From contig OZ241855.1 in the NCBI GenBank assembly GCA_965202785.1, positions 896,001 to 960,000 of the forward strand: DNA of 64,000 nt, written 5' to 3'. This stretch comes from Thermodesulfobacteriota bacterium. Lineage in GTDB: Bacteria > Desulfobacterota_D > UBA1144 > Nemesobacterales > Nemesobacteraceae. The first letter of the stretch is position 1. Each line of letters opens with the position of its first letter. Made by a program: the position numbers and the translations under genes. Positions 1 through 64,000 of the stretch are shown in pieces. The notes beneath the pieces were generated by a model, which ran no database searches, was not told where the DNA came from, and saw only the letters and a program-made list of their open reading frames with translations.

Positions 1-1
1 G

Positions 2-937
2 TTTCGATACATCCTGGTCTTTTGTCTCGCCGGATGATTCCGCTGTTTCGCAGCGCACGTAATAACTTCCACCTTGAAGGGGATGCTTGCTGGCACACAT
101 CACGGAAGTTTGCGCGCCCGATACTGGGCTTAGCAGGACAACAGATGCGAGTGCGGAACAGGTTCGGTTTAGAAGATACCCGATTTTTCCTTTGAACTCT
201 TTAATCTGCGTAAGATTAGTCATAACAGACCCTGGGTGCACCGCTGCCGATTGGAGGTTGTATTCTTTGGCAAACCGTCTCTGGATCTCGAAAGTAAAAT
301 GAATTAGTGCTAATTTTGACAGCCCGTAAGCGTTCCAGGAGTGGTAGTCTCCGTCATCGTTAAACATGCTCTTGTTTTTCACTCTGTCGTGCAAGTGGGA
401 AGTCACGTTGACGACTCGCGCATCTCCGCTTTCCAAACCATTTTGCTTAAGAATTGGAAGCAATGAACTCGTCAGATGAAAAGTCCCAAGGAAATTGGTT
501 CGCCAATGAATTTCGAAACCGTCTTTTGTCAGGGGCGGCTTTTTTCTTGGGTTAAGAATATTCTTGTGAATCCCCGCGTTATTGACAAGTACGTGCAGTC
601 GGTCGTTGTAATTTTTTCGGTACCACGTAGTGAAATTATTAACACTGTCAACATCGCACAGGTCTAACGCATGGGCTGTAATCTTCTTCTCGGCAGCGCC
701 AATGATTCGCAGGTCTCTCCTCAAAGAGCTTTCCATCAGTTCAATATCGTCAGTACTGGTGACAACGACCGTAGCTCCCCAGCTTGCGAGGACTTTAGCC
801 GTTTCGTAACCAATTGAATTAGGAGAAGCACCTGTAACGATGACGTTCCTACTCGACATGTCAACTTCTTTCGCCATCGGCTTACTCATGAACAGCTGCA
901 GGATATGAGTTATGGATTTTGAGAACGTTTTAGGCAT
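2..937 (-). CDS. Short-chain dehydrogenase/reductase (retinol-DH-like SDR), 3' end runs off the window
   Basis: Not in the ORF track because no stop lies in the window. Manual translation from ATG at 937 gives MPKTFSKSITHILQLFMSKPMAKEVDMSSRNVIVTGASPNSIGYETAKVLASWGA (variant TGxxxxIG Rossmann motif); the last codons read GGSYYVRCETAESSGETKDQDVSK in the same frame. Confidence 0.85.
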   Translation of the reverse strand, partial: MPKTFSKSITHILQLFMSKPMAKEVDMSSRNVIVTGASPNSIGYETAKVLASWGATVVVTSTDDIELMESSLRRDLRIIGAAEKKITAHALDLCDVDSVNNFTTWYRKNYNDRLHVLVNNAGIHKNILNPRKKPPLTKDGFEIHWRTNFLGTFHLTSSLLPILKQNGLESGDARVVNVTSHLHDRVKNKSMFNDDGDYHSWNAYGLSKLALIHFTFEIQRRFAKEYNLQSAAVHPGSVMTNLTQIKEFKGKIGYLLNRTCSALASVVLLSPVSGAQTSVMCASKHPLQGGSYYVRCETAESSGETKDQDVSK

Positions 938-1042
938 TCTGGAACGACGTTATGTGTAAGGTATGGTCTTCGTACGACTCTTTATATAACACAAATGCGC
1001 ATCTGATACTTGCATGGCAGACTGCTATCCCAGTTACAGGAT

Positions 1043-2044
1043 TCACTCCTGGGAATTGGCGACTAATGGCTCACTTGCTTCCCACAGCTTGGTTCCGTTT
1101 TCCTCATCCAGTGCCGTAGGAGACACGGACTTTCGCTGCATTAAATGTAGGTAGATGCCTGTGTCGGTGCCAGCATCTTCTGCACAGCACAAGTAGATTA
1201 CCGGTCCAATAGCTTCTTCTGGAGATTGAAAAAAATGCCTCAGCAATGGGTTAACTATGGGCTTCAAAATCGACGGTGTTCCTCGTGAAAGGTTCGTAGC
1301 AACGCCTCCGGGACACATCGAGTGAACTGCAACTTCAGTTTTGCCGCCTGTGTTCAGACGGCGTGAGAGTTCAGTCGCGAACATACACAAAATAAGCTTG
1401 CTGATGCCGTAATACTTGAAGCCATCCCACAATCCATAGTCGGCAATTTCCCCGAAGTGGTCAAAATCGATAGTATGAGATGACCGATGAGCCTCAGATG
1501 AAACGAAGATAATTCGCGGTGTCTTTCCAGCTTGGCTGGATGGACAAATCACGCTGTCTTTCAGCCACCGGTCAATCATGATGCGGTTCGACAGGAAATG
1601 AACCGCGAACATTGCTTCGTATCCTTGCGGTGTTTTAGTTGCTTTTTTGGGCATCAGGCCTGCGTTGAAAACCGCAATGTCAATTTTGATGTCGCGGTTG
1701 CTCAGACTATCGCAAAGATGGTGTACCGACCGAAGATCTGATAGGTCTACTTCCATCATTTCCACACTCTCGGAACCAGACAGTGTCTTTATTTCGTCGC
1801 ATGTCTTCGTATGACCGGGTCGGCAGGCTAAGATCATGTTTGCGCCTCGCCTCGCAAGCTCAACGGCAGCGGCTTTACCCAGCCCGCTGTTCGCTCCGGT
1901 TATCAGGCAAGTTTTGCCATCTATACGTACGTGCTTTGGAACAGGATTTACTTCCGATACCTTGGGTTGCTTCAAATCTCGAATTGCGATGGTTATAGCG
2001 TCTATGAAAGAACCATCACCCATTTGGTTTGTTTTTCGCTTCAT
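1043..2044 (-). CDS. Short-chain dehydrogenase/reductase (SDR)
   Basis: TGANSGLG cofactor motif, FNAG, VSSEAH, YGISK (YxxxK), CPGGVAT, LWEAS C-terminus. Confidence 0.92.
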   Translation of the reverse strand: MKRKTNQMGDGSFIDAITIAIRDLKQPKVSEVNPVPKHVRIDGKTCLITGANSGLGKAAAVELARRGANMILACRPGHTKTCDEIKTLSGSESVEMMEVDLSDLRSVHHLCDSLSNRDIKIDIAVFNAGLMPKKATKTPQGYEAMFAVHFLSNRIMIDRWLKDSVICPSSQAGKTPRIIFVSSEAHRSSHTIDFDHFGEIADYGLWDGFKYYGISKLILCMFATELSRRLNTGGKTEVAVHSMCPGGVATNLSRGTPSILKPIVNPLLRHFFQSPEEAIGPVIYLCCAEDAGTDTGIYLHLMQRKSVSPTALDEENGTKLWEASEPLVANSQE

Positions 2045-2101
2045 GATGAGTTTCTCCGCATTGTTTTTTCAGTTCTTTGTAGTTGCCTGAATTTGCATGG
2101 A

Positions 2102-3358
2102 CTATTCGAAAGGAATTTCATGTTTCTCCCGATAAAAGGAGAAATAATCTTCAATAATTTCCTCGCTCAATCCGAAATCACTTAAATGGTAGACGTGCCT
2201 ACCAAAGCGATTCTGCGGATTTATTTTCATAAAGGTCTCGGCTTGCTGCACCGCTTCGGCATCAAAATCAATCCCCGCCTTCAGATAAATCCGGTGAAGC
2301 TCAGCAATCGGATCCTTCATCAAGTCGTAGTACGAAACGTCGACAAACCGATCGGGATCTGCTTTATCTCGAGATTGGATGGTTAACTCGACCATCCTGC
2401 GAGCCTTTCTGGACCAGTGCCTGGCGATTTCCTTTGGGTCCACATGATCGCTGAATATGCCTCGGTTGTGAGCAACCATGCTGCAGAAAGAAGGCATGGT
2501 TTTTCGAGGGTCGCGGTGGGTCTGGACGACTATCGCAGAGGGGAAAACTTTAAGAAACACGTCCAGATATTCCATGTGATGCGGTGTTTTGAGCACCCAG
2601 TTACTGCTGGGGCGTTGCCAGCACAGAATCTTCAGCACCTTATGGAAATATTCGTAGGTCTGCGTGTGGTCCTGTTTCTCGAGCCACCGGGAGTAACCCG
2701 GCACATGCATTGTGGCTTCCGGCGCCTGGCTCATAAAGTTAAGATCAAGAAGCATTACGTCTTCTTCCGGCTCATTATGGTCAATGGGGTGAACCGCCAT
2801 GAACTGCGGTGACAAATACGAAATCAGTCGTTGTGCGAGAGCTGCCTGCACATTTCGAGTGATCGTTCCTCTGGCCTTGTTGCCTGGCGGTAACGGGTTG
2901 AGTGCTTCCACACCTGACACGCCTCGAATATTCGGATGAGAATTCAGCAGCCTATGCAATATTGTAGTTCCACTTCGCTGCAATCCTGTGATCAAGACAA
3001 TCTTCCCCAAATCGATGTCATGTATTTCAGGGTGTTGTTTTAGCAGCTCCTCGATTCGCAAGCGATGAACTAATGCGCTTGCAAGTCGAAATTTTTGTAT
3101 CAACCTGCCGGTTGGGGTTAGCTCGGCTTCTTCATTAATCGAATTTACGAGAACTTTCAATGCTTCAAAATGACCGTCGTCACCGAAATCCTCAGCCCGG
3201 GTTTTTCGAATCGCGCTGGCGGTGAGCTTTTCAATATTCAAAGAACTCGACAATCCAAGGTTTTCACTTAGCTTCCCTACGGAATTGAAAATCTTAACGG
3301 GGAGAGGACGGTAGGGATTCTCATAGTCTGTAGAAGTCGCTAGATTCTTTTTAGCCAT
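2102..3358 (-). CDS. Sulfotransferase family protein (Sulfotransfer_3 type)
   Basis: 5'-PSB motif TGLQRSGTTILH, WVLKTPHH, 3'-PB motif HRDP...SFCS, VSYYDLMKDP. Confidence 0.9.
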   Translation of the reverse strand: MAKKNLATSTDYENPYRPLPVKIFNSVGKLSENLGLSSSLNIEKLTASAIRKTRAEDFGDDGHFEALKVLVNSINEEAELTPTGRLIQKFRLASALVHRLRIEELLKQHPEIHDIDLGKIVLITGLQRSGTTILHRLLNSHPNIRGVSGVEALNPLPPGNKARGTITRNVQAALAQRLISYLSPQFMAVHPIDHNEPEEDVMLLDLNFMSQAPEATMHVPGYSRWLEKQDHTQTYEYFHKVLKILCWQRPSSNWVLKTPHHMEYLDVFLKVFPSAIVVQTHRDPRKTMPSFCSMVAHNRGIFSDHVDPKEIARHWSRKARRMVELTIQSRDKADPDRFVDVSYYDLMKDPIAELHRIYLKAGIDFDAEAVQQAETFMKINPQNRFGRHVYHLSDFGLSEEIIEDYFSFYREKHEIPFE

Positions 3359-3368
3359 CGCGATTTGC

Positions 3369-4562
3369 TCAACTCAAAAACTGCTTAAGGTCAGTTAATT
3401 TGATTAATCTGGTCCGCGGTTGAGGATGTTCCTTTGCGCGCACCCATCTAAAGCACATCGTGCCGGAAGAATGGCCAGCCGTTTCAAGCCAATTGGGATG
3501 ACCGGGATTTTCGTGAGCTATTACCAGGCGCACAGAGCCGTCATTTTCATAGTGGGCAAGGTGCTTGTTAGTATGTATCGTGTGATGGCGGTAGTCCAGT
3601 GATTCCATCCAGTAGTTGTTTAACTGGAAGTTCCAATGTTCGCATTCTGGCGGCATTACTTCTATCAAAAGTGCTTCGTCCTCCGCCACTTTCCAATGAC
3701 TGTGATAGTAAACGATATTGGGGTCACCCCCGGCGGCCAGCGATACTTCCGGATCAAACATTGGCAGTTCGTTGGTGTGTTTCTGAAAATCACGGGCCCA
3801 CTTGGCAAACAGCAAGGGTGCGCCCGCTACAAGCGTTCCCGCGGTTTTCAATCCTTCGTCGAGCTGTTTCGGCGTCAATGGAGAAGGGAGGCGTTCATCT
3901 TCGGAACAATTGATCCGTTCTATTCGCAAGTCTGCTGGAGTTTCTGTTTTGCGATCAAGGAAAGTCTGACGTACCACTAATGTGCCGGTTTCCGGTGTCA
4001 TAGGAAGCCAGTTACTGCTTTGAGGTTTGCAGCTGAGTATCAGCTCAAAGTACCCATCTTCGTCGGTTTCTATTTGGTCAGATTCTATATGCCCGGTGGG
4101 AGGCAGCCCTCTTCCTTGCCCGTAATTGCCAGATTGAGTGCCGAAGCTTAAGTATGCAATATTATTGCGCCGACCTGTGATTTTGTATTCATACTCGCCG
4201 CTCAGACTTGCTGTCTGGTAGAAGTTGTCAGGGTTGTCTGCACCCAGCTTGGTTGTTTCGTTGACGACGCGATGAAGCACAGGTGCTTTCGGGTCGGCAT
4301 GCTCGACAAACGCCATCAGCCCGGCCCGGGCGATACGGCTTAAGTACCGATACCCTTCTGCCTGATTAAACGCGTCTTTGGGTGCCTTTGGAAAATTTAA
4401 AGCCGCCCCTGCAGCTTTTAAAGTGTCGCAGAACTCATCCCATGACTTTCCGCTAACTACCCGCTCGGCGGCTAAGTCATCTTCCGTTTTGCCCCGCAGC
4501 TTCCAGATGAAGAGAGATGTCTGTCGGAACAAGGAGAGAAGACGAATTGCGAATTTTCGCAT
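3369..4562 (-). CDS. DUF1214 domain-containing protein
   Basis: AEGYRYLSR, LGADNPDNFY, WNFQLNNYWMESLDYR, NWLETAGH, FRW motifs typical of DUF1214 proteins found next to sulfotransferases. Confidence 0.82.
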   Translation of the reverse strand: MRKFAIRLLSLFRQTSLFIWKLRGKTEDDLAAERVVSGKSWDEFCDTLKAAGAALNFPKAPKDAFNQAEGYRYLSRIARAGLMAFVEHADPKAPVLHRVVNETTKLGADNPDNFYQTASLSGEYEYKITGRRNNIAYLSFGTQSGNYGQGRGLPPTGHIESDQIETDEDGYFELILSCKPQSSNWLPMTPETGTLVVRQTFLDRKTETPADLRIERINCSEDERLPSPLTPKQLDEGLKTAGTLVAGAPLLFAKWARDFQKHTNELPMFDPEVSLAAGGDPNIVYYHSHWKVAEDEALLIEVMPPECEHWNFQLNNYWMESLDYRHHTIHTNKHLAHYENDGSVRLVIAHENPGHPNWLETAGHSSGTMCFRWVRAKEHPQPRTRLIKLTDLKQFLS

Positions 4563-4866
4563 GGCGTACCTCTAAGCAAAACTGACCTCATCGCTCGTAG
4601 ATGTGTTTTTTTGTATTTTCTGGCACACATTTTGTCCGAGAACAATGATTCGTTTTACCCTGTAATGACTTGATAAACATATAAGACACACAAAAAATGG
4701 CAATTGTTTTGTCATAGAGATTGCAGAATGAGAAAAAGATTTTCTCGGGATTCTTAAGAGCATGACGGAAAAGGCAGTTTAAATCAATCTCGCATCGTTG
4801 CCCAAAGATGGGATAATAGTATATAATTTCCCAAAATATCCATGTGAATCCTTGGAGGAAAAAACA

Positions 4867-5295
4867 ATGAAAATAATGTCTTGGCTCGATGCGGAAGATT
4901 ACTGGTACATGAATTCCCTAAGCGAGCAGAACAAAGAAATAAACTACTACGGCTACGTGATGGATGTCGGAGACGAGGAAGATTCGAGCAGGATAAAGAT
5001 CATGGTGGTCGAACTGCAGAGCGTGAAGATGGTGGTGGGATTCATTGTTCCTCTTGACATGGATTTGAGCGGGGAGATAGAGATGGGTTTTATCTGTCAG
5101 GAAAGACCGGATAAGGACATACCCTTTTCGTGCAAACTCTCGGGAGAGGTAAAGAACCTTAGCTACACTGGAGACGACCTCCAGAAAATAGAGTATGCTG
5201 GCCTTTCGCTTGAAAAGTTCTACCAGAACAAGGGAATAAAATTCTACCTTCTAGACCTTCGCCCGATCTCCGAGCAGAATCAGGACATGCCTTGA
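4867..5295 (+). CDS. Hypothetical protein (142 aa, acidic)
   Basis: GGAGGA SD upstream of ATG 4867, coding-like composition, co-oriented with argG; no motif recognised. Confidence 0.7.
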   Translation: MKIMSWLDAEDYWYMNSLSEQNKEINYYGYVMDVGDEEDSSRIKIMVVELQSVKMVVGFIVPLDMDLSGEIEMGFICQERPDKDIPFSCKLSGEVKNLSYTGDDLQKIEYAGLSLEKFYQNKGIKFYLLDLRPISEQNQDMP

Positions 5296-5337
5296 TTAAG
5301 CTTTTCATGCGCGAAGAAATACCGGAGTACCAGTAAC

Positions 5338-6540
5338 ATGTCTGAGAAAAAGAAGATAGTTCTCGCCTATTCGGGGGGGCTTGATACCTCCGTAATCCTT
5401 AAGTGGCTCGTGAACGAGTACGACTCCGATGTTATAGCCTATGTGGCTGACATAGGACAGAAAGAGGACTTGCAGGAGGCGGAGAAGAAAGCCTGGGATA
5501 CTGGCGCGTGCGCCGTATTCATCGAAGATCTGAGAGACGAGTTCGTTAAGGATTACGTTTTCCCTGCGATAAGCGCAAACGCCGTGTATGAAGGCAGCTA
5601 TCTCCTGGGAACTTCCATAGCGCGCCCCCTTATCGCGAAAAGACAGATTGAAATAGCCAAGCGCGAGGGAGCCTTCGCAGTTTCCCACGGAGCGACAGGC
5701 AAGGGGAATGATCAGGTCCGCTTTGAACTTACTTTCTACGCGCTCCACCCCGACATAAAGATTATAGCCCCGTGGCGCGAGTGGGATTTCAAATCGAGGA
5801 CCGACCTGATAAATTACGCCAGGGAAAACGGAATAGACGTTACGGTGACCGAGAAAAAACCCTACAGTTGTGACCGTAACCTTCTTCATGTCAGTTATGA
5901 GGGGGGTATCTTGGAGGACCCGTGGGCTGAACCTCCTGAGGATATGTTCGAGATGACGGTTTCTCCCGAGGCGGCCCCCGATCAGTCGGTTTACGTGGAA
6001 ATCGGGTTTGAAAGCGGCATTCCCGTTTCAGTTGACGGAAAAGAACTTTCTCCATCGGCGCTTCTTGGTTGCTTAAACGATGTCGCCGGAGCAAACGGCA
6101 TCGGGAGGGTAGACATTGTTGAAAACAGGTTCGTCGGTATGAAATCAAGGGGGGTGTACGAGACCCCCGGCGGCACGATTCTTCATGTGGCGCACAGGGC
6201 TCTTGAGTCGATTACCATGGACAGGGAAGTAATGCGACTCAGGGATTCCCTGATTCCGAAAATATCGGAACTTATCTACTACGGCTTCTGGTTTTCTCCC
6301 GAGATGGAAATGCTGACCGCCGCCATCCGTCAGAGTCAGAAAGACGTAAGCGGTACAGTAAGGCTTAAGCTTTACAAGGGAACCGTTACAGTCTGTGGAA
6401 GAAAGTCTCCGAATTCTCTCTACAGCGAGAACTTGGCGACCTTCGAAGAGGATTCGATTTACGATCAGTCGGACGCTACCGGGTTCATAAGGCTAAACTC
6501 ACTCCGGCTTTCCGTAAAAAAACTTCTTGAGGGGGAATAG
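5338..6540 (+). CDS. argG: Argininosuccinate synthase
   Basis: [35 protein letters not shown] signatures. Confidence 0.98.
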
Positions 6541-6552
6541 CCCCTTTCGCGG

Positions 6553-7563
6553 ATGAGAACGGATCAATTCGACTATGATCTTCCCCAGCGGCTGATTGCC
6601 CAGTATCCGCTTTCCAACCGCAGTTCCTCAAAGCTCCTTGTGGTTGACAGGGAAACGCAAGGTTTCTCCCACGCCAAGTTTTCTGATCTGAGGGACCTGC
6701 TCCGCCCCGGTGACCTCATGGTTCTTAACAATACCAGAGTGATTCCCGCGAGGCTTGTGGGACGCGTGGAACGAAGGGGGATCGTCGAATTTCTTCTTAC
6801 GGAGAAAAAGAGTGAAACACAGTGGAAGGTGCTTTTTAAGAATCCGGCCGAGGGTCTTAGGGTCTCCCTTGACGGAGGGGTGTCGGGCAGTCTTGAGAAG
6901 GAACCCGATAAAAGCTGGACTATAAGATTCAGCGAACCCGTCGAGCAGATTATCAGCAGCACAGGACGGATGCCGCTTCCGCCCTACATAGCAAGGGAAC
7001 CCGAACCGTCGGATAAAAAGACCTATCAGACTGTCTACGCAACCGAGGAGGGAGCGGTCGCCGCTCCGACGGCCGGGCTTCATTTCGACCCGGAACTTCT
7101 CTCGGATCTTTGCGAAAAGGGCATTCTGATGAAATATGTCACTCTGCATGTGGGGGAGGGAACCTTCAGGCCCGTAAAGGATGAGCTTATCGATAACCAT
7201 GCAATGCATTCAGAGCGCGTCTCTGTTCCACAGGAGACCGCGGAAGCGGTAAATGAAGCCAAGGCGCAGGGAAGAAGGATTATTTCCGTCGGGACCACGG
7301 TTACCAGAGCCCTTGAGTCGGCAGAGGGGAATGTAGGGGAAATGCGGCCTTTTTCCGGAAGGACGGATCTTTTCATAAGATCTCCTTACGAGTTCCGCTT
7401 TGTAGATGTTCTTATAACTAATTTCCATATGCCCCGCTCAACCCTTCTTATGCTTGTTTCCGCGTTCTGCGGCACAAGGGAGCTGGCCCTCGCCGCTTAT
7501 GAAGAGGCGAAATCGCGCGGTTACAGGTTCTTGAGTTACGGCGACTCGATGATGATAGTGTGA
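6553..7563 (+). CDS. queA: S-adenosylmethionine:tRNA ribosyltransferase-isomerase
   Basis: FDYDLP, MPLPPYI, YQTVYA..EGAVAAPTAGLHF, TLHVGEGTF, YRFLSYGDSM. Confidence 0.97.
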   Translation: MRTDQFDYDLPQRLIAQYPLSNRSSSKLLVVDRETQGFSHAKFSDLRDLLRPGDLMVLNNTRVIPARLVGRVERRGIVEFLLTEKKSETQWKVLFKNPAEGLRVSLDGGVSGSLEKEPDKSWTIRFSEPVEQIISSTGRMPLPPYIAREPEPSDKKTYQTVYATEEGAVAAPTAGLHFDPELLSDLCEKGILMKYVTLHVGEGTFRPVKDELIDNHAMHSERVSVPQETAEAVNEAKAQGRRIISVGTTVTRALESAEGNVGEMRPFSGRTDLFIRSPYEFRFVDVLITNFHMPRSTLLMLVSAFCGTRELALAAYEEAKSRGYRFLSYGDSMMIV

Positions 7564-7679
7564 GGGGGTTTTTAACCGTGCCCGTCCTCGGGTTTGTTTT
7601 TGTACATTATCAGGCGGAATTGTTATACTCTTGTGGAAAATGTTTTTCTTCAATTAATTTTCCCGGAGGAAAATAGCAG

Positions 7680-8666
7680 ATGGCGACAGTAGTTACGGGA
7701 GCGACCGGGTTTATAGGATCGCGCATAACCAGAAAACTGGTTGAGAGAGGAGACAGGGTCAAGGTTCTCGTCAGAAAGACGAGCAATACTAAAAACATAG
7801 ACTCTCTCGATGTTGAGAAGGTCTACGGGGATGTTGGAGATCCGGATTCTCTTAAGGCTGCTTTTTCCGGATGCGATACGCTTTTCCATACGGCTGGGTT
7901 CGTGTCGTTTAAGAAATCGGATCACCAGAAAATGCTGGATATAAACGTCCGCGGCGCTTCAAACGTTCTCTCCGCCGCCATGGACGTGGGCGTATCCAAG
8001 GTTGTTTTCACAAGCAGCGTAGCCGCCATTGGGGTCGAGCGGGACGGTTCCCCTGTAACCGAATCCACCCAGTACGATCTTTACTCCGAGGGAATAGGGT
8101 ACATGAACTGCAAGTATCTCGCGGAAAGGGAGGCAAAGAGCTTCAGTGAAAAGGGGCTTCCAGTGGTTATAACGAATCCTTCGGTGGTTCTCGGTGCTGG
8201 GGACATCTATCTTTCAAGCTCGGGATCGGTTCTGTGGTTCTGCAAGAAAAGATTCCCTGGTTACATGGACGGCACCTTTAACATTGTCGACGTTGAAGAC
8301 GTCGCGAACGGACACCTGCTTGCGGAGAAGAACGGAAAGCCCGGAGAGCGCTACATACTCGCAAACGAGAACGTCAATGTGCAAGGTTATTTTGCCCTTC
8401 TAGAAGAAATAACCGGCATCTCTGCTCCCAAAATCAAGATTCCCTACATATTCGCTTACACCACTGCGTTTCTCCTTGAGAGGGTCCTGGGACTCGGATT
8501 TCCGAATTATTCCACACTGGATATCGATTCCATAAAGCTTTCAAGGTTTAACTGGCACGCTGACAATTCAAAGGCCGTAAGGGAACTCGGATTCACGGTG
8601 AGTCCGATCGAACAGACTATACAGAAGACCGTGGAATGGTTCAGGGAAAACGGCTATCTGAAGTAA
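7680..8666 (+). CDS. NAD-dependent epimerase/dehydratase (HpnA/dihydroflavonol reductase-like extended SDR)
   Basis: TGATGFIG, TSSVAAIG, YMNCK (YxxxK), VDVEDVANGH, GERYIL. Confidence 0.88.
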   Translation: MATVVTGATGFIGSRITRKLVERGDRVKVLVRKTSNTKNIDSLDVEKVYGDVGDPDSLKAAFSGCDTLFHTAGFVSFKKSDHQKMLDINVRGASNVLSAAMDVGVSKVVFTSSVAAIGVERDGSPVTESTQYDLYSEGIGYMNCKYLAEREAKSFSEKGLPVVITNPSVVLGAGDIYLSSSGSVLWFCKKRFPGYMDGTFNIVDVEDVANGHLLAEKNGKPGERYILANENVNVQGYFALLEEITGISAPKIKIPYIFAYTTAFLLERVLGLGFPNYSTLDIDSIKLSRFNWHADNSKAVRELGFTVSPIEQTIQKTVEWFRENGYLK

Positions 8667-8679
8667 AAAAGAGAGAAAA

Positions 8680-9750
8680 GTGGCGGGAAACAGCTTCGGA
8701 AGATTTTTCAGAATTACCACTTGGGGGGAATCCCACGGCCCCGCTCTGGGAGTTATAGTTGATGGCTGTCCCGCGGGACTTGAGCTTTGCGTCGAGGACA
8801 TACAGTATGAACTTGACAGAAGGCGCCCGGGGCAGAGCAGGATCACGACCCAGAGAAAGGAAGCCGACGCAATCGAGATACTCTCGGGTGTTTTTGAAGG
8901 AAAAACCCTTGGAACTCCCATATCCATGATGGTTAGAAACACAGACGCCATATCGAAATCCTACGAGGACATAAAGGATGTCTACCGTCCCGGCCACGCC
9001 GATTTCACCTACGACGAGAAATACGGGCGCAGGGACCACCGTGGAGGCGGGCGCTCCTCGGCGCGGGAAACGGTCGGCAGGGTGGCTGCCGCCGCGATAG
9101 CCAAAAAAATTCTTAATTCCCACGGAGTGACTACCACAGGGTACGTAAAGCAGGTGGGAGACATAGTCGCTCAGGACATTGATTTTGACCGGATCGAGGA
9201 AAACCCCGTACGCTGTCCCGACCCGCAAGCCGCGGAGAGGATGATCGATCTTATAGAATCAGTTAGAAAGGAGGGAGATTCCGTTGGAGGAACCGTAGAG
9301 GTAGTGTCCCAAGGGCTTCCTACGGGTCTCGGCGAGCCCGTGTTTAACAAACTTGATGCGGACCTCGCGCGCTCTCTTATGAGTATAGGGGGAATAAGGG
9401 GCTTCGAAGTGGGGATGGGTTTCGGGGTCGTCGAGAGAAAAGGTTCGCAGGTAAATGATCTCATGTATAAAAAGGAAGACGGAACCCTCGGCTTCAGAAC
9501 GAACAACTCGGGCGGCCTTCTGGGAGGAATAACCAGCGGGGCGGACTTGGTCGTGAGAATAGCCATAAAACCCACTTCTTCCATATCCCAGGTTCAGGAC
9601 ACCGTGGATAAAGAGGGAGAGAAAACCCAATTGCGGGTGAAGGGGAGGCACGATCCGTGTCTTTGCCCCAGGGCGGTTCCAATAGCGGAGGCCATGGTCA
9701 ATCTTGTTCTGGTCGATCACCTGCTGATCTCAAAACTGTCGACTATCTGA
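8680..9750 (+). CDS. aroC: Chorismate synthase
   Basis: TWGESHG, RPGHAD, GGGRSSARET, GRHDPC. Confidence 0.98.
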   Translation: MAGNSFGRFFRITTWGESHGPALGVIVDGCPAGLELCVEDIQYELDRRRPGQSRITTQRKEADAIEILSGVFEGKTLGTPISMMVRNTDAISKSYEDIKDVYRPGHADFTYDEKYGRRDHRGGGRSSARETVGRVAAAAIAKKILNSHGVTTTGYVKQVGDIVAQDIDFDRIEENPVRCPDPQAAERMIDLIESVRKEGDSVGGTVEVVSQGLPTGLGEPVFNKLDADLARSLMSIGGIRGFEVGMGFGVVERKGSQVNDLMYKKEDGTLGFRTNNSGGLLGGITSGADLVVRIAIKPTSSISQVQDTVDKEGEKTQLRVKGRHDPCLCPRAVPIAEAMVNLVLVDHLLISKLSTI

Positions 9751-9761
9751 ATTTAACTGTC

Positions 9762-10106
9762 ATGTCGGAACTGTTCAGAATTTACGTAGGAGAGCAAGAG
9801 ATATACTCGGGACATCTGGCCGACGTACCTGATTACTACCGCCGCAATCTGGTCGAAGCAATTTCCGAGTGGGGGGAGTGTCTTAGCAAAAGCGGTTTCA
9901 GGGAGCTTCTTTATTCCTCTTTACATTGGTATAACCTGAAGACATATTACTGCGGGGATTGCGAAAAAGAGTCTGATGAGGGGGGTGCGTGCGGGGACTG
10001 CGACGGAGAGTTCTCGGAAACTTTCGTTCATGAAAGGGATCCGGGTATAGACAAGATAATGATGTGCATCGGTTTGATAGACCGCGTGGAGATGGAGGTT
10101 CTTTAG
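9762..10106 (+). CDS. Hypothetical protein with two CxxC motifs (possible zinc ribbon)
   Basis: ATG 9762 lies 11 nt after the aroC stop; YYCGDC...ACGDC. Confidence 0.65.
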   Translation: MSELFRIYVGEQEIYSGHLADVPDYYRRNLVEAISEWGECLSKSGFRELLYSSLHWYNLKTYYCGDCEKESDEGGACGDCDGEFSETFVHERDPGIDKIMMCIGLIDRVEMEVL

Positions 10107-10120
10107 TTTTTCAGGCTGTC

Positions 10121-10402
10121 ATGAAGTTTCTCGTTAAAGGACACATCTATCCCAAGGCCTGGGAGATCGCCAAAAGCGTTAAGAGGCTAAGGGAAGAGCG
10201 GAAAAAAGTTAACATAGGAAGCGGAACGATCGGCTATACGGTTTACGAGGTTGATCTTCCTGAGCAAACCGTAAAAACGGGAAACTACCTTACTACTCCC
10301 CAAGGAATACGACTCTACCACAACTCGGGCGACTATTACGGGATCGGTTACCTGATCTCGGAAATAGACAATGACCCGCTTGTCTCAAAACATTTTTCCT
10401 GA
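10121..10402 (+). CDS. Hypothetical protein (93 aa)
   Basis: ATG 10121 follows the previous gene by 14 nt; protein-like composition; no motif recognised. Confidence 0.55.
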   Translation: MKFLVKGHIYPKAWEIAKSVKRLREERKKVNIGSGTIGYTVYEVDLPEQTVKTGNYLTTPQGIRLYHNSGDYYGIGYLISEIDNDPLVSKHFS

Positions 10403-11056
10403 ATACAGATCCCACAGAGGGACAAGCCGCACTAACAGATCTCGGGTTTCGAGAATAAAAGCGGCAGGATCCGCTGCTACCTCGCTCGGTTCCCGCGTCT
10501 GAAGAGCGCAAAGGTGCGGCCCTTCAAGAAAACTTTCCGCCTTTGCCGGGTCGAGCGTCCGGTCAACTTCGCCATACTTTTTGCACGCGACCAAATCAAT
10601 ATCAGTTCCGAGGCCGATTTCTTGGGCCAAATTGATGACTCCCTGTGAATCATTTTCAATTTCTTCGGCCATCGGGGCGTCGGGGGCGAGTAGCGAGGTA
10701 GGCACGTAAAGTCCCCGCCATACGCCTTCCGGCTGAAGGCCCAGAAATAATTGAGCGTCAAGTCTTTTGCGCCCCTCTCTGTAAAAAAGAGCGAGCATGT
10801 TGTCTTTGTAGGGACTTTGCCCTTTGGCAAAACGCATGTCCCGGTTTATCCGGGTAATCGTTTTGTTGACGGTGGGGCGGATCTCGCAGTCTTTGATCAC
10901 TTCGCGGAGACTGGGACCTATGTCGGCGACGGCTTGGCGCAAGGGCCCGAGGAGGCTTTCCTCGTACCGCCCGCGGTTTTCCTCAAACCATGTCTTGTCG
11001 CGCGGACTGCTGAGATCCTTTAGAAAACGGAAGGTTTCTGAGGAGAAGCGCTTCAT
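10385..11056 (-). CDS. DUF2461 (TIGR02453) family protein
   Basis: FS.ETFRFLKDL, WFEENRGRYE, RINRDMRFAK..SPYK. Confidence 0.85.
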   Translation of the reverse strand: MKRFSSETFRFLKDLSSPRDKTWFEENRGRYEESLLGPLRQAVADIGPSLREVIKDCEIRPTVNKTITRINRDMRFAKGQSPYKDNMLALFYREGRKRLDAQLFLGLQPEGVWRGLYVPTSLLAPDAPMAEEIENDSQGVINLAQEIGLGTDIDLVACKKYGEVDRTLDPAKAESFLEGPHLCALQTREPSEVAADPAAFILETRDLLVRLVPLWDLYSGKMF

Positions 11057-11114
11057 ATGTGGTGCTGTCCGGCTTCAGTCCGCTTGACTTGCGGACGTCA
11101 CATAGTAACGGCGC

Positions 11115-12254
11115 CTATGCCGTTCCCAACATTTCCGATACCTTGGCAACACCGGCTCCGCCCGTGAAGTCGTGTCCCAAAGATTCCAAGACGGATTCAA
11201 GGGCCGAAACAAACGCTACCATGTCGTTTCGGTCGACGTCTCCTATGTGGGATACCCGGAAGATTTTCCCCTTGGCATGATCCTGTCCGCCTGCGACGGT
11301 CATACCGAATTTCGCTTGAAGCTCGGAGATGATCTTTCCTGCCCCTATTTCTTCGGGTGCTACTCCCACGGTAAGTGCCGGGCTTGCCGCATCAGTGGTG
11401 AAGAGATCTATGTCGATCGCTTGCAGCGCCTGGCGGGTCGCAAGCGACATCATCTCACGTTTTCTGTAAATGTTCTCCATTCCCTCTTCCATAAATCCCT
11501 CTATAACTTTGCCGAGGCCGACTATGAGAGTGACGGCCGGGGTCCAAGGTGTCGTGTTTTTCTGGGCGCTTTTCTGGTAGTCAGCAAAGTTGAGATAGAA
11601 CTTCGGGAGGTCCGAGGTCTTGTTGAATTCCCAGGCTTTCTCGCTCATCGCTGCGAATGAAAGCCCCGGGGGGAGCATGAAAGCCTTCTGCGAACCGCCC
11701 ACGAGAACATCTATTCCCAGCTCGTCAAACGGGAGAGGAAACACCCCGACGGCGGTTATGCCGTCAACTATCAACAGCACGTCGTCTCTTTTCGAGGTAA
11801 TCGCCGCGACTTGATCGGTTGGGTGCTTGACTCCGGTGGAGGTTTCACTTGCCTGCATCAGAACCGCCCTTATCGAGGGGTCGCTGTCGAGTTTCTCCTC
11901 TATGATTGCGGAGGAAACCGCCTCGCCCCAAGTAACGCCTATCTCATCCACTTCTAGTCCGTAGGCCCTTGCGATCTTTCCCCACCTCTCTCCGAATTTC
12001 CCGCCGTTTACCGTGATTACCTTATCGCCTGCGCGGAGAGTGTTCACAACTGCTCCTTCCATGGCGCCGGTTCCCGAAGCCGCCAGTATAAAAACTTCGT
12101 TTTCGGTCTGAAAAATGTGTTTCAGCCCTTCTCTTGCCCGCTCGAATATAGCTTCGAATTCCTTGGTTCTGTGGTGAATGAGCGGTCTTGCCATCTCAAC
12201 CATTATTTCGCTTGAGACCGCGACAGGACCCGGGGTCAGCAGCAATCTTTTCAT
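11115..12254 (-). CDS. Class V PLP aminotransferase (alanine/serine-glyoxylate type)
   Basis: LLTPGP, SGTGAMEGA, SETSTGV, VDGIT, GSQKAFMLPPGL (PLP Lys), FRVSHIG. Confidence 0.93.
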   Translation of the reverse strand: MKRLLLTPGPVAVSSEIMVEMARPLIHHRTKEFEAIFERAREGLKHIFQTENEVFILAASGTGAMEGAVVNTLRAGDKVITVNGGKFGERWGKIARAYGLEVDEIGVTWGEAVSSAIIEEKLDSDPSIRAVLMQASETSTGVKHPTDQVAAITSKRDDVLLIVDGITAVGVFPLPFDELGIDVLVGGSQKAFMLPPGLSFAAMSEKAWEFNKTSDLPKFYLNFADYQKSAQKNTTPWTPAVTLIVGLGKVIEGFMEEGMENIYRKREMMSLATRQALQAIDIDLFTTDAASPALTVGVAPEEIGAGKIISELQAKFGMTVAGGQDHAKGKIFRVSHIGDVDRNDMVAFVSALESVLESLGHDFTGGAGVAKVSEMLGTA

Positions 12255-12406
12255 TTGGTGTTTCTCCTCACATTATTAAAGGATTAAATCAAAGCGGATA
12301 AAATACCCACAAACCTGCGGCGTTTCAATTGATCCGCATGTCGTTTTTTTGAATTCGCAGGTTATTTGCGTACTATGTTTCGGTGCGTTCTAAGGAGGTA
12401 TCTTAG

Positions 12407-13529
12407 ATGAAAGAAGAACTGCGCGGTCTTGTAGAAGACCTCAGAAGCAGAATCCACAGGACAGGAGACTGTCTTTGACCTGCCTTCCAAGGCTAACAGA
12501 CTCAAAGAACTTGAAAAAATTACTTCAGGTCCCGGCTTCTGGGACAATTCTGAACTAGCGCGCAAGACGCTTCAGGAACAATCCGAAATCAAGGACCGTA
12601 TTTCGGGATTCGAGAAGCTCCGTTCCGACATGGAGGACGCGGCGTGTCTTTTCGAACTTGCGGTCGGTGAAGACGATCAGGATTCGATTGAAGAGGCAGG
12701 TAGCATGCTTGCGTCCGTAGAAGCCAGGCTTGCCGAACTTGAGTTCACCCGGATTCTTGGCGGTCCTGACGACGCTCGAAACGCCATAGTATCGGTAAAC
12801 GCCGGGGCGGGGGGGACAGAAGCTCAGGACTGGGCCGAGATGCTTCTTCGCATGTACCTTCGGTACGCGGAGAGAAAGGGGTTTTCAGCGAAACTGCTTG
12901 AGACTCAGGACGGAGAGGAAGCCGGCATAAAGAGCGCCACTATTCTTGCCCAAGGGGGGTTTGCTTTCGGTTATCTCAAGGCGGAGACCGGGGTTCACAG
13001 ACTGGTGAGGATATCCCCGTTTGACTCGAATAAAAGGAGGCACACGTCGTTCGCCTCGGTTTTTGTTTCTCCCGAGATAGATGATTCAATAGAGGTGAAC
13101 ATAGAGGAAAAGGACCTCAGGATTGACACTTACCGTGCGAGCGGAAAGGGCGGACAGCACGTTAACAAAACGGATTCCGCGGTCCGCATCACCCACCTGC
13201 CCACCGGAGTTGCGGTCAGCTGCCAGAACGAGAGGTCGCAACGCCAGAACAAGGAAAGTGCCATGAAGATACTCAAGGCAAGGCTCTACGAACTGCGCAG
13301 GATGGAGGAAAAACAAAAAGAAGATGAACTCAATTCTTCGAAAAAGGAAATCGGCTGGGGAAGTCAGATAAGATCGTATGTCATGCACCCCTATCGCATG
13401 GTGAAAGATCACCGTACCAATTTCGAGTCCTCAGGGGTTGATGCGATACTTGACGGAGAGATAGATGATTTTATAGAATCGTATCTTTTGCATGATGCGA
13501 CTGAAAATCCAGGGGAGGAAGCGACTTGA
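12407..13529 (+). CDS. prfB: Peptide chain release factor 2, expressed via programmed +1 frameshift
   Basis: AGGAGG SD, ATG 12407, 23 codons ending CTT TGA C (12473-12479); the +1 frame continues DLPSKANRLKELE...GFWDN into the track ORF carrying SPF and GGQ motifs. Confidence 0.97.
12463..12479 (+). other. prfB programmed ribosomal frameshift cassette (internal SD plus CUU UGA C)
   Basis: AGGAGA-CTGT-CTT-TGA-C read directly; frame arithmetic links both parts of prfB. Confidence 0.95.
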
Positions 13530-14392
13530 AGTTCGGTATAACGGGTAAAAAGGATAGCGCGGAAGTCTACGAGATTGCCAGGCGGCTGTGCGGGTGGCTT
13601 CGCGAAAGAGACATAGAGTTCTTCGTTGAGGAGAATCTTGGGCGGAGCATAGACGCTGAGAACGTGCTTGCGGAGCGCGACCTAGCTGCGGCCGTCGACA
13701 TAATAGTTGTGTTCGGGGGTGACGGTTCCTTTATCTGGGTTTCACGGATGGTGCAGGGCCACGATGTATCAATACTGGGCTGCAATCTCGGCGGACTCGG
13801 GTTTCTCACTGAATTCACTGTGGATGAGTTTTTTCCGATGATGGAGAGAGTGCTAGCCGGAGACTACGAGATAGAAAAAAGGGACATGATATCGTGCTGC
13901 GTAGACAGAAAGGACGGAGAGCGGGAAGAATTCACGGTACTAAACGACGTAGTTATAAACAACGGTCCAATTTCCAAGGTTGTGGATCTCTCCATATATA
14001 TAAACGAAAAATACGTTACGACCTTTAAGGCTGACGGAATTATCTTCGCGACCCCTACCGGCTCAACCGCCTATTCTCTTTCTGCGGGCGGGCCGATAAT
14101 TTATCCGACGCTGCCCGTGATAACCGTCACTCCAATATGTCCGCATATTCTTACCAACAGGCCTATCGTGGTTCCCTACACGAAAAAGATAAGGACGAGG
14201 GTGCTTACCGACATACAGAACACCTACCTCACGCTTGACGGTCAGGTGGGAGTTCCTCTTTATCTCGGCGACGAGGTTGTTCTTGAGGGTTCGGAGAGCT
14301 ACGTGAATATCATAAAATCTCCTTTCAGGGATTATTTCAACATTCTGAAGACAAAGCTTATGTGGAGCGGGAGATATGAAAATTCCGAGTGA
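13526..14392 (+). CDS. nadK: NAD kinase
   Basis: FGGDGS, NLGGLGFL, NDVV, ADGIIFATPTGSTAYSLSAGGP. Confidence 0.96.
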   Translation: MKFGITGKKDSAEVYEIARRLCGWLRERDIEFFVEENLGRSIDAENVLAERDLAAAVDIIVVFGGDGSFIWVSRMVQGHDVSILGCNLGGLGFLTEFTVDEFFPMMERVLAGDYEIEKRDMISCCVDRKDGEREEFTVLNDVVINNGPISKVVDLSIYINEKYVTTFKADGIIFATPTGSTAYSLSAGGPIIYPTLPVITVTPICPHILTNRPIVVPYTKKIRTRVLTDIQNTYLTLDGQVGVPLYLGDEVVLEGSESYVNIIKSPFRDYFNILKTKLMWSGRYENSE

Positions 14393-14744
14393 GGAGAAGT
14401 TAATCCATGACTGGGTAATAAGTCAGGTGGAGCACAAATACTCCTCCCTTTATAATGAGATAAGTACCAACCCCGGCGAAGAGCAACTCTGTGAGTTCGA
14501 GGGTTTTTTCCCCGACGTAATTCTCGGTTCATATGGGCAGGTCGTGCAGATTATTGAAGTTGAGACCGAAGCCACTATCGACGAAAAAAGAAGCGAGTAC
14601 TGGAAAGCGCTCTCGGAGCTTTCAGTCCAGCTTATCCTGCTCGTTCCCGCAAAGTCAAAGACCCACGTCACAGATCTTTGCTGGAAATGCGGGCTCGCCG
14701 GCAAAGTGAAAATAGGAACTTTCGAGGTCTCAATCAGGATATAG
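14376..14744 (+). CDS. Hypothetical protein, possible PD-(D/E)xK-like fold
   Basis: Overlaps the nadK stop; FPDVIL...IIEVET pattern. Confidence 0.7.
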   Translation: MKIPSEEKLIHDWVISQVEHKYSSLYNEISTNPGEEQLCEFEGFFPDVILGSYGQVVQIIEVETEATIDEKRSEYWKALSELSVQLILLVPAKSKTHVTDLCWKCGLAGKVKIGTFEVSIRI

Positions 14745-15683
14745 GGAGCTTCCGGGCGTTCCCATGAACTGCCCTTCCCGAAGATCTTTTTTGCCCCGTT
14801 TGAATTCAGGAGCGTCCATTTTTCTCCCCCCTTCGATTTGAAGGGAGAGTATCTGCAAGATCCCATTACCCGTTGCAACATCCAAGCTTTCTCCCCCGAG
14901 CGATACTATTTCTCCGGGTCTTCCCTGCCCCGGGCCCGAAAGTGCCCTTAATATCTTGAGGTTTTTTCCCCCGAGCGTGGTGTGGGCGCACGGCCACGGA
15001 GTCATCGCCCTTACTAGGTTCTTTATCTCTTCTGCGTCCCGGTTCCAGTCCACCCGGCCGTCTTTTCTCGAAATAAGAGGTGCGTAGGTGGCTGCGGCCG
15101 GATCCTGCTTTACAGGAGATATTTCATTTTTTGCGATGCGGTCGATCGTTTGCAAAAGAAGCTGTGCTCCTTCAAGCGAAAGTTTTTTTGAAAGTTCCTC
15201 GGCGGTTTCCTCATCCCCTATCGGCACCTCTGTTTGAGCGAGAATGTCTCCCGTGTCCATTTCCTCGTCAATATACATGATTGTAACTCCCGTTTTTTTC
15301 TCTCCCTTCGCTATCGCCCAGTTAATCGGGGCTGCTCCCCTGTAGCTGGGAAGCAGCGATGCATGAAGGTTTACGCAACCGAAAGGGGGTGCGTCAAGCA
15401 TGGCGGTGGGAAGCATCTTTCCGTAGGCTACGACCGCTATGAGATCGGGGGAAAGGGCCTTCAGTGTCTCTTCGAACTCGGGTGTTTTTAAGTCTTGGGG
15501 CTGAAAAACGGGGACTCCGCGCTCCGCGGCAATTTTTTTTGTTTCCGGCCATACGGGTTTTCGACTTCTCCCCCTTGGCCTGTCCGGCTTCGAGAGAAGC
15601 GCGATTACCTCGTGGAGAGAATCGCAAAGTACCTCAAGCGATGGTACGGCGAATTCTGGTGTTCCGGCGAAAAGAATTCTCAT
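14730..15683 (-). CDS. fmt: Methionyl-tRNA formyltransferase
   Basis: FAGTPEFAVPSL, NLHASLLPSYRGAAPINWAI, MDTGDIL. Confidence 0.98.
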   Translation of the reverse strand: MRILFAGTPEFAVPSLEVLCDSLHEVIALLSKPDRPRGRSRKPVWPETKKIAAERGVPVFQPQDLKTPEFEETLKALSPDLIAVVAYGKMLPTAMLDAPPFGCVNLHASLLPSYRGAAPINWAIAKGEKKTGVTIMYIDEEMDTGDILAQTEVPIGDEETAEELSKKLSLEGAQLLLQTIDRIAKNEISPVKQDPAAATYAPLISRKDGRVDWNRDAEEIKNLVRAMTPWPCAHTTLGGKNLKILRALSGPGQGRPGEIVSLGGESLDVATGNGILQILSLQIEGGRKMDAPEFKRGKKDLREGQFMGTPGSSLYPD

Positions 15684-15757
15684 TTTTCCGTGTTCTTAAA
15701 GGAAGCGATTGCTTCAGTCTCCATATTTTTGCGCCTGCATGCGATTTTTGCTCTAAA

Positions 15758-15796
15758 CGGTTTTTTTCAGTGCACACTGTGCACATTTTTTAGGCA
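15758..15796. promoter_or_regulatory. Tandem NtrC-like enhancer boxes
   Basis: TGCAC-N7-AGGCA at 15780-15796 and a half-matching box ending GTGCA at 15758-15774, 22 bp apart, about 110-145 bp upstream of a sigma54 promoter. Confidence 0.7.
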
Positions 15797-15903
15797 TGGT
15801 TTGCAGGCTCTAAGTCTACTTGAAAATCTCGAGCCCTTGGGGATTTATTTTTTTCTAGTTATTTCAGAGGGTTAGAGGGAGCACTTCCTGTCTTCTGGTT
15901 TTA

Positions 15904-15919
15904 TGGCCCTTTAATTGCA
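15904..15919 (+). promoter_or_regulatory. Sigma54 (-24/-12) promoter of the amt-porin operon
   Basis: TGGCCC-N5-TTGCA with GG (15905-6) and GC (15917-8) exactly 12 bp apart, upstream of an ammonium transporter. Confidence 0.8.
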
Positions 15920-15963
15920 AAAGGTATTGAGAAGAAAATTGTCCAAACATGGAGGAGTTGGTT

Positions 15964-17316
15964 ATGAATATCGCAGATTTTTTAAGAAAACCCTTCGGAT
16001 GCAGCCGCGTGCTGTTTCTTTCGGTTTTCGCTTTTGTTGTTCTGGGGGGCTATTCAGCTTTTGCGTCAGAAGGTGCGGCCCATTCTGTCTTCGTGGCGAA
16101 CAACGTGTGGATGCTGCTTGCGACTTTTCTTGTCTTTATAATGCATCTCGGATTTGCCTCTCTCGAGACCGGACTTACCAGATCAAAGAACACGGTAAAC
16201 ATACTTTTTAAAAACACGTTTATCATTTCAGCGGGCATTCTCACTTACGCACTTATGGGTTTTAACCTTATGTACCCGGGGGATTTCAACCTTATAAGTG
16301 GCGGCATCTTCGGCTTTGCCGGTTTCGGTATTTCATCGCCGGCCGGGGCTGAGGGGCTCATAGAGTATGCAGATGGTGGCTATACCTACTACACCGATTT
16401 CATATTCCAGGCAATGTTTGCCGCAACAGCGGCCACGATTGTCTCTGGAGCTGTTGCCGAACGTATAAAGCTTTCAAGTTTTCTTATTTTCGCAACCATA
16501 TTCGTCGCCATCGTGTATCCCATAGCTGGGTCCTGGAAATGGGGTGGCGGATGGCTTGATCAGATGGGTTTTTACGATTTCGCCGGTTCCACGCTCGTTC
16601 ACAGCGTAGGCGGATGGGGAGGACTTGTCGGAGCCTATCTTCTCGGCCCGCGCATAGGGAAATACCTCGCCTCAGGAGCGATGAGACCGATTCCCGGTCA
16701 TTCGCTACCTCTTCTTGCTATCGGCGTGTTCCTGCTCTGGATGGGGTGGTTCGGTTTTAACGGCGGTTCGGTGCTGAGCGCGGATCCGGAACTGATTTCG
16801 CTGGTCATAGTGACGACTTCGCTTGCGGCTGCTGCGGGCGCTTTAGGAGCGGCTTTCACGTCGTGGGGAACTTTTAAGTATCCTGACCTCTCCATGGCTC
16901 TAAACGGTGTGCTTGCGGGTCTTGTGGGAATCACCGCCGGAGCCGACGTGGTCTCTCCGGGAGAGGCGGTCATCATAGGACTTGTGGCCGGAATAATAGT
17001 GGTTTTCGCGGTCAGTTTCTTCGACAAGATAAGAATAGATGACCCGGTGGGTGCGATTTCCGTTCACCTGGTCTGCGGTATATGGGGAACGCTTGCCGTG
17101 GGAATTTTCGGAGGACCGGATTTCAGCTTTATGGTCCAGCTTATCGGAGTTCTGGCATACGGAGCCTTCACGGTTGTCTGCGCCTTCATCATCTTCTACG
17201 CCATAAAGATGGTTATGGGTATAAGGGTGAGCGAGGAAGAAGAGAGAAGAGGGCTCGACATAACCGAGCACGGAATGGAGTCCTATCCGGATTTCCAAGC
17301 CGCATCGGAGATTTAA
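15964..17316 (+). CDS. amtB: Ammonium transporter (Amt family), copy 1
   Basis: FQAMFAATAATIVSGAVAER, DFAGSTLVH, WFGFNGGS, DDPVGAISVH; GGAGG SD favours ATG 15964. Confidence 0.96.
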   Translation: MNIADFLRKPFGCSRVLFLSVFAFVVLGGYSAFASEGAAHSVFVANNVWMLLATFLVFIMHLGFASLETGLTRSKNTVNILFKNTFIISAGILTYALMGFNLMYPGDFNLISGGIFGFAGFGISSPAGAEGLIEYADGGYTYYTDFIFQAMFAATAATIVSGAVAERIKLSSFLIFATIFVAIVYPIAGSWKWGGGWLDQMGFYDFAGSTLVHSVGGWGGLVGAYLLGPRIGKYLASGAMRPIPGHSLPLLAIGVFLLWMGWFGFNGGSVLSADPELISLVIVTTSLAAAAGALGAAFTSWGTFKYPDLSMALNGVLAGLVGITAGADVVSPGEAVIIGLVAGIIVVFAVSFFDKIRIDDPVGAISVHLVCGIWGTLAVGIFGGPDFSFMVQLIGVLAYGAFTVVCAFIIFYAIKMVMGIRVSEEEERRGLDITEHGMESYPDFQAASEI

Positions 17317-17370
17317 TAGCAGCATGAAAACAGGAAAAAGGAAAATAACAACTCTTATAGGAGGAGAAAA

Positions 17371-18465
17371 ATGAGAAGTATAGTTTCTAAACTTTCATTG
17401 ATGATGATCGCGGCGGCTTTGCTGCTCGGGACCCAGTTCGGGGCCCCGAGGGCAAACGCCCTTGATCTCGGAAACCTCGAGTCGATCGGACTCGGCTTTT
17501 CGCTTGACACGACTTATCAGTATGTTTCGAACGGGGAAGTCGGAGAGGGTATTGCTGAGAGGGGTCTTTATCCCGAACACAACGATTTCTCTATAGATGC
17601 CTTTACGCTTTCGCTTGAAAAGGTTCCGACCGTCGGCGACGGAGCAATGGATCAGGTGGGTTTCAGGGCTGATGTTCTTTTTGGCGAGCAGGCTGAACGT
17701 CTCGGCTTCGGTTTTAACACCGACGGCGACGGCGCGGTAAGTCCTTATCAGGCTTACATAAACGTGCTCGTTCCATCGGGTGCCGGCGGTCTTAACATCT
17801 ACGCCGGTCAGTTCACCACGCTTGCGGGCTGGGAACTTATAGAAGCCAAGGACAACACCAACATAACGAGATCCCTGCTTTTTTACAGGATTCCGTTTGC
17901 GCACAGCGGTGTCCGGGCGACCTTCAGTGCCGGATCACTCGATTTCGCTCTCGGCTTAAGCAACGACTGGGACGCGGTTGATGATGTGGATGACGGCAAG
18001 ACGTTTGAATCGCAGATTGCGCTTAATTTCGCGAACGACGGCTGGCTCGGTGTTACCGGGTACTTCGGTGATACTGATGGCGATACCAGGACCCTTGTGA
18101 CGGTCGTTGGTACCATGACCCTCATGGAGAAGGTCACCTTGATAGCCGATTTCGAGTACACGTCGCATGACGCGGGGGGAGACCGTTGGGGTTTTGCCGG
18201 TTACGCGATAGTAAGTCTTGCGGACTCCATGTCACTCGCTCTCAGGGGTGAGTACGTTGATGAGTCGGAAAGAGTTGATACGCCGGACCTTGAGCTCTAC
18301 GAGTTCACCTCGACTCTTATATTGACTCCTTTCGAGTCCATGGGGAATTTCGAGACGAGGGTTGAGTACAGGTACGACAACGCGAACGGCGACGACTCTT
18401 ATTTTGCCGGGGAAGAGGATCAGCACGGATTTGCCGTACAGCTTCTTTACTGGCTTGACGTATAA
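17371..18465 (+). CDS. Outer-membrane beta-barrel porin (BBP2/OmpL-like)
   Basis: Signal peptide, alternating beta-strand pattern, GFRADVLFG, QAYI, GQFTTLAGWELIE..DNTNITRS, ETRVEYRYD. Confidence 0.8.
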   Translation: MRSIVSKLSLMMIAAALLLGTQFGAPRANALDLGNLESIGLGFSLDTTYQYVSNGEVGEGIAERGLYPEHNDFSIDAFTLSLEKVPTVGDGAMDQVGFRADVLFGEQAERLGFGFNTDGDGAVSPYQAYINVLVPSGAGGLNIYAGQFTTLAGWELIEAKDNTNITRSLLFYRIPFAHSGVRATFSAGSLDFALGLSNDWDAVDDVDDGKTFESQIALNFANDGWLGVTGYFGDTDGDTRTLVTVVGTMTLMEKVTLIADFEYTSHDAGGDRWGFAGYAIVSLADSMSLALRGEYVDESERVDTPDLELYEFTSTLILTPFESMGNFETRVEYRYDNANGDDSYFAGEEDQHGFAVQLLYWLDV

Positions 18466-18551
18466 ATAGAGGAAACAAAACACAACGCAGAAGAAAAAAA
18501 CCATCTCTCCATACCTCTTTTTTCTGTGTTCATGGGGCTTCGGTTCTTTAG

Positions 18552-18575
18552 AAAAGGGCCGGGGCCCTTTTGTTT
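18552..18575 (+). terminator. Rho-independent terminator (potentially bidirectional)
   Basis: AAAAGGGC-CGGG-GCCCTTTT-GTTT hairpin with a T tract. Confidence 0.85.
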
Positions 18576-18597
18576 ATGAATGAAGGAATTTTGTTTC

Positions 18598-18627
18598 TTG
18601 AAACAAAATATTTTCTTCGGGTAGAAT
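18598..18627 (+). promoter_or_regulatory. Sigma70-type promoter of tRNA-Phe
   Basis: TTGAAA-18 bp-TAGAAT ending 18 nt before the tRNA. Confidence 0.6.
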
Positions 18628-18645
18628 TAAACCCCGTTTGTTTCT

Positions 18646-18718
<73 letters not shown>

Positions 18719-18787
18719 CATTATTTTCATGGTATTTTTGCGGGAGAAGCGGAATCTTCCCTTTTTTCTGCCTAGGCTAGGTGGTTT

Positions 18788-19231
18788 ATGCCGAAGATGC
18801 TTAATCAGACAGCTAATGCTCTAGTTGCTATCGCGGCTCTTCTTGCGGCTTGCGCTTTCATCGTGTCATGTTCTTCCGAGGCTCAGACAAATCCGTGTCC
18901 GGACGGTACCGAACCTTATACTGAATACAGACTTTTTTTCGGGCGTGGGGACGACTCGGCACAGGTTGTGAGCGATGATGCTTGGGGAGAATTCCTTGAA
19001 GACACGATTACTGTTCAGTTCCCAGCCGGCCTTACCGTTCTGGACGCCCGTGGACAGTATACAGATTCCGCCGAAACACTGATAAGGGAAGATACGAAGG
19101 TACTTATAATTCTCGTCTCGCCGAATTCCGGTTCCGCTCCCAAGATAGACACAATTATTGATGAATACAAACAAAGGTTCACCCAGCAAGCGGTGCTGCG
19201 CCAGGTAATAGATACCTGCGCATCCTTCTGA
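18788..19231 (+). CDS. DUF3574 family lipoprotein
   Basis: Lipobox-like IVSC, RLFFGRG, VSDDAWGEFL, FPAGLTVLDARGQ, YKQRFTQQAVLR. Confidence 0.85.
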   Translation: MPKMLNQTANALVAIAALLAACAFIVSCSSEAQTNPCPDGTEPYTEYRLFFGRGDDSAQVVSDDAWGEFLEDTITVQFPAGLTVLDARGQYTDSAETLIREDTKVLIILVSPNSGSAPKIDTIIDEYKQRFTQQAVLRQVIDTCASF

Positions 19232-19380
19232 CCCTCTTGCCTTATTCCGGCTTTACTTCTTACCTTCTTTTCTTTGTTTTAACTCCTGTATCTAAAGTTG
19301 GTCTGAGCGGATTGTTTTGTTATGTACATTAGGTTAGTATTAGCTTACACAGGATTGTTTTATTCTCGGAGGAATTTTAA

Positions 19381-19794
19381 ATGAAGTTTGGAGATTATCT
19401 AAAGAGGATAAGGAAGAGGAAAAAGATTACCCAAGAGAACCTCGCTCGATCTCTTGAGGTTTCAAGCGTGTACATACATCAGCTTGAAACTGGAAAGGTT
19501 GACGCACCCTCCTTTGATCGCTGCCAGCAGATATCTTCAATCTTGGAAGTCAAGGTTGAGGAAATCTGGAGCGTCTCCAGGACGGAGAGACTCAAAAGAT
19601 TCATCGAAAAAGAGGCCATATCCGAACAGGAACTCGAAGTTCTCACGAATGAGGAGAAGATGCTCCTTAAGCTTTACAGAAGCCTTGACGGAGAAATAAA
19701 AAAGGATTTTGCCGGAATGGTATTCATGCTTCTCCGACATTCTCAGGACAAAAAGCTACGCAAGATACTTGAAGAGTTTGTAAAATGCGCCTGA
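19381..19794 (+). CDS. XRE/Cro-CI family HTH transcriptional regulator
   Basis: FGDYLKRIR...TQENLA...YIHQLETG..APS, plus a C-terminal LTNEEKMLLKLYRSL module. Confidence 0.9.
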   Translation: MKFGDYLKRIRKRKKITQENLARSLEVSSVYIHQLETGKVDAPSFDRCQQISSILEVKVEEIWSVSRTERLKRFIEKEAISEQELEVLTNEEKMLLKLYRSLDGEIKKDFAGMVFMLLRHSQDKKLRKILEEFVKCA

Positions 19795-20546
19795 ACCAGA
19801 AACTTGGACTGCTGTTCAAAATATCAATGGTTGAGCTGGGCATCATAGCCCTTATAGGGGTGGTGTTCTATTTTCAGTTTGACAATGCAAAAAAAGAGTT
19901 TGTCACTAAGACCAGAGCCATAGCCGAGACTATAGGCGACCAGGCGACCAGTTTCTATCAGGATCACGGAGAGGCACCCACAAGCGACGAGTTCTATCTT
20001 TTTCTTGACGAAAGGCTGGGCAGGGAGAAGCTGTTTAACACCTTCGGGATCTCGCCAAAGTTTTTCAGCGTTACTTTCACCAAACAGCCGGAGAACGAAT
20101 TGGCTTCCGGGCACTTTATGGAAAGCACTTATCCGCCCGAGGGGTATTCGGTTGAAAAATACGCAGGAAAGATCTCCGTTTCTGTTCCGTTTCTCTCCCC
20201 GCAGGTCGAGGGGCCGCTCGGCATAGTTAAGATCGATTCCGATACGAAAACATTGATGAAAAAGGTTTTCGCCGACAACTTCCTGCTTTACGTAGCCATT
20301 TTGATGGTGCTCAACAATCAGGCCTTCATTCTTCATCTGTTCTTAAGAAGGAGGAAGGAGGAGATTCCCTTCAGCGAGGGTTATCTCAAGGAACACTCCA
20401 TAAGCGCGCTTAAGCTGATGCACAAGGTGCTTGGAGACATAATAGAAGACCACGCTTCTGAAGATAAAAAAACCGCGAAAGAGAAAACCGTGGATACGCC
20501 AAACGTAATTTCGATTTCAAATGCGGGTACTAAACTGGAAAAATGA
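19785..20546 (+). CDS. Hypothetical 2-TM membrane protein with a periplasmic domain
   Basis: Two hydrophobic segments flanking about 135 aa; overlaps the XRE gene stop. Confidence 0.75.
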   Translation: MRLNQKLGLLFKISMVELGIIALIGVVFYFQFDNAKKEFVTKTRAIAETIGDQATSFYQDHGEAPTSDEFYLFLDERLGREKLFNTFGISPKFFSVTFTKQPENELASGHFMESTYPPEGYSVEKYAGKISVSVPFLSPQVEGPLGIVKIDSDTKTLMKKVFADNFLLYVAILMVLNNQAFILHLFLRRRKEEIPFSEGYLKEHSISALKLMHKVLGDIIEDHASEDKKTAKEKTVDTPNVISISNAGTKLEK

Positions 20547-20908
20547 AAAAGAGCTTCCTAATCACTTCATTGTTTCTCCTTGCGGCCTTTGTTCTTGCGG
20601 CCTGCACCGCGGAGGAATCCGCCGTTGAACTCGACGGGCCGGTTCTCCAGACCGAGAACTTTGACGGAAGCGTGGATTTTAACGGCGCCGTGGTGAACAC
20701 AGCGGATTTTCCGGTACAGTCGGTTTACGTCGTTATATTCGCAAAGGATTCGGATGGAAACGCCCTTGCCGCGACCTCCGCTCTTGTTGAGGAAGGGGAA
20801 AGACTTGATCCTACGGAAAGCTTTTTCTTCACAGCCAGTTTCGATGATCTTCCCCCGGAAGCCCATTCTAGGGAAGTGCAAATATATTACGATCTTGTGG
20901 AAGAGTAG
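20543..20908 (+). CDS. Hypothetical lipoprotein (FxLYD-like Ig fold)
   Basis: Lipobox LAAC; GAVVNT..FPV.SVYVVIFAKDSDGN...LDPTESFFF; ATGA overlap with the upstream gene. Confidence 0.75.
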   Translation: MKKSFLITSLFLLAAFVLAACTAEESAVELDGPVLQTENFDGSVDFNGAVVNTADFPVQSVYVVIFAKDSDGNALAATSALVEEGERLDPTESFFFTASFDDLPPEAHSREVQIYYDLVEE

Positions 20909-20923
20909 TTTCCTATCCCCGGT

Positions 20924-22009
20924 TTGTTGATTTCTCCTTTTAAAAAATTGGCTTTCGGTAAACTTCACCGCCCAGATTCGCTCCCTGAAGGGAAAGATGC
21001 CGTGGCTGGAATAGATATAGGCTCAAGTTCCGTTAAGGTTGTGGAACTTTCCTACAGGGGTGGAAACTACCGGCTTGAGAATATGGGAGAGGCTATGCTT
21101 CCTAGAGATGCGGTAATCCGCAAGTCGATTTCAAGGGGCGACATAGTTTCGGGGGTTGTATCAAGTCTCGTTTCTAGGCTCGGTGTGAGAACGAAAAAGG
21201 CGGTTATAGGGGTTTCCGGCGAAGCTGTTGCTTTAAAAGTCGTCAATGTTCCCAGAATTTTTCTCAGAAAGGATATGGAAAAGCTTGTTCCGGACCTTGT
21301 GAGAACCAGTCTTTGCAGAAACGTTAACGGGGTTAATTACAGCTACACTCCGCTTTTCCGCCGCAACGGAAAATCCGAAGAGACTCAGGTGCTGGTTGCG
21401 GCAGTTTCGAAAAAAACGGCGCAGGAGTATAAAAGTTCGCTTTTCTCGGCGGGCCTTCGCGCCCGGGTAATTGATGTTGACGCCATGGCTCTTTCAAACA
21501 GCTACGCAACTTTTTGCCGAGGTCGCGGTCAAAAGGTGGCGCTTGTGAACATCGGAGCGTCAGGGACTAACTTGAGCGTTTTGGACGGCACAGTGCCTTT
21601 TATACTGAGGGATATTCCGCTTGGAGGGCAATGGATTACGCTTCGTTTGATGGAGAAATTCGAAATTACCTACGAGGAGGCGGAGAGAATAAAGTTCAGC
21701 ATTAAGGGTTATGGCAGATATGACGAGATAGAAAGTGTTTTCACTGATTTCGTTGCTCGTGCCATAGATGAGATAAAGATGGTTCTTGACGAAGCTGGAG
21801 ACGTAATCGACCAAATAATTCTTTCCGGTGGATCTTCAAGAATAGCAACTCTCGCCGATACGCTTGGAGAGGCTACGGGGGTTCCGGTCGAGATTTCGAA
21901 TCCTTTTCGAAACATCACTGTTTCGGATTCGCATTTTGATCCTGAATACATTGAACATCTGGCCCCAAAGATGGCGGTTGCGGTGGGGCTTGCGCTCAGG
22001 GGTTTGTGA
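20924..22009 (+). CDS. pilM: Type IV pilus assembly protein PilM (actin-like ATPase fold)
   Basis: GIDIGSSSVKVVEL, VLVAA, IDVDAMALSN, NIGAS, ILSGGSS, AVAVGLALRG. Confidence 0.88.
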   Translation: MLISPFKKLAFGKLHRPDSLPEGKDAVAGIDIGSSSVKVVELSYRGGNYRLENMGEAMLPRDAVIRKSISRGDIVSGVVSSLVSRLGVRTKKAVIGVSGEAVALKVVNVPRIFLRKDMEKLVPDLVRTSLCRNVNGVNYSYTPLFRRNGKSEETQVLVAAVSKKTAQEYKSSLFSAGLRARVIDVDAMALSNSYATFCRGRGQKVALVNIGASGTNLSVLDGTVPFILRDIPLGGQWITLRLMEKFEITYEEAERIKFSIKGYGRYDEIESVFTDFVARAIDEIKMVLDEAGDVIDQIILSGGSSRIATLADTLGEATGVPVEISNPFRNITVSDSHFDPEYIEHLAPKMAVAVGLALRGL

Positions 22010-22047
22010 ATAGAAGAAAAAGCTGGTAAGAAATTCCGCGTACCGGA

Positions 22048-22230
22048 TCAGTTTCTTGACGGTATAAGGTGGACTATCAGAGAGACCGCAAGCGCGACTG
22101 CGCCGACTACCGAGAGAACCTTAAAGTAAAAAGACCAGTCAAGTGAGAATTTGAGGGAGATTCCGAAACCTACTATAAAGAGAACAAGCGCGGTTATGAG
22201 GATCCCTCCGAGGATGTTTGTTCTAAGCAT
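22048..22230 (-). CDS. Small two-helix membrane protein (60 aa)
   Basis: GGAG SD, two TM segments, fills an intergenic gap. Confidence 0.65.
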   Translation of the reverse strand: MLRTNILGGILITALVLFIVGFGISLKFSLDWSFYFKVLSVVGAVALAVSLIVHLIPSRN

Positions 22231-22343
22231 AAGAAACTCCAGAAAGCAGAATTAATAAAAACGGCACTATTGTATACAAGACCCCATAAATTTCAATTTT
22301 TAAAGCAGGGAATCTCCCGTGGCTGGAAAGCCGGGTTTATATC

Positions 22344-24302
22344 ATGGCAAGTAAAAGAGAATCGCGGATTCTAAAACTGCTCAGTCAAAAAGAGGGAAGA
22401 AGCCTCTCCGAGGGCAATATTCTCCGAGGGCTTGATATGCCCGAGAGAAAAAGAAAAAATCTCCGTGCCGCACTTGAGCGTATGGTTCTTGAGGGCACGA
22501 TCAGAAGGACTTCTAAAGGGCGCTACCGCCTCGGAAAATATGAAAAAAAACCCGCCGGGCAAGACCACCGGCGTCCGAATTTTCCCGGTCACACCTTAAA
22601 CGGGAACCGGAAAAATATCGGATCGAACGGCCTGTCCAACGGGAACTCCCTGAGGGTTTTGGCCGATCTGCGAAAAACCCCAAAGGGTTTTGTTGCATGC
22701 CCGAGAAAGGCGGAGATTCCCGAGTGTGAGATTGAAAGCAGAGGTGGGGAAAGGAGCTTCTCCGACGGGGAACTCGTGGTTATAGAGATTGGACTTGGGA
22801 AGACATCGGCGAGAGTGACCGAGCGTCTTGGGGTATCCGGAGAGATTGAAACTGAAAAGAAGGGGATTATCTCCGAGTATGGTCTTCCGAAGGGTTTTTC
22901 GCGCAGCGTGACCAAAGAAGTCGGCAACCTGAGCGCGGAACTTCCAAACGGTGATCTTTCGGCGAGGGTGAATCTTGAGAGGGAAAACATTTTCACCATA
23001 GACGGGGATGACGCAAAGGATTTTGACGATGCCGTGGGCATAAAAAGAATCCGCAAGGGCAAGGGATACAGACTCTGGGTAAGCATAGCGGATGTTTCTC
23101 ATTACGTGCTATCCGGGAGTGCGTGCGATGAGGAGGCCGCGCGCAGGGCTACCAGCACCTATCTCTCGGACAGGGTTATTCCCATGCTTCCCAAGCGGCT
23201 CTCGAATGATCTCTGCAGCCTGCGGCCGAAAAAAAGACGGCTTACCAAAACAGTCGAGATGGATTTTGATTCCTCGGGAAGGCTTAAGGACTCAAGGATA
23301 TACAACAGCGTGATCAAAAGCTCTGCGAGACTTACCTATTCCAAGGCCGCGGCCGTTTTGGAAGGAAACAGCACTGCCTCATCCTCGCTCAGTAAAAGTA
23401 TAACTTCTTCCCTGATTGTGATGAGAGAGCTCTATGGCAAGCTCAAGGAGCTTAGAATCGGAAAAGGAGGTCTTGACTTTGATTTCCCCGAGGCCGTGCT
23501 TCTTCGCAATTCCTCAGGAGAGGTAAGGGACGTCGACAGGCTTAAGCGAAACACGGCCCACGAGATAATAGAGGAGTTCATGATCATGGCCAACTCCGTA
23601 GTTGCGGAGTTTGTCTTTAGAAACGGTTTTGAATCGATCTACAGAATTCACGAGCCCCCGGATCCGGATTCAATAAAGCAGCTGCGCGAAAGCCTTCTCA
23701 AAATAGGAATCAAGGCGAACCTGGGAGCAAGAGCAAAACAGCCTGACATCCAGGCGGTGATGAAGACCGCTTCGGGAAGACGGGACCGGGAGCAGATAAA
23801 CTTCATGATTCTGCGCGCGCTTAAAAAAGCTGTCTACTCGACAAAGCATATTCCCCATTTCGGTCTTGCGATAGACGATTACACTCATTTCACTTCGCCC
23901 ATAAGAAGATATCCCGATCTTGTTGTTCACAGGATTGTCGACGACATACTGGAGAAAAAAGACCCTTCCTACGATTCTGCTCTTCTCAAAAAGATCGCCG
24001 AACGCTGCTCAATTCTGGAGAGGACGGCCGAGGGTGCGGAACGTCAGTTTATGAACCTCGAGACCGCGAATTTCATGAAAACCCGCGTGGGCGAAGTCTT
24101 CCACGGGAAAATACTCAGCATACATCCCTTCGGAGTCTTCATAGAAATAAAGGAACACTTCGTCGAAGGACTCATCCCCGAGCACTTTTACAAACACAAG
24201 GGCAAGAAAAGAAAGTGGTTTGAACTCGGAGAAGGTGTTCGCGTAAAGCTCGTGTCGGCCGATCTGGAAAGAAGAAGGCTCACCTTTGATCTGGTATCCT
24301 GA
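22344..24302 (+). CDS. rnr: Ribonuclease R (RNB family)
   Basis: TIDGDDAKDFDDA, IADVSHYV, IEEFMIMAN, HFTSPIRRYPDL, C-terminal S1 domain. Confidence 0.93.
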   Translation: MASKRESRILKLLSQKEGRSLSEGNILRGLDMPERKRKNLRAALERMVLEGTIRRTSKGRYRLGKYEKKPAGQDHRRPNFPGHTLNGNRKNIGSNGLSNGNSLRVLADLRKTPKGFVACPRKAEIPECEIESRGGERSFSDGELVVIEIGLGKTSARVTERLGVSGEIETEKKGIISEYGLPKGFSRSVTKEVGNLSAELPNGDLSARVNLERENIFTIDGDDAKDFDDAVGIKRIRKGKGYRLWVSIADVSHYVLSGSACDEEAARRATSTYLSDRVIPMLPKRLSNDLCSLRPKKRRLTKTVEMDFDSSGRLKDSRIYNSVIKSSARLTYSKAAAVLEGNSTASSSLSKSITSSLIVMRELYGKLKELRIGKGGLDFDFPEAVLLRNSSGEVRDVDRLKRNTAHEIIEEFMIMANSVVAEFVFRNGFESIYRIHEPPDPDSIKQLRESLLKIGIKANLGARAKQPDIQAVMKTASGRRDREQINFMILRALKKAVYSTKHIPHFGLAIDDYTHFTSPIRRYPDLVVHRIVDDILEKKDPSYDSALLKKIAERCSILERTAEGAERQFMNLETANFMKTRVGEVFHGKILSIHPFGVFIEIKEHFVEGLIPEHFYKHKGKKRKWFELGEGVRVKLVSADLERRRLTFDLVS

Positions 24303-24364
24303 CCGTTTTTTCCGGTTTCTTCAAAGACTTGCGCTGGGCGAAGTTTTTTAGGGTCATTGACGGC

Positions 24365-25477
24365 TTACCTTGAGATAGCATCCGGCAAGCGGTAGCTTGT
24401 GCTTCGTCCGCCACCGGGGTTCTGAATAAAAATCCCGCGTGACTTTAGGTCTTGGATATCCCTTAGTGCCGTGTCGGGAGAGCACTTGGCCAGTTTAGCA
24501 TATTTTGAGGTATTCATATGCCCTTTAAAACCATCTTCTAGCATGCGATTAATAATCAGACGCTGACGTTCATTGACAGGTCGCCGATTAACTTTTTCCC
24601 ATAGTTGCGCTTTAAACAAGACAGCGCTCAGTGCCTCTTCGGCGTTGGCAATAGCGCGGCCGAAGCAATCCAAGAACCATTCAAGCCAACCCGTTACCTC
24701 CGGCGCGCTGCGCTGCTGCTTTTCCAGTTGGTCATAATAATCCTTACGCTCAGATTCAAATTGCGATGAAAGGCTGTAAAAGCGGTGCGGCATGCCGTCA
24801 GCGCGCGCCAGGGCCATATCGGCAATCGCTCTACCAATACGTCCATTACCATCTTCAAATGGATGAACCGTCACAAACCACAAATGAGCAATACCGGCTC
24901 TGAGCACAGGGTCAGTATCATCTTTGCTCTCAAACCATGCCAGAAACTCTGTCATCTCATGCTCAAGACGCTCCGCATCCGGGGCTTCAAAATGAACTTT
25001 TTCACGTCCAATAGGGCCAGAAACCACTTGCATTGAACCTGATTCCGCGGAGCGCCATCCACCGACTGCGATACGACGCATGCCGCTACGACCAGTTGAA
25101 AATAGCGCGGCATGCCAGTCAAACAGCCTCTCTTTTGTTAAGGGTTTGGCAGATTGCTGAGTCGCATCCAGCATGATTTCGACAATCCCTTCGACATCTC
25201 GGTTCACTGGCACGGGGCTAGCGATATGAATGCCCAGTCGGCGGGCGATTGACGAACGAACCTCTCGGGGATTCAGATTTTCCCCCTCGATGGCCGATGA
25301 TTTAACAACGTCGCTTGTCAAAGTGCTTAGACTTGCTTCTCTCTTCAGTTCAAAACCTAATCCTTCCATTCTGCCTAATAAACGGCCCTGACGGTGCCGA
25401 ATATCTGCAAGCTTAGAAGCGAGTTTTCCGCTGTCCCAAGTGAAGTCCGGCCAACTCTGATGTTTGTATATCCACAT
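24365..25477 (-). CDS. Fic family protein with N-terminal DUF4172 and C-terminal HTH
   Basis: MWIYKHQSWPDFTWD, SSAIEGE, HPFEDGNGRIGR, DTALRDIQDL, GGRSTSY; alternative GTG start at 25486. Confidence 0.93.
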   Translation of the reverse strand: MWIYKHQSWPDFTWDSGKLASKLADIRHRQGRLLGRMEGLGFELKREASLSTLTSDVVKSSAIEGENLNPREVRSSIARRLGIHIASPVPVNRDVEGIVEIMLDATQQSAKPLTKERLFDWHAALFSTGRSGMRRIAVGGWRSAESGSMQVVSGPIGREKVHFEAPDAERLEHEMTEFLAWFESKDDTDPVLRAGIAHLWFVTVHPFEDGNGRIGRAIADMALARADGMPHRFYSLSSQFESERKDYYDQLEKQQRSAPEVTGWLEWFLDCFGRAIANAEEALSAVLFKAQLWEKVNRRPVNERQRLIINRMLEDGFKGHMNTSKYAKLAKCSPDTALRDIQDLKSRGIFIQNPGGGRSTSYRLPDAISR

Positions 25478-25480
25478 GTT

Positions 25481-25580
25481 ATTCACCGTATTATTTGCAG
25501 TGATTATAACCTTGTTCTCCGTAGAAGCAAGAAAAATTGCCGCAAAATATGCGGTGAATGAAATCGCTATTCACCGCATA
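25481..25580. repeat. Array of TTCACCGCA-like direct and inverted motifs upstream of the Fic gene
   Basis: Perfect 12-bp inverted repeat TATGCGGTGAAT (25548-59)/ATTCACCGCATA (25569-80), plus degenerate copies near 25481, 25496, 25515 and 25537. Confidence 0.75.
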
Positions 25581-25706
25581 GCGCCAAGTTCTCTTGATAG
25601 CGTATCCATCCAGCCGGCAGGATGCATCAAATAAAACATAAAATTTGCATGGTAGATTATATTTCAAAGGTTGTAATTTGTATCATTGCCTATCGTGGAG
25701 TATGTG

Positions 25707-26249
25707 ATGGAACTTGAAACACTCTGGCAGAAATATAGAGCTAATATAAAAGCATTTTTACATTCAAGGGTTTCTAATCCAGACGATGTTGATGACTTGT
25801 TGCAGGAGGTATTAATCAAAACCTACAAAAACCTCGACACGCTTGCCTCAGAAAACAGCATCAAGCCATGGCTGTTCCAGGTTGCAAACAATACGATTAT
25901 TGACTTTTACCGCAAAAAAGGACGTCTGAATAAGTTCATACATGACGACTTTCATTTGGATGAAGAAGATTCTGATACACAAGATGAGCTTGCGCGGTGC
26001 ATAGAGTCTTTCATTAAAAACCTGCCACAACAGAATGCAGAACTTTTAACAGTTATTGATATAAAAGGTCGATCGCAAAAAGAGTATGCAGAGGAGACAG
26101 GCGTTAGTTATTCCACACTTAAATCCCGTGTGCAAAAAAGCCGAGATTTGTTGCGAAAGCTCTTTGATGATTGCTGTCATTTATCTTTTGACCAATTTGG
26201 CAGAGTTATTGAATACACTCCAAAGTCAGGCGATTGTAAAAATTGTTAA
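25707..26249 (+). CDS. sigZ: ECF RNA polymerase sigma factor, SigZ-like
   Basis: DDLLQEV, WLFQVANNTIIDFYRK, SQKEYAEETGVSYSTLKSRVQKSR, DCCH. Confidence 0.87.
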   Translation: MELETLWQKYRANIKAFLHSRVSNPDDVDDLLQEVLIKTYKNLDTLASENSIKPWLFQVANNTIIDFYRKKGRLNKFIHDDFHLDEEDSDTQDELARCIESFIKNLPQQNAELLTVIDIKGRSQKEYAEETGVSYSTLKSRVQKSRDLLRKLFDDCCHLSFDQFGRVIEYTPKSGDCKNC

Positions 26250-26316
26250 GTTTTTTTCGTCTTTTTTGTTTGCTGCACGTCTTACAGGTAAAGCAACCAA
26301 AAAATAGGAGTTAAAG

Positions 26317-27024
26317 ATGATTAAAGTTATCAGCTTCAAAATTTGTCCATTCGTTCAGCGCGTGACTGCTTTGCTTGAAGCTAAGAATTTGCCGTATGAA
26401 CTGGAATACGTTGACCTAGGCAAGAAACCGCAATGGTTTTTAGACATATCACCAACAGGACAAGTTCCTGTGCTGATTACGGAAGATGGAACGGCATTAT
26501 TTGAATCCGATGCTATCGTTGAATATCTGGATGAGGTTTTTGAACCTTTAGAATCCGATCTTACGCCGGAACAACGTGCTCTTGATCGCGCATGGAACTA
26601 TCAAGCCACAAAACATTACCTTGTGCAATGTTCTGCACAACGTAGTGCTGATAAAGATACTCTTATAGAGCGTTCAGCAAAATTGGGTAAAGCGTTTGAA
26701 AAAGCCGAAAAAGCTCTGGGCGAAGGTCCATATTTTAAAGGAAAAACATTCAGCAATGTTGATGTTGCCTGGATACCTTTACTTCATCGCGCGGCAATTA
26801 CTGAAAAACATAGCTGCTATGATTTCTTGGCTCAATATCCGAAGGTCAAGGCATGGCAGGCTTCACTTTTAAAAACGGATGTGGTGACAAACTCGGTTGC
26901 AGATGATTTTGAGAAAGCTTTTACGGGTTTTTATTTATCTGATGAAACTTTTCTGGGTAAATATAAAGAGTGCTCTACAGAGCCATTTAGTAGAAAATCC
27001 TGTGAAGCGTATGAATGTTGCTAG
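26317..27024 (+). CDS. Glutathione S-transferase (omega-like, CPF active site)
   Basis: ICPFVQRV, KPQWFLDISPTGQVPVL, LFESDAIVEYLDE. Confidence 0.92.
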   Translation: MIKVISFKICPFVQRVTALLEAKNLPYELEYVDLGKKPQWFLDISPTGQVPVLITEDGTALFESDAIVEYLDEVFEPLESDLTPEQRALDRAWNYQATKHYLVQCSAQRSADKDTLIERSAKLGKAFEKAEKALGEGPYFKGKTFSNVDVAWIPLLHRAAITEKHSCYDFLAQYPKVKAWQASLLKTDVVTNSVADDFEKAFTGFYLSDETFLGKYKECSTEPFSRKSCEAYECC

Positions 27025-27133
27025 GATTTGAATTATGCGGAAATGCATATGACTAAAATCTGATGCGTTAGAATAGAATAAAGCCATGTGTTTCCCGTTC
27101 TCAGAGTTCGAGAATGTGAACAACTGTACTGAG

Positions 27134-27224
27134 TGGCGGAGGGAGTGGGATTCGAACCCACGAGGGCCAAAAAGACCCCACTGGTTTTCGAGACCAGCGC
27201 CTTAAACCACTCGGCCATCCCTCC
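27134..27224 (-). tRNA. tRNA-Ser (CGA), CCA encoded
   Basis: Reverse complement GGAGGGATGGCCGAGTGGTTTAAGGCG CTGGT-CTCGAAA-ACCAG, long variable arm, GGTTCGAATCC, ends CCCTCCGCCA. Confidence 0.97.
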
Positions 27225-27317
27225 CGACCCGCAAAACAGGCTACCGAAGCCCGAGGGGCAAGGCAACATCTCCCGGGAAGTTTTGTTATTAACCCCTCCG
27301 TGTAAAATTAAGCGGAT

Positions 27318-29822
27318 ATGATTGAGGACTACTTTACCCCCGAAGCCGCTGAATTCATCAGAGAGTCGATAACCGAGGCCCACGGAAACGAGGTTTTTTT
27401 CGTCGGCAAGGTAGACGAAGGCTCTCTGGTGTATGATGTGAAAGTCCTTGCACGCGGTAACCGCCAAGCGGTTCCGGCCATCCTTGACGCGGCGAAAACG
27501 GGGAACGTCGTTGTGCATAATCATCCCTCAGGCAACCTCGAACCTTCACCTCAGGATGTGGCAGTCGCTTCGGCTTTCGGAAACAAAGGCGTCGGTTTCT
27601 ACATAGTGGACAGTGAGGTCGAGAAGGTGTACGTAGTTGTTGAGCCTTTTGTTCCGGGGGAAACGGTACGCGTTGACAATGAATCCGCGAGGGAATATCT
27701 TCTGCCTGCGGGTCCCGTGGCCCGTGTCTTGGGAGAGAAATACGAACACAGGGACGAACAGCTGGAAGTCCTCTCAAACGTAATCGATGCATTCAACGAC
27801 GAGCACCTCTCAATGATAGAGGCCGGCACGGGAACCGGAAAAACTCTTTCCTATCTCATACCTTCCATTCTCTGGTCAATTAGCAACAATGAGAGGGTTT
27901 TGGTCTCAACAAATACCATCAATCTTCAGGAACAGCTGATAAACAAGGATCTTCCTCTCCTTCGGGATCTTTTTCCGAGGAAGTTTGATTATGCTCTCGT
28001 TAAAGGAATGAGAAACTACTTCTGTCTTCTCCGGGGCGAAGCCGTCGGGCAGGATCTTTTCGATTTTATAGACGACGGTGAAAGAGGGTCGATGAAGGAT
28101 GTGCTTGAGTGGGCCAAGACCACCGCGGACGGTTCACTTTCCGATCTTGCGTTTACACCCCCTGACGATGTATGGGACAGGGTATCTGCGGAAAGCGAAA
28201 GCTGCCCGGGGACCAAGTGCCCTCATTATTCGAGTTGCTTTTTCTTTAAGTCGCGGAGGGAGCTATCGAGGGCTTCGGTGCTGGTTGCCAACCACCACAT
28301 GCTTTTTTCCGATATTGCGATAAAAGGAACTGCGGGACCCGATTCGGATTTCGGGATAATTCCCCGCTACGCAAAGGTCGTTTTTGATGAGGCGCACAAC
28401 ATTGCCGAGGCGGCTACTTCACATTTCAGCCTGAAGCTTAGCAAGCACGGGATTGCGAGGACCCTCTCAAAGCTTCGTTCCCGGAAAAATAGGGACAAGG
28501 GGCTTGTATCATACATCTCGCACCTTGCGCAGAAAGAAAAAGATTCCGCCCTCAGGGAGGTTTTCGAGCGCTCGGGTGGCGGGCTTGCGAAGGCCGTTGA
28601 GCGTATAGAGGTTGTAAGCGAAGAGGTCTTTAATTCGCTTTACGGTTTTGGGGTGGAGCTCTCGGGTGAGACAGCGATAAGCCTGAGGCTCACAGAAGAG
28701 GTTGTGCGGCACGAGAAATGGCCTGCCGTTGAGGAGCGCTTCGGGGCACTTGAAAAATCCCTTTTTTCGCTTGAAAGGGAGATTGCCCACCTGCTGGGAG
28801 TAGTCGAGGGCTCACCGCACGCGGATTCCCACATAAAACTCACCGCTGAACTTGGTGGCATCGCCAAGAGATCCCTTGCTTTCCGCGAAGCCATAGGAAG
28901 GTTTTTTGGCGAGCAGGACGAGAGTTATATAAGGTGGTTTGAGGGGAACCGCAGAAGGGCGGCGATTTTCTGCTCCATCAACCTTTCCCCCCTTGATGTA
29001 TCCAAGGAGCTTGATGAAAAGCTCTACTCGAAGACCAAAACCGTCGTTATGACTTCCGCATCGCTTGCCGTGGATAAGAACTTCGATTTCCAGAGGAAAA
29101 ACATAGGACTTTCGGATAATGAAAGATTCAGGGGGCTTATTGTTGATTCACCGTTTGATTTCCGAACGCAGTCCTTACTGCTGGTCCCCTCGGACATGCC
29201 CGAGCCTGGGCGCGAGGACTACGAAGATTCCCTTGCGCGGATACTCTCAGACTCGATTTCTGTAACGAACGGAAATGCTCTGGTGCTTTTCACCTCCTAC
29301 TCCTCGCTTAACAGGGTTTATGAAAAGACAGGAAAAATCCTTGAGAGCATCGGGACCGTCCCGGTCAGTCTTTTCAAGCAGGGAGAAATGCCTAGGGGCC
29401 TGTTGCTTGAGAAATTCAAAACGCTTGGGAATTCGGTGCTTTTCGCAACCGACAGCTTCTGGGAAGGAGTAGACATTCCCGGGGATTCCCTGAAGATGGT
29501 CGTCATATGCAGACTTCCCTTCAAGGTCCCCACGGATCCGGTTACGGAGGCGAAAATCGAGTACATGGAAAATCAGGATATAGATTCATTCCGCGAATAC
29601 ATACTTCCCCATGCCGTACTCAGGTTCAAGCAGGGTTTCGGAAGACTCATACGCACCAAGACGGACCGCGGTGTTGTTATGGTTCTTGATAAGCGTATCG
29701 TGTCGAAGTACTACGGGAAATTCTTTATCAACTCCGTTGCGGGGAGTGACTTTTTCTGCGGAAAGACGGAGCAGATACTCGGGCGGATGCGGAATTTTTT
29801 CTCCGAGGAGCGAAAGCATTGA
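27318..29822 (+). CDS. dinG: DinG/YoaA family Fe-S helicase with N-terminal JAB/RadC-like domain
   Basis: EAGTGTGKT, DEAH, Fe-S Cys residues (NYFC, CPGTKCPHYSSC), SFWEGVD, QGFGRLIR; N-terminal HNHPSGNLEPSPQD. Confidence 0.92.
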   Translation: MIEDYFTPEAAEFIRESITEAHGNEVFFVGKVDEGSLVYDVKVLARGNRQAVPAILDAAKTGNVVVHNHPSGNLEPSPQDVAVASAFGNKGVGFYIVDSEVEKVYVVVEPFVPGETVRVDNESAREYLLPAGPVARVLGEKYEHRDEQLEVLSNVIDAFNDEHLSMIEAGTGTGKTLSYLIPSILWSISNNERVLVSTNTINLQEQLINKDLPLLRDLFPRKFDYALVKGMRNYFCLLRGEAVGQDLFDFIDDGERGSMKDVLEWAKTTADGSLSDLAFTPPDDVWDRVSAESESCPGTKCPHYSSCFFFKSRRELSRASVLVANHHMLFSDIAIKGTAGPDSDFGIIPRYAKVVFDEAHNIAEAATSHFSLKLSKHGIARTLSKLRSRKNRDKGLVSYISHLAQKEKDSALREVFERSGGGLAKAVERIEVVSEEVFNSLYGFGVELSGETAISLRLTEEVVRHEKWPAVEERFGALEKSLFSLEREIAHLLGVVEGSPHADSHIKLTAELGGIAKRSLAFREAIGRFFGEQDESYIRWFEGNRRRAAIFCSINLSPLDVSKELDEKLYSKTKTVVMTSASLAVDKNFDFQRKNIGLSDNERFRGLIVDSPFDFRTQSLLLVPSDMPEPGREDYEDSLARILSDSISVTNGNALVLFTSYSSLNRVYEKTGKILESIGTVPVSLFKQGEMPRGLLLEKFKTLGNSVLFATDSFWEGVDIPGDSLKMVVICRLPFKVPTDPVTEAKIEYMENQDIDSFREYILPHAVLRFKQGFGRLIRTKTDRGVVMVLDKRIVSKYYGKFFINSVAGSDFFCGKTEQILGRMRNFFSEERKH

Positions 29823-29831
29823 ATTTCTTAC

Positions 29832-30218
29832 ATGTATAAAGCGAAAAACGGTGAAAGGGAACGGCTGGAGAATGTTTTCAGAAGACTGGGCAGGTCCCGG
29901 TTCCGTTCTGGGTTCAGGCTGAATGCCAAGGAAACATTGTATCTCAGGCAAAAAGGCCTCCCCGAGGTGCTTTCGCACGGAAGGGATTTTCTTGAAAAAA
30001 GGCTTGCCCCCTCTCTGCCCCCTAACGACGGGAAGCAGACTCCATGGGGTGGACATCCTGTGTTTCGTGCCCAGCATGCCACGGCCACGTGCTGTCGGAG
30101 CTGCCTACTAAAATGGCACGGCATCCCTAAAAAAAGAAAGCTTACGGAACGGGAAATTGATTATATTCTTCTGGCAATTGAAATGTGGCTTTCGGCTCAG
30201 AGCAGCCCGCAGGAGTGA
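29832..30218 (+). CDS. DUF4186 family protein
   Basis: SRFRSGFRL, NDGKQTPWGGHPVFRAQHATATCCRSCLLKWHGI. Confidence 0.9.
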   Translation: MYKAKNGERERLENVFRRLGRSRFRSGFRLNAKETLYLRQKGLPEVLSHGRDFLEKRLAPSLPPNDGKQTPWGGHPVFRAQHATATCCRSCLLKWHGIPKKRKLTEREIDYILLAIEMWLSAQSSPQE

Positions 30219-30276
30219 TTTCCAAAAAAAAATTGTTTTATGTTAGAATATCGGGAGATATAAAAGATTTTATATT

Positions 30277-32418
30277 ATGGAGCCAGAAACCATGGATGAA
30301 GAGACGCCAACTCTGCCCAAGCTTGTAAAGGATGAGATCGACGAATTCGAACAGCAGATCTCTGACTACATGAACGGGAAGATAAGCGAGGTGAAATTCC
30401 AGAAGATAAGACTCCAGTTGGGAGTGTACGCACAACGCCAGGAAGGAGTCCAGATGCAGAGGATAAAGATTCCCTACGGGAAACTGAGTTCTGCTCAATT
30501 GAGAAAACTTGCGGACGTTTCAGACAAGTACGCAAGTGGCTTCTTTCACCTTACGACCCGTCAGGACACTCAGCTTTACTACGTCAACCTTGAAACAGTT
30601 CCCGACATGATGAGGGATCTTGCAAGTGCGGGGATCACAACTCGTGAAGCCTGCGGCAACACAGTAAGAAACGTCACGGCTTCCCCGATAACCGGAGCTT
30701 CGCCTACGGAAACCTTTGACGTGACTCCTTACGCCGAGGCGTTTAAGCAGTTTATGCTCCGAAACCCCATATGCCAGAACATGGGAAGGAAATTCAAGGT
30801 CTGCTTTGAGAGCAATCCGGATGTCGACAATGCGGGAATCCGCATCCATGATCTGGGTTTTCGCGCCAGGGTAAGGGAAGAGGATGGAAAGCACGGCTTT
30901 CAGGTCTACGTCGGCGGGGGGCTCGGCGCTTCGCCTTCGCTTGGACATCTCTGGACGGAGTTCATGCCGGTTGAGGAGATGATACCTTTTTCGGCTTCGG
31001 TCGTCAGGATCTTTGACAGGTACGGAGAGAGAAAGGTCAGGATGAAGGCCAGGATGAAGTTTCTTGTGAGGAAGCTCGGTTTTGAGAAGTTCAGAGAGGT
31101 AGTCGAGCAGGAAAGGGCTTCGCTTGAGGTCGATCCTTCATGGAACGACTATCTTGAGGCGATTGACCGGGAGCACGAAACTCCAAAGCCGAACGGGCAC
31201 GATCTTCCGGACACTCCTGGCTGGGTGGAGGATGACCCGGATTTTACGGAGTGGCGGCAAAAAAACGTTTCTCCGGCAGGGGTCGAGGGATATTCAATCG
31301 TTAATGTGAGGGTGCTTCTGGGGGACGTTCCGTCCGATACCGCGAGAGCGCTTGCGGACATGATAGATGCTTATGCAGACGGCTCCATAAGGATAACTAT
31401 CCAGCAGAATTTCGTGATTAGATGGGTTCCCGATCAGGTCATACCCTCGCTTTACGCCGACCTTAAGGAAGCGGACATTTCTGGTTCGGGTGCAGACACT
31501 TTCGAAGATGTAACCGCCTGCCCGGGTGCCGATACCTGCCGTCTGGGCATCACTTCGGCCAAGGGCCTTGCGACGAAGCTTACCAGCATGATGGATAACG
31601 GTCTTGGGAAATACAAGGAGACTCTCGGGGATCTCAGGATCAAAATATCCGGCTGTCCCAACGCTTGCGCTCAGCATGTTTCGGCCAGCATAGGGTTCCA
31701 GGGAGCGTCCATAACCAGAGAAGGTAGAAGCGTTCCTGCGGAGATGCTTTTCCTCGGCGGAGGACTTTACGGAGACGACTCGCGCCTTGCTATGCCGGTT
31801 ACCAAAATTCCGACCAGAAACGCTCCCAAGGTTGTCCAGAGACTGCTTGAGATATACGAGAGGGAAAAAGAAGACGGTGAACATTTTGACCTCACTATGA
31901 AAAGGCTCGGCGCCAAGTACATCAAGGAAGCGGTTTCCGAGTTCAACGAGATCCCCTCGTACGAGGATGATCCCGATTTTTACACCGACTGGGGACACGA
32001 AGAGAAAAAATTTGCTGTGCAGCAGGGAGTAAGAGGGGAGTGCGCGGGGGTTACCGTCGAGGAGAAAATCCCGGTCTTCTCAGATGCTGAGAGGCGTCTT
32101 GAGCAGGCCCAGGCTCTTTTTCTCCACGGCGACTACGAGGCATGCATAAACGAGCTTTATCTGGCATGCTCCGAGAGTGCCCATGTTCCTCTCTACACCA
32201 AGCTTATCGATCCGTTCACTCCTGAGCAGACGATATGGGAGTTTGAAAACCTTATCGTGAGAACCGGGGAGACTGATGAGAAATGGCTTGATGTCTCGCG
32301 CAAGTTCAGCGAATACAGGGGAGGAGAGGCTTCGGCGTCAAAAGCTATAGAGTTCCTTGAAGTCGCAAAGAGTTTCCACTCTGACTGCGAGAAGGTTCAG
32401 GAGCAGCTGACCGCGTAA
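30277..32418 (+). CDS. Siroheme nitrite/sulfite reductase with C-terminal extension (HEPN-like)
   Basis: GVYAQRQ, HLTTRQD, REACGNTVRN, CPGADTC and SGCPNACAQH siroheme/4Fe-4S ligands. Confidence 0.92.
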   Translation: MEPETMDEETPTLPKLVKDEIDEFEQQISDYMNGKISEVKFQKIRLQLGVYAQRQEGVQMQRIKIPYGKLSSAQLRKLADVSDKYASGFFHLTTRQDTQLYYVNLETVPDMMRDLASAGITTREACGNTVRNVTASPITGASPTETFDVTPYAEAFKQFMLRNPICQNMGRKFKVCFESNPDVDNAGIRIHDLGFRARVREEDGKHGFQVYVGGGLGASPSLGHLWTEFMPVEEMIPFSASVVRIFDRYGERKVRMKARMKFLVRKLGFEKFREVVEQERASLEVDPSWNDYLEAIDREHETPKPNGHDLPDTPGWVEDDPDFTEWRQKNVSPAGVEGYSIVNVRVLLGDVPSDTARALADMIDAYADGSIRITIQQNFVIRWVPDQVIPSLYADLKEADISGSGADTFEDVTACPGADTCRLGITSAKGLATKLTSMMDNGLGKYKETLGDLRIKISGCPNACAQHVSASIGFQGASITREGRSVPAEMLFLGGGLYGDDSRLAMPVTKIPTRNAPKVVQRLLEIYEREKEDGEHFDLTMKRLGAKYIKEAVSEFNEIPSYEDDPDFYTDWGHEEKKFAVQQGVRGECAGVTVEEKIPVFSDAERRLEQAQALFLHGDYEACINELYLACSESAHVPLYTKLIDPFTPEQTIWEFENLIVRTGETDEKWLDVSRKFSEYRGGEASASKAIEFLEVAKSFHSDCEKVQEQLTA

Positions 32419-32436
32419 GGCTGGTTCAGGTGTGGC

Positions 32437-32871
32437 TTAGTAGCCTCCGGTTATATATTTCTTAAGTGCCTCGATCTCGAATTTCTGACGGGAGATAATG
32501 TGGTTTATGATGTCGCCGCTCGTCACCATCCCGCAAAGTTTCCCATCTTCTATTACCGGAAGGTGCCTTATCTTGTTCGCCGTCATGATAGCCATACTTT
32601 CCTGAATCGGGTCGTCGGGCGAACCGTAGATCACATCCCTGATCATGAGTTCGCTTATTTTCGTGTTCGCCGATGACCTTCCCTGAAGGATAACCTTCCT
32701 CGCGTAGTCGCGCTCGGAGAATATCCCAACGACTTTTTCCCCGTCAAGCACGAGCAGAGCACCTATTTCTTTTTCCGCCATCATCTGAAGGGCTTTATAC
32801 ACGGTTTCATCCGGTCCTATCGACCATACGCTGCTGCCCTTGTGTTTAAGTATGTGTCTTAGATTTTCCAT
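32437..32871 (-). CDS. CBS domain protein
   Basis: IGALLV, GIFSERDYARKV, IRHLPV. Confidence 0.93.
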   Translation of the reverse strand: MENLRHILKHKGSSVWSIGPDETVYKALQMMAEKEIGALLVLDGEKVVGIFSERDYARKVILQGRSSANTKISELMIRDVIYGSPDDPIQESMAIMTANKIRHLPVIEDGKLCGMVTSGDIINHIISRQKFEIEALKKYITGGY

Positions 32872-33127
32872 GATGCACTCTGTCTTTTACGTTTCGCAAT
32901 CTATATTATCAAGTATATAAGTTTTTTGCGGCAAAACAAACGGCATACGCCCAGTAGGCGGGGGTGGCCGAAGCGAACTGATGGTATCGGGAACCGACAC
33001 TTGCTTTTCGTAGTTGCCTTCAGGATATTTCATCTCTTTTTTACAGTATCTGGGAATTATTCGTATAGTATTATGTCTATGTTAATTGTCGGGGTATGCG
33101 GGATGACTTTACTAACTTTTTTTCGCA

Positions 33128-33823
33128 ATGGGTAAGACCGAAGAACTTAAAAAGGCCGCGGGTATAAAAGCCGTTGACTTCGTGCGCGCGGGAATGCTTG
33201 TCGGACTCGGCACCGGGTCGACTGCGGAGTTTGCCATCGAAGAGCTCTCAAAGCGGGTAAGAGACGGCCGGCTTTCGGACATATCCTGCGTTCCAAGCTC
33301 TGAGAGAACGAAAAATTTCGCCGAAGCCATGGACCTCGATCTCGTTGAGCTCGATTCGGCAAGGAGGATTGACGTCACTATTGACGGAGCGGATGAAATC
33401 GATTCCGATTTTAACCTTATTAAAGGGGGCGGAGGCGCCCTTCTAAGGGAGAAGATTCTCGCGCAGAACAGCAAAAGAAACATAATCGTTGCTGACGAAT
33501 CGAAGCTATCGCGGCGGCTCGGAGAGCGTTTTCCCGTTCCCGTCGAGGTGCTTCAGTTTGCCCTTGAAGCTGAAAAGGGCTACCTCGAGAGTCTTGGAGG
33601 AGGGGTCCACTTGCGACTCGCTCGCGACGGTTCCCCGTTTTTGACAGATCAGGGCAATCTTATTGTCGACTGGGGTTTTGGAGAGATGGACGACCCCTCT
33701 TTTTTCGCCGACCGGTTGTCAGCAAGGGCCGGGATAGTCGAGCACGGCCTTTTCATAGGTACCGCGAACGATATCATAGTAGCTTTCTCCCGGGAAGTGA
33801 AGCACTGGCAACCAGGCTCGTAA
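33128..33823 (+). CDS. rpiA: Ribose-5-phosphate isomerase A
   Basis: GLGTGST, DGADEID, IKGGGGALLREK. Confidence 0.98.
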   Translation: MGKTEELKKAAGIKAVDFVRAGMLVGLGTGSTAEFAIEELSKRVRDGRLSDISCVPSSERTKNFAEAMDLDLVELDSARRIDVTIDGADEIDSDFNLIKGGGGALLREKILAQNSKRNIIVADESKLSRRLGERFPVPVEVLQFALEAEKGYLESLGGGVHLRLARDGSPFLTDQGNLIVDWGFGEMDDPSFFADRLSARAGIVEHGLFIGTANDIIVAFSREVKHWQPGS

Positions 33824-33898
33824 ATTTAAGTGAATTACTTAATTTATCGTGTTTTTTGCCACGAACGATTTTTTTAATCTAGTTTGCTGGGGAAAGGA

Positions 33899-35629
33899 TC
33901 AGATAAAAAAACGGGCGATTTTCCGTATGCTCTCTGAGGCGTCAGACGTAATGCCGATTCTTATAATGCCCCTTCCCATTTCGTCAAGAGACTTGAAGTC
34001 TCCCGTGGCCTGAGCCATTTTGAGTACTTGGAAAGAGAATACTGATTCCGCAGAACCGACATCATCAGGTATGCACAGATCGTTTTTGTTATCGCTTACA
34101 ATCTGAATGAAAAACCCTTCTCCGGAGTCTCCTTTGTGAAGCTGGCCCGTTGAGTGGAGAAATCTCGGGCCGAAACCCAGAGTTACGGGCACGGATGATA
34201 TGCTTTCGATCTGCGTGCGCAGGGAAAGAAGCTCTTTTGAATTTTCTTCTGCGGGGTCTACGTAGGCCTGAATCGATACGTAACCTCTTTTCTTCGAAGA
34301 GATGATATCTCTTAGCTGTCCTGGGGATTCTATTTTTCTGTTGCTGGAGAAAGCAAGCCCGTTTTTAGAAAAATCGGGTTCTTTGGATTCAAGTTTGCCC
34401 GTTTCCCTGTAGAGCTTGAGAAAATTTCTTGCAAAGGCTTTTGCGGATTCGACATCGGGCTGGTCGAAGGGATTTATTCCCATTATGCTTCCGGCAAGTG
34501 CGACGGCAAACTCAAAGCGGAAAAGTTCTGCGGCTATCTGGTCGGGACTGTCAACTACTATCTTCACGAAGGGAATCTTAGAGTCCTTGATGCGCGAGGC
34601 GACCATATCCACAGTTCTGTCTTCCCTCAGCGAAAGAAGAATGTATGCCCTGTCATCTCCGGGCCGCGGACAGTCCGAGACCTCTTCATCAAGCAGCGGA
34701 AGTATGCCGACGCCGTTTTTTCCGGTACTTTCAGCGATCAGCTGCTCCACCCAGTAGCCGAAAGGAAAAAGTTTTTCCGAAAAAACAAAACCCAGTTTAT
34801 CTCTTCCCTGTTCGGCCATGACCCCGAGAAAGGTCCCTAGGCGAAAGGAAGGACTCTCGTGGCATTTTCCTCCGACTGAGTTTTCAAGTTCAAGCAGTAC
34901 GGAAGATGCCGATTGAAGTATCTTGCGTATATCGACTCCTGCGAGGGATGCGGGAACGAGGCCGAAGTAGGAAAGCGCGCTGAATCTCCCGCCGACATTC
35001 GGATCGTTGATAAAAACCCTGCTGAAACCATGTTCGTCGGCAGTTTGGATGAGTTTTGAGCCAGGGTCCGTTATGCAGATGAAATGTTCTCCCGGGGAGC
35101 CGGTTTTTCTCGTGAGTTCTCCGTAAAAGTATTTCATGAGGGAAACGGTTTCCACGGTCGAGCCTGATTTTGAAGAAACTACAAAGAGAGTTCTCAGAAG
35201 ATCTATGCTTTCCCGGGTCTTAAGAATGAAGTCGGGATCCGTGGTATCAAGAAGAGTGAGCCGCAAAAAGCCGTCGCGGAGGGTAAATATGTTTCTGAAC
35301 ACCTCGGAGGAGAGACTTGAGCCTCCCATGCCTAAAACAACGACGTCGGTGAACCCTTTTTTTCTTATGGATTCTGAGAAGTCGTCAATTTCGTTTATTG
35401 CCGTGAGCATCTGCTTCGGAAGATGGACCCAGCCGAGGCGATTTGTGATCTCGGAAGGATTGTCTGCCCAGAGCAGATGATCGTAGTCGAAGAATCTTTC
35501 GGCAAAACGGTTTTTCTCAAGTTCGAGGAGTTGAGATTGGATTATACTTTCGTAATTGCCCGCGTATTCAGTGTAGTTTTGTGACTCGAAACTGACTTTG
35601 TTCTTAGTGGACACGGCACTAGTTACCAA
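33899..35629 (-). CDS. pgi: Glucose-6-phosphate isomerase (Tal-Pgi-type PGI domain, stand-alone)
   Basis: GMGGSSL, SSKSGSTVET, GGRFSALS, EQLIAESTGK, PFDQPDVESAK, GPRFLHSTGQLHKG. Confidence 0.88.
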   Translation of the reverse strand: MVTSAVSTKNKVSFESQNYTEYAGNYESIIQSQLLELEKNRFAERFFDYDHLLWADNPSEITNRLGWVHLPKQMLTAINEIDDFSESIRKKGFTDVVVLGMGGSSLSSEVFRNIFTLRDGFLRLTLLDTTDPDFILKTRESIDLLRTLFVVSSKSGSTVETVSLMKYFYGELTRKTGSPGEHFICITDPGSKLIQTADEHGFSRVFINDPNVGGRFSALSYFGLVPASLAGVDIRKILQSASSVLLELENSVGGKCHESPSFRLGTFLGVMAEQGRDKLGFVFSEKLFPFGYWVEQLIAESTGKNGVGILPLLDEEVSDCPRPGDDRAYILLSLREDRTVDMVASRIKDSKIPFVKIVVDSPDQIAAELFRFEFAVALAGSIMGINPFDQPDVESAKAFARNFLKLYRETGKLESKEPDFSKNGLAFSSNRKIESPGQLRDIISSKKRGYVSIQAYVDPAEENSKELLSLRTQIESISSVPVTLGFGPRFLHSTGQLHKGDSGEGFFIQIVSDNKNDLCIPDDVGSAESVFSFQVLKMAQATGDFKSLDEMGRGIIRIGITSDASESIRKIARFFI

Positions 35630-37649
35630 GCAGTTCGAGGCATTCCTTGAGGATGGTTTCCGCGTTAAACCCGAAGTTGTTCATCACGTCGCGGCTTGGT
35701 GCGGATTCTCCGAAGCAGTCTATTCCGTAGGCCTTGGCGGCAGGGCCCGGTCCCGTGAACTTTTCCCATCCGAACGTTGCTCCGGCTTCGACACTTAATC
35801 TTGTACTGACAGAAGGCGGCAGGACGCTGTCTTTGTACTTCTGGGACTGAGCTTCGAAAAGACTCCAGCACGGAAGGCTTACAACTCTTGGATTTTTCTT
35901 CATCTCGCGCAGTTTTTCATAAACTTCAAGACAGACATGAACTTCGGAACCCGTGGATATCAGTACGATGTCAGGCATGCCGTCTGAATCTGCAAGTACA
36001 TAGCCGCCCGCGAGCGCTCCCTCGGGCGCGGCGTAACGGTCCCTGTCTATTATCGGAACATTCTGTCTTGTGAGAACGAACGCGGCGGGACGGTCAGAAA
36101 GTCCCATCACGTGTTTCCAAAGAATCGCAAGCTCGTTCGCGTCGCAGGGACGGATGACATCGATGTTGGGCGTGACTCTGAGGCTTGTCAGATGCTCAAT
36201 CGGCTGATGAGTGGGTCCGTCCTCGCCTACCCCTATGCTGTCATGAGTGAAAATGTAGATCACGGGAAGTTTCATCAGGGCCGCAAGCCTTATCGAAGGT
36301 TTCATGTAATCGGCAAACACGAAATAGGTCGAGGCATAGGCTCTGAGTCCGCTGAGACACATGCCGCTTGCTATCGCGGCCATTGAATGCTCCCTGACTC
36401 CGAAATGAAAGTTTCTTCCCTCGCGGTCCTCGGCGGAAAAGCTCGTCGCACACTTAAGATAGGTTTTTGTCGAGGAGCCTACATCCGCGGCGCCGCCCAT
36501 GAACCACGGCACTTTTTCTCCTATGGCGTTAATTATGCTTGAATTCGCAGAACGGGTCGCAACCGGGTCTGCGGGATAAGGAAAAGACGGGATGTTGCTG
36601 TCCCATCCCTCAGGCAGCTTCTTTTTATCAACCATCTCAAACTCGTGAGCGAGTTCCGGGTATTCGTTTGAATACTTCCTGAAATTTTCCCTCCAAGCCG
36701 CTTCGGCATCGTTTCCTCTGGCGATCGCTCCTTCCCTGTAAGAGAGGATCTCGTCGGGAATGTGAAAGTTCCCCGGGGCATCCCACCCGTAAAATTCCTT
36801 TACCAGCCTGACTTCTTCTTCTCCAAGCGGCGCTCCGTGGGCCTCGCACGTGTTCTGCTTATTGGGGCTTCCGTACGCTATCTGGCTTTTCAATATTACA
36901 ATGGAAGGCTTATCGGTTTCGGACCGCGCGCGCGCGAGGGCTTTTTCAATTTCCCCAAGATTGTTTGCGTCCGAGACTTTTTCCACGTGCCAGTTGTAGG
37001 ATCCGAACCGCATCTCCGTGTCCTCAGAATACGCAAGCGAGGTGTTGCCCTCGATTGTTATGCTGTTGCTGTCGTATATCCAGATCAGATTTCCGAGCCC
37101 CAGATGTCCCGCTATGGATGCGGCTTCTGAGGAAATTCCTTCCATCATGTCCCCGTCGCTGCAGATGGAATACACATGATGATTTATTATGTCGTAGCCG
37201 GGACGGTTAAAGTGCTGCGAAAGCCATTTACCTGCTATTGCCATTCCAACCGAATTCGATACTCCCTGTCCCAGAGGCCCGGTCGTGGTCTCAACTCCGG
37301 CCGTGATTCCCAATTCGGGGTGACCCGGACAGCGGCTGTGGAGACTTCGGAATTTCTTTATATCGTCAATCGAGATGTCGTATCCGTTTACATAAAGGGC
37401 AGCGTAAAGAAGCATGGAAGCGTGACCGGCGGAAAGGACGAAGCGGTCGCGATTTAGCCAACTTGGGTTCTCGGGATTATGCCTTAAGAACTTGTCGAAA
37501 AGTACGAAGGTCGTGGGAGCGAGGGCCATCGGGGTTCCCGGATGGCCGGACTTCGCTTCTTCCACGGCGTCCATTGCGAGAGTTCTTATACAGTTGATTA
37601 CAAGGTTCTCCAATTTCTCATCCTCGGGGAGAAATCCGTACGCAAACAT
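35619..37649 (-). CDS. tkt: Transketolase
   Basis: SGHPG, DRFVLSAGH, TTGPLGQG, SDGDMMEG, THDSIGVGEDGPTHQPIE. Confidence 0.98.
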   Translation of the reverse strand: MFAYGFLPEDEKLENLVINCIRTLAMDAVEEAKSGHPGTPMALAPTTFVLFDKFLRHNPENPSWLNRDRFVLSAGHASMLLYAALYVNGYDISIDDIKKFRSLHSRCPGHPELGITAGVETTTGPLGQGVSNSVGMAIAGKWLSQHFNRPGYDIINHHVYSICSDGDMMEGISSEAASIAGHLGLGNLIWIYDSNSITIEGNTSLAYSEDTEMRFGSYNWHVEKVSDANNLGEIEKALARARSETDKPSIVILKSQIAYGSPNKQNTCEAHGAPLGEEEVRLVKEFYGWDAPGNFHIPDEILSYREGAIARGNDAEAAWRENFRKYSNEYPELAHEFEMVDKKKLPEGWDSNIPSFPYPADPVATRSANSSIINAIGEKVPWFMGGAADVGSSTKTYLKCATSFSAEDREGRNFHFGVREHSMAAIASGMCLSGLRAYASTYFVFADYMKPSIRLAALMKLPVIYIFTHDSIGVGEDGPTHQPIEHLTSLRVTPNIDVIRPCDANELAILWKHVMGLSDRPAAFVLTRQNVPIIDRDRYAAPEGALAGGYVLADSDGMPDIVLISTGSEVHVCLEVYEKLREMKKNPRVVSLPCWSLFEAQSQKYKDSVLPPSVSTRLSVEAGATFGWEKFTGPGPAAKAYGIDCFGESAPSRDVMNNFGFNAETILKECLELLGN

Positions 37650-37822
37650 TAAAAATCCGCGGCAGCGCGCGTCGGATTCATATGAAACGACGGCCGGGGT
37701 TTCGCTTGCGCGGGCCGTTTTTAAATTTACTTATAATAAACAATGGGGATAATATATCAACATATATCCGGAGGCGGTTTTTGAGGCATCTGTGGCTTGA
37801 AAACCGCCGTTTCCCGTGCGAA

Positions 37823-38536
37823 ATGAAAAAGGCGGCTTTGGTTACAGGCGGGGCGGTAAGAATAGGAAAGGAGATATCCCTGAATCTTGCCCGAAAGGGC
37901 TACTATATCGCCCTTCACTACAATTCCTCCGAAAAGGAGGCCCTAGCTACAAGGGAACTTATTCTCGGGACTGGCGTTCAGTGCGAGCTTTTCAGGTGCA
38001 ATCTTTCATCACCTGATGATGCGAGAGAGCTTATCCCGAAAGTCATGGAAAGCTTCGGGGGGCTCTGTGTTCTCGTTAACAACGCCTCGATTTTTGAGAA
38101 CGTCGGGTTCCGTGATGTGACCCCCGAATTTCTTGAAACAGATATGGCCATAAACTTCAAGGCGCCTTTTTTCCTTTCCCAGTCTTTTTCCACCGAGACG
38201 AGCGGGGGGCTTATAGTCAATTTCCTTGACACGAGAGTCAGGAAAAATCCCGTCGAGCATTTCTCCTACAACCTGAGCAAGAAATGCCTTTATCACTTGA
38301 CGAAAATGCTCGCAAGAGAACTCGCTCCCGATTTTCGGGTAAACGCCGTGTGCCCAGGAGCCGTTCTCGCTCCCCCGGGGTTCGGGGATGACTATCTTCA
38401 CAGGATGGCGCAGGGAACTCCGATGAAGCGTCCGGGTTCTATTGAGGATATAATTAACGCGTTTAACTATCTTCTGGAGAATAATTACGTCACCGGAGAG
38501 TGTCTTTTCGTTGACGGGGGCATGAGTCTTACCTAG
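37823..38536 (+). CDS. Pteridine reductase-like SDR (FolM/PTR1 type)
   Basis: TGGAVRIG (Arg in the TGxxxRIG motif), LHYNSS, VNNASIF, YNLSK; adjacent to folB. Confidence 0.85.
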   Translation: MKKAALVTGGAVRIGKEISLNLARKGYYIALHYNSSEKEALATRELILGTGVQCELFRCNLSSPDDARELIPKVMESFGGLCVLVNNASIFENVGFRDVTPEFLETDMAINFKAPFFLSQSFSTETSGGLIVNFLDTRVRKNPVEHFSYNLSKKCLYHLTKMLARELAPDFRVNAVCPGAVLAPPGFGDDYLHRMAQGTPMKRPGSIEDIINAFNYLLENNYVTGECLFVDGGMSLT

Positions 38537-38540
38537 TGAG

Positions 38541-38888
38541 ATGATAATAAAGATCGAAAACCTTAGGCTTCGCACTATAATAGGGGTTTATGACTGGGAG
38601 AAGGAGAATCGCCAAGATCTGGTCATAAACGTCACCATCGATTTTGACGGACGCAAGGCTGCCGAGAGCGACGACATAGACGACACCTTGGACTACAAGG
38701 CCATAAACAAAAAGATCATAAGCTTTGTGGAGACAAATGATTTTAACCTGCTTGAGAGGGTCGCCGGGGGCATATGCGATATAGTTTTTGAAAATCCGGC
38801 GGTGAGGTGGGCGTCGGTGAAGGTGGACAAACCCGGGGCACTTCGCTTTGCCGATTCCGTTTCGGTGACTGAAGCGAGGGAGAGGTAA
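38541..38888 (+). CDS. folB: Dihydroneopterin aldolase / FolX family
   Basis: LRTIIGVYDWEK, LDYK, FNLLERVA, VDKPGALRFADSVSV; a FolX epimerase cannot be excluded. Confidence 0.85.
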   Translation: MIIKIENLRLRTIIGVYDWEKENRQDLVINVTIDFDGRKAAESDDIDDTLDYKAINKKIISFVETNDFNLLERVAGGICDIVFENPAVRWASVKVDKPGALRFADSVSVTEARER

Positions 38889-38959
38889 ACAACCGGAATT
38901 TTGCCGGTTATCGTGAAAGTAGCGTCGCGTACGAGTTTTCCGAAACCCTGAAACTGTAT

Positions 38960-38987
38960 TTGACATTTAGACGCCTAAATATAAAAT
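38960..38987 (+). promoter_or_regulatory. Sigma70 promoter with internal palindromic operator, probably leaderless
   Basis: TTGACA-16 bp-TAAAAT; ATTTAG-ACGC-CTAAAT palindrome (38965-38980); GTG start 6 nt after the -10 box. Confidence 0.65.
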
Positions 38988-38993
38988 ATAGTT

Positions 38994-40148
38994 GTGATTA
39001 GACGCAAATACTGGTTAAATCGATTGCAGGAAGCTTGGTCTCGCCGCCCTATTATCTGGCTTGCCGGCGTAAGGCGTGTGGGCAAGACGACTTTGGCAAA
39101 AATGCTGCCGGAAGCGACTTACCTGAATTGCGACCTGCCTTCCACACGGAGAGCTTTGCAGGACCCCGAGTTGTTTTTGCGGAGTCACCCGATGGACAAG
39201 CTTCTGATCCTAGATGAAGTTCACCGGCTGGCGGACCCGAGTCTGTGCTTGAAAATCGCAGCGGACGAATACCCTCGGATGCGTGTGCTGGCCACCGGTT
39301 CCTCCACGCTTGCAGCCACGCGCAAGTTCCGCGATACGCTTACGGGCCGAAAACGGACCATTCATCTGTTTCCCGTTCTCTGGGGAGAATCCATTGAGGC
39401 GTTTGAGGTAAAGGACCTTGACCGCCGCCTGCTTCATGGCGGTCTGCCGGAACTGCTGCTTTCGGAAAAAAGAGACCCCGCTTTCTACAGCGAGTGGATA
39501 GACAGCTTCTATGCCCGGGACATTCAGGAACTTTTCGGCGTACGAAGTCGGCAGGGATTTCTCTCGCTGCTGCGACTGCTGCTGCGCCAGAGCGGTGGGC
39601 AGGTGGATTATTCGCGCCTCGCTTCTGACAGCGGGCTGAGTCAGCCTACTGTAAAGACTCATATGGAATCCATGCGGACTGCCTGCGCGATACATCTCGT
39701 TCCGCCCTTTCACGGCGGCGGGAAGAGGGAGATAGTGGCCCGTCCAAAGTGCTATGCGTTTGATACCGGCTTTGTCTGCTACGAGAGGGGCTGGGACCAT
39801 ATAAGAGAGGAGGACCGCGGTCTGCTCTGGGAGCATCTTGTTCTCGATACGCTACGCAGCTCTCATGAGGATAACGCCGTTTTTTACTGGAGGGACAAAT
39901 CAGCCCGCGAGATAGACTTTATCATACGTCTTGCCGGAGGACAGGTGGATACTGTGGAATGCAAGATCAATCCCGAAAAGTTCACTACCAACGCAATGGA
40001 AGCCTTTCGCGCTTATTATCCCGAAGGGGAGAACTATATAGTCAGCCCGGGTGCCGGGGCATCATATCGCATCCGCCGGGGTAATCTTACGTATATGGTC
40101 TGCTCTCTTGATAGCAAATCAGGCTGGCCTTATCCTCTGACAATATGA
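38994..40148 (+). CDS. AAA+ ATPase with DUF4143 domain
   Basis: GVRRVGKT Walker A, LDEVH, ATGSS, GGLPE, KCYAFDTG, YWRDK..EIDFI...VECK. Confidence 0.9.
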   Translation: MIRRKYWLNRLQEAWSRRPIIWLAGVRRVGKTTLAKMLPEATYLNCDLPSTRRALQDPELFLRSHPMDKLLILDEVHRLADPSLCLKIAADEYPRMRVLATGSSTLAATRKFRDTLTGRKRTIHLFPVLWGESIEAFEVKDLDRRLLHGGLPELLLSEKRDPAFYSEWIDSFYARDIQELFGVRSRQGFLSLLRLLLRQSGGQVDYSRLASDSGLSQPTVKTHMESMRTACAIHLVPPFHGGGKREIVARPKCYAFDTGFVCYERGWDHIREEDRGLLWEHLVLDTLRSSHEDNAVFYWRDKSAREIDFIIRLAGGQVDTVECKINPEKFTTNAMEAFRAYYPEGENYIVSPGAGASYRIRRGNLTYMVCSLDSKSGWPYPLTI

Positions 40149-40291
40149 CATGCGGTCTGTTCAGTATGGTTTGCCGCAACATTTCCAAAGCAAGGAGGGA
40201 GATGTTTGAGGGCTCGGTTTCTTTCGCCTTTTTCCTTAAGCTTTCAGTTATAATTTCCGGGTTCTAAACCATTAAATATAAGGTAACTGGG

Positions 40292-40702
40292 TTGAATACA
40301 GTTATTGTTGGAATTGGCTCAAACATAGATGCCGAGAGGAACGTAAGTGCCGCCAAAAGAATGCTCGGGGAAAAACTCAACGTTCTCGGAGAATCGGAAT
40401 TCGTGAGAACCAGGCCTATAGGATCACGACAGCAGCAGGATTTTCTAAACGGTTCATTGCTGATAAAAACCCGTCTTGGCCGTGAGCAGCTGAAAACCCT
40501 GCTCAAGGGGATGGAGGTTTCCCTTGGAAGAAACGTCAAGGAGGATCGCTACGGCCCGAGAAAAATGGACCTGGATATACTCGTGTGGAACGGAGAGATT
40601 GTCGATCCCGACGTTTACGAGCGGGAATTTCTCCGCCGCTCCGTGATCGAACTTTGTCCCGAACTTGGAAAAACGTTGAAGGAGGAACGGGGTCCTGCCT
40701 GA
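40292..40702 (+). CDS. folK: 2-amino-4-hydroxy-6-hydroxymethyldihydropteridine diphosphokinase
   Basis: GIGSNI, TRPIG...DFLN, YGPRKMDLDIL. Confidence 0.92.
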   Translation: MNTVIVGIGSNIDAERNVSAAKRMLGEKLNVLGESEFVRTRPIGSRQQQDFLNGSLLIKTRLGREQLKTLLKGMEVSLGRNVKEDRYGPRKMDLDILVWNGEIVDPDVYEREFLRRSVIELCPELGKTLKEERGPA

Positions 40703-41237
40703 AGAAACCGGAATCCTGGAAGGCGTCGCGCTTAGAAAGTTTTTCTCAAAAGATGACATAAAAAACGCAGTTTCTAGGCTCGCCAAGCAGATTTCGGGGG
40801 ACTACGAGGGAAAAACTCCCGTTGCGGTCTGCGTTCTCAAGGGAGCGCGCCCCTTCTTTGAAGATCTTCTGGCGCAGGTAACCGTGACGGTCGAGAGGCA
40901 GTTTCTCAGGGTTTCAAGTTACAGAGAAGGAGTGCGGCCGGGACGCCTCGAACTCTTAAGGGATGTTGAATGCGAAGTGGATGGCAGGGACGTTATAATA
41001 GTTGAAGACATAATTGACACTTCGGAGACGGCGAAGTTTATCCTGCGGCACGTAGGGTCTAAAAACCCGCGTTCGCTTCGGATATGCGCGCTTATAGACA
41101 AAAGAGGAAAGGGCGCTACGGATTCAGGTCCGGATTACACGGGTTTCCAGGTGGATGAAGGGTTTCTCGTGGGCTACGGAATGGACTACATGGAGAGGGG
41201 AAGATCGCTTGAGGATATATACCTGCTTCAGGAATAA
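40695..41237 (+). CDS. hpt: Hypoxanthine phosphoribosyltransferase (probable CTG start)
   Basis: The frame open from 40680 encodes FSKDDIKNAVSRLAKQISGDYEGK..VCVLKGA, VSSY, IIVEDIIDTSET, FLVGYGMDY; the track ORF misses the first 63 codons. Confidence 0.85.
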   Translation: MPEETGILEGVALRKFFSKDDIKNAVSRLAKQISGDYEGKTPVAVCVLKGARPFFEDLLAQVTVTVERQFLRVSSYREGVRPGRLELLRDVECEVDGRDVIIVEDIIDTSETAKFILRHVGSKNPRSLRICALIDKRGKGATDSGPDYTGFQVDEGFLVGYGMDYMERGRSLEDIYLLQE

Positions 41238-41276
41238 CTTCATTCTTGCTCCCGACAAAAAACTACGGAGACGGAC

Positions 41277-43076
41277 ATGGCGAAAGCAGAAGGCATAAGT
41301 TGGGATCTCTCGGATCTTTACGAAGGAATTTCCGACCCGCGCTTAGAGAAGGATTTCAAAAGGATATCGGCGCGTGCCGACAGATTTGAAAAAAAGTACA
41401 GAGGGAAGATAAAGTCTCCTTCGCTTACCGCGGGGAAGCTCGCGGGAGCCGTGAAAGAGATTGAGCGCTTATCGGAGGGAATCGGAAAGATGCTTTCTTT
41501 TGCTCATCTTATCTTCGCGGCCGACACGCGGGACCCCAAAAACGGCGCTTTTCGTTCATCAATGCAGCAGAAGGCGACGGAAGTTCAGAAAAAGCTTATT
41601 TTCTTTTACGTTGAATGGGTTTCGGTTCCGAAGAAAAGAGCGAAGAAACTTCTTAATAACCCGAAACTTTCAGAGTACAGGCATTTTCTCGAGCAGGAAA
41701 GACAGTACAGAGACCACACTCTTTCGGAAGCCGAGGAAAAAATACTTCAGGAGAAATCAAACACTGGGCAAAAGGCGTTTTCAAGGCTTTTTGACGAGGT
41801 CGTGAACAATATCCAGTTTCGTGTGAGACTCTCGGGCAAGACCGAAAGGCTCAACCAATCCCGGACCCTCTCGCTTCTTTACGACCCGGACAGAAAGAAA
41901 AGAAGGGCGGCCTGGTCCGGTCTCACAAGGGGGCTTAAAGAGAATTCCCATGTGCTTACCTACATATTCAACACGCTTGTAAACGACCACTCGATAAACG
42001 ACAGGCTTAGAAGCTACGAGGACCCCATGTCGGCGCGTCACCTAAGTAACGAGATATCCCACAGTGCCGTGGAAGCCCTGCTTGAATCGTGCGAGAGAAA
42101 CTTCGGATTCGTAAAGCGCTACTACGGACTCAAGGGAAAACTTCTCGGGTACAGAAGATTCTATGACTACGACCGCTACGCTCCCCTGGGTTCGGAGAGG
42201 GAGCAGGTCCCATGGGACAGGGCAGAAGAAATCGTGCTTTCTTCGTTCGGTGAATTCTCATCCAAGATGAAAAAGACCGCGTCTTTATTTTTCGAGAAAA
42301 ACTGGATAGATGCCGAGCTTCGGGATGGGAAAAGAGGGGGAGCTTTCAGCCACGGTACGGTTCCCGGCGTACATCCCTATGTTTTTATGAACTACACCGG
42401 AAAACCGAGAGACGTAATGATTCTGGCTCACGAGCTTGGCCACGGCGTGCACCAGTATCTTTCGAGACGACAGGGTTATTTCCAGGCCCACACGCCCCTT
42501 ACCACGGCCGAGACCGCAAGTGTTTTTGCGGAGATGCTAGTGTTTCACCGACTCAAGGAGGAAGAGACGCGAAGGGAAGGCAGGCTGGTTTTGGTAGCGG
42601 AGAAACTCGAGGATATAATGGCCACGGTCTTCAGACAGGCGGTGCTTACAAGGTTCGAGCAGAGCTTGCACCGCGAAAGAAGAGATCAGGGAGAGCTTAT
42701 GACCACAAGAATAAGTGAACTCTGGATCGAGGCTAACCGCGAGATGTTCGGAGATTCTGTCACCCTGACCGAAAACTACGCTTACTGGTGGCTTTACATT
42801 CCCCATTTTATACACTCTCCCTTTTACTGTTACGCATATTCCTTCGGCGAGCTGCTCACCCTAGCTCTTTACGGAATGTTCTTAGAGCGGGGAAGGTCTT
42901 TTGTGCCCGATTACATGGAGCTTCTTCGGTCCGGGGGAAGCGCCTCGCCCGCGGAACTTCTCTCTGGAGTGGGAGTGGATATAAACGACCCTGGTTTCTG
43001 GCAGACGGGGCTTGACGTGATAGGTGCGATGGTGGACGAGGTTGAAGAACTCGCGGAGCAGTCCGGACTCGGCTGA
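41277..43076 (+). CDS. pepF: M3 family oligoendopeptidase F
   Basis: WDLSDLY, GKRGGAF, LAHELGHGVH, AETASVFAE, PFYCYAYSFG. Confidence 0.93.
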   Translation: MAKAEGISWDLSDLYEGISDPRLEKDFKRISARADRFEKKYRGKIKSPSLTAGKLAGAVKEIERLSEGIGKMLSFAHLIFAADTRDPKNGAFRSSMQQKATEVQKKLIFFYVEWVSVPKKRAKKLLNNPKLSEYRHFLEQERQYRDHTLSEAEEKILQEKSNTGQKAFSRLFDEVVNNIQFRVRLSGKTERLNQSRTLSLLYDPDRKKRRAAWSGLTRGLKENSHVLTYIFNTLVNDHSINDRLRSYEDPMSARHLSNEISHSAVEALLESCERNFGFVKRYYGLKGKLLGYRRFYDYDRYAPLGSEREQVPWDRAEEIVLSSFGEFSSKMKKTASLFFEKNWIDAELRDGKRGGAFSHGTVPGVHPYVFMNYTGKPRDVMILAHELGHGVHQYLSRRQGYFQAHTPLTTAETASVFAEMLVFHRLKEEETRREGRLVLVAEKLEDIMATVFRQAVLTRFEQSLHRERRDQGELMTTRISELWIEANREMFGDSVTLTENYAYWWLYIPHFIHSPFYCYAYSFGELLTLALYGMFLERGRSFVPDYMELLRSGGSASPAELLSGVGVDINDPGFWQTGLDVIGAMVDEVEELAEQSGLG

Positions 43077-43082
43077 GGGTTT

Positions 43083-43925
43083 TTACTGGGAGAGGGAAGA
43101 AGTTTTCTCGTATTCGCTTACGATCTTGCTCACAACCGAGTAGTGAACCGAGACCGCATCGGCAACCTCTCTCAGCGTGTAGTCCCCCGTAAGATAGGTT
43201 TTTGCTATTGCTTCCTCTCTTGAGTGTCCGCTTCGCATGAAACCGTTTATCATGCCCGGTACGGGTTTTGTGAGCTGATACTTGGGAATATCCTTTGACT
43301 GCGAATCCCTCGTTTTTTCCTGCACAAGTTCTATGAATCCATCATCGCCGAGATATATCTGCTTTCGGGTTTCTGAAATCACGTCGCGCGAGTTGCTCTC
43401 TTCCAGAAACTCATCAAAAGCGCTTGTATCCGAAGAGAATCCTTCCGAGAACCACTCGAGGTCTATGTGCCCCGGCACTTCGTCTTTTCCGTAAAGATAC
43501 CTGCAACTGCTCCATTTGAACTGGTTGGGATGTTTTACGAACCCGGCTTGAAGAGGGAGAAGAAAAATATGGGCCATAAGCGGCAGAAGATATTTTTCCC
43601 TCTGGACAACTATGGATTTATATCTTCCCCGGAAAACATGGCCGTCTGTGTCGTGCAGCCTGTTTGAGCGCTGGGTGTAAACGCCGTTTAGCTGTCTTAT
43701 GGCTTTTGAGAGGTTAGGCTCCGGGGTCTCGATGACCAGATGGTACCCGTCGGACATGAGACAGTAACCAAAGCAACGGCATCCGAACCTTCCGCATACC
43801 CCCTCGAGGACTTCTATCCAGGCATTGCCGTCGGCTGAGTTCTGAAAGACGCTCTGTCCTCTGTTCCCGACTGAGGAGAGGTAATAGACGGCCCCTGCGT
43901 ATTCCGGTCTTAACGGCCTTGCCAT
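43083..43925 (-). CDS. RAYT/Y1 (IS200-like) transposase homologue with C-terminal HTH; catalytic residues substituted
   Basis: MARPLR, YCLM..YHL.IETP..NLSK..RQLNGVYTQ..N, GHVF.GRYKSI, WSS and HTH YTLREVA...VHYSVVSKIV; HUH reads GYH and YIxxNP reads HIFLLP. Confidence 0.88.
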   Translation of the reverse strand: MARPLRPEYAGAVYYLSSVGNRGQSVFQNSADGNAWIEVLEGVCGRFGCRCFGYCLMSDGYHLVIETPEPNLSKAIRQLNGVYTQRSNRLHDTDGHVFRGRYKSIVVQREKYLLPLMAHIFLLPLQAGFVKHPNQFKWSSCRYLYGKDEVPGHIDLEWFSEGFSSDTSAFDEFLEESNSRDVISETRKQIYLGDDGFIELVQEKTRDSQSKDIPKYQLTKPVPGMINGFMRSGHSREEAIAKTYLTGDYTLREVADAVSVHYSVVSKIVSEYEKTSSLSQ

Positions 43926-43932
43926 AAAGAAG

Positions 43933-43961
43933 ATTATAATGCGGAGGAAAAACTATGTCAA
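43933..43961 (-). promoter_or_regulatory. Perfect-consensus sigma70 promoter, probably leaderless
   Basis: Minus strand TTGACA-17 bp-TATAAT-7 nt-ATG, no SD. Confidence 0.85.
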
Positions 43962-43989
43962 GACCTGACCCTTAAGACGCATTGTCTTT

Positions 43990-44958
43990 TCAAGGGGCAA
44001 GCGCTTTCATTGCAAAGGCTACCTGCTCCCTCGAAGCGTTGTAGGGAAACATGAGAATGGGAAGATCGGAGTTCTCAGCGAACTCCCCGAGCTTTGCTCT
44101 TCCCTCCTCCGGGGAACCGCTTATGGAAATAAGATCGAGCAGTTCGTCACTTATGCTTTTTATAGCTTCTGCTTTGTTTTCCCGCCAGAGCTTTTTCGCC
44201 CTGTCCGCTTCCTCCCCGAATCCGTAGCTGCTTACGAGTTTGTGGTAATAATCTCCCATGGAGCATACATAAAGGGCCACGAATTCCCTTACGATTTCTC
44301 TTGACTCGCTTCGGTTCTCGGAAACCATCGCCGGAAGAAACGGGGCCACGGTTATTTCTCTTCCGCCGGAAGCGAGCACCTCTTTTCTTTCGTTTATAAG
44401 GCTCACGGGGCAGAGATACGGAATCCAGCCGTCAGCGACCCGGGAGGTAAGCTCGATGTTTTTCGGTCCCATGGATGCAATGTATATGGGGACCTCGCTT
44501 CTTCGGGGCTTAAAAAGAAGCCTGAAGCCCTTAAGCCTGAAAATCTCCCCTTCATAGTCAACCCTCTTTCCCGCGAGTATCGTCCTTATTATCTCGACGC
44601 ACTCAAGCGTCCGTCTCAGGGGACGCTCGAATTTCACGCCGTGCCAGTATTCGTTTAGGTAAACGCTGCTTATCCCGAGTCCGAGGATGAATCTCCCCCC
44701 GCAATACTCATCCACAGTGGCCGCCGTCTGGGCTATGAGTGCCGGAGACCTGCTGTAAACGGAGATGATGCCGGTGGCCAGATTTATCTTTTCTGTGACC
44801 GATGCCATGTGGGATATAAGGGAAAATGCGTCCCGGCCCCACATCTCGGGAACCCAGATCGAGTGGTATCCTAGGTCCTCGGCCAGTTTCGAAAAATAGA
44901 TAAGATCATCTTTTTTTACGTCCGCCCAGTAAGGCACGACTATTCCTGTCGAAGACAA
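43990..44958 (-). CDS. Luciferase-like monooxygenase (LLM) class flavin/F420-dependent oxidoreductase
   Basis: AEDLGYHSIWVPE, ATGII..YSRSPAL.AQ, GRFILGLG, PIYIASMGPKN, ADGW. Confidence 0.9.
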   Translation of the reverse strand: MSSTGIVVPYWADVKKDDLIYFSKLAEDLGYHSIWVPEMWGRDAFSLISHMASVTEKINLATGIISVYSRSPALIAQTAATVDEYCGGRFILGLGISSVYLNEYWHGVKFERPLRRTLECVEIIRTILAGKRVDYEGEIFRLKGFRLLFKPRRSEVPIYIASMGPKNIELTSRVADGWIPYLCPVSLINERKEVLASGGREITVAPFLPAMVSENRSESREIVREFVALYVCSMGDYYHKLVSSYGFGEEADRAKKLWRENKAEAIKSISDELLDLISISGSPEEGRAKLGEFAENSDLPILMFPYNASREQVAFAMKALAP

Positions 44959-45166
44959 TTGCCTCCTCCTTCCGCATGGGTTTGCTCGGGTTCATTTTAC
45001 TTGAGTTTTAAGACTGTGAGAAGGCACAGACCCTGTTTTCAACCCAAGGGTCCTGCCCCCTCCGATGTGTCTTTAACGTTCACCTGATTGTTGGTTAAAC
45101 TTTTACGGAACTATCTACTGACCTGTCTTCAAAGAAAGACAATCCTTTACTACGGGAGTTAGCACA

Positions 45167-46381
45167 ATGCGCAAGTTACCCCAAAGAATGCAGGCTAGGC
45201 TTTACAAGGAGCACCTTTTCCCAGAGGAAACAAGGGAAATCAGGCAGAAGGTGAGAGCTTTTGCGGAAAAAGAGGTTTTTCCACTGGCCCGGGATATAGG
45301 AGAGAAAAAAGAGAGAAACAGGAACTTTCCCCGCAGGCTTTTCAGGAAAATGGCCGCGGAGGGGTTTTTCCGGATTCCGTTTTCAAAAAAGGACGGGGGA
45401 CTGGGTCTTTCCTACCCCGCGTGCGCAGCGGCGGTCATGGCAGAGGAGCTCGCCTACATAAGCGCGAGCGTTGCGGGAACGATAAACGCCCACTTCCTGC
45501 TCTCCGGAAAAACCTTGGCTATGGGGTCACCCTATATAAAGGAAAAATATCTCGCTGCGGCTCTTGATGGAACCTCGGTGGCGTCATTTGCGATGACGGA
45601 GCCCCAGTCGGGTTCTGACGTAAGGACCGAGTCTCTTGTAACGAAAGCCCGCAGGAAGGGCAAAAAATACATTATAAACGGCCGCAAGCGCTACATAACC
45701 AACGCCGGGGTGGCTGATTTCGTGACTCTGCTAGCTTCAGCGGGGGACAAGTCCATAATGATAGTGGTCGACCTTGATTCGCCGGGCTGTTCCGTAAGCG
45801 CCCCGGATAAAAAACTCGGGAACAGAGGAGAACTTACCTACGACATATATCTTGAAGACGTGGAGGTGCCTCGGGAAAACCTGATAGGGAAGGAAGGAGA
45901 TGGCCTTCGGGTCGCCGTTAATTCCCTTCTTTACGGGAGGACGGGAATCGGGGCGAGCGGGGTCGGGATGGCGCAGTCGGCATTCGATGAATGCGTGGAA
46001 TTCATGAACGAGAGGGAGGCTTTCGGAAAAAAGATAGCCGATTTTCAGTACTGGCAGTTTTTGCTAGCGCAGAGGGCTGTTGAGATAGAAAACGCTAGGA
46101 ACCTTTATCTCAAGGCTGCGCTCTGTCTTGACAATGGGGATCCTTTCCCGACTTTCGAGACTTCCGCTGCTAAGTACTACGGCTCGGAGATAAGCGTTAC
46201 CATGGCCCGCGACGCCGTTCAGATATTCGGAGGTCTCGGTCTTATGGTGGAACTTGCCCACGATTCTTCCACCTACAAGGTTGAGGAGATTTACAGGGAT
46301 TCCAAGGTCGGGGAGATATACGAAGGCACAAACGAGATACACAAGATGATAATAGCGAGATCGATTTTCGGAAAGAGGTAG
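45167..46381 (+). CDS. Acyl-CoA dehydrogenase
   Basis: FAMTEPQSGSD, INGRKRYITN, REAFGKKI, AVQIFGG, IYEGTNEI. Confidence 0.93.
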   Translation: MRKLPQRMQARLYKEHLFPEETREIRQKVRAFAEKEVFPLARDIGEKKERNRNFPRRLFRKMAAEGFFRIPFSKKDGGLGLSYPACAAAVMAEELAYISASVAGTINAHFLLSGKTLAMGSPYIKEKYLAAALDGTSVASFAMTEPQSGSDVRTESLVTKARRKGKKYIINGRKRYITNAGVADFVTLLASAGDKSIMIVVDLDSPGCSVSAPDKKLGNRGELTYDIYLEDVEVPRENLIGKEGDGLRVAVNSLLYGRTGIGASGVGMAQSAFDECVEFMNEREAFGKKIADFQYWQFLLAQRAVEIENARNLYLKAALCLDNGDPFPTFETSAAKYYGSEISVTMARDAVQIFGGLGLMVELAHDSSTYKVEEIYRDSKVGEIYEGTNEIHKMIIARSIFGKR

Positions 46382-46388
46382 TTTTGCT

Positions 46389-47018
46389 TTGCAGTCAATA
46401 AATGAGAAAACCCACGGTAATGAAGTCTTGAAAAGCTTCCCTAATCACTTATGGCGGGATGTTGTGGTTAACACAAAAGAGGTCTCCTCCGGGAAAAAGA
46501 GAGAAGCTAGGTCCGGGATGCGCCTTATTTACGGAATTCACGGCACCCCGTTTGGAAAATGTCTTATCGGGATCTGCGAAGAAGGTATATGTCATATGAG
46601 TTTTTTCCGCACCGATGCCGAAACCCACTTGGAAGAATTCAGGAAGGTATGGCGGAACCCGAAGAACCAAAGGGATGACAAAAAGACGGCTGAAGTATTG
46701 CGGAACTTGTTGTTTTCCCCGGGAAGACAGCCGCCGGCGGTACTGCTCCTTGGAACACGGTTTCAGCTCAAGGTATGGGAAAAGCTGATGGAGGTCCGGG
46801 AGGGTGAGACCTTGTCCTATTCAGAACTTGCGGAGTCCGCAGGAGTACCTACTGCCGTAAGGGCCGTATCAAACGCCGTGGCGGGAAATCCGGTTGCTTA
46901 TTTGGTGCCTTGCCACCGTATTATAGGAAAGGCGGGGGATCTTCACGGCTACCGCTGGGGGCTTGACGTGAAAAGGGCGATTCTTGAATACGAAGGGGTT
47001 AACCTGGTTTCGCAGTGA
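46389..47018 (+). CDS. ogt: Methylated-DNA--protein-cysteine methyltransferase (start uncertain)
   Basis: GTRFQLKVWE, SYSELA, RAV..A...NP....VPCHRII, GYRWG. Confidence 0.9.
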   Translation: MQSINEKTHGNEVLKSFPNHLWRDVVVNTKEVSSGKKREARSGMRLIYGIHGTPFGKCLIGICEEGICHMSFFRTDAETHLEEFRKVWRNPKNQRDDKKTAEVLRNLLFSPGRQPPAVLLLGTRFQLKVWEKLMEVREGETLSYSELAESAGVPTAVRAVSNAVAGNPVAYLVPCHRIIGKAGDLHGYRWGLDVKRAILEYEGVNLVSQ

Positions 47019-47042
47019 CGAACTCGGTATAAGTTTGCGCGG

Positions 47043-48098
47043 TCAGCTGAGAGGCTCTTCCTTTGTCATGCAGTGTATAGCTCCAAATCCCCACACAAGG
47101 TCGACGCAGTCAATTCCCACTACATCTCTTGCGGGAAAAAGCTCTGACAGTATACCTAGCGCCTCGCGGTCTTTCGAATCGTTATAGATGGGGACGAGAA
47201 CTTTTTCGTTTGAGATGTAAAAATTGGCGTAAGTTGCCGGAAGTCTCTCGCCGTCGAAAAAAAGCGGTGAGGGCATTGGGATGGGGACGATTTCAATTTT
47301 TCCTCCGTCGTTAAGTCTTAGGTCCTGGAGTATCTCAAGGTTTTCGCGAAGCGAGCGGTAATTTGGGTCTTCAGTACTGTTCTCAAGGCATAAGGCAACC
47401 GTGCTGGGATCCGTAAACCTGCATATATCGTCAACATGGCCGTTTGTATCATCTCCCTCTATGCCTCCGTTAAGCCAGAGAATGTTCGTTGCGCCGAAAT
47501 ACTTGGAGAACGCCGCTTCGTAGTCGTTTTTCTCGAAAGAAGGATTCCTTACCTGTTTATCCGTGCTTAGAAGACACTGCTTAGTCGTTATTAGGAAACC
47601 CTCTCCGTTTACTTCAATGCTTCCGCCCTCAAGAATGATTTTCTTTCCAAGATGCGTAGGGGTTTCCGAGTCGACACAAAGCGTCTCGGCCACAAATCCC
47701 GGAACCATGTTGTCGTTTTCCCAGTCTGTGTACCTAGCCCATCCGTTAAACCCGAAATCAAGGACGCTCAGTCTTCTGGAATCATCTTTTACAAAAAATG
47801 GACCGGAATCCCGTATCCAGGACCTGTCTGTGGGGCACTCGTAGAACTCCAAGTTGGCAAGATCAGTTGATTTTTTTCTCAGAAAACCCTCGGCCCGCTT
47901 TTGTGTTTCTCCAGGGCCAACTATTATTTTCACCTTCTCTGATTCTGATAAGTGGCTTACGATTTCGCGGTAAACCCTCTTGATACCCGAGAATTTCCCC
48001 GGCCAGTCGCTTACGTTCTGTGGCCACACAAGCCACGTCGCGCTATGAGGTTCCCACTCAGCCGGAAGTCTGTAGCGAACCGCCGGAGAATCACTCAA
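47043..48098 (-). CDS. aguA: Agmatine deiminase family protein
   Basis: PAEWEPH, WIRDSGP, LEGGSI, DDTNGHVDD, YANF, GAIHCMT. Confidence 0.92.
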   Translation of the reverse strand: MSDSPAVRYRLPAEWEPHSATWLVWPQNVSDWPGKFSGIKRVYREIVSHLSESEKVKIIVGPGETQKRAEGFLRKKSTDLANLEFYECPTDRSWIRDSGPFFVKDDSRRLSVLDFGFNGWARYTDWENDNMVPGFVAETLCVDSETPTHLGKKIILEGGSIEVNGEGFLITTKQCLLSTDKQVRNPSFEKNDYEAAFSKYFGATNILWLNGGIEGDDTNGHVDDICRFTDPSTVALCLENSTEDPNYRSLRENLEILQDLRLNDGGKIEIVPIPMPSPLFFDGERLPATYANFYISNEKVLVPIYNDSKDREALGILSELFPARDVVGIDCVDLVWGFGAIHCMTKEEPLS

Positions 48099-48100
48099 TT

Positions 48101-48997
48101 TCAGGTACCGGAATCATTGTCGATAAACCTTTGCCGAAGCTCGGAGTAGGCGTCAATTCTTCGGTCTCGAAGAAAGGGCCAGTTTCTTCTTGTTTCCTCA
48201 AGCTTACGAAGATCGATGTCGGCCAGTATGATTTCCTCTCTATTACCAGAAGCCTCGCAAATCACCGCTCCTTGGGGGTCGCAAACAAAGGAATTTCCCC
48301 AGAAATCTATTCCTCCGCCGTTTTCTCCCGATTCTTCGAAGCCCACCCTGTTTACGGCCGCGACATAGATTCCGTTTGAGATTGCGTGGGCGCGCTGAAC
48401 GGTTTTCCATGCTTCAAGCTGAGTATTTTTCGAGCGTTCATCCTCGTTCGTGTGCCACCCTATGGCGGTCGGATAGAAGATAAGGTCTGCTCCCTTGAGC
48501 GAGGCTACACGTGCCGCTTCGGGATACCACTGGTCCCAGCAGATAAGTGTGCCTATCTTCGCAAAGCCGGTTTCAAAGCAGGAAAACCCCGTGTCTCCAG
48601 GAGCAAAATAGAACTTCTCGAAATAGCCGGGGTCATCCGGTATATGCATTTTTCTGTAAATGCCGGAAACCTCTCCCGCAGGGTCAATAAGGACAAGGGA
48701 GTTGTGATACACTCCGGAGGCTCTTTTTTCAAAGAGCGGACACACGATGAAAACCCCTCTTTTTTCCGCTTCCCCGCAGAATCTGTCCGTTGTGGGTCCG
48801 GGTATGGGTTCGGCGAGATCGAAACAGGCTGTATCCTCGGACTGGCAGAAGTACCTAGTGAGAAAGAGCTCAGGAAGACAGACTATGTTCGCTCCGAGCG
48901 CAGAAGCTTTTTCTACATTTAATATGGCTTCCTCTAGATTCTCCTCTCTGTTTTTGCGCACTCGGCTCTGAACGAGGGCGATTTTGAAGCTGCTCAT
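48101..48997 (-). CDS. aguB: N-carbamoylputrescine amidase (carbon-nitrogen hydrolase)
   Basis: LPELF, YRKMHIPDDPGYFEKFYF, ICWDQWYPEAAR, WPFLRDRR. Confidence 0.92.
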   Translation of the reverse strand: MSSFKIALVQSRVRKNREENLEEAILNVEKASALGANIVCLPELFLTRYFCQSEDTACFDLAEPIPGPTTDRFCGEAEKRGVFIVCPLFEKRASGVYHNSLVLIDPAGEVSGIYRKMHIPDDPGYFEKFYFAPGDTGFSCFETGFAKIGTLICWDQWYPEAARVASLKGADLIFYPTAIGWHTNEDERSKNTQLEAWKTVQRAHAISNGIYVAAVNRVGFEESGENGGGIDFWGNSFVCDPQGAVICEASGNREEIILADIDLRKLEETRRNWPFLRDRRIDAYSELRQRFIDNDSGT

Positions 48998-49129
48998 GCG
49001 AATACGATAACTCCGAAAGGGGGAGAATAAAAGAAGATGAGATGGCTTCTAAATGCGACTTTTCGATTAGGTAAACCAGAGTTTGTAACTGTTTTATTCG
49101 GGAAGCGGTGTTTTTTAATTGTTTTTCTA

Positions 49130-49292
49130 GTTTTATAATCATTTTTTTAGAAATACCAGAGAAATTAAAAGGTTTATTGGAATTTTTGAATTTGTAATCA
49201 TTTTATTGGAAATAGGCAAATTTATAATTATTTATTTTGCAAAAGCCAATTTTTTAATTATATTATGAGGAAAATAACGATTTTATTGGATT
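49130..49292. repeat. Degenerate ~29-30 bp AT-rich tandem repeat array
   Basis: TTT(A/G)TAAT(C/T)ATTT...GAAA units near 49132, 49191, 49220 and 49251; TTTATTGGA three times. Confidence 0.6.
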
Positions 49293-49297
49293 AGTTC

Positions 49298-50809
49298 ATG
49301 AAAACAAACGTTTCAAAAATACGCCCCGCAGGCTACGCTTGGCTCCTGAGCAGATTCGGATTGACCGCAATGCCTAACCCGCACAGTTCTTTTGTTGTGG
49401 CAACAGGTGGTCGGCAACAGAAAGTGCGGGATGATAGGATTGAAGATATTTATTCTCTTCAATACTGGCCCGGTGAAAAAATAGGGGACCATCTGGAATT
49501 TGCCTTGAAATATGACGGCGTAAGCCTGAGTTCTTTAAAGGTTATTTTCGATGCTGTCGCGGAAGATGAACTCGTCGATTACATCAAATCCAAGCCAACG
49601 GGGAAGTATGCTCGCCGCATCTGGTTTTTTTACGAGTTTTTAACTGGCCGCAGGCTCCCCATTGAAGATTTGTCCGGGGGGAATTATCTGGAAGCACTTG
49701 AACCGGACACCTATTACACCCTCCCTCAAGGTGAAAAATCTCAAAGACACCGCGTCATCAATAATTTGCTTGGAACAAGGGAGTTTTGTCCTATTGTCAG
49801 GAAAACGGAGAAGCTTGGAGAAATGGATCAGACCGATTTTCGAGAGAGATGCGAGAAGATAGTCGAATCATACCCTCCGCAACTACTTAGAAGGGCGTTA
49901 AGTTATCTTTACAGCAAAGAAACCAAATCTTCTTTTGAAATAGAAAACATTAAACCCGACGCATCACGGACTGAAAAATTCATAGCGTCTTTGGAGATGG
50001 CACGGCGGCAGGATTTCTGCGACAAGGAGTCGTTAATCGCCCTGCAGAATCGAATTGTCGATCCACGTTTCATGAACGAAGATTATCGAACGGTTCAGAA
50101 CTATGTAGGCCAGACGATTTCCTATCAAAAAGAGTTAATTCATTATGTATGTCCCAAGCCGGAAGATCTTCCTGACCTGATGCGGGGGCTTCTGACTTCT
50201 CACCGGTTTATGATGACCGGCGGTGTCTCAGCTATTGTTCACGCTGCTGTAGTAGCCTACGGCTTTGTTTTTATTCATCCGTTTGAAGACGGCAACGGCC
50301 GAATCCACCGGTTTCTGATCCACAATATTTTCTCCCTTCAAGGAATGGTTCCGGAAGGTCTGATGTTTCCCGTATCTGCGGTAATGCTTAACAATCCAGA
50401 AGACTACAATGATTCTTTAGAGGTGTTTTCACTTCCCTTAAACCGACTTGTGGAATACAGTCTGGATGAGCTTGCCCGGATGACTGTCCACAACGATACT
50501 GCTGACTGGTATCGTTACATTGATATGACTGTACAAGCGGAAGCCTTATATGATTTTGTCATTCAGACCGTTGAGAGCGAACTTGTAGAGGAGTTGAGTT
50601 TCCTTGCAAACTACGACAGTACTAAAAAAGCGATTCAGGATATTATCGATATGCCCGACCGCCTGATAGATTTGTTTATCCGTATTTGCCTTGAAAACAA
50701 CGGCAGACTGTCTGCGAACAAAAGAAAATCACATTTTGATTTCTTGAATGATGACGAACTTTTTTCAATGGAAACCATTATTAGGGAAAACTATGAGCGA
50801 TTATCCTGA
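49298..50809 (+). CDS. Fic family protein (503 aa, long N-terminal domain)
   Basis: HLEFALKYDG, PTGKYARRIWFFYE, ETKSSFEIE, HPFEDGNGRIHR. Confidence 0.92.
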   Translation: MKTNVSKIRPAGYAWLLSRFGLTAMPNPHSSFVVATGGRQQKVRDDRIEDIYSLQYWPGEKIGDHLEFALKYDGVSLSSLKVIFDAVAEDELVDYIKSKPTGKYARRIWFFYEFLTGRRLPIEDLSGGNYLEALEPDTYYTLPQGEKSQRHRVINNLLGTREFCPIVRKTEKLGEMDQTDFRERCEKIVESYPPQLLRRALSYLYSKETKSSFEIENIKPDASRTEKFIASLEMARRQDFCDKESLIALQNRIVDPRFMNEDYRTVQNYVGQTISYQKELIHYVCPKPEDLPDLMRGLLTSHRFMMTGGVSAIVHAAVVAYGFVFIHPFEDGNGRIHRFLIHNIFSLQGMVPEGLMFPVSAVMLNNPEDYNDSLEVFSLPLNRLVEYSLDELARMTVHNDTADWYRYIDMTVQAEALYDFVIQTVESELVEELSFLANYDSTKKAIQDIIDMPDRLIDLFIRICLENNGRLSANKRKSHFDFLNDDELFSMETIIRENYERLS

Positions 50810-50817
50810 TCAGGTGC

Positions 50818-51588
50818 TTGGATAACATGTACGAATACGATCTTCTTTCTTTGGCTCTGCTTTTTTTCACGGGCGTTCTTGCGGGAGTGATAAACGTTAT
50901 GGCGGGCGGCGGAAGCAGCATTGTTCTTCCGGTGCTCATATTTCTTGGAATCGATCCCACTGTCGCAAACGGAACAAACAGGGTAGCGATTTTGTTTCAG
51001 AATTTCTTCGCGACTCTTTCCTTTAAAAAAGAGGGTGTTGCCGACATAAAAACCAGCGTCAAGCTTGCGGTTTTCACTCTCCCCGGCGTTCTTGTGGGAG
51101 CTTTCGCGGCGGTACGGGTCGGGGATGAGCTTTTCGAGAAAATTCTGGCCGTCGTACTTATCTTTGTCTGCGCTTCTTTTTTCCTTAAAGTTGATTCTTT
51201 TGGCAAGCTGCTCGGCGGACACGACGGGGAGGGACAGGGATGGATTCTTTATCCGGCACTTGTGCTTATAGGTTTTTACGGCGGCTTTATACAAGTCGGC
51301 GTGGGGATCTTCATAATGGCGGCTCTTTACCATCTTATGGGAGCATCACTCGCCAAGGTAAACGCGCACAAAGTGATTGTGGTGCTTATCTACACGATTC
51401 CGGCAATCCTTATATTTTTTCTAAGCGGCAACATAAGCTGGTTCATAGGTATCTGTCTTGCCGCGGGAAATTCGGTTGGCGGATGGTTCGGTGCCACGTT
51501 TTCTGTAAGGGGCGGCGAAAAATACATAAGGATGGTACTTGTTGTTGCCGTCGGGCTTATGGCTCTTAAGCTACTCGGGGTATTTTAA
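50818..51588 (+). CDS. TauE/SafE family (sulfite exporter) membrane protein
   Basis: INVMAGGGS, ANGTNRV, GFYGGFIQVGVG. Confidence 0.9.
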   Translation: MDNMYEYDLLSLALLFFTGVLAGVINVMAGGGSSIVLPVLIFLGIDPTVANGTNRVAILFQNFFATLSFKKEGVADIKTSVKLAVFTLPGVLVGAFAAVRVGDELFEKILAVVLIFVCASFFLKVDSFGKLLGGHDGEGQGWILYPALVLIGFYGGFIQVGVGIFIMAALYHLMGASLAKVNAHKVIVVLIYTIPAILIFFLSGNISWFIGICLAAGNSVGGWFGATFSVRGGEKYIRMVLVVAVGLMALKLLGVF

Positions 51589-51602
51589 GCGCTGGGTGGA
51601 TG

Positions 51603-53621
51603 TCATGCGCCTGAGCCTGGGAGGGGATCCGCCTCGGTCTTTCTCAGAAATTCGTACAGTGTGTGGTAGATGTTTTTGTTCTGTATCAGTCCCTCGTGAG
51701 TTCCCTGCTCCACCACTTCTCCTTTATGGATCACTATTACGTTATCCACGTTCTTTAGGGTTGAGAGCTTGTGGGTTATCACGAGCCTTGCCTGGGAGCC
51801 CGCGTTCTTCCTTATCACTTCCTGTATCCTTTCTTCAGTTTCCGCGTCCAGGTGGGAAGTCGCCTCGTCCATTATAAGGAGTTTCGAATCTTTCCTGACC
51901 GCTTTTTCGATCGATCGGGCCTGGGTTTCTCCCGAGGAAAGCTTTACGGTTTCGGCTGCTTGGCCATCCCTCTCGTCGGATACGTCCTTTTCGAACAGAA
52001 ACAGGTCCTGGAAGATGGCGGTTATATTCGAGCGCAGATACCGGTTTGACAGTTCCTCGATGTCTATGCCATTGAAGAGAATCTGGCCTCTTTGGGGTTT
52101 ATAGAATTTAAGGATCAGGTTCACGATGGTCGTCTTCCCCGCTCCCGTGATTCCCACAAGGGCGGTGCTTTCCCCCGGTTTTATTACGAAGGATGCGTTT
52201 TTGAGCACCCATTCGCGCTCGTTATACGAAAACCATACGCCCCGGAACTCAAGAGAGCCTTCGGTTGTTGCGGGCACCAGAGATCCGCTTGCCTCGGGTT
52301 TTTCCGCCAGAGTGTCGTAGAGGTTTTCAGAGGCGGCAACGGCGGACTGGAAGACATTGAATTTTTCAGAAAGCTCTTGGATGGGCTTGAATATCATCCT
52401 CACGTAGTAAAGAAACGCGAGCAGGGCGCCCAGGGAGAGATCAAGGTTCATAACCCCGATTGCCCCGTACCAAAGTATTATCCCTGTTGCCGCTATGCCC
52501 ACGTACTCTATTGAAGGGCGGAAAAACACGTAGACCCAGAGCTGCTGTATGTTGGCCCTGTAGTTCTCCGTGTTTACCTCCCAGAATTTCTCGAAGTTTC
52601 TTTTCTCTTTTCCGTAAAGCTTGAGGAGCACTATTCCCCTCATGCTTTCGGCGACAAAGGCGTTAAGCTTGCCTATGGTTCGTCGAATCTCCCTGTACAC
52701 CAGTCGGAGCTTCATTCGGAAAATGGAGACCGTGAAAGTAAGAAACGCCGTAAGCGCGACGATTATAAGCGTGAGTCCGACGTTCATCCTGAACATGATC
52801 ACCAGGGTGCCGATTATGATTATGATGTCCTTTATGAAATGTATGAGGACGGAGGTGTACATTTCGTTTATGGCATTCACGTCGTTTGTAACGCGGGTGG
52901 TTATCCTGCCCACGGGGTTCCGGTCGAAGTACTGCTGAGGGAGGGTGAATATGTGGGAGAGGGTGTGGTTCCGCATGTCATGCATTATTTTTTGACCCGA
53001 GTAGTGAAGAATGTAGGTAAAAGAACAGGTGAAGATGAAAATTCCGACTACGGATAAAACCACGTATAAAGCGAGGGTCTTGAGCCTTTTTGTCTGTTGT
53101 GAGCGAAGAATCGACACTTCCTTTTTGCCGAGCGACTCAAGGTCCGAGTGAGCAAGAAACGCGGTCCCCTCGGTTTCCTCGAACAAGGACGCGTTTCGGG
53201 CTATTATTCCCAAAACCTCCCGCTTTTCATCTCCCCCAAATTCTCCGGGGTCGACCACGATGTATTTTGTCTCTGAGAACTCAACGCCCGAGCGCTCGAT
53301 TCTGTCTTTCTCCGAGGAGGAGAGCTTTGAGAAATCGACCAGAAACCCTCCGTCCGCAAGGGCAAACGTGGATTTCGCCCCGAGCCCCGAAAGCGCCCGC
53401 TCCGTTTCTTCCCCTCTCTCTGCCCTGCTCCATGTAGGATAGATATAGTCATCGACCGCGACTTTGATGAGATAGGGAACCGTGATTTCAAGCGCCGCCG
53501 TAGCCATCATCAGAAGAAGCGACAGGGTGAAGTAACCGCGGTACTTCCCCAAAAAGCCCAGAATCCACCCCAGAATCTTAAGATCGTAGGTTGATTTCCT
53601 GTTTTTTTCCAACTCGCTCAT
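51603..53621 (-). CDS. ABC exporter fused TMD-NBD subunit (TM288-like) with shortened NBD
   Basis: FDRNPVGRITTRVTNDV, GITGAGKT, MDEATSHLD, ITHKLS; signature degenerate (LSSGE). Confidence 0.9.
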   Translation of the reverse strand: MSELEKNRKSTYDLKILGWILGFLGKYRGYFTLSLLLMMATAALEITVPYLIKVAVDDYIYPTWSRAERGEETERALSGLGAKSTFALADGGFLVDFSKLSSSEKDRIERSGVEFSETKYIVVDPGEFGGDEKREVLGIIARNASLFEETEGTAFLAHSDLESLGKKEVSILRSQQTKRLKTLALYVVLSVVGIFIFTCSFTYILHYSGQKIMHDMRNHTLSHIFTLPQQYFDRNPVGRITTRVTNDVNAINEMYTSVLIHFIKDIIIIIGTLVIMFRMNVGLTLIIVALTAFLTFTVSIFRMKLRLVYREIRRTIGKLNAFVAESMRGIVLLKLYGKEKRNFEKFWEVNTENYRANIQQLWVYVFFRPSIEYVGIAATGIILWYGAIGVMNLDLSLGALLAFLYYVRMIFKPIQELSEKFNVFQSAVAASENLYDTLAEKPEASGSLVPATTEGSLEFRGVWFSYNEREWVLKNASFVIKPGESTALVGITGAGKTTIVNLILKFYKPQRGQILFNGIDIEELSNRYLRSNITAIFQDLFLFEKDVSDERDGQAAETVKLSSGETQARSIEKAVRKDSKLLIMDEATSHLDAETEERIQEVIRKNAGSQARLVITHKLSTLKNVDNVIVIHKGEVVEQGTHEGLIQNKNIYHTLYEFLRKTEADPLPGSGA

Positions 53622-53630
53622 TTGTACATC

Positions 53631-55421
53631 CTAGACAGACTGCAGTTTTTCAAGCGCGTAGTAGACTCCGCGTCGCTCCACAAGTTCCCCGCGCCCCCCG
53701 CTCTCGATTATCTGCCCGTTTTTCATGACCGCGATTCGCGAGAGTCCCACCACAGAAGATATTCTGTTTGAGATTATGACCACCGTGCGCCCGCGCATTG
53801 CCTCTATCACATTTGTTATCACGGTGTTCTCCGTCTGGGGATCAAGGGACGAGAGCACGTCATCGAGTATAAGGACCTCGGGCCTGAGCACCAGGGCCCT
53901 CGCTATGGCCAGGCGCTGTCTCTGCCCTCCCGAAAGGCTGAGTCCCCGCTCTCCCACCACGGTGTCGAATCCCTGCTGAAACTCCATTATCTGTTCGTAT
54001 ATCCCCGCCGTTTTGGCGGCCTGCTCTACCTGCTCGCGGGTTATGTCAGGGTTTATGAAGGTGATGTTGTCATAAACCGTTCCGCTGAACACGGTTATTT
54101 CCTGCGGCACGTAGACTACGGTTTCCTGAAGGCTTTTTCTTGATATTCCCCCTATGTCGATCCCGTCGATCGTTATTCCTCCCGACTCGGTCTCGTGGAT
54201 CTTCAAGAGCAGCTTCATCAGGGTGGTTTTCCCCGAGCCCACAAGCCCCGTTATTCCCAGAGTCGCGCCGCGGGGTATGTGCAGGTTAACATTGCGCAGA
54301 GCCGGGGTGGAGCCGTAGGAGAAGGAAACCCCGGAGAATTTTATGTCTCCCTTTAGCTCATAGTCCTTCTCCCCTGCCCGGGTTTCGTCTTTTTCTTCGA
54401 CTGCGAAAATGTTGTTCAGCCGGTTTATCGAAGCGTTTCCCCTCTTTAGTAGATCAATCGCCCACCCCATGGCCATCATGGGCCAGGCGAGCATCATGAG
54501 GTAAACCAGTATGGCGGAGAATTCCCCGAGGGTTATTTCGGTGCCGATCGCTCCTGCTCCCCCGAAGAAAAGAAACAGGGCCGTTGCTAATGAGGGTACA
54601 AAATATATAAACGGCTGAAAGCCCGCCCGGATTTTCACCAGGCGTACATTTTTTTCAAGATAATCCGCGCTTGCGCGGTCAAAATCCCGCTCCTCGGCCT
54701 GCTCAAGCCCGAATGCCTTTACCACCTTGATTCCCGAGACCGGCTTCCTCGCACTTTCGGTGAGCTCTGAGAAGGAGTCCTGGGAACGCTGGAATCTGCT
54801 CTCTATCATGTTCCCGAACTTGTATATGAAGACAGCGAGCACGGGAAACGGCAAGAACGCGTAGAGGGCCATCTCGGGAGAAATGTAGATCATCGCGGCG
54901 AAGATGAAGAAAAACAAGAAGACTCCGTCGTACGCTATGAGCAGCCCCAGGCCGCAGGAGAACTTGAGAGTTTCTATGTCGTTTACCGTGTGCGCCATCA
55001 GGTCGCCGACCTTTCTTCCCGAGAAGAAATCGAAATTAAGCTTTTGGACGTGCTCGAAAAAATCGTTTCTGAGGGAGTACTCTATTTTTCTCGCCCCGCC
55101 CATTATGAAATACCGCCAGCCAAGTCGAAAAAACGCCATGAGCAGCCCGAGACCGAGTATGTAGAGGGAGTACTTGGTTATGAGGGAAAAATCTGTGCTC
55201 TGCAGGGTGAGTTCATCTATTATCCACTGGATTACTATGGGAACCGATAGCTGCGCCATATCCACCAGCGTGAGAGACACAAGACCGGTTAGAAACGAGT
55301 ACCGGTACCGTAAAATAAGGGAGGAGATGCTTGTTTTTCTGATCAACGGTATACGAGAATATCTTACAGGACCAAAAAGCCGGACGGCTACCAAGCCTTG
55401 GTCCCGCCGGATAAAAAGCAA
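53631..55421 (-). CDS. ABC exporter fused TMD-NBD subunit (TM287-like); true start may be further downstream
   Basis: GDLMAHTVND, WPMMAMGW, GLVGSGKT, LSGGQRQR, ILDDVLSSLD (non-catalytic Walker B). Confidence 0.92.
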   Translation of the reverse strand: MLFIRRDQGLVAVRLFGPVRYSRIPLIRKTSISSLILRYRYSFLTGLVSLTLVDMAQLSVPIVIQWIIDELTLQSTDFSLITKYSLYILGLGLLMAFFRLGWRYFIMGGARKIEYSLRNDFFEHVQKLNFDFFSGRKVGDLMAHTVNDIETLKFSCGLGLLIAYDGVFLFFFIFAAMIYISPEMALYAFLPFPVLAVFIYKFGNMIESRFQRSQDSFSELTESARKPVSGIKVVKAFGLEQAEERDFDRASADYLEKNVRLVKIRAGFQPFIYFVPSLATALFLFFGGAGAIGTEITLGEFSAILVYLMMLAWPMMAMGWAIDLLKRGNASINRLNNIFAVEEKDETRAGEKDYELKGDIKFSGVSFSYGSTPALRNVNLHIPRGATLGITGLVGSGKTTLMKLLLKIHETESGGITIDGIDIGGISRKSLQETVVYVPQEITVFSGTVYDNITFINPDITREQVEQAAKTAGIYEQIMEFQQGFDTVVGERGLSLSGGQRQRLAIARALVLRPEVLILDDVLSSLDPQTENTVITNVIEAMRGRTVVIISNRISSVVGLSRIAVMKNGQIIESGGRGELVERRGVYYALEKLQSV

Positions 55422-55555
55422 ATTTCAGGCGGCACTCGACCGCTAAATCATTATACAGTGAAAAATCCGCAGAGGATAATCTGCCGTGTCCTGGGGGGCG
55501 GATTTTGCCCGGACGGTCGGAGATAGGGTATTTTTTTCGAGCGGAGGCAAATAGC

Positions 55556-56167
55556 GTGGAGGATGTTTCCTATCAGGTTCCTGCGGGGGTTTCGACGGCG
55601 CAGCGGATTATAAAGAAAAGCAGGTTCATAGCCACTGTCGGGCGGGCAGGCACAAGAGGCGAGGCCGAAGATTTCATAGCGAGCGTAAGGGCTCTTCACC
55701 CCACGGCGAGTCATAACTGCTATGCGTTTTTGGCCTGCGCCCCGGGGGGGACGGATATCGGTTTCGGCGATGACGGGGAGGTCTCGGGAACCGCCGGGCG
55801 GCCCATGATGACTCTTTTGGAGCACAGCGGAATAGGGGAGATAGCGGTCGTGGTAACCCGGTATTTCGGAGGGATAAAACTCGGCCCCGGCGGGCTTCTG
55901 AGGGCATACACGGATTCCCTGCGGGCGGCCTTGGGGGAGCTTGAGCTTAAGGACCATGTCCCGGTGCGGGCGGGGCACCTGGTTTTTTCCTATGCGCATG
56001 AGAATTCCATACGGATTCTGTTTGAGAAATCGGGTGTTACGATAACCAGCGTCGAGCGCGGAGAGGATGTTCGCTTCGGTTTCACGGCGCCTCTTGGCGT
56101 CATCGCAAACCTTGAAGAGAAAGTTGCCTCCCTGACCAGAGGGAAATCCAAGCTTGTCTGGACATAG
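55556..56167 (+). CDS. YigZ/IMPACT family protein
   Basis: IKKSRFIA, ASHNCYA, DDGE.SGTAGRP, VTRYFGGIKLGPGGLLRAY; GGAGG SD before GTG 55556. Confidence 0.92.
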   Translation: MEDVSYQVPAGVSTAQRIIKKSRFIATVGRAGTRGEAEDFIASVRALHPTASHNCYAFLACAPGGTDIGFGDDGEVSGTAGRPMMTLLEHSGIGEIAVVVTRYFGGIKLGPGGLLRAYTDSLRAALGELELKDHVPVRAGHLVFSYAHENSIRILFEKSGVTITSVERGEDVRFGFTAPLGVIANLEEKVASLTRGKSKLVWT

Positions 56168-56265
56168 CGGGGCGGAGGACTCGTTTAGAGCGGGTATTTC
56201 CTGTTCTGCCGTAAGGTCAAAGCCGGTATACTAACTTTCAATCAATTTCACAGGTGGAGGCGGTT

Positions 56266-56778
56266 ATGAACGTTTACGAGTGCGTAAGATCGCTTAGTTC
56301 CGTAAGAAGTTACCTCGACGCAGAGGTTCCAGACGAAGTCATCATGGAGGTCATGGAGTCAGGGAGGCTCTCGCCGAGCGCCCACAACAATCAGCCGTGG
56401 GAATTTGTGCTTATAAAGGACCGCGCAATGCTCCGGGAAATGGGAAAGTACTGCACAAGCGGCAGCTTCATCGTGCAGGTGGCTTTCGCGGTGGTGCTCT
56501 TGGTGGATCCGCGAAGCAAGTGGCACCAGATTGACGGCACTAGGGCCGCGCAGAACATGGTTTTAGTGGCGTGGAGCCACGGACTTGGGTCCTGCTGGAT
56601 AGGAAGAATAGAGAAGGAAGAGCTTAAAAGGTATCTTGGAGTGCCGGAAGAACTCGACGTCCTTACCGTGCTTCCCTTCGGTTACTTCGACAAAAGGCGG
56701 GTCGCTGCCGGGAAGTTGAGGAAAAGTCCGGACGAGGTCTTTCATCTGGACGGTTACGGAAAAAGAATTCCGGAATAA
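56266..56778 (+). CDS. Nitroreductase family protein
   Basis: SVRSY, SPSAHNNQPWEF, AAQNMVL.A...GLGSCWIG. Confidence 0.92.
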   Translation: MNVYECVRSLSSVRSYLDAEVPDEVIMEVMESGRLSPSAHNNQPWEFVLIKDRAMLREMGKYCTSGSFIVQVAFAVVLLVDPRSKWHQIDGTRAAQNMVLVAWSHGLGSCWIGRIEKEELKRYLGVPEELDVLTVLPFGYFDKRRVAAGKLRKSPDEVFHLDGYGKRIPE

Positions 56779-56836
56779 GAGGCTTGCGGGGCTTTTCGCG
56801 TGGCGGACGAAAAAGCGTACTGACGGAAGATTTCAG

Positions 56837-57460
56837 ATGAAAAAGTATCTTGTCGAATTCATAGGAACTTTCTTTCTCGTCTTCACTATAGGGAATGTCG
56901 TTATCGCTCCCGGTGCCGGGCTTTTCGCGCCCCTGGCCATAGGAGCAGTGCTCACCGCGCTGATTTACGCCGGGGGACACATCTCGGGAGCTCACTATAA
57001 CCCGGCCGTGACGATGGCGTTCTGGTTCAGGGGAAAAATAAACTCGGGTGATGTCTTTCCCTATATGGTGACGCAGGTTGTTGCGGGCGTCCTAGCTGCC
57101 TTGGCCGTTCTGCTTGTAAAGGGAGCCCCGGAGATCTCGCCCATGGAGATATCTCCCCTGCCGGCTCTCATTGCGGAAGCGCTTTTTACCTTCGCGCTCT
57201 GCATGGTAATACTCGAAGTCGCGACCTCGAAGGCGACACAAGGCAATTCCTATTACGGCATCGCCATAGGATTCGTGGTCATGGCAGGGACGTACGCAGT
57301 CGGGAATATCTCGGGGGGAGTTTTCAATCCCGCGGTGGCGGTTGGGATAATCATGATGGGAATCGTGAATCCCTCCTCCATATGGATTTACCTGTGTGCG
57401 AATTTTATTGGAGGCTTTTTCGCGCCGGCGATCTACAGGCTTATTCACCCAGACGAGTGA
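56837..57460 (+). CDS. Aquaporin/MIP family channel
   Basis: EFIGTFFL, HISGAHYNPAV, SGGVFNPAV. Confidence 0.95.
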   Translation: MKKYLVEFIGTFFLVFTIGNVVIAPGAGLFAPLAIGAVLTALIYAGGHISGAHYNPAVTMAFWFRGKINSGDVFPYMVTQVVAGVLAALAVLLVKGAPEISPMEISPLPALIAEALFTFALCMVILEVATSKATQGNSYYGIAIGFVVMAGTYAVGNISGGVFNPAVAVGIIMMGIVNPSSIWIYLCANFIGGFFAPAIYRLIHPDE

Positions 57461-57492
57461 CTTCGCGGCACAAAGCGTATGGACTGCGTAGG

Positions 57493-58272
57493 ATGAATTT
57501 TAAGAAGCTTGGAAACACGGAAATTCTCGTTCCCGAGATCGGACTCGGCACGTGGAACTACAAGGGAGGAGTGGAACCTCTGAGGGCGGGCATCAAGCTT
57601 GGGGCTTCGCTTATAGACACCGCCGAGGGGTACTACACGGAGGATATAGTCGGCGAGGCCGTGCGGCCCTTCAGGGACGAGGTCATTATAGCGACCAAGG
57701 TTTCGGGAAGGAACTTGGCTCACGACAGCATTCTTAGATCCTGCGAGGCGAGTCTTGAGAAGCTTGGAACGGACTGCATAGATCTTTACCAGATACACTG
57801 GCCGAATCCCGCCTATCCCATAGAAGGGACAATGAGGGCGCTTGAGAAACTGGTTGACCGCGGATGCGTGAGCTACGTCGGGGTGAGCAATTTTTCCGCG
57901 AGGCAGATGCGCGAGGCCCAGCACTATTTTCCCAACTACCCCATAGTCTCAAATCAGGTGCTCTACAACCTCAGATCAAGGGACATAGAAAAAGAGCTGC
58001 TTCCCTACTGCCTGGATAACGGTGTAACCGTAATGGCCTACACCCCGCTTGACGCCGGAAGGCTCTGCCGCCCCGTGGGCAGGGTTTTGTCCCAGATAGC
58101 GGCCGAGACCGGGAAGACGGAGGCACAGGTCGCTCTTAACTGGTGCGTTTGCCGGGAGAACGTAATCGCCATTCCCAAGGCGGATTCGGTGGCGAGAACG
58201 GTCGAGAACTGCGGGGGCTCGGGATGGAGACTTTCCCCGGAGCAGTTGCGCATGCTCGATGAGAGATTCTGA
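57493..58272 (+). CDS. Aldo/keto reductase
   Basis: IGLGTW, IDTAEGY, IATKV, DLYQIHWP, VGVSNF, AIPK. Confidence 0.93.
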   Translation: MNFKKLGNTEILVPEIGLGTWNYKGGVEPLRAGIKLGASLIDTAEGYYTEDIVGEAVRPFRDEVIIATKVSGRNLAHDSILRSCEASLEKLGTDCIDLYQIHWPNPAYPIEGTMRALEKLVDRGCVSYVGVSNFSARQMREAQHYFPNYPIVSNQVLYNLRSRDIEKELLPYCLDNGVTVMAYTPLDAGRLCRPVGRVLSQIAAETGKTEAQVALNWCVCRENVIAIPKADSVARTVENCGGSGWRLSPEQLRMLDERF

Positions 58273-58346
58273 AGTTTCGTTTTTACGGTCCCATTATGTG
58301 ATATACTTAGCAGGTTGAACACGGAATAAGAGGAGGAGAGTGTGCG

Positions 58347-59672
58347 ATGAGTTTAAAAAAAACGCTTTCACTTTTGGTTTTCTTTTTTGTTTTAGCTTTC
58401 TTTTCTTTTACCGACCCCGCTTCGGCGAGCGAACTTGATACGGGCGATACCGCTTGGATACTGATTTCAACCGGGCTTGTTCTTTTCATGATGATTCCCG
58501 GACTTGCGCTTTTCTACGGAGGGCTGGTCGGCAAAAAGAATGTTCTTTCGGTGCTGATGCAGTGCTTTTCCATTACCGCTGTAGTGACGATTATATGGAC
58601 GTTTTTCGGCTACAGCATGGCTTTTGACACCACCGGTATGGTAGCGGGAGAGCTTGGGGTAAATGCCTTTGTGGGAGGTTTCTCAAAGGCATTTCTACAT
58701 GGGGTGAGCCTCGATACTCTTTCGGGAACGATTCCGGAAGTACTGTTCTTCGCCTTCCAGCTTACTTTTGCAATCATTACCCCGGGACTTATAATCGGGG
58801 CGTTTGCGGAGAGAATGAAGTTCTCGGCCATGCTTCTGTTCAGCGCTCTGTGGGTGATATTCTGCTACTTCCCGATCGCGCATATGGTCTGGGGAGGAGA
58901 GGGTTCCTACCTGGGGGATATGGGAGTGATTGACTTTGCAGGCGGAATAGTCGTCCATATCACAGCGGGTACCGCGGCCCTTGTGGCAGCGATACTGGTC
59001 GGGGCCAGGAGGGGCTACCCCAGACAACTTCCGCTTCCGCACAACCTCACTCTTACAATGATAGGAACCGCAATGCTCTGGGTTGGATGGTTCGGGTTCA
59101 ATGGAGGAAGCGCTCTTGCGGCGGGGGGACAGGCGGCCATGGCGGTCGTCGTGACCCAGATTTCCCCGTGCGTTGCCGCTCTTACTTGGATATTCTTGGA
59201 AAGCGTGAGATCGGGCAAGCCGAGTGCTCTGGGTTTTGCGACTGGGGCCATCGCTGGTCTTGCGGCGATAACTCCCGCCTCGGGCACCGTGGGACCGATT
59301 GGAGCCATAGTAATAGGATGCGCGTCTTCCGTGCTTGCCTACATAGCGGCCACATACGTCAAGTTCCGTTTCAGGTATGACGACGCGCTTGACGTTGTGG
59401 GAGTCCACGGAGTCGGAGGCCTTGTCGGAATTATACTGGTTGCAATCTTCGCGTCGACGTCTTACGGCGGGTCGATCGCGGACCTAGACATAGGTGCGCA
59501 GCTCGGCATACAGGTCTACGGAGGCATATTCGCAGTCGTTTACACCGCTATAGTAAGCTATATAGTGCTCAAGATTGTTGACATGCTCGTAGGACTCAGG
59601 GTTGATGAGGATGGAGAGAGCCAGGGTCTTGACATAACGGATCACGGAGAAGAGGGCTACCACGGCATCTAG
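58347..59672 (+). CDS. amtB: Ammonium transporter (Amt family), copy 2
   Basis: GDTAW, PGLALFYGG, FQLTFAIITP, DFAGGIVVH, GWFGFNGGS, DDALDV.GVHGVGG. Confidence 0.97.
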   Translation: MSLKKTLSLLVFFFVLAFFSFTDPASASELDTGDTAWILISTGLVLFMMIPGLALFYGGLVGKKNVLSVLMQCFSITAVVTIIWTFFGYSMAFDTTGMVAGELGVNAFVGGFSKAFLHGVSLDTLSGTIPEVLFFAFQLTFAIITPGLIIGAFAERMKFSAMLLFSALWVIFCYFPIAHMVWGGEGSYLGDMGVIDFAGGIVVHITAGTAALVAAILVGARRGYPRQLPLPHNLTLTMIGTAMLWVGWFGFNGGSALAAGGQAAMAVVVTQISPCVAALTWIFLESVRSGKPSALGFATGAIAGLAAITPASGTVGPIGAIVIGCASSVLAYIAATYVKFRFRYDDALDVVGVHGVGGLVGIILVAIFASTSYGGSIADLDIGAQLGIQVYGGIFAVVYTAIVSYIVLKIVDMLVGLRVDEDGESQGLDITDHGEEGYHGI

Positions 59673-59708
59673 AGTGGGGGTGGAGACCTGCGCTCGCATG
59701 GTTTATGT

Positions 59709-59939
59709 ATGAGCCCTTCTGCACGGGAAACTATGGTCTGTTCCTGCGGCTACTCCGTCGGGGACCCTTGGGTGGTTCCGAAGCAGAGGTACTCTTTTTT
59801 CGGCTGGTTCGTGATGAGTTGCGGGATAAGCTACCCGCCGAGGCGGATCAACATAGAGTGTGACCGTTGCGGGGAGGTCTTCGATGTGATCGAGGGAGAC
59901 AGAAAATTCCTTGAGGAGTATATGCTCCGCAACCGCTGA
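59709..59939 (+). CDS. Small Cys-rich protein (CxC...CxxC around a hydrophobic patch)
   Basis: Fills the gap between amt and the DUF151 gene exactly; VCSCG and ECDRCG. Confidence 0.7.
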   Translation: MSPSARETMVCSCGYSVGDPWVVPKQRYSFFGWFVMSCGISYPPRRINIECDRCGEVFDVIEGDRKFLEEYMLRNR

Positions 59940-60416
59940 TCACATCTTGTACTTGCCGAAATCCTCATCCGGTATGTCTTCCAGGACATCGCCTGCGCTT
60001 TGGCCCTTGTCCCCGACTTTTACGCTGAGAGCGGCTTTTATCACCTCTTCGTCAACCATGATGCGACACCCGGTCCTGAGCGCTATCGCTATGGCGTCGC
60101 TCGGGCGGGAATCCACAAGGAGTTCCTCTCCGTCTTTCTTGATGCGAAGGCGGGCGTAAAAGGTGTTTTCCCGAAGTTCCGTGATCTCTATTTCAATGAC
60201 TTCGTAGCCGGTGGCGGCGATTACGTTTTTCAGAAGATCGTGGGTGAGGGGTCTCGGTCTCGGGGTTTTTTTGATCTCCATTGCTATTGCGCTTGCCTCC
60301 TCGAATCCTATCCAAAGCGGAAGACTCCTTTCCCCTTCCTCTTCATTCAGAATGACGACGGGCATATCGGTAAAAGGGTCGGCGACTATGCAGGAAACTT
60401 TCATTTCAAGAAACAT
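59940..60416 (-). CDS. Bifunctional nuclease family protein (DUF151)
   Basis: LPLWIG..EA.AI, RPLTHDLL, FYA, DSRPSDAIAIALR. Confidence 0.93.
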   Translation of the reverse strand: MFLEMKVSCIVADPFTDMPVVILNEEEGERSLPLWIGFEEASAIAMEIKKTPRPRPLTHDLLKNVIAATGYEVIEIEITELRENTFYARLRIKKDGEELLVDSRPSDAIAIALRTGCRIMVDEEVIKAALSVKVGDKGQSAGDVLEDIPDEDFGKYKM

Positions 60417-60434
60417 TTTTTCTCCCTCCCTGTG

Positions 60435-61745
60435 CTAATTCAGATATTGTCCTCTAAGCGAATTCGCAAGTCCTTCAGTTATCCTTACGTCCACCATTTT
60501 TCCGATAAGCTCTTTTTCTCCGGGGAAATTCACTATCCTGTTATGCTCGGTTCTCCCGGAAAGCCACGAGGAGTCGTTTCTGCTCGCATCCTCAACCAGC
60601 ACCTGCTCGAATTTGCCTATTCTCCGCGCGTTCTTCAAAAGAGTAATTGCCCGCTGGCATTCCTGAAGGCGCGTGAGCCTCTGGCCTGCAGTCGAATCTT
60701 CCACCCTTTCTCCAGATCTCCAAAGATCCTCCCCCACCGTTCCGGGGCGTGGTGAGTATTTAAACGAAAAGGAACTGTCAAACCCCACTTTCTCGACGAG
60801 GCTCATCGTCTCCTCAAAGTCATCTTCTGTTTCCCCGGGGAACCCTACTATTATATCAGAGGACACGGCTATGTCCGGCATGGCGTCCCTGAGCCTGTTA
60901 ACTGAATCTATGTACCAGTTCCTTGTGTAGGTCCTGTTCATGAGCCTCAGCACCTTGTCAGAGCCCGACTGCACGGGCAGATGAATGTGACGGCATACCT
61001 TGGGCACGTCTGCCATTGCCTCCACCATTTTTTTCGTTATGTCTCTCGGATAAGAGGTCGTGAACCTTATTCTCTCAAGACCGTCAAGCTCCCCGAGCAC
61101 CCGAAGCAGGTCCCCGAACTTAAGCCCGCCGAGCTTCCACGAATTCACCGTCTGTCCTATGAGGGTTATTTCTTTCACTCCCTTTGCGATAAGGTAGCGC
61201 GCTTCGGCGATTATGTCCTCGAGGGGCCTGTTAACCTCGGAGCCCCTTACCGTGGGCACTATGCAGTAAGCGCACTTTTTATTGCATCCCTGCTGAATGG
61301 AGACAAACGCCGTGGGTTTTCCCTCCTGGTGGTAGGGAAGGACATCGAAGGGTTCCTGAACGTCAAAGGACGTTTCGACGGGCCTTGATTTCTTTTCCTT
61401 TATCTCTTCTATAAGCCGCGGAAGTTCCGGAATCGCGCGGGGTCCGAGCACGAAATCAAGATGCGGCATTCTGCGGATGAGATCCTCTCCGTAGAGCTGC
61501 GCCACGCACCCTGACACCCCGACTATAAGCTCCGGGTTCTTTGCCTTGAGGTGCTTGAAGCGCCCGAGGCTGCTGAGGGCCTTCTGGTCGGCCTTTTCCC
61601 TTATGGCGCACGTGTTTACGATGACTATGTCGGCCTCTTTGGGGTTTTCGGTGATACTGGCGCCGAGGGCGTTCTGTATCCTGTCCGAGTCATACTCGTT
61701 CATCTGGCAACCGTAGGTTTCAAGGTAAAGGGTATTGGTCTTCAT
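60435..61745 (-). CDS. miaB: tRNA-2-methylthio-N6-dimethylallyladenosine synthase
   Basis: TYGCQMNEYDS, NTCAIREKA, GCNKKCAYC (radical SAM), IVGFPGET, TRAM domain. Confidence 0.97.
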   Translation of the reverse strand: MKTNTLYLETYGCQMNEYDSDRIQNALGASITENPKEADIVIVNTCAIREKADQKALSSLGRFKHLKAKNPELIVGVSGCVAQLYGEDLIRRMPHLDFVLGPRAIPELPRLIEEIKEKKSRPVETSFDVQEPFDVLPYHQEGKPTAFVSIQQGCNKKCAYCIVPTVRGSEVNRPLEDIIAEARYLIAKGVKEITLIGQTVNSWKLGGLKFGDLLRVLGELDGLERIRFTTSYPRDITKKMVEAMADVPKVCRHIHLPVQSGSDKVLRLMNRTYTRNWYIDSVNRLRDAMPDIAVSSDIIVGFPGETEDDFEETMSLVEKVGFDSSFSFKYSPRPGTVGEDLWRSGERVEDSTAGQRLTRLQECQRAITLLKNARRIGKFEQVLVEDASRNDSSWLSGRTEHNRIVNFPGEKELIGKMVDVRITEGLANSLRGQYLN

Positions 61746-62002
61746 GGTTAAAGGAAATCCTAACGCATGGGAATATAAGTATCAAGAAAGGCGAGATGAG
61801 CTTTTCTAAAAGAAAATTCCAGCAGCGTCAGCCTCGATTGCTTTTACCCTGCCTGTTGCGGATATAACGAAAAGGATCAAATGGCAAAATCATTTTTTCA
61901 GTTACATCAATATCGGGAAAACGGTACTTACATATGAAGAGGTTATCGGCATATTTAACTTGTCTATAATTGCAAAGAAATTTATAGTTAGTTTTAATTT
62001 AT

Positions 62003-62031
62003 TTGACACTTTTTTGTAGATTTAGTAGATT
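62003..62031 (+). promoter_or_regulatory. Sigma70-type promoter of the symporter operon
   Basis: TTGACA-17 bp-TAGATT in an AT-rich intergenic region. Confidence 0.6.
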
Positions 62032-62075
62032 GGCTTCTTCAGAAGCTAACGTTAATAGGCAGTTGTGTTTCAGAC

Positions 62076-62282
62076 ATGAATAATAGAAATCGATGGATAT
62101 TCTTTGGGGTGGCGGTATCTATTTTGGCAGCGGTGTCTTTTACTCCTTTGGTAATCCCCTATGGAGTGGCGGAGCCATATTTTCTGGGACTCCCTAGGAC
62201 TCTCTGGGCTGGGTTGGGAATATCACTTTCCATATATGTGCTGCTCGTTTTGGCAATGCTTACGTCCGGTGACCAAGGGTAG
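62076..62282 (+). CDS. Small 2-TM accessory subunit of the solute symporter (DUF3311-like)
   Basis: 68 aa, two TM segments with an EPYFLGLP..LW linker, directly upstream of an SSS gene. Confidence 0.75.
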   Translation: MNNRNRWIFFGVAVSILAAVSFTPLVIPYGVAEPYFLGLPRTLWAGLGISLSIYVLLVLAMLTSGDQG

Positions 62283-62310
62283 CCTGCTTATATAAGAGGA
62301 AAAAATAGAC

Positions 62311-63750
62311 ATGAACAGGGGAATGGCATTTGTTGCAGTTGCACTGGTATATCTTGCAGTGTTGATATCCCTCGCTGTCATAGGAAACAGGAAAAACAAA
62401 GGGGATGAGTACCAATTCCTTCTTGCGGGCGGCAGTCTTGGAACTATAATTGGCTTCTTAACCTTTTTTGCTACCCTCTACAGTACATTCATATTGATAG
62501 GGATGCCCAATTTTTTCCGCGTACACGGCGTGGGAACGTGGATATTCCTTGGCGTTACCGATATGGCTTTAGCCGTTTTCACGCTTTGGCTCTCACTCAA
62601 ATTAAGGGAAAGGATCTCTTCAACGGATTTTCGGAGCATATCGGATCTGCTACGTGAAACTTTTAGTACCCGTGGAGTTTTCGTGTATGTTCTGGGCCTC
62701 GTCATATTTCTCGTTCCCTACATAGCAATTCAAATAAAAGGAGCGTCGGGCATTCTAGCCCACATTGTCCCCTATGAAGTTCCCCAGTGGGGTTGGGCTG
62801 TCATTATACTGTTTCTTATGTATCTGTACTCTTCCATAGGAGGGCTCAGAGGCATTATGTACTGTGATTCACTCCAGGGAGTTGTACTGTTTACCGTTAT
62901 ATGGATAATGGCATTTATTGTTTTGGATAACTTTGGAGGTATTGGAAAGTTAGTTCAGGCCGTGGCGGAGGAGGAACCTGCGCTGTTATCTACTCCCGGC
63001 CCCAAGGGGTTGTTGTCGGTTCAGTGGCTTATTGCGGGGTTTATATCAATTGTGCTGCTACCTGTGTCTCAACCTCAGTTGACCTCTAGGCTCAGCATCC
63101 TGAAGGGTTTGAACGAGAGACGCAAAATTCCGGTTTTGCACGCGTCTTTCACCTTCCTGCTTCTGATAGCAGGGCTTATAATTGGTTTATACGGTGCAAT
63201 TGCAATACCGGCTAAAACGGGTCCGGAGTTCATTGGCAAACTGATACTTGAACAGAATCCTGTTATAGGTGCCGTTGCCTTGATAGGCATTCTGGCGGCA
63301 GCCATGTCCACATCTGACTCTCAGTTTTTCGCTCTTGGATCTGAGATTAACAATGCTCTTGGCAGGTTTAGCAGGAAGCTAAAAGTATCTCCCATTGTTT
63401 TTGTGAAGCTGGTTATATTGGTATTTTGCATAGCCTCTTTCATTGTTGCTATGAAGAGTTCTCAGGGAATCATATCTCTTGCTGTGGCGGGATTCATGGG
63501 TACTGCCCTCATGGCACCTATGGTTCTTACCGCAATTCTATGCAAGGGAAGAAGCTTCAATTCCGTAATCCCGGTTGTTACAGTTATCAGCCTGATTGTG
63601 TTCTTACTGTCGCTTTTCGGGCTCGTACCGAAAATGATAATGGGTTTACGCATAGATCTGATACTGCTCGCCATCAATACGCTGGTTACGATTTCAGTGG
63701 TTTTAATCGAACTGAAAAAAACGAATAAAGCATTCCAGCAGATGTCTTGA
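62311..63750 (+). CDS. Sodium:solute symporter family protein
   Basis: FLLAGGSLG, ATLYSTF..IG.P, YS.IGGLRG, D.LQG, AAAMSTSDSQ; multiple TM helices. Confidence 0.92.
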   Translation: MNRGMAFVAVALVYLAVLISLAVIGNRKNKGDEYQFLLAGGSLGTIIGFLTFFATLYSTFILIGMPNFFRVHGVGTWIFLGVTDMALAVFTLWLSLKLRERISSTDFRSISDLLRETFSTRGVFVYVLGLVIFLVPYIAIQIKGASGILAHIVPYEVPQWGWAVIILFLMYLYSSIGGLRGIMYCDSLQGVVLFTVIWIMAFIVLDNFGGIGKLVQAVAEEEPALLSTPGPKGLLSVQWLIAGFISIVLLPVSQPQLTSRLSILKGLNERRKIPVLHASFTFLLLIAGLIIGLYGAIAIPAKTGPEFIGKLILEQNPVIGAVALIGILAAAMSTSDSQFFALGSEINNALGRFSRKLKVSPIVFVKLVILVFCIASFIVAMKSSQGIISLAVAGFMGTALMAPMVLTAILCKGRSFNSVIPVVTVISLIVFLLSLFGLVPKMIMGLRIDLILLAINTLVTISVVLIELKKTNKAFQQMS

Positions 63751-64000
63751 GGCCGTGGATTATTAAAGGGCTGTCCCGCCTGAATTCCTCCTTTCAATGC
63801 GGACCTCCAGCAATTTTCACGCTGGCTCAGTACTGTTTGTATAGCTTTATAATCTGAAAAGTATTCTCAAAATCATTTAAAATATACTTGGATGATTGAG
63901 TTAAAAAGCTTCCTGGACTTGACATATAGCGGCTTTTGATTTTTTGCATCTCATGCGCGAAAAAATTCTTGAGCTTTCCGAATCCTTTCCCTCCACAACC

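Follow-up and report, generated by a model that had tools for sequence, protein, structure and literature searches.

A nuclease-dead TIRYT-type transposase descendant, proposed to be a domesticated regulator that recognises a relic of its own transposon end

The gene described here raises the question of why a small genome would retain, uninterrupted, a transposase gene whose product has lost most of its active site. It lies in a stretch of 64,000 nucleotides, referred to here as the window, from a Dadabacteria-type genome of 1.64 Mb. A preliminary description of this stretch had reported an intact reading frame of 280 codons with altered family motifs, and this was confirmed by the ORF listing (280 aa, ATG start, no interruption) and by two alignments of the family. 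The positions of the gene, its domains and its upstream signals are given in Table 1.

Table 1 Position of the dead Y1 gene and associated features within the window
Feature	Position	Strand	Details
Nuclease-dead TIRYT-type Y1 transposase derivative, CDS	43083..43925	-	280 aa; stop codon 43083-43085
Y1/HUH-fold core, residues 1-183 (predicted model)	43377..43925	-	VIA-align 4er8_A Z 16.2, rmsd 2.8 Å, 156 residues aligned
DnaA-domain-IV-like helix-turn-helix (HTH), residues 220-280 (predicted model)	43086..43268	-	VIA-align 3pvp_A Z 8.3, rmsd 1.7 Å, 61 residues
HUH motif remnant G60-Y61-H62 (consensus H-Y-H)	43740..43748	-	codons GGG TAC CAT; aligned to RayT H59-M60-H61
Catalytic helix remnant: H119 for nucleophile Tyr, L123 for metal-ligand Asn	43557..43571	-	codons CAT, CTC; aligned to RayT Y115, N119
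Sigma-70-type promoter TTGACA-17-TATAAT of the dead Y1 gene	43933..43961	-	12/12 consensus matches; -10 ends 7 nt before ATG
Ex-TIR box GGGTCAGGTCTTG, proposed binding site	43959..43971	-	left-TIR relic; overlaps -35 hexamer

The consensus motifs of the family, taken from alignments A1 (25 members) and A2 (143 members), are YHxTSRGN, NHYHL, RYxxLNPVRA and WSSY. At these places the window protein displays YYLSSVGN, DGYHL, AHIFLLPLQA and WSSC. The active site of E. coli RayT consists of H59, H61, Y115 and N119, as given in its structural description (PMC3479197), and these residues align with G60, H62, H119 and L123 of the window protein. The earlier claim that the metal-binding and nucleophile positions had all changed is correct for three of the four family-conserved residues (His to G60, Tyr to H119 and Asn to L123) but not for H62 of the HUH motif, which is retained. 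Among the 29 orthologues examined, the first histidine of the motif is replaced in all, and hence none has the two histidines of an active HUH/Y1 endonuclease. The position of the catalytic tyrosine in helix alphaD is occupied by histidine in 28 of them and by tyrosine in one, and the third metal ligand (Asn or Gln, four residues after the tyrosine) is L123 in the window protein. The motifs MSDGYHL and AH[IV]FLLPL[RQ]A are each found in 27/29 orthologues, and identical catalytic substitutions recur in 26-27/29, indicating that they are not due to chance. The segments MARPLR, NLSKxxRQLNGVYTQ, GHVFxGRYK and QIYLGD remain, as does the HYSxVS helix at the C-terminus.

The protein belongs to the Pfam family Y1_Tnp (PF01797; 29.7 bits against a gathering cut-off of 23). 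Its score with the NCBIfam equivalog of REP-associated transposases (REP_Tyr_transpos, NF047646) was 47.4 bits against a cut-off of 80, which puts it outside the RAYTs and renders that label, used in the preliminary description, imprecise. The reported lack of a REP array was correct: neither REP hairpins nor hairpin repeats flank the gene, where only short inverted repeats at chance level were detected, and the repeated element tied to it is a non-palindromic box of 12 nt. A full-length alignment revealed the architecture of TIRYTs of subclass 2.1.2, with a Y1 core followed by a serine motif (WSS), a C-terminal HTH and a length of ~280-330 aa. TIRYTs/TIRtrons (Di Nocera et al. 2013, PMC3733652) correspond to subgroup 2.1.2 of TnpA-Y1 subclass 2.1 (Quentin et al. 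2018, PMC6006769). The window protein resembles them in architecture, length and HTH type (HTH_23, HTH_28 or Bac_DnaA_C) and in the absence of REPs, and is 40-45% identical over the full length to motif-intact members. We class it, by its sequence, as a TIRYT of TnpA-Y1 subclass 2.1 with the architecture of 2.1.2, apart from the REP-associated RAYTs.

Several traits set it apart from published TIRYTs. The HUH motif and the tyrosine are said in PMC3733652 to be kept "in all" of these, whereas three of the four active-site residues are replaced here. Instead of TIRs of the GGGGWSAS type on both sides, only the left core was found, and the gene is inherited vertically as a single copy at a syntenic position. 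Its box is, in addition, conserved at unlinked intergenic sites of the host. In 26 orthologous loci, a search of the 400 nt downstream revealed no right TIR, the best matches being no better than those of shuffled sequence. The statement that no IS ends are present thus holds for the right end, but the core of the left TIR is still present, at 46 nt upstream of the ATG.

In the predicted model of the protein (pLDDT 93.4, pTM 0.81), the Y1 core and the HTH fold are both intact. The best Foldseek match was E. coli RayT/YafM (4er8_A, prob 1.00; 4ER8, Messing et al. 2012, PMC3479197), and the TnpA proteins of IS608 and ISDra2 were also among the fold matches. Over its last 61 residues the model superposes on domain IV of DnaA in structures of DnaA-box-bound domains (Z 7.2-8.3, rmsd 1.7-1.9 Å; further VIA-align matches were 1j1v_A with Z 7.9 and 8btg_A with Z 7.2), and homologues of the protein carry precomputed Pfam matches to HTH_23 or HTH_28. 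The likeness to DnaA ends there, as the AAA+ domain is absent from the window protein and the box is dissimilar to the DnaA box. A search of PDB sequences with the window protein returned nothing at E <= 1.

The median pairwise dN/dS of the dead Y1 gene is 0.094 (at dS ~0.7), compared with 0.077 for pepF, 0.087 for the oxidoreductase gene and 0.056 for the acyl-CoA dehydrogenase gene; purifying selection on it equals that on its housekeeping neighbours. By segment, dN/dS is lowest in residues 1-145 of the Y1 core (0.051), followed by the HTH (residues 233-280, 0.074) and the middle region (0.162). Stops and frameshifts are absent from all 29 orthologue copies. Across the 1.64-Mb genome, the gene is the sole match of the Y1_Tnp profile. 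It is carried by each of the 36 genomes of the genus, as a single match in 35 of them, and the remaining genome, with two matches, is 6% contaminated. The dead Y1 gene is an immobile, single-copy host gene that is inherited vertically. Its stop codon lies 6 nt from that of pepF, which is directly downstream in 25/28 loci, and an oxidoreductase gene is directly upstream in 28/28. The preliminary description had proposed looking for catalytic substitutions common to the orthologues, synteny with pepF, dN/dS well below 1 and the predicted structure; all four came out as it expected, and they support its idea of purifying selection for a new role. Two of the roles it considered fared less well: dominant-negative control of active RAYTs was rejected for this genome, which has no other Y1 gene, and binding of REP hairpins is unsupported in a TIR-associated family without flanking REPs.

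The neighbours of the gene differ among families, with an LLM oxidoreductase gene in f1, purD and a small ORF in f6, and a 432-aa unknown protein in 2/3 loci of f4. A functional partnership with adjacent genes was rejected, as these three families have no partner gene in common. Contigs from RNA libraries (four runs, three studies) span the Y1 gene of relatives of <95% identity; being assembled contigs without start site, strand or expression level, they do not prove transcription. In two of these contigs, from one study, similarity ends upstream of the box, at a distance of 5 nt, and this is no more than a hint of linkage between gene, promoter and box.

The TATAAT element and the spacing of the promoter are conserved across 27 aligned upstream regions of orthologues. 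The mRNA is probably leaderless, given the short distance from the -10 element to the ATG and the lack of a Shine-Dalgarno sequence. The box that overlaps the -35 hexamer has the 12-mer core GGGTCAGGTCTT, or GGGTCAGGTCTT(G) in its 13-nt form, and is unchanged in 27/27 aligned upstream regions, while the flanking bases vary. The same core is found 44-53 nt upstream of the ATG both in the orthologues of f4 and f6 and in TIR-flanked multicopy relatives. Multicopy relatives of the same order have TIRs of 35 and 39 nt that contain GGGGTCAA or GGGGTCAGG at an equal distance from the ATG, and genomes G008 and G002 have dispersed repeats that begin with the box. It matches the published TIR motif GGGGWSAS (PMC3733652) except for the first G, which some orthologues possess, and it sits at the place of the left TIR of mobile relatives. 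To judge from sequence and position, the box is derived from the left terminal inverted repeat. Sequences resembling CCC(C/T)ATAT beside some boxes led us to consider a sigma-32-type or ECF promoter, which was rejected because the flanks vary, a second conserved block is missing and the box has the opposite orientation at the promoter of the gene itself.

Three further intergenic sites carry the box in conserved form. That of htpG is 156-186 nt upstream of the gene and is exact in 25/30 loci, with one mismatch in three more. Another separates tatC from an acyl-CoA synthetase gene; it is located 1-5 nt past the tatC stop and 44 nt before the synthetase gene, and its 12-mer is exact in 31/31 loci. 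The third precedes the start of a DsbA-like gene by ~55 nt (exact in 28/30 loci). As at the own promoter, flanks are variable at all of these sites. The htpG box is ~90 nt upstream of the predicted -35, an atypical position for an operator. Directly past the stop codon of an upstream gene there are two box sites in the genus, one after tatC and one after a methyltransferase gene. Targets vary by lineage: divergent genomes of the genus have no htpG box, and f4 and f6 have their sites elsewhere.

Genome G000 contains seven copies of the 12-mer, compared with a mean of 0.15 and a maximum of 2 for 300 letter-shuffled 12-mers; four of the seven are in non-coding DNA, which makes up ~10% of the genome, and three are inside coding regions. 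Across the 36 genomes of the genus there are 276 copies (5-10 each), against 25 of a reversed control pattern. The gene-bearing families f4 and f6 have 29 and 48 copies in five genomes each, and those without the gene have six copies in 33 genomes (f8; control 11) and none in 19 (f9). The box thus co-occurs with the gene and is at background frequency in gene-less families, in a sample of about three gene-bearing and two or three gene-less families, whose related genomes are not independent and in which each gene brings its own box. The boxes within coding regions (three in G000 and many of the extra copies in f4 and f6) could persist through coding constraint. One genome of f6, G024, has no Y1 match and no exact box, compared with 8-12 in its five congeners, and the two orthologous boxes downstream of mnmE each differ by a single point change. 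Its use as a natural knock-out was rejected and it is not counted as evidence, since the loss of the gene is unproven: the syntenic locus is unassembled, with purD ~320 nt from one contig end and the cytochrome-c-assembly gene running into another.

We consider it probable that the gene encodes a domesticated, nuclease-dead descendant of a TIRYT-type ssDNA transposase that now acts as a sequence-specific regulator binding this box. The dead transposase would recognise the 12-13-nt core of the former TIR, and the position of the box on the -35 of its own promoter predicts negative autoregulation. With the three further intergenic boxes, a small regulon is predicted, whose genes may have to do with protein folding and redox. 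The putative operator over the own promoter and the candidate sites in front of other genes are all conserved, and of the roles listed in the preliminary description, sequence-specific DNA binding or transcriptional control is the one to which these boxes lend specific support. We infer that it is this protein rather than another factor that binds the box, and likewise the direction in which transcription would respond; of its domains, the HTH would most likely read the sequence. Protein and box are linked by homology, position and co-occurrence. HTH-mediated binding alone does not account for the strong constraint on the Y1 core.

A wider version of this proposal, which we regard as doubtful, holds that dead transposase and TIR relics form an ancient network, spread at least throughout the order in these Dadabacteria-type bacteria. 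The protein would be a self-repressing regulator with operators at htpG, DsbA-like and thioredoxin-like genes, in one family it would also bind the origin region among DnaA boxes through its DnaA-like HTH, and catalysis would have decayed independently in each lineage after this role was fixed. If true, this would link a former single-strand-DNA transposase to replication control. It seems unlikely that the protein is an architectural or replication-linked DNA binder and not a transcription factor, using its HTH on boxes that organise DNA, for example at or near the origin or at gene boundaries. DnaA domain IV is the best match of its C-terminal domain, a box pair of f6 (91 bp apart) lies inside a cluster of ~nine DnaA-box-like sites just downstream of mnmE, two boxes of the genus abut stop codons, and targeting of replication forks was proposed for subclass 2.1 by Quentin et al. 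(PMC6006769). All of this is consistent with such a role, but the identity of the f6 region as oriC is itself inferred, and a box on the own -35 and upstream of three genes fits transcriptional control. Within the window genome an origin link was rejected, as the boxes are away from the extremes of the cumulative GC skew (~730 kb and ~1620 kb), nor is any of them accompanied by a strong cluster of DnaA boxes.

It is improbable that the box belongs to another factor or is a promoter element, with the dead transposase doing an unrelated job such as protein or RNA binding through its Y1 core. Constraint is strongest on that core and weaker on the HTH, and a host regulator may have co-opted the box after domestication. 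Against this, sequence and position show homology of the box with the TIR of mobile relatives, and that TIR had to be recognised by the ancestral transposase; every gene-bearing lineage has it in the gene's own promoter, families without the gene have it at background frequency, and one contiguous block of 12 nt is unlike the two-part promoter of a sigma factor. Still less probable, and in our view very much so, is that the protein remains an enzyme, either a Y1 nuclease/ligase using alternative residues (H62 with H119, or another tyrosine) or one with a new activity. With H62 kept and a histidine at the tyrosine position, the protein could retain a residual or altered chemistry; G60, H119 and L123 are themselves conserved in the genus, and the constraint on the core is very strong. 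Yet of the four residues that in solved relatives bind the metal or attack the phosphate, three have been lost, and the unrelated residues at these positions across the single-copy clade point to relaxed constraint and not to a new active site. Moreover, the other conserved tyrosines (Y14, Y61 and Y83) are just as well conserved in the catalytically intact members of A2, and the gene is immobile. Finally, the probability that we are dealing with a neutrally decaying pseudogene, open by chance, is negligible. Sequences that lack the catalytic motifs, as this one does, were excluded as probably non-functional by Quentin et al. in their survey (PMC6006769), but this reading is already refuted by the data on selection and conservation: 29 intact copies out of 29, dN/dS equal to that of housekeeping neighbours, presence in 36/36 genomes of the genus, and a conserved promoter and box. 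The RNA-library contigs of relatives, weak evidence in themselves, also cover the gene.

Transposases domesticated as transcription factors are well known from eukaryotes and, more recently, from bacteria in the case of RNA-guided TnpB (TldR). The proposed regulator follows equal logic to TldR, a nuclease-dead derivative of TnpB that lost catalysis and was kept as a site-specific regulator or repressor of host genes, as outlined in PMC10705468. TldR is an unrelated protein of RuvC fold and is guided by RNA, whereas the window protein would recognise a transposon-end relic by protein alone. RAYT (TnpA-REP) and the window protein are both part of a domesticated, single-copy branch of the Y1 family. 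In contrast to the window protein, with its HTH, lost catalytic residues and no REPs, RayT is catalytically active, flanked by REP hairpins and devoid of an HTH domain. The TnpA proteins of IS200/IS605 (IS608, ISDra2) have the HUH/Y1 fold and Pfam Y1_Tnp in common with it, but are active dimers of ~130-150 aa that lack an HTH and have subterminal hairpins, while the window gene is immobile and its product would have lost catalysis. In the literature searched, only the still-active RAYT is discussed as a domesticated HUH/Y1 protein, and no published dead forms were found. The preliminary description had known of no account of such a family; the parent family has in fact been described, and it is for dead derivatives that we found no paper. 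What is new here is an invariant left TIR core over the gene's own -35, also conserved at three other intergenic sites. If our reading is correct, a protein and its recognition site could both be traced from mobile elements to a network fixed in the host, making this locus a test case for a bacterial regulon wired from transposon ends.

The wider clade provides insights into how catalysis decays. Relatives of the same order are TIR-flanked, multicopy elements that are sometimes broken. Among syntenic single-copy orthologues, those of f4 lack both histidines, those of f6 lack only the tyrosine, and that of genome G026 has all four residues. A well-supported clade of 47 rows that includes the window protein contains 45 altered members with varied catalytic positions; in the wider single-copy clade the first histidine is replaced by G, R, E, D, S, C, K or Y, the tyrosine by H, E, Q, F or D, and the asparagine by L, F, I, V, S or R. 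Such lineage-specific loss is expected if domestication made catalysis dispensable. At least one catalytic residue is missing in 118 of the 249 close family members sampled, with at least 19 state changes on the tree, and together with the present case this suggests that the many "motif-less" Y1 proteins dropped from surveys are functional.

The dead transposase gene lies in a compact arrangement, with its stop codon 6 nt from that of pepF and a gap of 64 nt to the oxidoreductase gene. The window protein matched Pfam Y1_Tnp with 29.7 bits (exceeding the gathering score of 23) and the NCBIfam model of REP-associated tyrosine transposases with 47.4 bits, below its curated cut-off of 80. A sequence search found no solved structure for it. 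Two alignments, one with 25 relatives and one with 143, yielded the same consensus at the catalytic motifs (YHxTSRGN, NHYHL, RYxxLNPVRA, and WSSY), where the window protein reads YYLSSVGN, DGYHL, AHIFLLPLQA, and WSSC. These substitutions had been noted in a preliminary description made from the sequence alone, and both alignments bore them out, as they did the conservation of the further blocks listed there. As an independent reference we aligned E. coli RayT, whose active site is reported as H59-M60-H61, Y115, N119, H123, and E161 (Messing et al., PMC3479197), positions that we verified in the K-12 record. Since RayT H59, Y115, and N119 align with G60, H119, and L123, three of the four family-conserved metal-binding and nucleophile residues are replaced; one histidine remains (RayT H61, window H62). 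RayT H123 aligns with A127, a position at which the TIRYT-type family consensus likewise has Ala. The altered motifs MSDGYHL, AH[IV]FLLPL[RQ]A, and WSSC were each present in 27 of 29 orthologues.

Features of the dead transposase locus (window coordinates) and of the box sites in the window's genome and genus
Feature	Position	Strand	Description
Dead transposase ORF	43083..43925	-	280 codons, ATG start, uninterrupted
pepF	41277..43076	+	Peptidase_M3; convergent with dead transposase gene
Luciferase-like oxidoreductase gene	43990..44958	-	Bac_luciferase; upstream of dead transposase gene, same strand
Promoter TTGACA-17-TATAAT	43961..43933	-	12/12 consensus; upstream of dead transposase ATG
Box GGGTCAGGTCTTG	43971..43959	-	overlaps -35 of this promoter
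Seven boxes in the window's genome (G000:C1)	417611, 534561, 626433, 741785, 939960, 1218153, 1304208	+, -, +, +, -, -, -	
htpG site	box 156-186 nt before ATG		about 90 nt before conserved promoter-like TTGTCA-16-TATTTT
tatC site	box 1-5 nt after stop		in the window's genome 44 nt before AMP-binding acyl-CoA synthetase gene
DsbA-like site	box mostly 61 nt before conserved coding part		about 55 nt before GTG start

Synteny was compared across 28 species-representative genomes of Dadabacteria-type MAGs, whose orthologues share 65-95% identity. The orthologue follows the same oxidoreductase gene in 28/28 genomes, and pepF lies directly downstream in 25; the exceptions are two genomes with an inserted 1634-aa gene and one in which pepF has moved. 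All 29 copies of the dead transposase gene have an open reading frame. Its median pairwise Nei-Gojobori dN/dS was 0.094 at a dS of about 0.7, with values of 0.077 for pepF, 0.087 for the oxidoreductase, and 0.056 for acyl-CoA dehydrogenase. Within the gene, the Y1 core was the most constrained segment (0.051), followed by the HTH (0.074) and the middle (0.162). The window's genome, a single 1.64-Mb contig that is 96% complete, holds exactly one Y1_Tnp match, namely this gene. The dead transposase gene belongs to the host and is under selection; it is not an element in decay.

The surroundings are less uniform in places. An ATPase-like ORF upstream of folK (window 38994-40148) is full length in 7 of 28 orthologous loci and partial or absent in the remainder, which marks a variable spot. 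In the two genus genomes where an inserted 1634-aa gene separates the dead transposase gene from pepF (L024:6833-11737, and the same position in L025), the insert encodes a Type ISP restriction-modification enzyme (Mrr_cat_2, ResIII, ISP_coupler, N6_Mtase, and Type_ISP_C domains) and extends over the dead transposase gene's stop codon.

A survey of 120 genomes from the phylum-level group detected the gene in 36/36 genomes of the window's genus, with one match in 35 and two in the 36th, which has 6% contamination. Single copies at 43-51% identity occurred in families f4 (5/5) and f6 (5/6). In f6 the gene has a conserved context of its own, coming after purD and a small ORF in 4/4 loci, and in f4 the upstream gene is common to 2/3 loci. 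In families f2, f5, and f7 the larger genomes had 2-9 matches each, with an identity of 30-40%; internal stops interrupt several of these matches, which is a mobile-element pattern. Family f8 gave one weak match among 33 genomes, and no match was found in 19 genomes of f9.

Full-length relatives are abundant. A word-indexed search returned 3144 proteins at E <= 1e-3; an exhaustive one returned 21,377 representative clusters, and 444 of these reached E <= 1e-30. Relatives at 40-45% identity had equal length and architecture, with HUH, Tyr, and Asn intact. Sequence comparison places the parent group in TnpA-Y1 subclass 2.1, subgroup 2.1.2, which Quentin et al. 2018 describe as having a C-terminal Bac_DnaA_C, HTH_23, or HTH_28 domain and no REPs (PMC6006769), and as probably equivalent to what Di Nocera et al. 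2013 named TIRYTs (PMC6006769; PMC3733652). According to Di Nocera et al., all their TIRYTs conserve HUH and Tyr (PMC3733652), unlike the window protein, in which the first His, Tyr, and Asn are replaced. Quentin et al. excluded 202 of 924 sequences without core motifs as probably non-functional (PMC6006769). In our sample of close relatives, which is biased toward the query, 118 of 249 were without at least one of His, His, and Tyr.

The residues lost differ among single-copy lineages. The f4 orthologues have lost both histidines and kept Tyr. Those of f6 keep HUH and Asn. Three f6 species have His, His, and Asp where Tyr stood, and in genome G026 all four residues remain. The window's genus has lost the first His, Tyr, and Asn. 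In a FastTree phylogeny of 221 family members, the window protein fell in a 47-row clade (support 99) with 45 altered members, bearing many different residues at the catalytic positions. Over the whole tree, a minimum of 19 changes between intact and altered states was needed, 7 of them forced by well-supported branches. Because the catalytic positions differ among these lineages, and given the tree pattern, we infer that fixation came first and was followed by independent decay of unneeded residues, on a tree that is unrooted by the data and weakly supported at its deep nodes.

The gene's own promoter has its -10 end 7 nt from the ATG, and a Shine-Dalgarno sequence is lacking; the transcript is therefore probably leaderless. 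The box that overlaps the -35, a 12-13-nt core of the former left terminal inverted repeat (TIR), is the only long invariant block among 27 aligned orthologous upstream regions, amid varying intergenic sequence. In f4 and f6 orthologues the core GGGGTCA(A/G)GTCTT recurs upstream of the gene, at 44-53 nt from the ATG. True TIRs of 35 and 39 nt, beginning AGGGGTCAAATC... and GGGGTCAGGCATG..., flank multicopy relatives from the same order; this fits the published TIRYT TIR motif GGGGWSAS (PMC3733652). No right-hand copy of the box was found downstream of the gene in 26 loci. In two larger f2 genomes the box stands at the head of dispersed repeats that continue to resemble one another for about 50 nt more (L155:1569 and 2507, L159:1537, and L154:1517 in G008; L161:1543 and L162:1590 in G002). 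These form a solo-TIR or MITE-like family that probably represents the still-mobile state of the element.

Further copies of the box occur at other host sites. The 12-mer GGGTCAGGTCTT has seven copies in the window's genome, four intergenic and three inside genes; letter-shuffled 12-mers had a mean of 0.15 copies and a maximum of 2 in 300 trials. Placement of one box inside the DsbA-like ORF, as drawn in a crude ORF map, was rejected, and the box was placed upstream of that gene because the GTG start is conserved and open-frame lengths vary. Sites were tested blind to the box: the adjacent gene was first retrieved across the genus, and only then was the box sought. The 12-mer was exact in 31/31 loci at tatC and in 28/30 at the DsbA-like gene. 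At htpG the 13-mer was exact in 25/30 loci; of the other five, three had a single mismatch, one had three, and the last had its box 1.5 kb away, not within 300 nt. Flanking sequence varies at every box site. The box is oriented away from the downstream gene at these three sites and toward the dead transposase gene at its own. The five most divergent genus genomes have no htpG box; the tatC box is kept in at least one of the divergent genomes (G058) and the DsbA-like box in another (G062), and in two, a thioredoxin-like DUF255 gene and a NUDIX gene have a box between them. The promoter-like sequence of htpG falls within a conserved block, ACTTGTCAAGAGAGCAATCAGTCTTATTTTT, 55-85 nt before the gene (L068:1595-1630 and aligned regions). 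The strands of the seven boxes roughly follow the chromosome halves (cumulative GC-skew extremes at about 730 kb and 1620 kb), a pattern of few sites that is confounded with gene orientation.

The 12-mer, with either A or G allowed at position 7, was counted 276 times in the 36 genus genomes, each of which had 5-10 copies; a reversed control pattern gave 25. Box and control counts were 29 and 4 in five f4 genomes, 48 and 3 in five f6 genomes, 6 and 11 in the 33 f8 genomes, and 0 and 2 in the 19 f9 genomes, among related genomes that are non-independent and with every gene bringing one box of its own. Many of the extra f4 and f6 boxes lie inside genes. Pairs of boxes in f6 were located at L106:5780-6100 (G028), L109:2380-2700 (G029), L118:2280-2520 (G026), and L199 (G025); the DnaA-box-like sites on this mnmE side read TGTGGAAAA / TTATCCACA, and TGTGGAAAAnnnA precedes each box. 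The f6 genome G024 has no detected Y1 gene and no exact box anywhere, with one point change in each of the two orthologous mnmE-side boxes (L198:3001 and 3092). The contigs break off on both sides of the syntenic locus (L202, G024:C1 end; L203, G024:C7 end), so loss of the gene there cannot be confirmed.

An AlphaFold2 model built on 144 sequences reached a pLDDT of 93.4 and a pTM of 0.81. In this predicted model, residues 1-183 superpose on hairpin-bound TnpA-REP (4er8_A; Foldseek prob 1.00; VIA-align Z 16.2, rmsd 2.8 A, 156 residues). For residues 220-280 the best superposition was with DnaA domain IV in complex with DnaA boxes (Z 8.3 for 3pvp, 7.9 for 1j1v, and 7.2 for 8btg; rmsd 1.7-1.9 A over 61 residues), with a Z near 8 being just moderately over the background of common HTH folds.

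The dead, fixed transposase gene with co-opted TIR boxes is a well-supported feature, from which we infer a regulatory mechanism. The ancestral transposase had to recognise its TIR, and its dead descendant keeps fold, HTH, and TIR core. Most economically, the descendant would still bind that core, and host sites bearing it would have been recruited. A box over the -35 of a consensus promoter would predict autorepression. At the DsbA-like gene, where the box precedes a plausible -35 by roughly 20 nt, activation would fit, and the htpG and tatC boxes could act as distant operators or as roadblocks. The htpG, DsbA-like, and, in some genomes, thioredoxin-like targets hint, speculatively, at a role in protein folding or redox stress. 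The high constraint on the Y1 core may reflect DNA binding together with the HTH, the holding of a partner, or sensing.

The strongest rival to recruited regulatory binding is an architectural or replication-linked role. It draws on the DnaA-like HTH and on family f6, where two boxes spaced 91 bp apart sit in a cluster of about nine DnaA-box-like sites immediately downstream of mnmE, a region that looks like a replication origin and would place the putative binding site inside oriC; the window's genome, however, has no comparable arrangement. That another factor owns the box is less likely. Less likely again is some surviving chemistry, with a single histidine left at the four family-conserved positions, and decay of the gene ranks lowest, given a dN/dS close to that of its neighbours and frames open throughout.

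The parent family and its TIRs are already published, as are domesticated but active RAYTs. TldR, nuclease-dead TnpB-derived regulators (PMC10705468), offer a published analogue in another fold. A literature search confined to freely available papers yielded none on TIRYT or RAYT derivatives that have lost catalysis and act on relic TIR boxes. The dead transposase, whose kin are the TIRYT/Y1 family and domesticated transposases, combines nuclease loss, fixation, and co-opted TIR boxes. A distant homologue in a Solirubrobacteraceae MAG (L030:5890-6000; 35% identity over 175 residues) has two copies of the palindrome GGGGGTCTGACCCCC upstream, a REP-like arrangement with a related core.
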